From assembly GCF_036971445.1 (NCBI RefSeq), contig NC_091475.1, forward strand, positions 26,722,001-26,786,000: a DNA stretch of 64,000 bases, given 5' to 3'. Source of the stretch: Narcine bancroftii. Lineage: Eukaryota. Positions 1 to 64,000 of the stretch are shown in pieces. A program made the translations under genes and the position numbers. Under the pieces are notes generated by a model. It made no database searches. It was not told where the DNA came from and saw only the letters and a program-made list of their open reading frames with translations. The first letter of the stretch is position 1, and each line of letters begins with the position of its first letter.

Positions 1-13460: not shown

Positions 13461-14479
13461 AGCGCAATGGGCCATGGCTCATTGGAGGGCAACAGCGTGT
13501 TGCCATGTGGGTCTTTAAAAATGTGAAATAAAATACTTTAAATTAGATAAACAAAATGCATTACTTATGGAGCTGCCTTTGACTTGAAAATATGGTGCAG
13601 TCTTTGCCTCTAGTAAGCCTTGGCACGTTAGGCTGGGAGCCAGGTGGGCCTTCAGCCGAAAAAAGGTTGAGAATTTGGGTTTTCCTTTATCTTATTTGCC
13701 AAGTCCTTCTTGTGACCTCTTCTAGCTTTCCTAAGTCCTTTCTTAAGTTCCTTGGGAACGGCCGTCAAGACATTTTAGAATATTAAATGCGCTATATAAT
13801 GCAAGTTTTATCAGCACAGCTTAATGCTTCCGCAGTCAATGGGAATATTGCACGTGACATTTTGTCCTCCTTTCTCAGATAGCAATTTGATAAATTGAGC
13901 CAGTAATTCTTGACTTCTCACTGTGACCTATTCCTACCTGACCTTTGTTCATTAGGAAATGCAACCAGAAAGATTTTATGAAACTGCTCCTGCTAAAGTT
14001 TAATGATGTATTAAAGCTGGTTTAATGACTGTCCTTATTCATGCTTTAAAAGTTCTTGTCCCCGAAGAGAAATTCAAAAAGAATACTTGAACATTTTGCA
14101 GCCAGTAGAATTGTATAGAAAATAAAGCAGAAAGAAGAGAATGACAAAAAAAATCATGAGGAATTCTGATTCTGTGAATAAGGATTAGTTATGTTCTCTG
14201 ACTAGGGGCAGAGGATCTTCAACTTAAAATAGTTAATTATCACTGAGGTTGGCTGGTGATTGGAATTTTTTGCCTCTTGAGTCCAAGTAACTGTAGGACA
14301 AATGTACCAATAAGGGAACAATATAAAAGTCAGTGAATTAAAGTGAGATCCAGAAATATGGAGGATTAGGTGTGGTGAGAGGCTGGAAGTTGTGGTGGTT
14401 GGTGAGTAGGGCCAGTATTAGGTTCGATTGCTTTGATAAGGAGGTAAAGAATGGAGAGAACCTTGTGGCAAATACCAGA

Positions 14480-15645
14480 CTATAGAATTAGTCCATCAGA
14501 TTTCTAAGTTCAGCACCAATAAACTGTTGTTCCAGAGATTTCTTCTGGTTCCAGTAAAGAAAACATTTGTTCATCTGAGCACATAAGCAGAATTAACAGG
14601 ATACATGACAGAGGTGGTCTCCAAAATGGGCTCTGGAGAAGGAATCAGAAATTGGATCCAACTGCTCTACACAAACATCAGTAGCTCAGTTCAAACTTCC
14701 CCATCACATCTGGAATATGTCTTGTTTGTTGCGGCATGGAACCCTTTGTCGAATCCATCAGGAAGGAGAGGGTTGTTCAAAGATTGTGGAGGCACCCAGT
14801 TCAAAGCCTCTTTGTGCACAGATGATGTCATCACCTTTGGTTCAAATCCATGGTCGATCTGCAGAGTGATCAGCATCTGCAACCAGTTTGTGATGGTATC
14901 ATGAGTCAGAATAAACCGCAAGAAAGACTCTTCGGTAACTGGCTTGACCATTCCCCATCACCGTCAGGTCTGATCACCTGAAGTTGCTAGCATCTGGTCC
15001 AGAGAGGCTGAGGCATATAACAAAAAAATGCCAAGATTCACCAGAAATTGGGACTGTGGGAGTAGCACTCCCTCTCAATAACCTGGAAGACATTTGGCAG
15101 GTGGTGTGAGGAGTCATCTTTCCTTTACAGTCAGAATATTACCCCCAACACATTGTGCTCTTGATGGGGTAGAGATGGTCACCCACATTTTTACACACTG
15201 TGAATCTACTAAGAGGTTCTGAAGAAGAGTCCTAGACTTGGTTCTTCCCACACAGTTACGCAATGGATTACTCTGATATATGGTCTGTTCCCATAGACAC
15301 ACACATGGACATCAATTCAGTGGCAGACACCCTTCAGTCACTATGAAACTTCCCGCACAATAAGAAGTCTGTATAGGAATGTTGCTAATGGGCACATTCC
15401 AGACTGCAGGAATATGTCTTATGGTTTCTCCAAAGCCCAGTGCAGCCATTGCAAAGGCTTTGTGCAGGACCAGAGTCTAGAAGGGAAACCCCTCAAATAA
15501 CAGAAGTGTATTTCACTTTTGAGTGGGGGGGCACATGAGTGGCAATGGCATTATGTACAAAAGAGAAGTGCTAACACTAGAGGACTTTTGCACTGTTTCC
15601 TTCGTATACACATTTTTATTATGAATAAAGTTTATTTCTGAAATA
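14480..15645 (+). mobile_element. Degraded Tx1-like (L1-clade) LINE
   Basis: KMGSGEGIRNWIQLLYTNISS and KASLCTDDV (RT YxDD region). AATAAA at about 15624. 3' end similar to the 21840-23781 copy. Confidence 0.6.
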
Positions 15646-16359
15646 AGCAGAGGCTTGGCAGGACTTGAGAGGCAGAGAGGGCAGGATTGCTAGTTAGCAA
15701 TAGCAAATTTATTGTAAATCCTGCTCCACCCAGCCCATAATAAGGCAGCTTTAAAAAACACACATTTGAGCTGGCCTCCTTCACCCTTTGAACGGCATTG
15801 ATCACTAAGCTCTGAGAAAGTTGACAGCAGTCTACACAGAAACAATGCTGTCAGGTACCAACAAATTTCAAGAAGGAGATGGATGTTCACATTACTGTTT
15901 ACATTTAATCCATTGCATGGATTAAACAAAAGCACTGAAATCTTCAACAAGTGCAGTCTAGGTCCCACACATGCAGAACTACACAGCCTGTGGCAATCGC
16001 ATTCAAAGTATATGCATCACATCCGGCCCTATATGGGACATGCAAACAGTCACATCAGGTGTGTAAAGTGGAATGGCACTGACAAATCCAATGAGTGAAA
16101 GGCTTTTATCCATGCCATAACTTTTTCTGATTTAGGTAAATGATTGGTTGAAAGAATTTCTCCTTTATCGTGCACACAACTCATCATCTTATCATAATTG
16201 AATATTGTCAGATTATTGAAGCAGCAGAAACATGAAGGTAGACAGAGGAAAACAGTTGCAAGAGATGTATATGATTAATGTGGCCGACCATTTTTTAACA
16301 ACATCATCAGATGCATCTGACGTGATGAGTCAGGCCTCTAATAAGCTTCCAACCTAGTT

Positions 16360-16820
16360 CCAGGCCTCTGACAGTAGTCCCTTTTAAATCGCAGCACCTG
16401 GGTAGCCCTTCTGGGACCCGAGTGCGATTACTGGGGCAAAGGTGCTGGAAGCACCTTTTAAATTGCAGGGAGATGGGAGATCTACCCATTAAATCGCCAA
16501 CTTGGCAATTTAAGCCCCCGCAATGACATGTCACGTACTCATCGGAAGTACCATCGGATGTTTGGATGCTGGCTGCCCAGTGACGCACGCACGCAAGTCT
16601 GACGTCACTGGAGTAAGCAGTTTGAATGTTTTTGTTTTCGAATTGCCTGGGGATGCGACCTAGGTAAGTTTAACTGGGTCCACTGAGGTAGGTCAGGAAC
16701 CCATTTGGATTCCGATGGGGTTCACCGGGACAGATCCTTTCTAACTGCTGCATAACTGGGGCACTAACCGAGCAAATTGCCCAGTTAACCCCATTTTACA
16801 CGGCAGTTTGAAAGGGCCTA
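16360..16820. mobile_element. Non-autonomous DNA transposon (PIF/Harbinger-like MITE), degraded
   Basis: GC-rich insert with terminal GCAGTTTGAAAGGGCCT and internal sub-terminal repeats. Confidence 0.35.
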
Positions 16821-17100
16821 GAGAGTATCTAGCTGCTTCACTGTGAGATGAGCAAGAACCTTGATCATTCTGTTTCTGTGGAGAAACCCTAGCCTTTGAT
16901 CTGCCTTCACAGTGGAATGACCCAGATCTCATGGATGTCCATGACTGCACATTTAATTACAAGTTTAATTACATGCTTTCTTGGGTTTTTTTAAAGGTTT
17001 ATTACAAGTGACAGAGATAGTGTAGCTGAGGGAGATTAGCCTTCAACACTAAAAAAAGTGGAGGAAATGCAAAGGTCATGCAGCCTATTCCTGTACCACA

Positions 17101-17325
17101 GGGCGACACAGTTAATGCAACACTGTACAGCACCAGAGACCTAGGGTTGAATCTGGCGTTGTCAGTAAGGAGTTTATACATCTTCCCCATGTCTGCGTGA
17201 GTTTCCTTCGGGTGCTCCGGTTTCCTCCCACCCTTCAAAATGTACCAGGTTGTTATCGAATTAGGGTGTAATTGCATAGAATGGGCTCATAGGTCGAAAG
17301 GGCCTGTTACTGTGCTAAATTTAAA
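17101..17325 (+). mobile_element. tRNA-derived V-SINE (HE1-like)
   Basis: B-box-like GGGTTGAATC followed by V-domain GGGTGCTCCGGTTTCCTCCCAC. Confidence 0.75.
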
Positions 17326-17739
17326 TATTACATTTTCTTATGGTGTCATGGACTTAATTTTAGCTTGACAGTTAACGTAAGGTTTTCTATCACAGTAAAA
17401 ACACACCAAGCCACTATACATCCAATAGATCCAACAGATCTTTAAATATTAGCCTTGAAATTACATTCCATCATTAATCAGCAAGTAATGTTGATTGACC
17501 ATATTTTTATTCAAATCATGATGTTTAACAATTTAGCGATTCTGATGCAGAGTACTGATGGTTTGTTTGGTTATAAACTGCAAAGTGGAAATCTTAGTAC
17601 AGTAATCACTGTTGTCAGTACTTCAAAATCTTATCATGGCCTTGAAATGGTTCTCCATGTATTTGTGTTATGTTGGAACATTGAATCAGTTTTGGTTTAG
17701 AAACCACTATCTCAGAGTAGATAGGTTCTACTTGCTTGG

Positions 17740-20260
17740 TTAATCATGTATGATTGAATGTGACTTCCTGCAACCCAGACTTGCACTGGTCTTCATCTTC
17801 CAAAATTCTATTGATTCTGGAGTGTTTCCAACATACAGTAGGGAGCAACGTAATCCCATTCTTTCAGAAAGGTGGGAGAGAGAAAAGAGAACCACAGACC
17901 AATTAGTGACACATCCACATATAGAAGAGAAAATAGAATCATCTGTTATTTTATTTGAAAGTAAAAATAGAAATCAACATAAATAATGAGACATAGAAAT
18001 CATTTTTGAACCTATCAGTTACAAAATATTTCAGATTATATTCTGTTGAATAAATAATGTGAATTTTTAGCAAGTCTTCTAGAAAGAAACTACTCAAGAA
18101 GCTATAAAACAACTTGAAGTACATGAGACTGGTTAGCAGGGGACCGAGAAGAGCAGTGAAGATATACTTTTTAGACTGGGAGCTGGTGACCAGTAAATTG
18201 CTGCAGGGATGAGTGTTAGAGTTCCACTTGTTCACAATCTCTAACAGTGACCGAAAGGAGATATCCAATGTAATACAGCCAGATTCACAGAGGATATGGA
18301 CAGGCTATGTGAATGAATGAGGGCATGGCAATGTGGAATTGTGATGCGGAAAAGTTTGAGGGCACTTGCTTTGGTAGAACAGATGAAAAAGTGGAGTATT
18401 TTTAAAATCCTTTTTCGGCAAGATTGAGAATGACGTGGTTCCACTTCATTTCTGAGGAGTCCATGTTACCCAGGCAAGATTTCCTCCAATGTGGGGTTCT
18501 CAACAAATCAGAAACTTTTCTGCTTAGTAGGATTTAGTTGTTACACATTTGGTGAAGGAAGCTTAAATAAATGGTATGTCTGAAATGATAAGGATTGAAG
18601 TGATTTGATTCCTTAATGAAAACTTTAATCAGAGACAGTAAACATATATAGATGATTGTATTCAAGGTATTGACTTTGCACATGCCATTTATGCAACAAA
18701 TATTGCCAACAAATATGTTTTAGTCCAATTGGCAGGTGCACTGGAAAGAAAAAGGATCCGAATCAGAATGCTTCCCTCATCCACCTATCGCCTCCTGCCT
18801 ATGGACCTATGCTCTCCCTCTGCCCATCTCCCCACCACTTTGTTCCGGTGCCTGCCTACATTTTGCTCATAACTTGATCACAGGCTCAAGCCCAAAGTTA
18901 CCTTTGCAATATAGAGTACCATCTTTGACCTGCTGGATTTCATTGGCATTGTTTTTTAACAAGTTCTAAATCTTTCCTCTGCTGACCCCTTGGTGAGGAC
19001 TAGTTTGTGTTCTCCTGATTTACCCCATCTAGAGTCCGCAATCAGTTCATTTGTTTTGCTAAAATTGAGGGCACGGTGGTTGTTGTCACTCAACTAGCTG
19101 ATCTAATTCACTCTTGTATGCTTCCTATTTGTAGCCTGTAATTCTGCCGTCGACCGTGGTGTCATCGCCAAATTTGTAGGTAGCACTTGAATCGGGCCTA
19201 GCCACACAGTCATCTGTGTATAGTGAGTAGAACAGTGGGCTAAGCACACATCCTTGGGGTGTGCCTGTATTGATTCATTTGAGATATATTAAGAATAGCT
19301 GGAGAAAAAAGTAGGGACCATTCAGAACAAAGGAGCTATAAGGTATGGATAAGATCCTAAATTAATACTTTTCACAGTAGTTGAATTGAGTAAAAGTGTC
19401 GGTGAAAATCTAGCGCAGGTCTCCTAAATAAAAAGAAGGTACTCAATGCCTTGACAGGCTTAAAGATACATAAATCCCAAGCTGCTATGGGAGTCAAGGG
19501 AAGAGATTGCTGTGGCAATTTTAAATCTCTACTGTACCCAAGTGGTCCTGGGAACTTATGCCCCTTAAGCCTATTGAGAACCCCTTCTTTTGAGATCTGC
19601 ACTAGATTTTCACCTCCCCCTTCAATAGAGTCACAGCATAGAAAAGGTCCTTCAGCCCAACTTATCTGATCTGACCAAGTTGACATTCTGGGCTAGTCCC
19701 ACCTCCTGAATTTTGTCCATATCCTTCTAAACTCCCTCTATTCAAATACCTGTCCAAATTCAACTTTCCAACTACAAAGTCTGTTTTCTTTAACATAACA
19801 TAATCTGCATTTTCAAAAAAAGGCAGAAGGGAAAAGCCTGGTAACTATAGATCTGTGAGACCCAAAATTACTGGAAAAAGAATGAAAGATAGGATTAATG
19901 AAAGGTAAGAAACTAATCAGAGCCAGCCAATATGGATTAGTCAAGGGCAGATCCTGTCCAAACAATTTGATTAAATTATCTGAAAAAAAGTAACAAAATG
20001 TATCAAGGAGGGCAGGGATATTATTTATGTGGACTTTAGTAAAGCCTTGACAAGGATGATTGGTTGAAAAGGTCAGAACCCAGTAGGAAATCAAGAGTTG
20101 TATGGCAATTGGAAGTCTGCAGCAAGCGCTGAGACCCTTGCTGTTTATAATACATGTGAATAACGTGGGTGGATACAAATGTGAGAAGGCAAGATTGGCA
20201 AATTTACAGGTGACACAAAGATGTTGTACCAAATGTACCAAGTCACCCAGACAGGCTGGA
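17740..20260. mobile_element. Degraded CR1 and Rex1 fragments
   Basis: IFQNSIDSGVFP, SQYGLVKGRSCPNNLI and related RT motifs in broken frames. Rex1-like minus-strand piece at about 19000-19270. Confidence 0.55.
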
Positions 20261-20539
20261 GGTGGTCAAAGTGCCCAGTGGAAAACTCAGAAGTCACAAC
20301 AAACATTTTGAAAGCTTGCTGACTTAATGCATGATTTAAAAAAAAGTTCACTCTTTTGCCTGTCCATTGTTGCTGTCAGACTTGTTGAATTTTTTTTTAA
20401 CCGTGTTCAGGTTTTTTTGGACACATAATCACATATTGAATTCCGGGAGATGCTTTTGATTAAAATGAGGCAATTCAGACAGTCGCAGTCCCATGAAGTG
20501 AGACGAGCACTCCCCAATTCCACTCCCCAAGGAGGGCAT

Positions 20540-21250
20540 GTGGAAAACCCCTTGGTGGGCTCACGATCTCACCGAAGGCTCGGCGACGTGACCAGCCCGA
20601 GATTTACAACTCGGGTCAACTGTGCCGACAGAGTGTAAAGTCCACGCTCCTTCGGCGTCGCGACGAGACTCAGGGACATGAAAGGTGTGGCGACGAGAAC
20701 AAGCCTGCTTTGCTCGGAAACATTTAGTCATGAACACGGCCACGTTTACTCCTGGCTGCCCCGACTTTCGGATCTCCCGTGCTCGGTTCGAAAAAGGTGC
20801 GGATTTCGGAACCGTCATTTTCCGGCTGCCCTCGGCGTGACTGGGACACGGCCCCGCCAATGAAGGGCGGCGAAGGGACCCACTACTCACCCAAGGAGAG
20901 AAGCAAGGGCAGTGCGAGAAGCGTCAACCACGTCCGCTGGGACCGCTCCATCTCACTCGCGGCGACTCAGCTGGCAGAGGGAAGTTCCCGAAAGAAGCGG
21001 CAGACTCGAAACCGCCTTCTCTAGGAGAAGCAAAAGGTTCCAACCGAGAAGCGGCTGCAGCCCGACGCTCCGCAGAAATCGGGCCGCCTGCAAGGTGCAG
21101 AGGCTGGGGCACCTGATGAACCGAAGGGACACTCCTTCAGGGTTTGAATGGTGCGGTGACGTTTGTCAGCGTGAAACTTCTGAAATGGGCCTGGCTCCAA
21201 GGTGGCAGATATTTACTCTCTGGTGTGACCATTTTCTGTCAGGAAGTCAG
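20540..21250 (-). promoter_or_regulatory. CpG island / promoter and 5' UTR of the IGSF3/CD101-like gene
   Basis: Strongly GC- and CpG-rich non-repeat segment surrounding the ATG exon, in an otherwise CpG-depleted window. kB-like GGGAAGTTCCC at 20979-20989 and ETS-like CAGGAAGT near 21240. Confidence 0.75.
20891..20951 (-). CDS. IGSF3: Coding exon 1 (signal peptide) of the IGSF3/CD101-like gene
   Basis: ATG at 20951 gives MERSQRTWLTLLALPLLLSL+G followed by consensus donor G|GTGAGT. Phase 1 joins exon 2 in frame (…LLSL-D-LCIA/QRKV), giving a full signal peptide with cleavage before Q as in IGSF3/CD101. Lies in a CpG island. Not in the ORF track. Confidence 0.85.
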
Positions 21251-21839
21251 CAATTAGGTGGTGGGAAAGTAAGGAGAGTGATGTATGAGAGAGAGAGAGA
21301 GATCCAGCAGAGTACAGGATACACATTAAACCTCAGCCAGATTACTCCATCGACAGCCTCTCCCAGTTTATTCTCTCAACCCAATCTCTGCCAAAAGCAA
21401 AAAAAAAATATTTTGTTGCTCAGATGAAAAATTGTCAACCTGAAACATTCCTTGCAAACATGTAGAGGGCGATTCTATGCTATCACAGTTTCCCCTGCTG
21501 AGTGTACCCAGCATGTTATCTAAATATTTAGCTAATTTTGGTGGATTTAAACAGATTATATTCAGTCCACAGGGGGAATGGAATTTCCCACTGCCTGTTT
21601 AATTTACAGTTGTGCAAAAGTTCGAACAAGGGGATTTTTAAGTAAACAATACTTCCTTAAAGTGTGGTAAATAATTTTACACGAGGTTGGAAGATTACAG
21701 CAATTATAATGTAACTGCAAACTCTAGGATTCCCTTCCTGACCTTCCCATTGAAAATACTGCAGATGCAGGAATCTTGAGTGAACAAGAAGCTTGTTCTC
21801 ATGTGTAGCCTTACCTACAATGGCTGGATCCATGAGATG

Positions 21840-23781
21840 TTGTCTCATCAAGAATAAAAAAGAAGAAAGACGAAGACAACTGAGAGGATGGTTGGAGCTC
21901 AAGAGATGGTCTGGTGTGAGCTGGTCAGCTGATCCATGCTGATGAGAGAATCAGGTTAATGCCCTTTCCAGGAGTCTAACGCTCACCTCCACCAGTCTCT
22001 CTAGGATGGCCACAGCAACAAACTCCTTGGGAGGACAAAGAATCCAGAACATTGTCAGGAGGACAGTGAAGGATATGAGCAAAAGGACCCTGTTTACCTG
22101 GAACCTCTTCGTCTGGAAGGTCTTGATGCAAATTTGAGGTGAAGGACATCTACTGCCTCCAGGATATCGTGGATCTTCAAGGCCCTGGCAGCTGTGCCAC
22201 ACCTTCAATAATCCTGCAGGTGAAGCACAGCCACAGCCCACCTGGTCAAAATCAGACAGGTCAGCCCAATCTCAGATAGACTTCATCTTCATCTCAAAGG
22301 CCGTAATGGTCAGAACCCTTGACGTTATGCATTGGTGTTTTCTGTTCAGATGCATGATCAGTCCCCAGCTGGTCTCAGTCTTCATCAGGCACCAGGGTGA
22401 ACTAGAAGAAGAGTGAGGCAATACTCGTCGATAACTGGTTTGACTGCTCCACCATCCCCTTCACAATTAGATTTGACTACCAGAAGGTATTGAAGATCTC
22501 GTTTGGAGGGGCCTAAACATCCATCAAAAAATGGTCAGAGCAGATTGCAAAGGTCCACCAGAAGTTGAGTTTCTAGGTGTAGTGCTCCTTCTGAATAACA
22601 GGAATGAACATGATCATCAGGTATGAGGTGCTCTCAGTACTGCTGTACGTGGTGAAGGTGTGGCCTATCCCAGTCTTCTGCTTCATATGGGGATCAAAGA
22701 TGGAAAGAGTCTGAAGGGTCACCATGTACAAGTCATCAGACCACAAAGACAAGGGTCTACCCAGTGTGGCTTTCATGCTGATGACTACCTTCGTGTGTGG
22801 CTGCATAGAAGCTGTATGTGGAATCAAGTACAAGGGCACCAAGTGCTGCTATGTGCTGAGGTTCTACCCATCCCAGGTGTTGCAAAGGATAGGGCTGGCC
22901 ACATTGCCATGTAATGTTTCAGTCAAGCTGGACTTTGCCATACATATATCCTTCATGGAAAGGTTTTTTTTTACAGACAAACACCTTTAACCACAAAGCC
23001 ATTAGGAATATCCTGCAGACACTGAGAGATGAGGACTTGATGGACATGGTGGGGTGATGCTCTGAGCAAACCATCCAGTCATCTGGTGGAATGCATCATT
23101 GCCAGGGGTCACAAACAAGCCCCAGGACTTGGCCTGGCTGGTGATGAGAGAAGCCCTCCTCAACAGATCCTTCCTCCATTATTGGATCATCACCCACTAT
23201 GCATGTTGTCCCTGAGATGACTGCAGTGGGTGAGACAGTTGCCCATCTCTTTGCAGATTGAAAATTCACTAAGAGTGTGTGGAGAAGGATGCAAGGGTCC
23301 TTGATGTGGTTCAAACCCAGCCACATTGTGACAGAGCACTCTGATTTACAGGTGGTTCCCAGGTTGCACACAGAGACAGACATCAAGAGCTGCTACAAGA
23401 CTATCAGGTCAATTAAAGATGCCAATAAACCTACCCAAACTGGATGGTCTTTCAGCACACAGTCGGTGCAGGATCATTGCTCACTGGTACATTCCAATAT
23501 ATGCTGAGTGATGCATTGAGGCTTGTTGCAGCCAAAGCGAGTTGCTGTGGGGAAGGAGCACAGTTAACACTCGTTCCATTATCGGGCATTGGGGGCTGAG
23601 ACCAAGGGGAAGCCCCTCAAACAACAGTGGGGAGGTGGTAATGACAAGGTGCCACAATGGTGTCACTGCTGGTAAATAGGAAATGAATACAGTGATGGAA
23701 ATGCATGGATACAAAACTAAGGGCGCAAAGAGACTTTGAACAATTTATTTTTGTGAATAAATTGTATTTTTGAAAAAAAAA
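21840..23781 (+). mobile_element. Degraded Tx1-like LINE with poly(A) tail
   Basis: Endonuclease remnant IDFIFISK, then FCFIWGSKMERV, VLRFYPSQVLQRIGLATLP, QDLAWLVMREAL, ETVAHLFAD, VWRRMQG. AATAAA at 23756-23761 followed by an A-run. Confidence 0.7.
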
Positions 23782-24559
23782 GAAACTAGGGGACTCGACA
23801 GGTCAGGCATCATCCATGGCTAGAAATGGTTCAATCAATGCTTTGTGTTGTGTCCCTTTGTTGAGACTAAAGTTGGAATGGGAGATATCAAGTAACATAG
23901 CATTCTCCTAGTTGCTACAAACTAAATAATGGGTTATGTTCCTGGTCTTTCAGCTAACAATCTCATGGATGACGCATTCACCTTCCTCAAGACAACAGTA
24001 ACTCCGTGACGGAAAGGTCAATTACCTACACAAGAAATCCTACTGCCACAAACAGCAAAGTTCCCTCTGCTCGATCACTATTTTCTGCTGAGCAAATAGA
24101 CTCTCTCCTCCTCTCCTCTCCTATAAAGTAATCTGCATTTGATATAATTTTAATGGGGCACAGTCCAGGTCAGGAAATTAAAACTCAAAATTGCTTCTAT
24201 TTCTGTTGTTGAAACTAAATTAAATCCTTGCCAAATGCATGCAAACAACTTGAGTGTGTCAGCATTTCCAAATGGTTTTTGAGACAAAATTCGTATATAA
24301 ATACCTTCTCTCTGGAAACTATTATGGATATTATCTCTGCCAATTATCAAAAGCCATGAAAGTTCCGACACCTGACTCTCCTCACTGTCACACTGCTGCT
24401 CTGGTCTCACAGCTGATGCATGTAAGAACAGCTTCTCTTGGGGAATGATGGGATGCTGCAATCAAGCTCTGGATTGTGCACACAATTTCCTTTAATGACG
24501 CAAAGTTCCACCCCTGTTATTGTAGATGCAGTCAGCCACCCTTCCTTCAATCCCCGAAA

Positions 24560-24965
24560 CAAACATAGAACTGTACAGCACAGGTCAGCCCACATGTACC
24601 CACTGAACTTGAAGTCCAAATTAAACTAAAACTCTCCTGCTTGCATGTGATCCATATCCCTCTATTCTCTGCCTATTCATGCGTCGACCTAGAAACTTCT
24701 TAATACCTGTACTACTATTGAATCTGCTTCTACCACTTCTGACAACCTGCTCCAAGCACCTGCCACTCTGTGTAAAAAAATAAATCGCTCCTCACATCTC
24801 TTTTAACCTTTCTCCACCCATCTTAAATACATGTCCACTAGTGCGTGACATATTTACCTTGGGATAAAAATTCTAGCTGTCTGCGCCTCTCATCATTTTA
24901 TAAACTTTTATCAGGCTCCCCTCAGCCTCTGACACGCCAAAGAAAAAGCCAGGTTTGGCCAACTC
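24560..24965 (-). mobile_element. CR1 LINE 3' fragment
   Basis: CATAGAACTGTACAGCACAG start and CR1 3'-region sequence similar to 11730-12200. Confidence 0.6.
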
Positions 24966-26599
24966 TCACATACTTAAAGTGAATCTTTCCCTTCCTGTTG
25001 AGAGTTTTTGAGATCTACAGGAACAAATCAATAGTACATCACAGTATCTAAAAACATGTACCACTTACAACTCACATTCTCTGAATGGCTGGGGGAGAGC
25101 CCAGCCAAGCTGCTAGGCTCATTGGAGGGAAAGAAATAAGGCTTTACCTGGGGCTGGCTGTCCTAGTCGTTCAGAGCTGGTTTATGACATGATGCTCGTG
25201 AAATATCGTTCAAATTCATTGCCAAGTATTTTCTTGCATGACAACATCTGATGTGCTACATTACTTACTTAACCGTGGTTCGTTTGCCCTTGCAATTGGA
25301 GTATCCACTGAGAAATCCATTGGTGGCAAGTGTGCTGAGTTGGAACAATCAGAGCAATTAAAGGATGCAAGAAAGTGAGAACCCAAACACAAGAGAAGGA
25401 AGTATGGATGGGAAGGTTGAAAATGATTCATGATGGAAACCTCTAAATTGTTTAGTTACCATTGCTTCCCAACCTTAGAAACCAATGATATTAAAGTAAG
25501 GATTTACCCCTGCATCACACATGCCAGAAAATTTCATGCAGGGTAGCTTTGGCCAATAATTAATGTTCACACATGGATCTCTTTGTGAAGGCAGTATTTT
25601 GCAAGCAAGAGATTAGATGGGCATGGACATGAATGGAAATACAGTTTGATAGATGTCAATTCTATTTCCACTTCCCACTCCCTGACACTTGCTGCAAAAC
25701 AGGCAACCCCCTATGGACATCGTTTAGACTGCTCTCGTGTATATTGTCACACGAACATTGCCATAACGTGGAAAAAGATTGTGATATTTCATATCCCCAA
25801 TATTATTTTTTTAAAGGATTAAAAGATAATAACAGAATCGAAATGGCCCACGGTACGGGCTGAAGGAAAGAGGAGATGTCTTTGTGGAACGTTTGACAGT
25901 TTCATCTTGATCCTGGGGTGAATTTTAAATAAAATACTTCCATCAATTTTTAAACATAAATATTATGTGCTATTGGTGGACTGTAAAGAACAAAAGAATT
26001 CACCTCAAGAGGTGCCCTTGAATTTATTAGTCATACTGAACTTTTATTATATTACTAGTGTAACATCCTAAAATCTAGTTTACAGATGATTCAGCACCCA
26101 ACTTGGTTACAGTCAGTATTTGATGTCCCCTGTATTTAACAGACCTGATACAACATTAGGAAGAATTAAATAAAACAAGAGAAAAAAAAATGTGAAGTAG
26201 AAATTAGAAAATATTGCTATTCAAATGGAACTGGGTATCGTGTATTCCACCGGAAATTCATCTCCTCCATTCAGAGCTCCCACTCTGGTCTTTACGTGGG
26301 AGAACCCAAATGCAGATGTGGCAACTGCTTTGAAGGTCACCAGAGTTGGGGCCACTCTGGGCGTCCAGTCTGTGTGAAAGTCTCAAGGGCCAAATATTGA
26401 CTGCCTATGGCTTTCCATGGATGTTGTGTGACCTGCTGAGTTCCTCCAGCACTTTTGTGTATGATCTCCTGAATTTCAAGTTCAAGTTCAACTATATTGT
26501 CAGAGTAGATACATTGTATCACATATAGCCCCGAGATTCTCTTTCCTAGGCGCCCGGCAGAATTTCTACTTATCAGTAGTGTACTCAAGTAAAAGATGC

Positions 26600-28840
26600 A
26601 TATACATTCTCTAATGAGGTCTGGGACTCCATTTTATTAATACTACCTCCCTTTGTGCATGACACTGTTGCAATTTAAAATACGCATGACTAAAGTTAAA
26701 TTATCTCATTTTTATCCAGATATAAATCCTATATGTGGCATATGTAAAATTGATGATGCCTCTTTGTTTCACATGTTTGGACTTGCCCTGTGTTATGGAC
26801 TCTGGACAATTTTATTTTCAGATCAGGGACAGGACTGAACCTACGGTGGGGGAAAGAGAGGGGATTGTGTGCTGCTTTGAAGAGCTGAAACAGCGCTAGG
26901 AAAACTGACAGCTGTCAGAAGCGGGAAAGCCATGTGCTGGAAGCCAGTGGGCTCACAGAGAGTGCACTGGGAGAGCTGAAGGCATTTGTTGGGACAGTTT
27001 AAGAGCCCAAATCACTGAGTTTTGAACAGGTTAGTCGGTTCGTTGGAGGGCAGCCAGTCAGATCGTTGGCCTGGGTGTGCGAGCTCACCCGGCAGCTTCA
27101 GCAAACAAGAGGCTGAGTTGCTTCATTCACGGGTGCTAGCACTGCTATTCAAAACTGTCTGTCTGTGTGCTCACCTTCAGTGGGAGAAAGGAGACTGAGC
27201 TATTTTGTCTGCGGGTGCCAGGACTGTTGTCCTGACAGCAGTTGTGTCACTAATATTATGTGTGTGTTTGTGTCCGTCCAACCTTGGCTTCCCCAGTCCC
27301 CTTCCAAGAGGAGGACTTTGTGTGACAGGAGTCACTTGACAACCCAAGACAGGGTGTTTAGAGGGGAAGACGTGTGTGACAGAAGGTCACTTGCTAACCT
27401 TAGGTGAGCTTTGGAGGCGTGAACCTCGTGTAGTGACTAGGAAGTCACTGGGTGAAAATTCCCGTGGGAAGAAATCAAAGGTGGTTGTTGCCACATTCCA
27501 AACTCAGGAAAGTCATAAGTCTACAGTGATCACGGCCATCTGTCTCCACGCCCAACTAAAAGATCAGTGTGCAACCAAAGCCTGGAGACCAGACTCTGCG
27601 AGCTGTTCCTTTTTGAGTGACAGACTTGACGTGACTGACTTGAGGTTATGCTTTGGGAGTTTTCTTTTGGGGCACATACACTTTGTAAATATCTGTTGTT
27701 AATGTAGAGTTGCCATAAAGGCTTATGTTTGGGGGTTAAGTTTATGAGGTAATTCTATTATTGCTAATTTGTTAATAAATTTTCTGTTAAACCTAATCCA
27801 TCTGTTAATGTGTCTCTCAATTGCTTCTGGTGAGGCATAAAACCTAGCCTAGAAAGATTTTGGAAAGATATTTTTCAAACATTATCAGCAATTCTCAAGT
27901 TCAAATTGGAACCTTGCCTTTTTAATTGCTCTATTCAGATCATTTCAAATGTTGATGTATTACTGACTTCAATTCAAAACCAAATTTTATCTTTTACTTC
28001 ATTGTTAGACGGACGTGCAATTTTGATTAAATGGAAAGACAATACTCCACCTATACACACACACAATGGTTAAGTGATATTATGTCTTGTTTAAGTTTAG
28101 AAAAAAATTAGATATGCCATTAAAGATGTGGGGGATCCAACTCTCAGGACAAGAATAAATTTAAGAGAGTTGTTAACTCAGCCTGCGACATCACAGACAC
28201 CAGACTTCACTCCATCGAGGATATCTACATGAGGCGGTGTCTTAAAAAAAAAAGCAGCCTCTCTCTTCAAAGACCCCCCACCACCCTGACCATGCCCTCT
28301 TCACTCTGCTACCATCGGGGTAAAGGTACTGGAGCCTAAAGACTCAGCAGCACATAGACAACTTCTTCCCCACTGCCATCAGATTCCTGAATAATCAATG
28401 AACCAAAGACACTGCCTTACTTTCCGTGCCTTATAATTGTTTTTTTATTTTATATTTATAGTAATTTTGTACGATGGTTATAATATGTATGTTTGCTCTG
28501 TGACGCTGCCTCAAAACACCGAATTTCATGGCTTGTTCATGACAATAAATTCTGATTCTGAATGGTTCAAAGGGTTACTTTCAAAAGACATGGGGCCCAT
28601 TAATGGACTATTATCATAATCTTAACAATGAGGTTTGTTCTGAAACTTTGGGGTTGTGCTGTCCATTTCCAAGTTGTTGTCACTTGATTCCTATAGGTCA
28701 ATTTTAAACCTTGCTTTGCGGTAGGGATTTTGAATTAATTTTTTTTGTTTTAGGTTTTTTTTGTGCGTTGTTAAATTTTATTTCTTTAATAGGATTGTGA
28801 GGAAAGTTTTTGTAATAATTCCTGTATTTTAAAAAGAAAA
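26600..28840 (+). mobile_element. L1 3' fragment interrupted by a solo LTR and a Rex1 3' fragment (about 28125-28560)
   Basis: L1 ORF2 zinc knuckle YPDINPICGICKIDDASLFHMF continues ..CPSLERFWKDIFQTLS after the LTR. Rex1 tail GACAATAAATTCTGATTCTGA at about 28540. Confidence 0.65.
26791..27842 (+). mobile_element. Solo LTR
   Basis: Begins TGTTATG and ends GCATAA(A)A (terminal CA mutated). TSD CCTG/CCTA. AATAAA at about 27775. Precisely splits the L1 reading frame. Confidence 0.65.
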
Positions 28841-28859
28841 AAATTCAGAAACAAAAGAG

Positions 28860-30480
28860 AGAAATGTAAGCAAACTGTGCAAAAACTATAGAAAAAAAAT
28901 TAAATATTCAGTAACAAATAATGTGCAGAGTCCTTAAATGAGTCTCTGATTGGGTCTGTGGTTTAGGAGCCTGGTGACGGAGAGTAGTAACTGTTCCTGA
29001 ACCTGGTGATACAAGCTTTGTGGCAACAATACCTCTTTCCTGATGGCAATCGTGAGAACAGAGACTATCCTGAGTGGATTCTTGATGATCGCTGCTGCTC
29101 TCCGAAGGCAGCATTTCACACGGATTATCTCTCAATAGTGGGGAGAGTTTTGCCTGTGATGTACTGAGTGGTGTCCAGTGCCTTTTGCAGGGGTTTCTGC
29201 TTAGAGGTAATGGAACCCCCATAATGGCTGTGATGCAGCACTTTACACAAGTGTGGGAGCTTGTCAAGGTTTCAGATGTCAGACCAAACCTCGACAAACT
29301 CCTGAGAAATTAGAGGCACTGACATGCTTTCTTCAAAAGGACATTACAGGGACACAATCCTTGATCTGGAGCTCTTGGGGGATAGTGTGTACCGAATTTT
29401 GGATTTTTCTGGATTTCGGAAAGCCAGATTTAAGCCCACCTGAATTGTGCTGCTGTATCCACCCCCACCCCATTCCAGTCACGCTGCCAGTCTCCCCCCC
29501 CACCTCGCCTGCCTGACTCGCGCTGGTGGTCTCCCCCACCTGCCCGACTCATGCTGCCAGTCTCTTGCCCGACCGACTCGTGCTGCCGTCTCTCTCCCCA
29601 CTTGCCAGATTTTGGAGCTTTCTGGATTTTAGATGTTCAGATAAAGGGTTGTGTATCTGTAGTATGTTGGGTCCAGGAAAGGTCTTCTGAGATAGTGACT
29701 CCAGAAATTTAAATTTGCTCACTCTCTTCACCTCTGATTCCCCCCAATGATCACTGGACTGCACACCTCTGGTTTTCCCTTCCTAAATGGATAATCAGTC
29801 TCTTAGTTTTAGTAACATTGAATGCAAGATTGTTGTTAAAACGCCAATCAACCAAGTTTTCAATCTTCCTCTTCATGGCCACTTTTTTTACATCCCTCTA
29901 TTATGGTATTGTCAATAAATTTGTCATTGATGATGTTGTTGTACTGAGCCACGCAGTCGTGGGTGTATAGCGAGTAGAGCAGGGGGGCTAAGCCTGCAGC
30001 CTTGTGGTGCTCTGGTACTGATGGTGGTGATGTTCTTACCAACTTGGAGTCTGGAGGCAAGGAAATCCAGGATCCAATTATACAGTGGGATTTTGAGGCC
30101 CAGGTGTTTGCTGATCAGTTTTGAGGGGAGGATGGTGTTGAATGCTGAACTGTAGTTGATAAAGAGCAACCTGATGTATGCATATTTAAAGTTCAGGTGT
30201 TCCAGGGTGAGATAGACCTGTTGTTGCAGTAGGCAAAGTGGAACAGATGTATGTCGCCACTCAGATAAGAACTAATGTGCGTCAACACCAGCCTTTCAAA
30301 ACATTTCATCACTGTTGATGTGAGTGCCATTGGCCGGTAATCATTTAGGCAGGTCATCACAAACTTCTTGGACACCAGTTCAATTGTGGCCTGTTTGAAA
30401 CAGGTGGGTATCACATCCTCTCTGAGTGAGATGTTGAAGATTGGCTGGCTGATCAGCACAGGTTTTCAGTATGTATTCGG
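28860..30480 (-). mobile_element. Degraded Rex1/Babar LINE
   Basis: IFNISL...IPTCFKQATI...CLNDYRPMALTSTVMKCFERLV, LFINYSSAFNTILPSKL, LYNWILDFL, LLYSLYTHDC. Confidence 0.85.
29347..29659. mobile_element. Tc1/mariner (Tigger-like) MITE nested in Rex1
   Basis: TIRs CAGGGACACAATCCTTGATCTG and (reverse complement) CAGATACACAACCCTTTATCTG, flanked by TA on both sides. Confidence 0.75.
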
Positions 30481-31454
30481 CTGGGTATGCCAAGTACTAT
30501 GTATTTCAACTCTGTCCTTTTCATAATCAATATACAGGATAAAAAAAGTGCCAAGTTTAATTTGAAACAAAAGAGAAAATATGACCATCATGTCCATGAA
30601 AGGATGGATGGGTGTAAAGGGTTAATTTGAGCATGGCTACCCCAAACCAGGGTTAAATGAAGAGCAGTGAAACACTACCATGATTGTAGCAAAACCAGAA
30701 AGGCCTGCAGCATACTTATATCTTGAAGAAGGGTTCAGGCCACAACGTATCTTTATCTCCTATGGCCACTGCAAGACCTGCTGATTTCCTCCAGCATTTC
30801 TGTGTTAAATGAAGATCAGATTGGAACAAACTGATCAAATTGAGACCATGAAAGTTTCAAGTTCCTCTAAGTAGAGCCCATATTTGGAAGGGACATATTA
30901 CAGTAGAACATGAGAAACAGAATCACAAGTAGATCTTCTTGTCCTTCATGCTTGCTGTGACTTTCAATAAGCTCCTGGCTGATCTTGTAAGTCAGCACTA
31001 CTCTCCTGCACAAACCTTCTCCACCTTGAATTCCTTGTCTGTGTCCTGAAAAAATGGAATCTGTGGAGATAAATTCCATCAAATTGGCATAGTCTGACAT
31101 CAGATGGGGGAGTGCTGCTAAATCATTTTTAGTTTGTAAAGATAGTTTGGTTCCCAGAGAAAAATGGTGTGTGTGGGATTGAACATTAATTGCTTTGTTT
31201 CATTCTGGGTTCTGAAGATGCAAAAGACAAAGATATTTATAGACTTTACAGCTGTTGTCGTAAAGTTTGACCAGGCATTAATTCCAAAAATTGAGAGAAA
31301 AGACTAATAGAAAATACACAAAATAAATAAGTTAAATACATTATAAATTGTTTCTTTGTTCAAAACATGGACATGTCTCGAAATGAGCTAATGTTAAAAC
31401 TAATGTAATTATTTTACCTAAGGTAATTTTATAATTTAATTGTTTTTCCATTTG

Positions 31455-31664
31455 CATTACAACCCCCAGGTATCTGGCACCTACGGGGCTTGGTATATGC
31501 TGAATAAGTGAATTGTCCGGTTGCTTGAGACTGCTTGTTGCATGATTATCAAACTAACAGTGAGGCACGCCAATTTTAAACCTGTTTTTTTTTTTAACTG
31601 AATTTTTCTCTACAATTTTGTGTTTGCTGATTGCTTGAGGCTGCCAGATAACAGGGTTCTACTA
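31455..31664. mobile_element. Tigger-like MITE
   Basis: Imperfect TIRs TACAACCCCCAGGTATCTGGCA and (reverse complement) TAGAACCCTGTTATCTGGCA. Confidence 0.55.
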
Positions 31665-32909
31665 CATTTTATTTCAACTGCCAAGGACAAAGAATGACTC
31701 TTCCCTGACCATTCCCCTTACAGCCTACCTTGACTAATATTTGGCTTATTATTGACATTAAAAGTACATGTTGCCATCAAGGGCATATTCATCAGAACAG
31801 TTAACCTTGAATTACACTGATTAAATATCTATTCCTTACAATCATGAGTATGAACATTTTGAATACAATTATTAGTGATAAGAAAATCTTTGCCTCACAA
31901 ATTTCTACGTTGGCTAAAGCTGAAAGGTGATGCAGTCTTTTATTTCTGATTTATAATTATACTCCACTCGGACAATTCTAATCAAAATACTTAAGTAAAA
32001 TTATAAAATACATATTTTAATACCGTGTTTTTATATTGTTTCTCCTTTTGGTGTTTTGTGCTAAAATGAATGGACTCAACTATATCTACTGATTTTTAGT
32101 AAACCAAATATGCAGTGCATATGGAACTGGTGTTCATGGTTATTGTAGTTTCCCTACAAAGATTTATGAAAATCGGAAAGAGCTCCTTAAAAGGAACACA
32201 TCACATAGTGGACATGGAATCATGCCCTGATCCAAGATTCGAGTGTTTCCTGACAGGACCATTTCATTCACCACCAGAGAAGGGCATCAGTGCTTCGTGG
32301 CCTACTCCCAGCGGCAGACACAGCAGGAATACACCAGAACATCTGGGGGAGAAAAGGTGGCAGGAAAAGTAACCGAGATTTTCAGCAAGGGTCATCCAAA
32401 ATAAATGGGCATAATAAATGAACGTAGGGAGATATCTGCCTAAGGTGGGGACTGAAGGCCTAGCAGAGGACACAATAAGAAGGGTGGAGAGGAGTGGAGG
32501 GAGAACCATCACACAATGGAGCAATGCCAAAAGAAATTTCAAGTTCTGACAGGATGTGTGAAGGTGAGCTTTACACAAAGAAAATGTGTCCTTGCTTAGT
32601 AGGAGTCATTTAAACTATTAATCCATCTGTAACTTTCACACCCAGCCATTCATAGGCCACACCCTGCTTTACCCTTCCCTCAACTTTCTACCCCTTACAC
32701 CACCTGCATTGAACTCAGGATAATGAAAAGGTGGCTCAGTGTCCCTGTACTCATTCGATGTCCCTATTTTGGGATATTGAGAGAATCAAGGAAAAGAGCT
32801 CGACACAGGAAAATGTTGTGGAGGTAGATCAGCCACGATCAATGATGAGCAGCCATCTTCCCCTTCTATTCCCCTCTCTCTGTACAGGAAGATGTGAGGA
32901 AGTAGTGTG

Positions 32910-34830
32910 TAGCATCTAGGCCTTTTCAAGTTTATTGTCTTCTCATTGCACAAGGAAAGTGTTCTCCGATCCTTGATGCAAAACATGCAGACATACAACC
33001 AGACATAACCCACATAAAGACAAACAACACATAGGCAGGACAATATTTATATAGACAAATAAATAAGTGTTGTTCATAAATACGTGAGTCTCGAAAGGTT
33101 AGTGCGAACTTTTACTTTGGCCATTCAGCATTCTCACTGCCGGTGAGAAGCATGGTGGTGCTGGCTTTGATACTCTTTCCCGATGTGTGAGGGATGGAAG
33201 GGGTCCTCAATGATCACATCAAATGGGGGGGGGGGGGGGGGGGAGAAAGGGGAAGGTTCACTCTAGTGATCCTCTCTGTCATTCTTATGGTCCTGTGGAT
33301 GGCCCTTCAATTAATTTCTTGCACCACACTGGGATGCCGCCAGCTCCTGTAGAAGGAGAACACAATGGCGGCCGATGGCCTTACCCGCTTCAGCCTTCTC
33401 AGCAAGTGCAATCACTATTATGCCTTCCTGACAAGTGAGGAAGTGTGCATCCATGATAGGTCACGTTAAGTGAACTCCAAGGAACTTGGTGCTCTCCTCT
33501 ACAGAGTTATTGATTCGTAGTGGTGGGTGGTCGTTGCTGGTCCTCCTGAAGTCTAACAGTCATCTCCATCGTCTTGTCCATGATGAATACTCAGGTTGCT
33601 ACTCTCACACAATATCATGAGATTTTCCACCTCTCATCTGTGTTGCTGATGAGGCCGACTACTGTTGTGTCAAACTTGATTACACTGTTGGTGGAGGATC
33701 TGGCAATGAAGTTTTGGGTCAGTAGCATGAATAAGAGCAGGTCGAGCACACAGTCATTTGTCAGAATGACAGTAATAGTCTAGAGTGAGTCAAGGTCAAC
33801 GGAGGATTTCAGTGAATAACCCACCCCCGGAGAACCTCAGCTGGTTCCTCTGATTGTTTTCTCTCTGTTTTGCCTGAATTTTGGAGGGCAGTTACAACAC
33901 CCACCCCCCAGCCCGTAACCCAGGACCACCAGCCTCTGGGGAATGAGCGTATTAAACATCAAACTGATCGGTGAACAAGGTGTCATTCTCCAGATGGGTC
34001 AGGACTGGGTGAAGGGACAAGGCTATAGCATCATCTGTGGAATGGTCCCCTCTTTGGGTGAATTAAAATGGGTCCAGTGTCTCTGGGAGGTGTGCTTCAG
34101 TGTGTTCAATTGCCAGATGCTCAAATTATTTAATAATAGTGGAGGTCAGTGCCCATAGCAGGAATCCTTGAAGCCTGTTATTTTTGACTCCCCCTTGGTT
34201 ACTGTGATAATGGTGGCTGTCTTGAACCCTGGGGAACAATGGACTGCTGCAGTGATGTGTTGAAGATATACATAAAGACCATATCCATAAAGATCACTGT
34301 CCATTGATCTGCACAGACCTTCAGCAATGGACCAGGTATGTTGTGTGGTCCCACTGTCTCGTGTGGGTTCACCTTGGATAGGGTTCTCTTCACCTCGGCC
34401 GTGGCTACGCAGGGGGCACTTTCATCAGGGGATGGAGCATTCTTCAGCGTCATCCTGTTCTTCTCATCAAACTGTACTTAGAAGATGTTCAGTCTGTCTG
34501 GTAGGGAGGCGTCATTAACTTGCAAGGTTGACTTGTGATCTGTTTACAGTCTTGATCCCTTGCCACATACACCTCATGTGTCGCATTGTTGTGGATCTTC
34601 TGTGCATACCCACATTTTGCCTTTCAGATTGCATGAGAGAATTCAGCTCTGGCTGATCTTAGTGCCATCATTACGAGCTCTGAGAAGGGACTGGACCTCT
34701 GCATCCAAACATGGTTTTCCCTGGTTCTGAAGCATTTGATCTCAGTGATATTCTCAATGCTCTTGCTGATGTAACCAGTCACTAGGTTTGTGTCCTCCTT
34801 GATGTTTTGGATGCTCTCCTATTTTTCAGT
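32910..34830 (-). mobile_element. Degraded Rex1/Babar LINE
   Basis: AEVKRTLSKVNPH..GPHNIPGPLLKVCADQ, IFNTSLQQSIVP. Tail resembles the reverse complement of the 8300-8460 tail. Confidence 0.75.
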
Positions 34831-34849
34831 TCATTTTATTTGAGTGGGA

Positions 34850-35610
34850 CAGTGCCTGCAGGATTTGAAGTGACTGTGAAACTAGCAGTAAGCTTTGAAT
34901 ATCATGTTCCTTTTTCTGGTTACATTTGCAGAATCAACACAGAAGCCCTGGAGAAGCCAGGTGCAAAGACCAGGTGACCAGCTTCTTAAAAAGGCAATGC
35001 ATTGTTTGATCAAGAGGCCATTTTAAGGAAGCAGCACAACAGAAATATCTCTTCTACCTCCTTTGTGGGAATGATTGTGTGGTTAGCAACAGAATGTCAG
35101 ATTTCCTTCTTTTGCTTATAGAGGTATCAGAGACCACTTTGACTGAACCATGAAAGGGGCTTTAAGATGCAGAAGAAATACTGCACTCAACTTCGACTGA
35201 ACCACAAAAAACTGCAGAAGAAGGCACTTGTCTAAAAAAAAACATTTCTCTGAAGTACCTCAACAAGGGTGTTGTGAGTAATCAACATTCTGTCACCCCC
35301 GGTGTCTTTCACCCAATTCAGGAACAGCTAACTTCATCTAAAAGCCTGTGTGTCACATCAATTTCAAACCCACATGTCATCACTGTATTTCTGAAACTGA
35401 ACTTTGAACTACCTTTCAAGAATTGAGCCTTGTATTCCACACACACCAATATCATGCAGTTAAAGTTTAAGTTAGATAACTGTATACAAATTTAGTTAAG
35501 TTTAGATAAATTAGTTAACTAACTAATAAATAATTTAAAATATTATTTTAACTGTAACACCAGCTGGGCTAATTTTTAAAATCGCTGCTGTGTATGTAAA
35601 ATTTACATGA
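34850..35610 (+). mobile_element. Degraded LTR-like remnant
   Basis: Patchy similarity to the reverse complement of the 2361 solo LTR (GAACT...CACACAC...AAGTTAG...AATAAA...TGCTG). Termini are not clear. Confidence 0.35.
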
Positions 35611-37050
35611 CCATTGTAGGGGGCCACATCCCTGAAACAGCTCCAATCCATGGTCTCATATCAGTGTTGTAGCGCTGCTGTGGCTCTCACCCACCCCCAC
35701 CCCATCCTGATTTTGCTGTGTTTTGCCAGTGGGCTGTACGTCAGGGTTAGCAGGACAGAAATGTGATCGGGGTAACCACGTTAGGTGTGCAGTGCAGACT
35801 TGTACACACCAGCACTGCTCACCCAATTCTCTGCACACAGAGGAAAATAGGGCCCACACCTAGGGAAATATCACTTAGTCTGCAATGAAAGGCATTTTGT
35901 AGGCAGATCAGGAGAGGAATCTTACAATCAGAGCCCATTTATTGGCCACACAGTTAAAGAACTTTTCCTCCTTCACATCTGCAGAGATGGTGGTCTAACC
36001 TCTAGTAGTCTTCTTTGTCTTCCTGCTGTGGTTGTTCTTCAGCCTGTGTCTCGCATTCCTGTAGGACTGGAGTCACTGCCTGAAAGGGGGCAAAAAACCG
36101 AAAATCTTGTCACATTAATTTGATGTTGCTTGTCCTTCCGTCTTCAGCTGGTGACTTTGGATGGCAAGATCATGGAGCATACAGCACACAGGATGAAGCC
36201 TTCCCATCCTGTAGAGCATCGAACCCCAAGTTGTCAATAGGGACAAACCTCTTTCTGAAATCTAAAATAAAAAGACAACTGTATCCTCTGGAAATCCCAT
36301 GAGGTTAGTTGGAACAGGAAAAACAAAAGTTGACATTTCACATCTAGAGACTTTGTCCAAACTTTTAGATATTAGAGATGACCAACACTTTAAAAGAGAA
36401 AGAATAAGCTAGAAGTGTGACAGTATATTTTACTTAGCAGGGAAGTCAGAATCCCAAAGAATCAAGGTTCTGGAACTCCTGCCTGAATGAACAGAAGAGA
36501 CAGAAACTCTTGCCACCTTCATAAAGTACTCAGATCTTCACTGGAAAAGCTGTGGCCGACAGGACCAATCATCCGAACACTGGAAGGTGGAATCAAGCAA
36601 CTCTTTTTTGATGGCATGGATGTAATGGCTGCCTTCTTTTGTTATATGTTTCTGTGATTTTTATGAACAAGTATTCACCCAAGATTCATGCAATTGGTTT
36701 GAATATTTGAAAAGCAATTACCATCATCAGTACTTCCATGCAGCACTCAGAATGAACCTGAACCCGTGACCCACATGCATAATTAGCCTACATATGGAGG
36801 TCACCAAGCTTCCAGTAGTGATCTCAATTACTAACATTAATTAATAATTCCTACAAAAATAGAACATGTATACAAGCTGAGTAACTGTGTGGAACTTGGT
36901 TATAATTTTACACTGCTTTCAATGCATAATCCAACCTTTGGATGACCAAGGAAAAGGATATTTGAAGCTCATGATCACAAACTTTGCAAAGCCCACAGAC
37001 CACAGGAAGCAATGATCTCTCTGCTGCTACGTGATTCTGAGACCTGGACC

Positions 37051-37300
37051 ATTTTTAAATTAAAAAAAAAAATTTCACACTATGAACCATATTAATAAAA
37101 ATGCACACAATCATTTCCCTCTTGAATATACACAGTGTCATTTTCTCCCTTTTTTCCCCATCTCCCTTCCCTCTCACCCCCCTTCCCACCCACTAAACAT
37201 TCAACATATACAATAAACCCATTAACCAATGTCGTCACACAATGAAAATAAACAAGAAAATTGCGTCATCTACTTTTACACACTGGGTCAGTTCATCTTG
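37051..37300 (-). mobile_element. L1-like 3' end inserted in an old RTE-like fragment
   Basis: Reverse-complement similarity to the 46390-46600 L1 3' UTR. Possible TSD GACCA. Confidence 0.55.
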
Positions 37301-37388
37301 ACCAAGCAGCTTAAAACACTGGAAAAATACCATGTCCAAATACATTTGAAGGAAAAACAAACCAATATTCTGAGCCTAACATCCCCAG

Positions 37389-37580
37389 TGTAGGCTATTA
37401 GCATCAAACCAAATGAGGCAGAGTCCAGGTAAAACACTAGTTTTAATAGACTGGTATACAGCTAGGCTTTGAGGCCTTGGTCTTGCCTCTGTACAAGCCT
37501 AGGCCAGAATGAGGGGGAAGGGATCCCCCGGGCTTATATTCTCATCTGGTGACCTAGTGGTGTAATGACATACCACCACA
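37389..37580 (-). repeat. 3' LTR (192 bp)
   Basis: TGTAGGCT...CACCACA, homologous to 41843-42049. TATA-like AATATAAG, Inr-like TCATTCT and ATTAAA on the minus strand. Confidence 0.93.
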
Positions 37581-37899
37581 TTCACCCCCCCTTAAAAACT
37601 TGCGACTGACCCTCCCCCCACCCCTGTCTCTTTGCACCCGTTCATAAGTCCTGTATTTGACGTGGTTTCCTCTTCCTTCTGGACCTATGGAGGGCTGGGG
37701 CGGGGGAGGTGGGGGGCGCCAGGGCCTGGGGGGGTCTTGGCCCTGGGAGAGGGTATGGTGCATGGGTGCAGGGCTTTCCGCTCATTGGGGTGTGTTCATC
37801 TGCCACTCTTCATGCTGCTTCATGGGGGTCCGCGACCCTCCCGCGTCGACCGTGGTTCCTTCCTGCTGATCCCCCGGAGCCCGTGGTGCTCCTGCATCA

Positions 37900-40440
37900 T
37901 CTGCCATCCCGTTCTGTCGATCTGTAGGGGTCTATAGTTCTTCTGTGCCACCCATGTCTCCTGCTGGTGCAAGGTCCCTGGTGGCCACCAAGTCTTCCTG
38001 TCCATCCTCGAATGCAACGTAGGCATAATGAAGGTTCGTGTGCCTCACTTCCACGGGCTCCACCAGCGGGTCCATCCTGTGGCATCTGCAATGCTTGCGG
38101 AGGAGGTCCGGTCCCGGTGACATCAGCTATCTAGGCAGCACGGTGCCTGTCGCGGTTTTCCTTGAGAAAGATACGATCATGTGGTGTCACGTTAGTGGCG
38201 GTACACAATAAAGAGCGTATGGAGTGCAGAGCCTCTGGTAACATGTCTTGCCACCTTGCTACTGGTAGGTCCTTTGCTTTGAAAATTAGCAGAACCGTCT
38301 TCCAGATGGTGGCGTTCTCCCTTTCTATCTGCCCATTTCCCCCTAGGGTTATAACTCGTAATGCGACTGGTCGCAATGCCTCTATCCCTGAGGTACTGTT
38401 GGACCTCGGTGTTCATGAAGGCAGCACTCCTATCTGTGTGTATATAGGAAGGGTACCCGCATAAACTGAGTATAGATTGCAGGCACTTTATTACTGTGGC
38501 TGCGGTGACATCGGGACACGGGATAGCAAAGGGGAACCATGAGTATTCGTCGATAGCATTTAGGAAATAGATGTTCCTGTCATAGGATGGGAGCGGGCCT
38601 TTGAATTCAAGGCTAAGCCGCTCGAAAGGCCTGGTAGCTTTTATTAAGGGGACGCTGTCTTGCTGGTGGAACTGCGGTTTACACTCCGCACAGATGGAGC
38701 AATCCCTGCTTACCATCCATACCTCCTCCACTGAGAACAGGAGGTTTTGGGCCCTGACAAAGTGGAAGAGCCTCGTGACTCCCGGGTGGCCCAAGCTGTT
38801 GTACAAGCTCTGCAGCTGGGACATGTGATTAAGGGCTGAACAAGTGCCCCTGGACAATGTGTCTGAGGGCTCATTGAGCCTCCCTGGACAGTATAGGATG
38901 TTGTAGCTGTACGTCGACAATTCTATCCTCCAGTGCAAGATTTTATCATTCTTTTTCTTCCCCCTGTTCTGGTTATCGAACATGAACGATAAAGGTGAAG
39001 TGTTTACAGGCCAGAAAATGTCTCCAGTGCCGCACTGCTTCCACAATGGCCTGGGCTTCCTTCTCCACTGCTGAGTGTCTTACCTCAGACCCCTGGAGGG
39101 TCCGCGAGAAAAAGGCCACTGGCTTTGATTCAGGGTGGCAGCCAACGCCACACCTGAGTCGTCGGTCTCTACCTGAAAAGGGACCGTCTCGTCAATGGAT
39201 CGCAGGGTTGCCTTTGCGATCAGATCCCTGATCTCTTTGAAGGCTTTGATAGCAGCAAGGCTGAGGGGAAAAGTTGAGGCCTTTATGAGTGGGTGGGCCC
39301 TGTTGGCGTAATTGGGGACCCACTGTGCATAGAATGCAAACAGCCCCAGACAGCTCTTTAATGTCTTTTGAGAATGAGGGATGGGGAGGTCTAGCAGTGG
39401 GTGCATGCAGGCCGGGTCCGGGCTGATTTCCCCGTTTTGCACCACATAGCCCAGGATTGCTAACTTCCTGGTGCTAAAGACACATTTATCCTTATTGTAC
39501 GTTAGATTGCGGCCCTTTGTTGCCTGAAAAAAATGTTGAAGGTTAGCATCATGGTCAGCTTGTGAGTGGCTGCAGAACGTTGTCCAGGTACGGGAACACC
39601 GCCTTTAAGTGGTTCTCATCCACTATGTGGTCCATCTCCCGCTGGAACAGGGATACCCCATTGGCGATACCAAAGGGGAGGCAGAAGAACTGGTACAAAC
39701 GCCGTGTATATCCTATCACTTTCTAATGGGCAACTGGTGGTACGCTGCCTTGAGGTCGAGAGTAGAGAACACTTTGTACTGGGCAATGCTGTTTACCATG
39801 TCTGCGATATGCGGAAGCGGGTATGCATCCTGCTGCATGAATTTGTTGATGGTCTGACTGTAGTCTAGCCTCTTTTCCCCGGACTTCACTAGCACTACTT
39901 GTGCCCTCCAGGGTCTGGAACTCTTTTCTATAATGTTCTTCTCCAGGAGTCTACGGACTTCTGCACCGATAAACTCCATGTCTTTGGGCTGTACCTCCTT
40001 GGTGGCCACCGGGGTGCAGTCAGACGTGAGGTGCATGAATAAGGGGGGGGAGGACTCTATGTTCAGGGCTGTGAGGTTGCAGTAATGCTTCCTTCTAAGA
40101 ATTAATGGGGGAAGCAGCCCATCGTGCTCCATTGTGATGCTTTTCAGTTGGCACTGAAAATCCAACTCCAGCAGCACTGGAGCACAGAGGTGTGGGAGCA
40201 CCAGCAATTTAAACTCCTCATATGCCATACCCTGGATCTCCAGAGTGACCTTGCAGAAGTGGTTGCCCTTAGTCATGTAGTTGTTAGATACCATTAGGAC
40301 TGATGGTCACTGGGGTACGTTTTTAACCCTTGGTCTATAAAGCTCTCTGTACTCCCACTATCCACTAAACAATTTATAGTAGTCCTGTTAACCTTAATAC
40401 TAACGGTCGTGTCTAATAGGTTGTGCGGAGTCGCCTGATT
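37900..40440 (-). pseudogene. Gypsy pol (PR-RT-RNaseH-IN), multiple frameshifts
   Basis: PR CLVDSGSTESFI; RT DYSQTINKF..DAYPLP, FSTLDLKAAYHQLP, PYLDN; RH PFQVETDDSGVALAATL; IN GHPG..C..C, IHTD, GNGQIEREN. Confidence 0.92.
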
Positions 40441-40626
40441 TAGTCGTAATGAGGCCAACCTGGCGCCTCCTCCATTCTGATAGGAGCTTTCATCCCAACC
40501 TTGATCATAGTACTCGGTACCGAAGATGTTATCTAGTCGCTGTGTCCTCTGCCTGGGGTTCCAAGATGGCCGACAGCACATGGCACTCTGCTTTGACTTG
40601 GGGAAGGAGAAGATCTTTCCCGCCTC

Positions 40627-41392
40627 TCATTTGCATGAGGGCTTTGGTGGGAGCCTTGAGGCCTCTGCATACTTTTGCATATGCCCCTTCTTTACACACC
40701 TCGAGCAGTCCTTCTCCTCAGCTGGACAGTGGGCTCTGGGGTGCTTTAGCTGCCTGCAAAAAACACACTTGGAACTGTCTAATGAGGCAGTTGCTGCAGA
40801 ATATTGCCCTTGTTCACCCGTGCACCTCTCCCTGTGAGAGGCCCACGAGTCCGACTCAGTGTACCCCTCTAGCTCCCTCCTAGAGTCCTCCAGAGCCTCC
40901 ACAATAGTTTCAGCCTCATCTAGCCTCACTGTCCCCTTTTCCAACAGCCTCTGTCTCATCTCCGTTGACCTGACCCTGGCTACGATTCTGTCCCTCATCA
41001 GGTCGTCTGCGTACTCTTGCGCAGATACGGTCTTAAAATTGCAAGCCCTCGCCAAATCCTTTAGTGCGTGTATAAAGTCTCTAACAGACTCCCCTGCTTG
41101 CTGCAACCTGGTCATGAGTCTGTGCCTGGAGTGCAGTTCACTGTGCCCCGTATTATAATGTCTTTGCAAAGTGTCCATTGCTTCCCAGTATGACTTGGCG
41201 TCTTGAATTAACGAGTATGGACGATCTGCCAGCAGTAGCATCAGCATTTCCTCCTGACGCTCCCTCTACCCCCGCATAATTTAAAAAACACCTATACCAC
41301 CAGCCGAAATGCATGCTCGCACCGGGGGTTCTCAGATCCAGCTCAAGCTTCTCTGGCCACAGTACCTGGCTGAGCCTCTGCTTGTGGTTCAA
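40627..41392 (-). pseudogene. Gypsy gag (frameshifted)
   Basis: PEKLELD..F.WW..CF..Y N-terminal motif, RHRLMTRLQQAGESVRDF..L..LAR.C.F, MRQRLLE, twin Zn knuckles CVFC...HP..HCPA...CSRC.KKGH. Confidence 0.85.
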
Positions 41393-41842
41393 TAGCTGTG
41401 GGGTAGGCGCGTGCTGGGCCTGATCCCTCTCTCATGTGGTCGCTCGCCCCTGCAGAGACGCGGGCCCCTTCCGGGGAATTGGAGACTGTTGGGGGTGGCT
41501 CTGGGGTAACAGCCCGTCCCTCGATCCTGCCAGTAAACCGTGATCGGCAAGGTGACTTACCGTATGCCCTTCACCTGTGTCTGGCATTACTCCTGGTTGT
41601 ACACCAGGTACCCCGCGTGCTGTCCCGGTGAGTTCATGAACAGGTAGGGCACTCTGCTGCTCGTTACCTGTCCTGGGGTGTTTATGACCCCTCCGAAATC
41701 CACCATGACTGTGGGATGGGATCCCCCCTTCCTCTCGATCCCGATCTTGCAGCTTTCTGGCTGGTCCGTTTTTGACTGGACGTGCACAGGGTCAAGGTCT
41801 AGCGGGGCATCCATTCTGGAGATGTATAGCAGTCCATTAAAT

Positions 41843-42049
41843 TGTAGGCTACTAGCATAAAACCACAAGAGGCAGAGTGCAGGTAAAACACTAGTTTAAT
41901 AGACTGGTATACAGCTAGGCTTTGAGGCCTTGGTCTTGTCTCTGTACAAGCCTAGGCCAGAATGAGGGGGGGGCTTATATACAAGGTGACCAAGTGAGCC
42001 ACCTGGTGACCTAATGGTGTAATGACATTATGCATGACATACCACCACA
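41843..42049 (-). repeat. 5' LTR (207 bp)
   Basis: Homologous to the 3' LTR with several substitutions and indels. Confidence 0.93.
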
Positions 42050-42559
42050 CCCAGTATTGAGGCAAGGAGTTATACCTGGTCATCTAGGTTGAGACAAGAT
42101 TTTGAGGATATGAGTTAAGGGTGAAAGGGGAAGTGTTTAACTAGAACATTAGGGCCAATCTCTTCACACAGAGAGTGAAACGAGCTACCAGCTTAAATGT
42201 CAAAATTGATCCCGCATTCACCACTGAAAAATTTTTGATTGGTTCATGGATGGGAGGGAAATGGGGGGGGGGGGGGGGGCTATGATCTGGGTGCAGATCA
42301 TTGGGACTAGGTAGATTAATATTCAAAACAGATCGGATGGGCTGAAAGGCCTGCTGCAATGTTCCATCGTTCTATCTGCAGCCTTACACATGGTGATTCA
42401 TGGCAATCAAACAGTGGTTAGCAACTAAAATAGAATGTTGATGTGATAGGTCAGACCCTTAAATAGTCTTCAGAATGACATCATGTCTCACTGAAGAACT
42501 GATTCTCTTTTACCTTGAGAATTTATGCTGTTCTATGGTTTTATGGGCTGTTCACATAT

Positions 42560-43460
42560 CCAGCAGTTTATTAGGAGCTTTGTTGTGGGAAGACGATACC
42601 AGGCAGTCAGTCATATATTCAAGGATGTCCTCAAAGTCTTCCCCCCCCTCCTCACTGACTCCTGGGCATCTCTGGCCTATGACCAAGTGGGGCAGGAGCA
42701 TTCTACAGAGAGTCTCAAAGTGATGCATCAGTAACATTTAGAGGCACAGACTGCCTCATTGACCACTCACTCACCTGCTCAACCTATGAATGACTTTGGA
42801 ATTTCTGCATTGGCCACTACAAAACGGCATGGTAGACCTTAACGGGAGAATAGAGTCGGGCTCAAATACAAGTTAAAGGGCCTGTCCCGACATATGCCAG
42901 AGTACGGGAGCTCACCAATGAAATGGCAAAGAATGTTTACAATGGACTTCATTTTGTTTTCTTTTAGGGAGGTGGTTCACCTCCTTTGATGCTTAGCTCA
43001 CGTGTATATGTTCACCACCAAGATTCCATTGTTCTAGGTTTGGGCATTCATATGAAGGCCAACTATATGGCCTACTAGTTGCTGGTTAGAACCTTTGTTA
43101 TTAGGAACTCTCACCATATATGTTTGTACCTTATAAGCAACTCCAAGTTTGCACTGTTCCTGAATATAACCAGACTAAAGATTTAGCATCTAGAAGACTT
43201 CTGCTCCTTGCACAGTGCACCTGCACAAAACGATATTTGTTCCTCTACAGTCCTATGAGAAATAGCAGCCCAGTTTCATCAAGGGTTTCCAAGAAATATG
43301 CAATATCTAGCAACCCCCACCACCCCAAAACTAATCTTTTAATGGGATTCTGACTGAGGCATTCAGTTATAATCCTGCCATCGGCAACTTCGCACCGTTG
43401 GCTCCTCAGCCAAGTAATACCCCAAGTGTATAAACCTCTGGGCTTTTTACAATACATACC
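42560..43460 (-). pseudogene. Highly decayed retroviral-like pol relic (RT thumb/connection), class I ERV-like
   Basis: Across frameshifts: YCK.PEVIHLGYYLAEE.QR, GLL.YC, SLVSSRTLAY..RDRPFNLYL, GLPCRFVVANAE, PL.LLMHHFETL. These are colinear with gammaretroviral CQKQVKYLGYLLKEGQR, FLG.AGFC, ALLTAPALGLPD.TKPFELFV, GWPPCLRMVAA, PLVILAPHAVEAL. Confidence 0.45.
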
Positions 43461-44157
43461 ATTTTAAAATTATAATACATCTCACAAATTATATTAAAGC
43501 ACAAAGTCATTTCTGAAACAATTATTCACTAGTTAACTGTCCGTTTGCTGTACTATCAAGTCCTCTTTGCTTCCATTTATTGCAAATAATTTGATAGTAT
43601 TCTTTTCCTGAGAAACATATCCTTGTAATCAATGAAAACATTATTGCATGAAGCTTGATTTGGTTTTTGTACTTGAGCAATCGGCAGGCTTGATTTAGTT
43701 CTGGAAAGTCGGAGCTCTCTTAAATCCAATATTACCTCCCCAGTGGTTCAAGGATACCAGTGGCTGGAATTTGTTCCATTGATATTAGACAGTCCCCACA
43801 GCCCACCTACCTTCAATTTTTTTATTACCTTATTATTTACTGATTAAAATCCCAAGACTAATATGAAAAGAAAATCTTTATTAATGGTTGTTGTCCCATT
43901 TGAGCATCCTACTACAGAATTACTGAGGCCTCTCGTACTTATCATTGTGCATTGCAATGAGCAGTATGAATAGTTGAGAACACAGAAGTATTTTTACCTG
44001 TAGTATTTTTACATGATGTTCACAATCCTTTCTTTAACATGATGGATACAAGTACATAAAATTTGTTTTCCTTTGTTTGATCTGTAAAAGCACACAAAGT
44101 GTCAGCATGAGTCTCGCACCCCTATCAAGACAAAAAAACAGAAGCAAACAGAACAGC

Positions 44158-44400
44158 GGACGGCGTGGTTAGCAAAATGCTATTACAGCACCAGTGATTG
44201 GGGTTCGTATCCTCCGCTATCTGTAAGGAGTTTGTATAATCTCCCTATGTTTGCATGGGTTTCTTCTGGGTGCTCTGGTTTTCTCACACGCTTCAAAGAG
44301 ACATGGTGCCAGTAGGTAATTGCTCACGTGTGCATTCGGTGGTACAGGCTCATGGGCCAAAAGGACCTTTTACTGTTCTGTATCTCTCAAATTAAAAATC
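44158..44400 (+). mobile_element. V-SINE (HE1-like)
   Basis: B box GGTTCGTATCC and V-domain GGGTGCTCTGGTTTTCTC. Homologous to 17101-17325. Confidence 0.75.
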
Positions 44401-45374
44401 AAATCCCTTCCTAGAGGGTGTGCAATTTTACCACCATCTCCTCCGGATACAAAATGGTCATAAATTGACACATTTCCCTTAAATTTATTAAGCTGATGAC
44501 TTAATGGTGTGTTTGCTTCTGTTTCGGCGCATTTCTTGCCTGCTGATGTTTTGGTTTGACTCAATGAGAGTACCAAGCACTGGAACCAAACCTTCTTGCC
44601 CCACTCTTTTGCACTTAGTTACAATCTTGCAGCAGGAGCTACAAAAGGACTGTGTGTATTAACCTCCTGAGAGTTGATCCTTCTGATCTTATGGCAGCTT
44701 TAGTCCAAATCAGGAGTAAAGGTCCGATTTCCAGAGGAGTCAAGGGAATAATTGCCTTTGACACTTAGGCAGCTGCTGGCAGAGTGACAACAGAAGCCAT
44801 GATCAAAGTCTGGAAGAAATCCCTCAATAGTTATGATCATGCCCAATCCAAAATGCTGGGAAGTAATGGAGGGGAGCAGTGATCACAATGTATTCATTTT
44901 TCAGGATCTGGGGGTTTCTGGGAAAAACAAGAAGGTATTGTCCATAACTAACTGCCTTTATAAAGTTCTGAGGACCTGCAGGTGAAGGTACTCCCATAGT
45001 GGCTCATCTGTACTTCCTCGGATGAAGTAGTCACCTGCAGCGAAACAAGCCAAATCCTGGACATCACCCAGTTTAAATAAAAATGATCAGCATTGTCAGC
45101 GGGCATCACAGTCACAAGGATGCCTGGATTTAACAGTGCAGATCGATCAGAATGCTGGAGACATTTTCATTGGAATTTGAAAGGTTAATGGCTGCAATTC
45201 TTAGAAATGCTGGCAGTTGCACAGAGAGCTCCTGGCAAATTGCAGGAAAAGATGCTGACTAGGCAGATGAAAGGGGAGACTCGAGTGATTAAAATGGCCA
45301 AGTAGCTTCAGGAAGACACCGATCTAAGGAGTTGCAGCAGCAACATCTTGGCCTTTATTAAGGGCCTGATAACT

Positions 45375-45863
45375 CAAGATGGCAGAGGTCGACAACATCG
45401 AATCCATGCTGCTGAAGATCCAGCTGCGCTGGGTGGGTCACGTCTCCAGAATGGAGGACCATCACCTTCCCAAGATCGTGTTATATGGCGAGCTCTCCAC
45501 TGGCCACCGTGACAGAGGTGCACCAAAGAAGAGGTACAAGGACTGCCTAAAGAAATCTCTTGGTGCCTGCCACATTGACCACCGCCAGTGGGCTGATAAC
45601 GCCTCAAACCGTGCATCTTGGCGCCTCACAGTTCGGCGGGCAGCAACCTCCTTTGAAGAAGACCGCAGAGCCCACCTCACTGACAAAAGGCAAAGGAGGA
45701 AAAACCCAACACCCAACCCCAACCAACCAATTTTCCCTTGCAACCGCTGCAACCGTGTCTGCCTGTCCCGCATTGGACTTGTCAGCCACAAACGAGCCTG
45801 CAGCTGACGTGGACTTTTACCCCCTCCATAAATCTTCGTCCGTGAAGCCAAGCCAAAGAAGAA
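45375..45863 (+). mobile_element. 5'-truncated RTE LINE
   Basis: ORF 45379-45807 is near-identical to the C-terminus of the 3208 ORF. (GAA)n tail. TSD GATAACT at 45368-45374 and 45864-45870. Confidence 0.95.
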
Positions 45864-46202
45864 GATAACTACTACTAGCTTTTTCTGTTAAGTATGACTG
45901 CAGCTATTGGAGCACTTTCCCTTTGCCCATAAGCTTTGGTTTTATCACTTTCTATCAAATGATGCCTGGATGCCAAGAGCAGTCATATTCACCTCACCTC
46001 AGGAACTCAGCTCTTATCCCTCTTTGGAGCAACACTGAAGAGTTGGGTGATCCTGGTGAAATCCATACTCTGTCAGCGAGCCAGTTAGGTAGAGTGAATG
46101 CTGCTTGGTGGCACTGCTCCGGACATCTACCATTACTGTACAATAATTAGTTAGTAATTGGTCGAACTGGACTTATCATAATGCATCAAGTATAAGAGTT
46201 GG

Positions 46203-46603
46203 TATGGTATATAGAAATGAATAAATGTATTCCATTAGAAAAAATAACATATAGTTTAAGAAATAATATTGAAATATTCGAACAAGTATGGGAGCCTTAC
46301 ATTAAATACAATAGCGAAAACCTACCGGGGACAAACATTACCTAAGTTGATGGAAGGAGAAGGAAAGAAAAGAATGAACTCAGTAGAATTTCTGGTGTAT
46401 TTTTGTTGAATGACAACATTGTCTGACTGGCTTAATGCAACCTAGATTGTATACCTAAAATGGATGAGAGGGGGGGGTGGGGGGGTGGCTTGGGAGGAGG
46501 GAGGTGGGGGGGAGAAAAAGTCACTGTATATGTGTGAAAAAGAAAAAGTGTATATCATGGCTAATGTGATTTATGGTGTGAAAAATAAAAAATTTAAAAA
46601 AAA
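46203..46603 (+). mobile_element. L1 3' end with poly(A) and TSD
   Basis: ORF2 end EMNKCIPLEKITYSLRNNIEIFEQVWEPY, AATAAA plus A-run, TSD AAGT(A/G)TAAGAGTTGG at 46188-46202 and 46604-46618. Confidence 0.85.
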
Positions 46604-46888
46604 AAGTGTAAGAGTTGGGACATATTGTGCAACTGTACAAAATGTGCATCAGGCAACACTTCGAATATTGTGGAGGGGTTCAGACTGCCACACGACAGGA
46701 AGGATGTGGTACATTAGAAAGTATACAGACAGGGTCACCAGGATGTTGCTTAATACGAAGGGCTTAATAGTATCATCCAGATTGTAAAAGGATACAGGTA
46801 CATGGGATGTTGGCCAATATGAAGAGCTTAAGGATTCAACGGGCTTGGTTCTCACTAGAACATGGGAGGGTGATGGGTAACCTTAGGA

Positions 46889-47238
46889 AAGGGTTTCCAA
46901 ACTTTTTCTTTCCTCTCACATACAACCTTAAGCAATTCCTATGCCATAGAGGCTCTGTGATTAGTAAGGAATAACGCAAGGTGGTATGTGGGTGTGAAAA
47001 TAAAGGTTGAGGATCACAGCTCTAGACCCAATTGTTAATGAAATATTTTGCTTGAGAAAAATTGTCACTGGCCCAGGGTGCACATAACAAGTTGATTAAG
47101 TACAATTAAGAGTGGTTTTCAACTTTATTTCCACTCACATATTACCTTAATCAATCCCTTAGTAATCACAGAGCACCTATGGCATAGGAATTACTTAAGG
47201 TGGTATGTGAGTGGAAAGAAAAGGTGTGGGGAACCCTG
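46889..47238. mobile_element. hAT/Charlie-like composite MITE made of two inverted ~130-bp units
   Basis: Arms 46889-47017 and 47111-47238 are reverse complements and each is itself palindromic. 8-bp TSD-like CCTTAGGA/TCTTAGGG with central TA. Confidence 0.75.
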
Positions 47239-47264
47239 TCTTAGGGAGATGTATAAAATGATTA

Positions 47265-47455
47265 AATTAAATTTATATAAATTTAGATATACAGCACGGT
47301 AACAGGCCATTTGGTCCACAAGTCCATGCACTCCCCCATACATTTTGCATGGTGGAAGAAAACCTGAGCCCCCAGGGAAAACCTACGCACACACAGGGAG
47401 ATTGTAAAGTCCCCTTACAGACAGTGCAGGGTTCTAACCCCAGTGTCGCCCACGG
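47265..47455 (-). mobile_element. V-SINE (HE1-like)
   Basis: Reverse complement of the V-domain (GGAAGAAAACCTGAGCCCCCAGGGAAACC). Confidence 0.65.
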
Positions 47456-50400
47456 CTTACACATGCAGTGGAGCTAGGGTTCATATGGATCAAGCTGTAG
47501 AGGAGATGGTAGAAACACATGTGATGCTTAAAAGAAATTTGGAAAGGTACTTGGATAGGAAGGGAGTAGGATTGTTAGATATTACATTAAGGGATATGAA
47601 GAAAGGTCAGATATCAGTCGTAATTTCAATGGATGGCAGAACAGAGTTAAGGAACTAAATGAGCTATTCCATCGGAACTGCTGAGTTTTTGTAGCAAGGC
47701 AGATTGGAGGAAAAACTTGGCAAGCTGACTTTATAGTACAGCCTCCGCAGGACGGACAGAAATCTGGCTGGTTTCCATCTTCCAACTCTGAAGATTAACA
47801 ATCCCAGCAGAAGACCATCTGTTTCACTCATCAGATGTATGGCAACTTTTTGGTTGATCCCATCACAACAATTTTTGCTTTGGGTTAAACTCTGGTCTCA
47901 ATTAATTGAACTGATCATACCAGTTGTGACAGCAAGATTAAAAACAGGTGGCATTGCACTGTGGGATTGCTGGAGAGCCAGATGCAATATAATTACTGCT
48001 TACTCCACACTGCTGAGCTCAATCTCGCAAACAGGTGGCAACGCCGAGCAAAACCGGCATGTATCGAAAGTTATATTACAAGGATTTTGAGTTGTTTTGG
48101 CAGGCCCTTGCAGGTATTGAAATTCGAAACACAGGAAAAGAAAGTAAAATATGCACAAGGTCAAGATATGCCAATTCTTAAGTTGCTGATCAAATTCCAT
48201 TCAGAACTTAAACATTCACTTCTTCGTCACTTGCTCTATAGAATGCTATTTTGGTACTACCAACAAGGTACAGTACCTCTCAAATTCACATCCTGTATCA
48301 TTTTGGTTGCAAAAAACTTCAGGTGGAGTAGCATCGCTTTCAAACTTTTCAATTCACACAACATCCTGACCTGGAAACATATCATCATACCATCTTTGGT
48401 GCTCGATCTAAATACTCAAACTTCCTGCAGAACAGGATTTCAATGGAAAGCAGGCAGTGCTCAAAAGGATGAATGCCAACCTTGACCGCATTTCCAACAT
48501 TATGAGTGAATAATGAGGATAAATTCCCCTGGCAGAACTAAGTTCAAATGATGTCAAAAGTTAAAATACTAAGTCTACTTTTTTAAAAATAATGGATGTG
48601 AAGGAAGAATAAATCACTTAATTTATGAGCCAGCGGTTATATTATTCAACATTAACTTTACCTTCGCATTGTGGAGATCTCAGTAGATAAGTGTTTACCG
48701 CTGAGCTCCTGTGACCTGCTGTCCAAGAGGCAGTGAACCAGTAAACAGCGCAGCCCTTCTGAAAGTTGCTACTCCTTGTTACCAGAACCATTACTCATAT
48801 CAATACAAGATAACGAAGGCGCTGAAACAATCTGAAATACACTTCTACAACTGAAATTCACCACAAGGGACTTTGGCTCACTAGCTTTCTCATTATTTGG
48901 GTTTGTTTTGCTTGTTAGCTATTGCACATTTTTATATTTTCAAAACCAGCTCAAATTGGAGAAGTGGTCTCATGTTACTTCTTCTCATGCTTTATATGAA
49001 TATATCCTAAAGTTTGTCATATGTTACAAATTCATACCCTTAAAAGGTTCCTTGATGCCCATTGCTGCTTGAAGTAGCCCAAGTGTCTTAGTTTAATGGG
49101 AGTTTCATCATAGTGCAGCTGTCTGATACGCTACACCACCTTCTCTTGCCAAATGGAGCTGCACCGACCATGACGGGTTTGGGAACATTAAGTACGTCAC
49201 CTTTGTGACGTGACCAATTCCAATGTAGCCAAGCACAGTTCAGCATTCATGCCCATGCCTGCACTTTGAAAGTTCAGGTTTCCATTCCCCTGCTCCCCAC
49301 TCCTCCACCACCACCCTAATACCTTGCAATTTTCTTCTTTATTCAATTTTTTAAAGCAATTCTAAATAATTAGTTCACACTTCCCTTTCAGTCTTAGCCT
49401 TCTAGATAACAAAGTTTCAACTTAACTGAAAAAGAACATTTGAAATTAAAGAGAGATTGGGTTGGATATGTAGTTGCTTTTTCTTTTAATTTAAAGGCAA
49501 GAGGCGTGGCTAATTTGGTTAAAAACAATATCCCAATTAAAATACAAAATGCTGTGACACATCCTGCTGGATGGTACACTGTTAAATATTTTTGGAATTA
49601 TGGACGCTTCTAAATCTTCATGCACCAAATATAGATGATGAGAGATTGATTCAAGATACCTTTTTGAATCTAGCAGAAGCACATAAAATTTTGATAGGAG
49701 GAGATTTTAATTTTTGCTTGGACCCAGTTTGAGATAGAACTGCAAGAGAAGTTGTAAGAACTAAAGCAGCAAAAGCAACTTTGGCTTTAATGAGAGATTT
49801 GAATTTGACACATGCCTGGAGAAATGTTCATTCCAGAGAAAGAGACTATTCTTTTTATTCAGACAGACATGATTTTTATTCTAGAATTGACTTATTTTTA
49901 AACATCTGCACAAATACGAGGATGTTAGATGTTGAATACAAAACAAGGATATTATCAGATCATTTGCCATTGTTAATGGCTATAATAATGCCAGACAAGG
50001 GAAAAAAATTCAGTATAGAGATGGAGATGGAAGTCAACATTATTAAAAAGGAAAGATTTTTGTGATTTTATTGGAAGACATATTTAGTTATTTTGTGATA
50101 CAAATCTGAACTCAGTGAATGATATATTTGTAATACTGAATGCCTTGAAAGCTTATCTGAGAAGGCAAATTATAAGCTTCACTACAAAAATTAAGAAGGA
50201 TTAAAGAAGGACCAGTCAGAGCAAGAAGTAAAAATATTGGAAAAAGATCTTCAGACGCGAAGCTCAGAAGGTAAGCATAGGCAATTGATTAATAGCAACT
50301 ACATTACAAACTTATAGAACTGAAAAAATGATTACAAGAACTAAACAGAGTTGGGTGAATGAGCATTTGCTGGAAATAAATATGGAATTACTCAAAATAC

Positions 50401-50860
50401 ACTCTTTTGCCATCTTCAATTGAGGGGGTATTTGTGGGAAAAATTAGGTCCACCAATGTATTTTTTGGCTTGTAGTGAGTTTGAGGTTCTTATTAGGAGA
50501 AGTTATACTAAGATATTTATTTCTGTAATGTATCTTTTAGTCACTATTAAAAAGGGAATACATAAATCTAGACAGAAATGGGAGGTTGATTTAAATATAA
50601 TTGATGAGAAAAGAGGGGCAGAACTCTGTCAAGACTGACAAATATTATAAATGTTAGATAGTTTAATTCAATTATTTACATCAGTTATATTTAACACTGC
50701 CAAAATTGCACAAAATGAAATTGGATTTATCAGATAATTGTTTTAGATGTGGTGAAGAAATAGGAACCTTTTTTGTATTCTACTTGATCATGTTCTAAAA
50801 TTAGAATTTTTTGGGCAGATTTAGGAATGATTTTGGAACAGGCTACTGGGATTGTTATTC

Positions 50861-50983
50861 AATAGACAATAGACAATAGGAGCTGGAGTAGGCCCTTCGG
50901 CCCATCGAGCCAGCACCGCCATTTTACAGATCATGGCTGATCACTACTATCAGTACCCCTTTCCAGCCTTATCCCCATAACCC
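50861..50983 (-). mobile_element. Short CR1 3'-end insertion
   Basis: (CAATAGA)n tail and TSD TTATTC at 50855-50860 and 50984-50989. Removing it restores the L1 frame GIVIPQNPD. Confidence 0.75.
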
Positions 50984-51224
50984 TTATTCCACAAAATCCA
51001 GATTTATTTTTGATGGGGAATATAGAAAGAACAAGACCTAAACTAAAACAATAATTTTATGAAGTTGAATTTATTAAAATAGCTTTAGCAATGGCAAGAA
51101 GGTATATTTCAGTGACTTGGAAATCAGATATGCATTTGGGCATGGAAAGATGACATTTGGAAATTCAAAGTTGCATACCTTTGGAAAATTACTCAATCTG
51201 AGAAATAAATATTCAATCTTTGTA

Positions 51225-51690
51225 CGAATCCACGCTGCTGAAGATCCAACTGCGCTGGGTAGGTCACGTCTCCAGAATGGAGGACCATCGCCTTCCCAAG
51301 ATCGTGTTATATGGCGAGCTCTCCTTTGGCCACCATGACAGAGGTGCACCAAAGAAGAGGTACAAGGACTGCCTAAAGAAATCTCTTGGTGCCTGCCACA
51401 TTGACCATCAGCAGTGGGCTGATATCGCCTCAAACCGTGCGTCTTGGCACCTCACAGTTCGGCGGGCAGCAACCTCCTTTGAAGAAGACCGCAGAGCCCA
51501 CCTCACTGACAAAAGACAAAGGAGGAAAAACCCAACACCCAACCCCAACCAACCAATTTTCCCCTGCAACCGCTGCAACCATGTCTGCCTGTCCCGCATC
51601 GGACTTGTCAGCCACAAACGAACCTGCAGCTGACATGGACATTTTACCCCCTCCATAAATCTTTGTCCGCGAAGCCAAGCCAAAGAAGAA
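51225..51690 (+). mobile_element. 5'-truncated RTE LINE nested in L1
   Basis: ORF 51220-51633 near-identical to the other RTE copies; GCCAAGCCAAAGAAGAA tail. Confidence 0.95.
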
Positions 51691-53409
51691 TATGTAAATT
51701 TTAGGGTTAAATATCTAAGTATGTATTTCCAGCCTCTTAAGACCTGTAATAATCTTCTTCCCTAAAGTCATTTAACATAAATACCATAAGATCCCAGTGA
51801 GTGAGCTAATCCCTTGTGCAATCCAGATTGATACTACTTTTTCTTTATGTTTTTTTTTATACAATTCTTTTATATAATGGTATATTGTATCTATGGACAT
51901 AATTATCTTTATAATAATTGGAGATGAGAGTGGGGAGGGTGGGTAAGGGGGAGGGGTTAATACCATTGTAAATTTCAAATTTCATTCAGTATTGACTCTG
52001 TATAGATTACATGGATGAAAAAATTTAAATAAAATATTCAAAAAACCTACATTCAACTTTGTAATCATCAATACATTAACAGTTCATAGCCTGGCTAATG
52101 TCAAGCCTGGTCCTTGGAGTGATTAAAGACAGGAAGGAATTTATGCTGATGTACATTTCAAAAATACCACAATGAACATCTCTGTTATTATAAAATAAAA
52201 ATACATCAGGCAGGGCTGAGTAACATGGCTCCTTTCAGTCTGCATTACAGAAAATAGAGCTGGACCGAATAATCAGGATTCCCATCAAGTTAGTTGCAGT
52301 GCAATTCTTTTGCAACTTAGGACTACTGTACAAATTTAAAAGAGTCCAAACAGACATCAACAAGGATCCTACAGATTGTTAGATCTTTGAGGATCTTGAA
52401 AATCTCATAGATTTTTAAAGTGATTTCAACTAAAAGGAATGTAGCAAGGGCTCTAGCATGCCTCAAGGTCATTTAATGAATTCTCCAATTTGCCAAGATG
52501 GGATCAAACACAAAATAGAGTGGAAATTTTATTTTGACCTGCACATTAAATTATAAGTTGGTAGAGAGAGGATTTTCTGTGATAACATGCTAGGCACGAA
52601 GAGTCAAGCATTTACAGAATGAGAGCTGCTAATGCTCCAAATGATTTATCACGAAGAAACAGTGGAGTCTGAATTTTTGAATTATTGTAGAAAAGTTCTT
52701 TAAAATCTGATAAGGTTGAATAAAGTAATGTCATAGTTTCATTAAAAGTGACAGCAAGAAACCATTTCACACTGCAGTCAAGATTTATTGTCATGTAAAT
52801 TCCGTGAAATAAATCTTCATTTATATTACTAGTGATGCAGAGAATCACCATTGATCAGCACTGGCCAGATTTGAACCAGAGTTATAGTACTTAAGTGTAG
52901 GACCATTCTGATTTAATTTGTGGTTTCAGTAACAAAGGATCTACTCAAAATTCACATTAAAAAAAAATCCTATTTCCACCCTATACCCTCGTCCACAGAA
53001 GAGTTCTAAGGAAGCTTCAATTGCCAAAGTCTCTGTAAAAATCAATTATTATTCCAATTTAAGCATAATATGTTTTCCTTAATATAATCAATTATTGGGA
53101 AGCCAATCCCATCCACACCACAAGAATCTAACTAAAAATCAAAGAGTTGTTTACCATTTTTCTTTTATACCCTGATTTATTTATTTAAAAAAAAAAGCAT
53201 GGGGAAGATGGGGTTGAAGAGTATAAACAAATCACCAGAGAATTGAAAAATCAAATGGGTCAGACAGAATTTAAACTAGCACTTAAGCCCACATCCATGC
53301 CAACCATTGTGCTCCATCTATACCAGTCCCATTTAAAATCTTGCATTCTTACCAACTCTGACATGCCCCCATCCCCCCCCCCCCCTTATCAACCACTGAA
53401 TCTCAATGT

Positions 53410-54038
53410 CAGGACATTGAAAGGGGACTTGGACAGTTTAGGGGAGTGGGCAGAAAGATGGCAGGTGAAGTTTAATGTGAGTAAATGTGAGGTTGTCCAT
53501 TTTGGAGGCAGAAACAAGAGAGCAGAATATTGTTTAAATGGTGTTAAGCTAGGGAGTGGGGTAATGCAAAGGGATCTGGGCGTACCTGTTCACCAGTCAT
53601 TGAAAACTAGCATGCAGGTTCAGCAAGCGGTGAAGAAGGCGAACAGTATGTTGGCTTTCATAAAGAGGGGATTAGAGTATAGTAGAGAAGCTCTCCTGCA
53701 GTTGTACAGGGCCCTGGTGAGACCTCACCTGGAATATTATGTCTAATTCTGGTTCCCATATTTAAGAAAGGACATACTTGCTATAGAGGGAGTGCAGCGC
53801 AGATTTATGAGGTTAGTTCCCAGGATGGCAGGATTATCATATGTGGACAGGTTAGAAAGACTTGGATTATATTATTTAAAATTCGGTTAGATAAATTTTT
53901 ACATGATAGAGGAATTAGGGGATATGGGGAGAAGGCAGGTAGGTGGAGTTAAGTCATAAATTAGATCAGCCATGATCATATTGAATGGCGGAGCAGGCTT
54001 GAAGGGCCAATTGGCCTACTCCAGCACCTATTTTCTAC
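53410..54038 (+). mobile_element. CR1 LINE 3' part with internal deletion
   Basis: DLDSLGEWAERWQVKFNVSKCEVVHFG, QRDLGV.VH.SLK, AVKKAN.ML.FI.RG, LY.ALVRPHLEY; CR1 3' UTR GGCCAATTGGCCTACTCC. Confidence 0.9.
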
Positions 54039-54689
54039 CCACCTACAGGAGAGATGATTTACAATAAGCAAGGAATCTACTAACCAACACATTTGGGATG
54101 TAGAAAGAACCAGAATACCCCAAGTTGTCACAAGGACGTGGTGCAAACTCTGCACACACACTCCAAAAGGTCAGGATCGAACTCGAATCTCTGGAGTTAT
54201 AATGCAGCCATGTGCAGCCCACAGGACATGTTAAATACATTTAAGACTGATTAAATTTGGTTTAGCTACATTGTTTTGGTCTTACCACCAAAAAGGGTAT
54301 AGAGACATCTGAGAAAAGGTGGTGGGAAAATTTATAGGGTGAAAACAGGCCAGAGTTTACAACAGTCAGGAAGAATTGAATGAAATTGGATTAGGATCTT
54401 TTCTCAGTTTTAATAGTGTTCTTTCAAAATCCAAAGGGTTTAGATGGAGAAGATATTTCTATATATATTTGAAGGTGGACTAAGACGTAAATCTCACTAC
54501 TACAACAACAACATGAAACAGTTTAAAACCTATATCATAGATATAGACAAGAAGGCTCTAATTAAGTACACGAGAGAGGGGTCAAAAGGTCAGGATTCCA
54601 CAAGCCGTGACTAAACTCATTGAAACAGTGCGGATGGAACACTGCAAAGGCAGTTTAGCCAAATGACGCATTGTGTGCACGATTTCTAT

Positions 54690-55020
54690 TATTGTTTTTA
54701 GACTACAGGCACGTGACGGCACAATCGAGGAATTTTCCTGTTACACAGGCAGTCTAAAAAGGAACGTGCAGGAATTTTGAGTCAATTCTTGCACCGTGAT
54801 TTATCCTGCAGGACCCCTACAACTTTTTGAAGCAAGCCTGCAGTGTAAATCATACTAGGAAAATTCATTGTTGGTCATCCACTCTACTGCACGTCCAACC
54901 ACTGGGACTGTTGCACCCAGGTATTTGCAGTCTAAAAAGGTTCTGGTGTGAACGACCACATGGGCAGTAATGAGGTTAATTCTTTCTGCAATTTTCCTGA
55001 CATTGCAGTCTAACAACCAT
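54690..55020. mobile_element. PIF/Harbinger-like MITE, degraded
   Basis: TTTTAGACTAC at the left, repeated GCAGTCTAAAAAGG / GCAGTCTAACAACC at the right. Confidence 0.4.
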
Positions 55021-56359
55021 AATTGGCATTAAACCAGTTAGGTCTTTCCTGGGTGGAATTTCTGGTTTTCCAAAAGGTAAAGAACCTGCAATTACTCACA
55101 ATAAGAAAAAAAAACTTGCCTCCCTCAAATAATTATTGAATCTTGATGCTCGCAGCACTTCACAAACTGGTGGATCAAGTTTTAAATACTCATCCTAGAA
55201 CAAAGTGAGAGCAAAATAAAATTTAGCTAAAAATTTTGTCATACAAGTTGTTACAAAATGTTCAGGTGTTCTGAACACATGCTATTTATTGGCATTTTTG
55301 TGGTTCTTCAGTAAGAAAAGTGCAACAGATAATTACTGGCTCACCGAGGAGATGGGATGATGTTCCATTTCACCTCTCAATGGTTTTGCAAATAAGGAGC
55401 TGTGTAGTCTCAGGATTGCCAATTGCATGGTATGGATTTGCAGAACCGTGATAGGGCAATCATTTATATTTATTCTTACTTGATGGTCACTATTCCTCTG
55501 TTCAGGGATATTTGCACATATGTAGCTTTTCCAATATGCCTCCCAACATTTTGGATCAAATTTTTATAGTCCCAAGCAATCTAGAAAATTCAGGACATTT
55601 GTGATATGGTGAATTCAAACCTTAAGGACATCTATCATGGAAAACTACAGAGACCGTGCTCTGATACAGATGACCATGCAGCTCTGCAATGTGAACTGGC
55701 TTCTCATAACCATGAAAAAATACACATATTTATTAGAGAGAACTGACTGAAAAAAAACAATATTCGTTGAACAGGAGCATTACTGGAGCTCACTGATCAC
55801 CAATGATCTAGATTCTACACAACACAAATGAAATTTGGTGATGGGATTAACTTGAATACAGGTATAGGCCAAGGATAGTTTGCACGCCTTGTAGAAACAC
55901 ACAACTCGCAATGAAATTATATTGGCACCGGTGTGGATTGGTTAGGATGTTAAATATGAAGTTGCTGTTTATGCCACACAACATTTCACTATTAATTCCC
56001 AAACTGTGTACTTGGACTACTGTGCAGCAGAACCTTGATTCACAGATTTCAGAACCAACTGTACCTTTCATGACTATGGTCTGGACAACAAAGCCAATTG
56101 AGCTATTCTCAGGTGGTTTGTTTGGGCCTAGGAAGATATGAAAATGAAAATTGAAGGCTTAATGCAAATTTTACATGGGAAATTTAAACAGCCAGAGTTG
56201 AATTCTTCTCTTTGACAATTGAATATGGGCTTTAATTAAAAACTATGAGAAACGATGGAGAATTTAATTCCTCTAATGAATGTTAATAACACTGACAAAT
56301 TAAAAATGAATTTAAATGAAACCAAAATGAACTTTTAACTAAAATGCTCTTTTATTTTC

Positions 56360-56725
56360 CTCTCTTCTTTCTTTGGCTTGGCTTCGCGGACGAAGATTTA
56401 TGGAGGGGGTAAAAAGTCCACGTCAGCTGCAGGCTCGTTTGTGGCTGACAAGTCCGATGCGGGACAGGCAGACACGGTTGCAGCGGTTGCAAGGAAAAAT
56501 TGGTTGGTTGGGGCTGGGTGTTGGGTTTAAGGTATTTCTTCTCTTTGGCTTGGCTTCGCGGACGAAGATTTATGGAGGGGTAAATGTGCACGTCAGCTGC
56601 AGGCTCGTTTGTGGCTGACGAGTCCGATGCGGGACAGGCAGACACGGTTGCAGCGGCTGCAGGGGAAAATTGGTTGGTTGGGGTTGGGTGTTGGGTTTTT
56701 CCTCCTTTGCCTTTTGTCAGTGAGG
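56360..56725 (-). mobile_element. Two tandem RTE 3' ends
   Basis: About 56360-56528 and 56537-56725 both match the RTE 3' terminus, each with its own tail. Confidence 0.9.
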
Positions 56726-56954
56726 AGTTAAATCATATATTGCTTGTAAAGTTTTTAATGAGGTTTAGGAGCCACAAAAAATCTGCAGGAGGAACTCAGC
56801 AGGTCAAAAGTCCTCCAGCATCTGCAGTCTCTCAGACCTTAAGCTTTAGCTACAAATGTAAGGGTTAGTTCTTCAGAACCCCTGCATACATATTTAAATT
56901 CACAAAATCAGTTTAAAACATTCCTATTATATTCACCGACACACAAAACAGGTA

Positions 56955-57200
56955 ACTAATTTAAAAATTTAATATTTTAAAATGTAATTTAAAAAAATTA
57001 GGTCCACGAGCCAGTGCCATCTAATTATACCCAACTGACCTATTCTCCGGTACATTTTGAACAGTCGAGGAAAGTAGAACACCTGGAGGAAACCCACGCA
57101 AACAAGGGGAGAACGTACAAACTCCTTAGACATCCCTTGATTTGAACTCCAGTCCTGGTTGCTGCCGCTGTAACAGCATTGCGCTAACTACTACGCTAAC
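56955..57200 (-). mobile_element. V-SINE (HE1-like); another degraded copy at about 54040-54215
   Basis: GAGGAAAGTAGAACACCTGGAGGAAACCCACGCA...GAACGTACAAACTCCTTA is the reverse complement of the SINE body. Confidence 0.7.
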
Positions 57201-60136
57201 TGATTCAGCAAAATATTTAACGAGCTAGTCACATCAATAGTTGATGCCCACATTTATATTTGCATTAAATGTATCCAGTACAGAACCCGAGTGAGGTACA
57301 CGTACCTTAGACTGCAACCTGTTTAAAACTCGACCATCATATCTCCTGGGGCACTCTTCAAGGGTGGTGAAGTTTACAGGGTAAAGATTGGAACAAACAG
57401 GTACATAGCTGGGGAGCAGAAGACTTGGAGATGAACTCAGGGGGACTTGGCAATTAAAATGCAACATGTTGCAGAAACTCACCTGCCCCTAGCCCTTTTG
57501 TTTACCACCACTGATAAGAGGAAGAACAGATGGTGACAACCAAAAATGTCTGAGACAGGATGCTGATTGGTCTTTTGTTGTCAGGGGGATTTGATCATTG
57601 TGTGTTAATTTTATACCTTAATTGGACATTTCAGCATAATTACATTTCAATGTTATGGATGTAATGACATGGTTATTATTATATTTATTTTAAAAAAAAA
57701 ATCAAAGATTTAGTGCAGAAAGGTCCATCATGATTCATTTTGGTGAATAATTTTGCTTCGCCTCTCTCTCTCTCTCTCTCTCTCTCTAGAACCCCATGAG
57801 CTTTCCCTATTAAATATGAATTTAGGTCTCCTCTGGATCATTACTTTTGAATACGCTTGCTCAAAACTTTCAGGCAATGCAGTCCAAATCAGCACCCGCT
57901 CCCTTCGAGTTGGTATCTTCTTATTTACTCCATTATAAGCAATTTCTGGAACATCATGAACAAAGCTTTTCTCTGTATACATGGTTCTGAATCTCGTCAG
58001 TCCATGAGAAACTGGTTTGTTATCTTTTATACTATTCCCAAAAACCATTTTCCTGCACTCAGAATTATGGGAGTCCATTTGATACTTAATAGTAAAAAAT
58101 AACTTATTGCTGAAATCTGTGCCTCTCAAAACTAAGGTCTCACACCAATTCTTAACATGCTCTTAAACCTGTCTGGACACCTTTAAAGGTTCACCTGTTG
58201 TCCCCTTTTCCCTTTATTCCTGGAAATCTACATTTCTGCATGTTTTCATTTCTTTCACCAAAATGCATTCACATTGCACACAAGGTAAATTTTATTTCTC
58301 TTGTGCTTGCCCACTCCCCTTACTACCTCAAAACAGAATGCATTTCAGTAGGTTGACATATTGCACAAGTCAGTACACAAATTAAAATGGACAGTGGTCC
58401 TCATAATGCAGAACACTGCTATAAGTATTGACCATTCGTTTTCTCTGTCTGATTCTGCCCACCACGCTGATCTCCCCCAGCATATTTTGTTGCTGAGTCC
58501 ACTAATTTTCTGCTCTCTATGCCTTGGCCTATTTTGCATTAATGTTGTCATTCTCCAATTATAGAATGACCTTCAATTTCCCCAGCCTGCATCATGCAGC
58601 ACTGGAGAGATTCAGCAGATGCTGGAATCTGAATGCAAACACAGTCTGCTGGGTCAAGGAACATCAGTAGAATCAAAAGCTTTGGTTCAAAACACTGACT
58701 TACAGGAAACAAACATCATTGTTAATTTTTGAGATGGAAAGAAATTCCTTATTATTTATAATTGCACAAAAGCCAGATCCAAATTGTATTCGATTTTCAC
58801 CCACTTTTTACTTCCCTAAAAAAAACCCAGGAAGGTGCTCCCGCTAATTCTTGTGCAACCAACCTCCTGCTGTACTTTTTTTGGGGGACACAAACTCTGA
58901 GACAAATTGTCAGTGGCGAATTGGCCAAAATGATAGATGATTCACTCCACTTAATTTCTGTGGAACAATTTTAAGCATTTAGCAAGAGAAAGAAAACTTA
59001 AAACAATTGAACAATTAAAAGTTTTCTTGGAAAATTCTAAGCTCGGATACCTGCTATGATATTAAACAGTCCTTGCTTGAGATATTCACAAAAGAGACTG
59101 AAGCAAAGCAATGCTTTCAAGCTGCCAAGAAGTTAGCAGCTGGTTTGCCTATAAAACACCACCCGTCATCCAGTAGGATTTAATACAAAAACAGATGAAA
59201 CATTAGAAAGCAGCAACACTTCTCATACTTTGTTGTATTTGGCTGTGTTCACTTTTAGACAAGCACTTGTAACAAACTGATAATCTTAATTGTTGTCCCA
59301 AGTAGATTGCAAACATCATATTAACTGTAACTTTCACCGGACAAATCAGTCTCAGTGCAAAAGGTGAAAATAACTTTGCCATAGACAATATCCGGCATTG
59401 CTGGGTATCTGGAACATCTGGATTGGTTTTATAACAGAATTAACAGCTAAGTTTCAAAAGTATCCTTCTTTGATAGATATTCTATACAAGCAATAGAGGT
59501 CTTAATAACTACACTGTCCAGGTAAATGTTCAGCAATAGTCATATTATGTTCAACACTGCCCTATTATATTACATGAAAGTCTTTAGGAATTGAATCTTG
59601 TGCAACTTGCTTTCTTGGCACAAAGAGGGAGCTCAGATTAACAACTATAAACTTTGTGTTGGAATGGCCACCATCCTTCCAAATGTGCTAAAGCCCTTTT
59701 TTTTTTTATACATGATTTCAACAGGATAACTGAATATTTGAAGCAGTGTGATAATCGAGAATTTTATGTTGGAGTGCAAAAAAAAAGACATTTATAAAAT
59801 GCAGTAACGATTAAAAAATAATCTGTGTAATGCAAACATACGCCCCATACTCAGACAAGAGTAAAAGACTAAAGTCTTGAGGGCAGCTATGAAATACGTA
59901 ATTACAGGTTCAATGATGTCTATTCTAATATGTGACAAATAGGTTTATAAAAGTGCACATCTGTGTATCACTGAAATGGCGTTCATTCTATCAATTCTCA
60001 TTTAACTTACTCTGCCATTAACCTATTCACATCAACTGAAGTGGAAAAAAAGTTCTGGTTAAAGTGATAAGTATTACATCGCTCACTTTACCTGCATACT
60101 CCTATCTAAGAAAGTATTTTCGTAATTACCAACTAT

Positions 60137-60780
60137 TCAATCTAGTATATACGAGGCCAATCTAAAAATGGTTTCATTCAATCACAGAGACAAACTGAAT
60201 GCAGCACATTATAGAAAGTCAACATCAACATCGAAGTTAATTTCTTGGTTGACAACAGTGCTATTATGTTCAAGTAATTCTTATTACCAGATATTAATAA
60301 GGAAATGTATTCTGTTTGTGGCAGATACATGCTGCCAATATTCAGAGTTTACACATTAACCAGATGCTACTAAACTCAGTCTTGAGTAGCAAAAACTTTC
60401 CCACCTACAGCAAGGCACAATATTAGGTTCGAACTCCTACTGACTGCCACATTTATCAGCCCTACGCTGATGATATTACTGCAAGAGTTCTTGGGCCCAC
60501 CTTGGTTTTCAAGGAACTACTGAGAGTCAGTATCACACATTCAACAAAAATGCCTATTGTACATTAGAAGGAGGAAGAGCCACTCTTTTTCAGTGATGAA
60601 GATGGTTTCGCATGTTGGGACTGCAAAAAAGTGATCCCAGATATTCAAGATGGTCCATGGGTTAGTAGCAACTTTTTTTTTAAATAAATTTTCAGACATC
60701 TATTGATTTTTTGTTGATTGATTTGATTCTGTGAAATACAGCCCTTAAACCAAATAGTAGTTCCCACAGTGTTGGTGGCC
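60137..60780 (+). repeat. Old direct duplication, copy 1 (copy 2 at 63329-63917)
   Basis: Colinear shared blocks, e.g. ATATACGAGGCCAATCTAAAAATG, AATTTCTTGGTTGACA, ATGCTACTAAACTCAGTCTT, TTCCCACCTACAG, GGAAGAGCCACT, TGATTCTGTGAAA. Confidence 0.85.
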
Positions 60781-62329
60781 TACATAAGTATAGAACCTCT
60801 TCTAAAGAAAAGATATTGATTCATTATTATTCAACACATATCTGATGGAGATAGTGAACAAATGTAGTCAATGAGAATTTAAAATCAGTTTATATGCAAA
60901 AAAGGCTGCTGTAGGAACTGAACAGATCAGATTCTGTGGAGGGAAAGAGATGGTAATGTTTTAGGTTGAGACCATTAGGACTGGAGTGTAGAGGGGAGAG
61001 AGCTAGTGAGGGGAAGTGTTGAGTCAGGAGCTGGCAAGCACTAGGTGCATGCAGGAGAGGGTTGATGAGCAGATGGAAACAAGCAGGGGAAGGAAAGGTG
61101 GAGATAGCAACAGAGGCTGGGAGGTGACAAGTAGAGGCACCTTGCAAATTTGTAGATTTACAAAAAGCTGACATCTGACCAACAGCTATTAAGTGCAAGA
61201 TCACTCTCCCCATATACTTAAAATTGCTCCACACTGCTGTCAGTCATCTCATTGGCTATGTGGCTTACAGCTTATTGCATTATACAATTCTCAAATGGAA
61301 AAATGAGGAGCTTGCAAGAAGAACTGAACATTAATCAGGGACTTCAGAAGATGTGCATCTTAGTCCTGAGTTTAACTTCTTTCACCATTCCTTGAGTGAT
61401 CCAATGCTACCTTGTCTTTTAATGGAGATGTTCATGTTTCATAAAACAATTTTAAAATATTTATATAAATCAAGCATGCATTTATTTGGAGTCTGGCCTG
61501 TTTTGTTTAGCAGTAACTTTGACTTGTCATATTATTAAAAACAAAGACTTCACATAACTGAGCACATGAAGGTTTTACTAGTGAAATTACTTGTAAATAT
61601 CTTACCTCAATTCAAGCCATTTCAGCTTGATTGCAAAAGATAGTTACAAACAGGCTGTGAATTGTACAGAGCCATCGTGGCACTAACCAGGCCCAACCAT
61701 GATTTGGCCAAAATATAGTACTGTGAAATATGGCGCATGCCTCACTGGGTGTTTCCAGAATTTCATTTTTATTTCCGATTTCCATCATCCATGTATTTTT
61801 ATTGTTTCACTGTAACATGTCGTTATTTGATATCTGGGTGGCACTGATTTAGATGCTCTGCAATCAAGACGATAATCCCTTGTTTGGAACAGAAGATTGC
61901 CTGGTTGCTTAATTTGGCTGTAGAAAAGTTGTTATGGTAACATTCTGAAGTACAAAAAAAAAGCTTTTAAAGCATTCACTTTTTGATGCAGCTACGCCCA
62001 ATTCCAAGAAGTTAACGGTTACTGTTTGCTATCATGTGCCATCATGCAAGTTAGAGTTTAATCGTTCGCAGGAGAGATTCTTGGTTGTATCTACACGTGC
62101 AAGATGAACAAGGGGTGTGGTGGAATATCAGGCACCAATGATACCTACAACATTGTAATGCATTGCACTGTGTAAGGCAGATGATGCAACTTTGGAAATA
62201 ATGGGGAGGCAAAGGGCAATATAACCATGGTAATGAACTAATTGATGCGATTTACAAGGTGGGAATGAAAAACTAAACTCTGCTGCGATTGTAGTTATCA
62301 AGACTATTTAAGTGAATCAAAGACTCAAA

Positions 62330-62940
62330 TATTCTTAATACACTTTTTGATCTACAATTTGTGCACAGCATACTGACATCCCATTTTTATATTGATCTAT
62401 TGGATTTAAGATTAGCCCCAATAGCTAAGATTAAAAATGATTGGGAGAGTGATCTTAATATAACTTTTTCAGATAAGGATTCCACTCTCAGTTTCATCAA
62501 TGAACCTTCATTTTGTGCAAGGCATTATTTAATTACAATTTAAGGTGATACACAGAATAATTATCCCGTTTCTATGTGGCTCTTGAACCATTTTGTAAAA
62601 GTATAACATTTTTGAAGCCTCACTGATTCAGGTTTTGGGAGTGTTGTAGATTAGGAAGATATTGGCAGAATATTTTTCATTCTTTGTCAACAATTTTTAA
62701 GATTAAATGAGATCCTTGCCCTTTAACTGCCCTGTTTGTATTTTAAAAAAACGTGAACCGGATAAACTTTTATCAGCATCTCAAGAGAAAGTTTTAGATT
62801 TTCGCACTTTGATAGCTAGACGAGCAGTTTTAATGGTGATCTCTCACCGACTCGTGCAGTGGTTACATGATGTAATGTCATATCTAAGCAAATTAAGTAA
62901 TAATATTAAAGATACAAAGTTACAGTTTGAAAAGGTATAA
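62330..62940 (+). mobile_element. Degraded L1 3' fragment
   Basis: KIKNDWESDLNITFSD, FCARH.LI, TLIARRAVL, WLHDVMSYL. Similar to the 26600-28100 L1. Confidence 0.6.
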
Positions 62941-63113
62941 TTGCCAGTTTTAGATGATTTGGCGGCTCTCCTCTGGTCCATCAGTCTTCTGGAGGTCGTG
63001 ACTTGATCCATCTTTGTATTTTTCTTGCAACCTTGATTAGAGGGAGGGGTAAAAACCCAGAAAAATGCAGAGTTGGAATTGCAGAGGGAGCAGTCAATCC
63101 TGAATATGTCCAA

Positions 63114-63312
63114 GGTATAAACACCCTGCTTTACCAGAGCGATCCTATTAAACCTTTCGTAAGCCAAAATGGAGCAAAGACCCATTCACTACTAATGAAG
63201 GCTTTTTTCATAAAAGCAAAAACCCCGTCAAATTTATTTTGGATAGCAAGCACAGGTTTCTTTGTAAAAAGTGAATTTTCATAAAGTGAGTATTTGTAAA
63301 GTGGGGTATACC
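63114..63312. mobile_element. Tigger-like MITE
   Basis: Imperfect TIRs GGTATA..CACCCTGCTTTAC and (reverse complement) GGTATACCCCACTTTAC. Confidence 0.5.
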
Positions 63313-63328
63313 ACTACCTTGAAGATGC

Positions 63329-63917
63329 TCAATTTAGCATATACGAGGCCAATCTAAAAATGTTTTCAATCACTGAGACCTATTGAACGCAGCAGCTTAA
63401 AAAAATTAACATCAATCTTTAAGCCAATTTCTTGGTTGACAGTAGTGCCATCAAGTTCAATTCTGATCATCAGTTATTAATTAGGGAATTAATTCTGTTC
63501 ATGGTTGATACATGCTGCCGACATTTGAGTTTATATTTTAACCAAATGCTACTAAACTCAGTCTTAAACAACATTCCCACCTACAGTAAGGCACAATACT
63601 AGTTTGAACCCTCACTGTCTGCTACACTCATTGCCTGGGTTGGTGGGTATTATTGTAAGAATAGGTAGAACTTGGGCAGACCTTGGTTTGCCAGGAACTA
63701 CTAGGAGTCAGAACCGCATATTCAACAAACATGCTTACATCATAAAGGGGGAAGAGCCACTTCCAGTGAAGAAGATTGTTTTGCAAAAAAACTAAACCTA
63801 GTTATTGAAGGTGGTTCATGGGTCAGGAGTAAATTAAAAGTACTTTCAGACAAATTTTTTTTGTTCATTGATCTGATTCTGTGAAACAAGGAATGTAGCT
63901 TCCTCAGTATTGCTGGC
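63329..63917 (+). repeat. Old direct duplication, copy 2
   Basis: See 60137-60780; roughly 70% identity by eye. Confidence 0.85.
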
Positions 63918-64000
63918 CAAATCAGATACCTTGCATAAGGGCTCAGGCCCAAAGCATTGGTTCTACATCTTACCTCCCATGGATGCTGCAAGACCTGCTG

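Follow-up and report, generated by a model that had tools for sequence, protein, structure and literature searches.

A degenerate Gypsy element in the genome of Narcine bancroftii belongs to a clade of retrotransposons whose leaders pair with their own LTRs at the position of the primer-binding site, and sequence comparisons make it very probable that reverse transcription in this clade is self-primed in some form. A Tf1-like form with a long primer, extending from the transcription start site to the end of the paired LTR arm, is probably the one in use. The evidence also leans, less firmly, towards a broader account. According to this account, a widespread animal Gypsy clade apart from the Tf1/sushi group would use a primer of 50-70 nt of its own RNA that begins at the cap and ends at the poly(A) hexamer. 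The end of the primer would be set by one helix, which would also hide the 5′ poly(A) signal and leave barely sufficient R for strand transfer; a second helix would join the gag start codon to the capped end, and hundreds of integrated mis-copies would map both ends of the primer without experiment. The element was found in a stretch of 64,000 nt (contig NC_091475.1, positions 26,722,001 to 26,786,000), here called the window, in which all of its features lie on the minus strand.

The window element and its leader-LTR stem

The window element is a 4.66-kb LTR retrotransposon, present as a dead copy whose coding frames are interrupted by stops and frameshifts. Its 5′ LTR (41843..42049), identified from the sequence and the LTR pair, is 207 nt long, runs from TG to CA and carries a private deletion between the TATA box and the initiator. 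The 3′ LTR (37389..37580, 192 nt) was delimited from the LTR pair, and the two LTRs are the same at 122 of 129 nt over their 3′ part. The sequence also shows a 5-bp target-site duplication (upstream copy 42050..42054, downstream copy 37384-37388) and a polypurine tract (37581..37593). The gag remnant (40627..41265) was recognized as a reading frame with a weak PF03732 match, under the curated cut-off. The pol remnants (38192..40626) were recognized from frame motifs in the order protease-RT-RNase H-integrase, with PF00665 above its cut-off and PF17919 under it. The TG...CA LTRs, target duplication, polypurine tract and PR-RT-RH-IN order are those of Ty3/Gypsy elements, and the closest PDB match of a sister-family protein (P0016) was Ty3 Gag-Pol (E 6e-63). 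No chromodomain family appeared in a Pfam search of the window's frames. Other direct-repeat pairs are present in the window at 45399-45822 and 51225-51648 (5.8-kb spacing), with further direct repeats at 2793-3340, 4366-4734 and 56407-56725, among which a 1.6-kb spacing is also present. In one family copy (L039, ~4300-5360) an 84-nt unit is repeated in tandem about a dozen times in the 5′ internal region.

An earlier reading of the window, made from the sequence alone, had noted that the canonical TGG-initiated tRNA primer-binding site is absent, and the family bears this out. The 30 best family matches were fetched (620 candidates, 40 scored), the leader was scorable in 26, and 25 of these 26 are without TGG. 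The sole TGG near the LTR end of the window copy arises from a private G, the same one that creates the G-U pair described below. Comparison of the primer-binding position with host tRNA 3′ ends, covering 34 genes of 10 amino-acid types, gave a best 3′-anchored match of 5 nt in the window copy and of only 1 nt in two other family copies. The longest complement anywhere in these 34 genes, a set incomplete in its amino-acid types, was 7 nt.

What occupies the primer-binding position (41823..41841), 2 nt after the LTR end, is a sequence complementary to an arm in R (41895..41913); both were located by folding and duplex scores, and the arm also by breakpoints. The stem geometry was confirmed exactly as it had been described: on the minus strand 41913-41895 pairs with 41841-41823 through 17 Watson-Crick pairs, one G-U pair and one C-C mismatch, around a 53-nt loop. 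The final six letters of the LTR arm, at its loop-side end, are indeed ATTAAA (41895..41900), a putative poly(A) signal. The stem is present in both the minimum-energy and the centroid fold of the 250-nt LTR-leader, which folds with a z of -3.87 (equally stable shuffles, 0/200), and the leader scores 15 in a duplex with its own LTR, the maximum with shuffled LTRs being 9 (0/200). The further claim that the stem can form in cis only at the 5′ LTR stands for the short-range stem, which is 5′-specific, but the 3′ R also has the arm and could pair with the leader over a long range.

Within the family, the G-U pair is private to the window copy, A-U being found at that pair in 25 of the 26 leaders. 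The C-C mismatch is family-wide (25 of 26 copies), and the family stem consists of 12 + 6 pairs. The stretch from the initiator to the arm (41913-41957, minus strand) forms a hairpin with alternative pairings. A search of the LTR against Rfam for a ribozyme or known RNA family gave just two chance-level matches.

Pairing across the clade

A search with the RNase H-integrase region of the element gave 748 homologues (E <= 1e-30); the 120 best are 51-65% identical. Named hosts among these 120 include rays, sharks, crustaceans, a sea anemone, a tapeworm and a nematode, and Pfam lists give a chromodomain for none of them. The Mag-like lineage proposed in the sequence-only reading is a conjecture. 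The automatic label 'K02A2.6-like', which amounts to no placement, is attached to three of the 15 members listed for one cluster of homologues. No relatives were found in a viral contig collection. Animal-type Gypsy elements, some with both LTRs, also occur in contigs filed as bacterial genomes (L165-L176); these contigs look like host contamination of bacterial assemblies.

Eighteen elements with an LTR-leader junction, representing ~14 LTR types, were scored from metagenome and genome collections and the Narcine bancroftii genome. The LTR end was taken from an LTR pair in nine and was inferred in the other nine by a pattern that already favours the expected leader start. Near-duplicates (L078, L080, L081, L090, L104, L122 and L125) were left out, as were two loci with damaged LTRs and unscorable pairing (L124 and L137), one with an ambiguous LTR end and only a short local hairpin (L166), and all loci without an LTR-leader junction.

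For all 18 in-clade leaders the best duplex score was obtained with the element's own LTR, with one tie with a near relative. Shuffled LTRs matched that score in 0/200 cases for 16 elements and in 1 and 2 of 200 for the remaining two. The pairing is 11-19 bp long, begins at +2 in 16 of 18 elements and encloses a loop of 23 to 77 nt. A primer site would require such a register, fixed to the LTR end, whereas a simple hairpin would not. Three outgroup elements (32-35% identical) have a TGG site instead, and their duplex scores were at chance in all three. A tree of integrases, built without named references, separates 19 self-pairing rows from the three tRNA-site rows by a branch supported at 100/100. 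In nine of the 18 elements (L079, L082, L084, L091, L136, L153, L158, L165 and L176), GCC directly follows the arm end. GCC also follows AATAAA in one outgroup LTR, and may be a general poly(A)-signal context, not a cut-site motif.

A sister family in the same genome (G000, L157-L164) is young: it has single open frames of ~1,400-1,540 aa, the two LTRs are identical in seven of the eight copies fetched, and its integrase is ~61% identical to that of the window family. A related subfamily gave 6,159 LTR-motif matches, and 28 of 30 sampled matches were without a leader. Arm and leader show mirrored changes among 53 sister-family junctions. At pair 9, 29 junctions have T-A and 19 have C-G; at pair 11, 24 have A-T, 23 T-A and 2 G-C; at pair 13, 42 have T-A and 9 C-G. 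The pairing fades past pair 14-15, and the pattern used in the search largely dictated pairs 1-8. These mirrored counts perhaps reflect three or four events. Another mirrored change, from T-A to G-C, was found between L082 and L084. The covariation that the sequence-only reading had suggested looking for is therefore seen in the sister family, but none was found inside the window element's own family, in which the variants are private decay.

Inverted mis-copies and the ends of the proposed primer

The predicted transcription start of the window element, which would also be the 5′ end of the primer, is at 41963 within an initiator-like motif (41959..41965), placed there by the sequence and by the ends of inverted pieces. 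A TATA-like box is predicted at 41974..41981. Its spacing of 16 nt from the initiator was shortened in the window copy by the deletion mentioned above; in 20 of 30 window-family copies the TATA box lies 27-31 nt before the initiator-like motif, and nine copies were unscorable. In the sister family the same initiator motif lies 52-54 nt before the arm end and is preceded, at ~30 nt, by a TATA-like motif. The arm had been placed about 55 nt downstream of the start; it begins 50 nt after the initiator A, so the figure is corrected while the position well downstream is upheld, because the TATA-initiator spacing is ~30 nt in two families with different LTRs and because the inverted pieces described below stop at the initiator. 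Motifs and breakpoints together put the arm 38-50 nt inside the predicted RNA in both families. Eight nt at 41812..41819, which include the likely gag start codon, are complementary to 41964-41957, the predicted RNA 5′ end. This end could thus pair with the gag start region over 8 bp in the window element and over 6 bp, one of them G-U, in the sister family. A poly(A)-like loose end ~20 nt past the hexamer occurs in two public-run contigs of uncertain type and is too weak to use.

Inverted LTR sequence from upstream of the arm follows the primer site in five units of the 53 sister-family junctions. A genome-wide pattern search then gave 440 inverted junctions in the sister family, with a control of 0, and three in the window family. 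At these junctions the LTR gives way at its end to the complement of the arm, followed by that of upstream R. The first 100 listed of the 440 were read in detail. Eighty-six are seamless, the LTR end plus one A being followed directly by the complement of the arm and upstream R; the other 14 are not, and some of these have up to ~30 nt of leader-type sequence ahead of the inversion. The LTR start is found at both ends in 19 of the 100, with an exact 5-bp target duplication in 13 of the 19, and longer rearranged elements with both ends in view have the 5-bp duplication in 4 of 4 cases (L370 is 5′-truncated, with no target duplication readable). Since target duplications flank the inverted copies, these most likely arose in the course of reverse transcription and were inserted whole. 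That the inversions are an assembly artefact was rejected on the grounds of the target duplications, the joints to internal sequence and the presence of the same junction type as a loose end in two contigs of a public run.

On the left side, 66 of the 100 loci hold a partial sense LTR, which in 37 of them adjoins internal sequence (one joint being common to two loci). The U5 piece so joined begins between -12 and +10 of the arm end in 29 of 37 cases; none of the 37 begins within 8 nt of the start site. Breakpoints at the arm end are where the first DNA product would stop were the RNA cut there. They are spread over ~20 nt, with 10 falling 4-11 nt inside the arm, and this spread exceeds what a single clean cut predicts.

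On the right side, 68 of the 100 inverted pieces reach the first base of the LTR. This lies beyond any RNA primer, so a further template switch would be needed; DNA fold-back fits these pieces equally well. Among the 32 pieces that stop short of the LTR start, 11 join internal sequence at 10 distinct joints. Five of these 10 end no more than 4 nt from the initiator, and nine lie no further upstream than -4, which is where an RNA template beginning at the initiator would end. The joints in L281/L312, L355 and L358 carry 6-9 nt of homology that could fix the breakpoint by itself. The breakpoint windows were picked after seeing the data, so that binomial values of 7e-23 and 1e-4 overstate the case.

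The fossil evidence comes mostly from the sister family, the window family contributing three loci only. At the mismatch position all three have the letter of the LTR and not that of the leader. The inverted piece ends 1 nt from the initiator in L297 and stops 48 nt up, joining pol, in L298; L299, a full element, rejoins the leader at the 8-nt match described above and has an ambiguous end point. A search with the window-family junction motif gave 137 matches, a figure that does not measure copy number; among 60 fetched, 45 were another repeat, 15 were ordinary leaders and none was a further inversion.

An unlikely reading of the same joints is that the primer is short, as in Tf1. The replicative RNA would then start at, or be trimmed to, the 5′ end of the arm, and the inversions would come from plus-strand fold-back on the arm or from a switch onto uncut RNA. 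This agrees with the 68 pieces that reach the LTR start, which require a DNA or 3′-end template, and with the leader-type sequence ahead of the inversion in some of the junctions that are not seamless. L091 has a TATA-like motif ~30 nt before its arm start, and the available text of PMC5341516 reports that Tf2 uses alternative start sites. However, neither of the two families in the Narcine bancroftii genome has a TATA-like motif 30 nt before the arm; in both, the TATA-initiator pair lies 40-50 nt further upstream, and in 9 of the 10 internal joints the inverted piece ends at the initiator or short of it.

Priming by another copy of the arm, supplied by solo-LTR transcripts or by the 3′ R of the same RNA and trimmed to the duplex while the template remains uncut, is more improbable still. 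The arm is present in the 3′ R and in every LTR transcript, short LTR RNAs could be abundant with 28 of 30 sampled sister-family LTRs lacking a leader, and a short transcript would likewise end at the initiator. An uncut template, however, predicts strong-stop ends at the start site, and the 37 U5 pieces described above have 29 of their ends near the arm end and none at the start.

There is very little to recommend a stem that mainly hides the 5′ poly(A) signal, as in HIV-1, with some host RNA as primer. The hexamer does lie in the arm in 11 of the 18 elements, only at the 5′ end is a short-range stem possible, and the hiding of AAUAAA by a hairpin is established in HIV-1, as the available part of PMC2645353 has it. 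Because 7 of the 18 arms have neither AATAAA nor ATTAAA, and two of these elements (L083 and L086) have a canonical hexamer in the loop, poly(A) suppression, judged from these motifs, cannot be the common purpose of the stem. Masking also needs no register fixed at +2, and in the mis-copies it is the element's own R that adjoins the LTR end. That the stem masks the signal in addition to its part in priming is a tentative suggestion. That a tRNA half or some unusual small RNA of the host acts as primer, the LTR complementarity being incidental, is scarcely credible: half-tRNA priming is known in Copia lineages according to the available text of PMC6317226, and the host tRNAs compared represent 10 amino-acid types only, but the 7-nt maximum complement is short and the primer-site letters vary by family, tracking each family's own LTR.

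Proposed mechanism and relation to known systems

In the long-primer form of self-priming, which is preferred here, the RNA would begin at the initiator and its arm would fold onto the primer-binding position. By analogy with Tf1, the RNA would be cut near the 3′ end of the arm (near 41895 in the window element), probably by the element's own RT/RNase H. The piece from the start to the arm, ~67 nt in the window element and 52-54 nt in the sister family, would be the primer, with the arm as its 3′ part. The first DNA product would be only ~50 nt long, and the first strand transfer would rely on the ~20 nt between the hexamer and the poly(A) site. Now and then plus-strand synthesis would continue through the still-attached primer and so give rise to the inverted copies, and the same copy-back would carry changes in the arm into the primer site. 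Hiding of the 5′ hexamer may be a by-product in some families. The tRNA-independent priming put forward in the sequence-only reading is thus well supported by own-LTR pairing, mirrored change, inverted junctions and breakpoints; nothing supports the idea that the stem acts as a switch.

The Tf1 primer is the 5′ segment of the mRNA, 11 nt long. Tf1 and Tf2 of Schizosaccharomyces pombe, Tj1 of S. japonicus and the Tf1/sushi chromoviruses resemble the window clade, as far as the available parts of the sources describe them, in having no tRNA site and a primer site that pairs with the element's own R. The Tf1 group likewise shares the Gypsy domain order and the 5-bp target duplication. As the earlier reading had maintained, the window family, and with it the sister family, would differ from Tf1 in that the pairing partner is internal, the arm of 13-19 nt lying 38-50 nt inside the predicted RNA and not at its extreme 5′ end. 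Also unlike Tf1, the arm ends at the position of the poly(A) hexamer, and the primer would be 52-67 nt long. The chromodomain at the integrase C-terminus that marks the Tf1/sushi group is found neither in the Pfam lists of the 120 homologues nor in the window's frames. In the Tf1 group the primer is cut from the RNA and the cDNA keeps a copy of it, according to the available text of PMC4600332, PMC5341516 and PMC11042837. In the window clade such a cut would fit, indirectly, the clustering of breakpoints at the arm end. About half of Tf1 cDNA retains a DNA copy of the primer or primer site (PMC11042837, available part).

For Tf1, self-priming has been demonstrated; for elements in hosts ranging from fungi to vertebrates it has been inferred (PMC4600332 and PMC5341516, in their available text). 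It was also predicted, from at least 10 nt of complementarity between post-LTR and LTR sequence, for plant Tcn1 (Gypsy) and TAR/Houba/Osr-1 (Copia), which show the same type of complementarity in other lineages and hosts, with no primer ends mapped there (PMC6317226, available text). The HIV-1 polyA hairpin, as described in the available part of PMC2645353, similarly places the hexamer in a paired region at the 5′ end. Both ends of the HIV RNA carry that hairpin, which is confined to R, whereas in the window element the arm pairs with a partner beyond the LTR, at the primer position, and the stem contains no hexamer in 7 of 18 window-clade relatives.

No description of self-priming in a non-chromoviral animal Gypsy clade was found in the available text of the literature searched, with subscription journals and Repbase Reports outside its scope (PMC3601003, PMC6934838, PMC5006619, PMC2774666 and PMC6238403). 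Within the same scope, again apart from subscription journals and Repbase Reports, no description of read-through copies of self-primers was found. Some sea urchin Gypsy families (Rho and related) were reportedly called self-primed in Repbase Reports of about 2005, and these groups may be the clade of the window element. Self-pairing at the level of the clade may therefore already be on record, and the new part is the fossil mapping of a long primer from integrated mis-copies.

Experiment has established self-priming in fission-yeast Tf1, and elsewhere it has been inferred from complementarity alone; the mis-copies provide a second, independent kind of evidence. They point to a different primer design, with a long primer, an internal arm and a cut at the hexamer. 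A long primer would imply an RNA cut far from the cap and a reverse transcriptase able to make or use such a cut, and self-priming would imply independence from host tRNA and from tRNA-fragment silencing. The young, high-copy sister family in the same genome makes these predictions directly measurable, and the reading of primer ends from mis-copies could be extended to any suspected self-primer.

Some inverted copies are near-palindromic insertions of ~430 bp that have a U3-type end on either side and are flanked by 5-bp target duplications (L278, L279, L283, L208, L210/L211 and others). If transcribed, these insertions would yield long double-stranded RNA.
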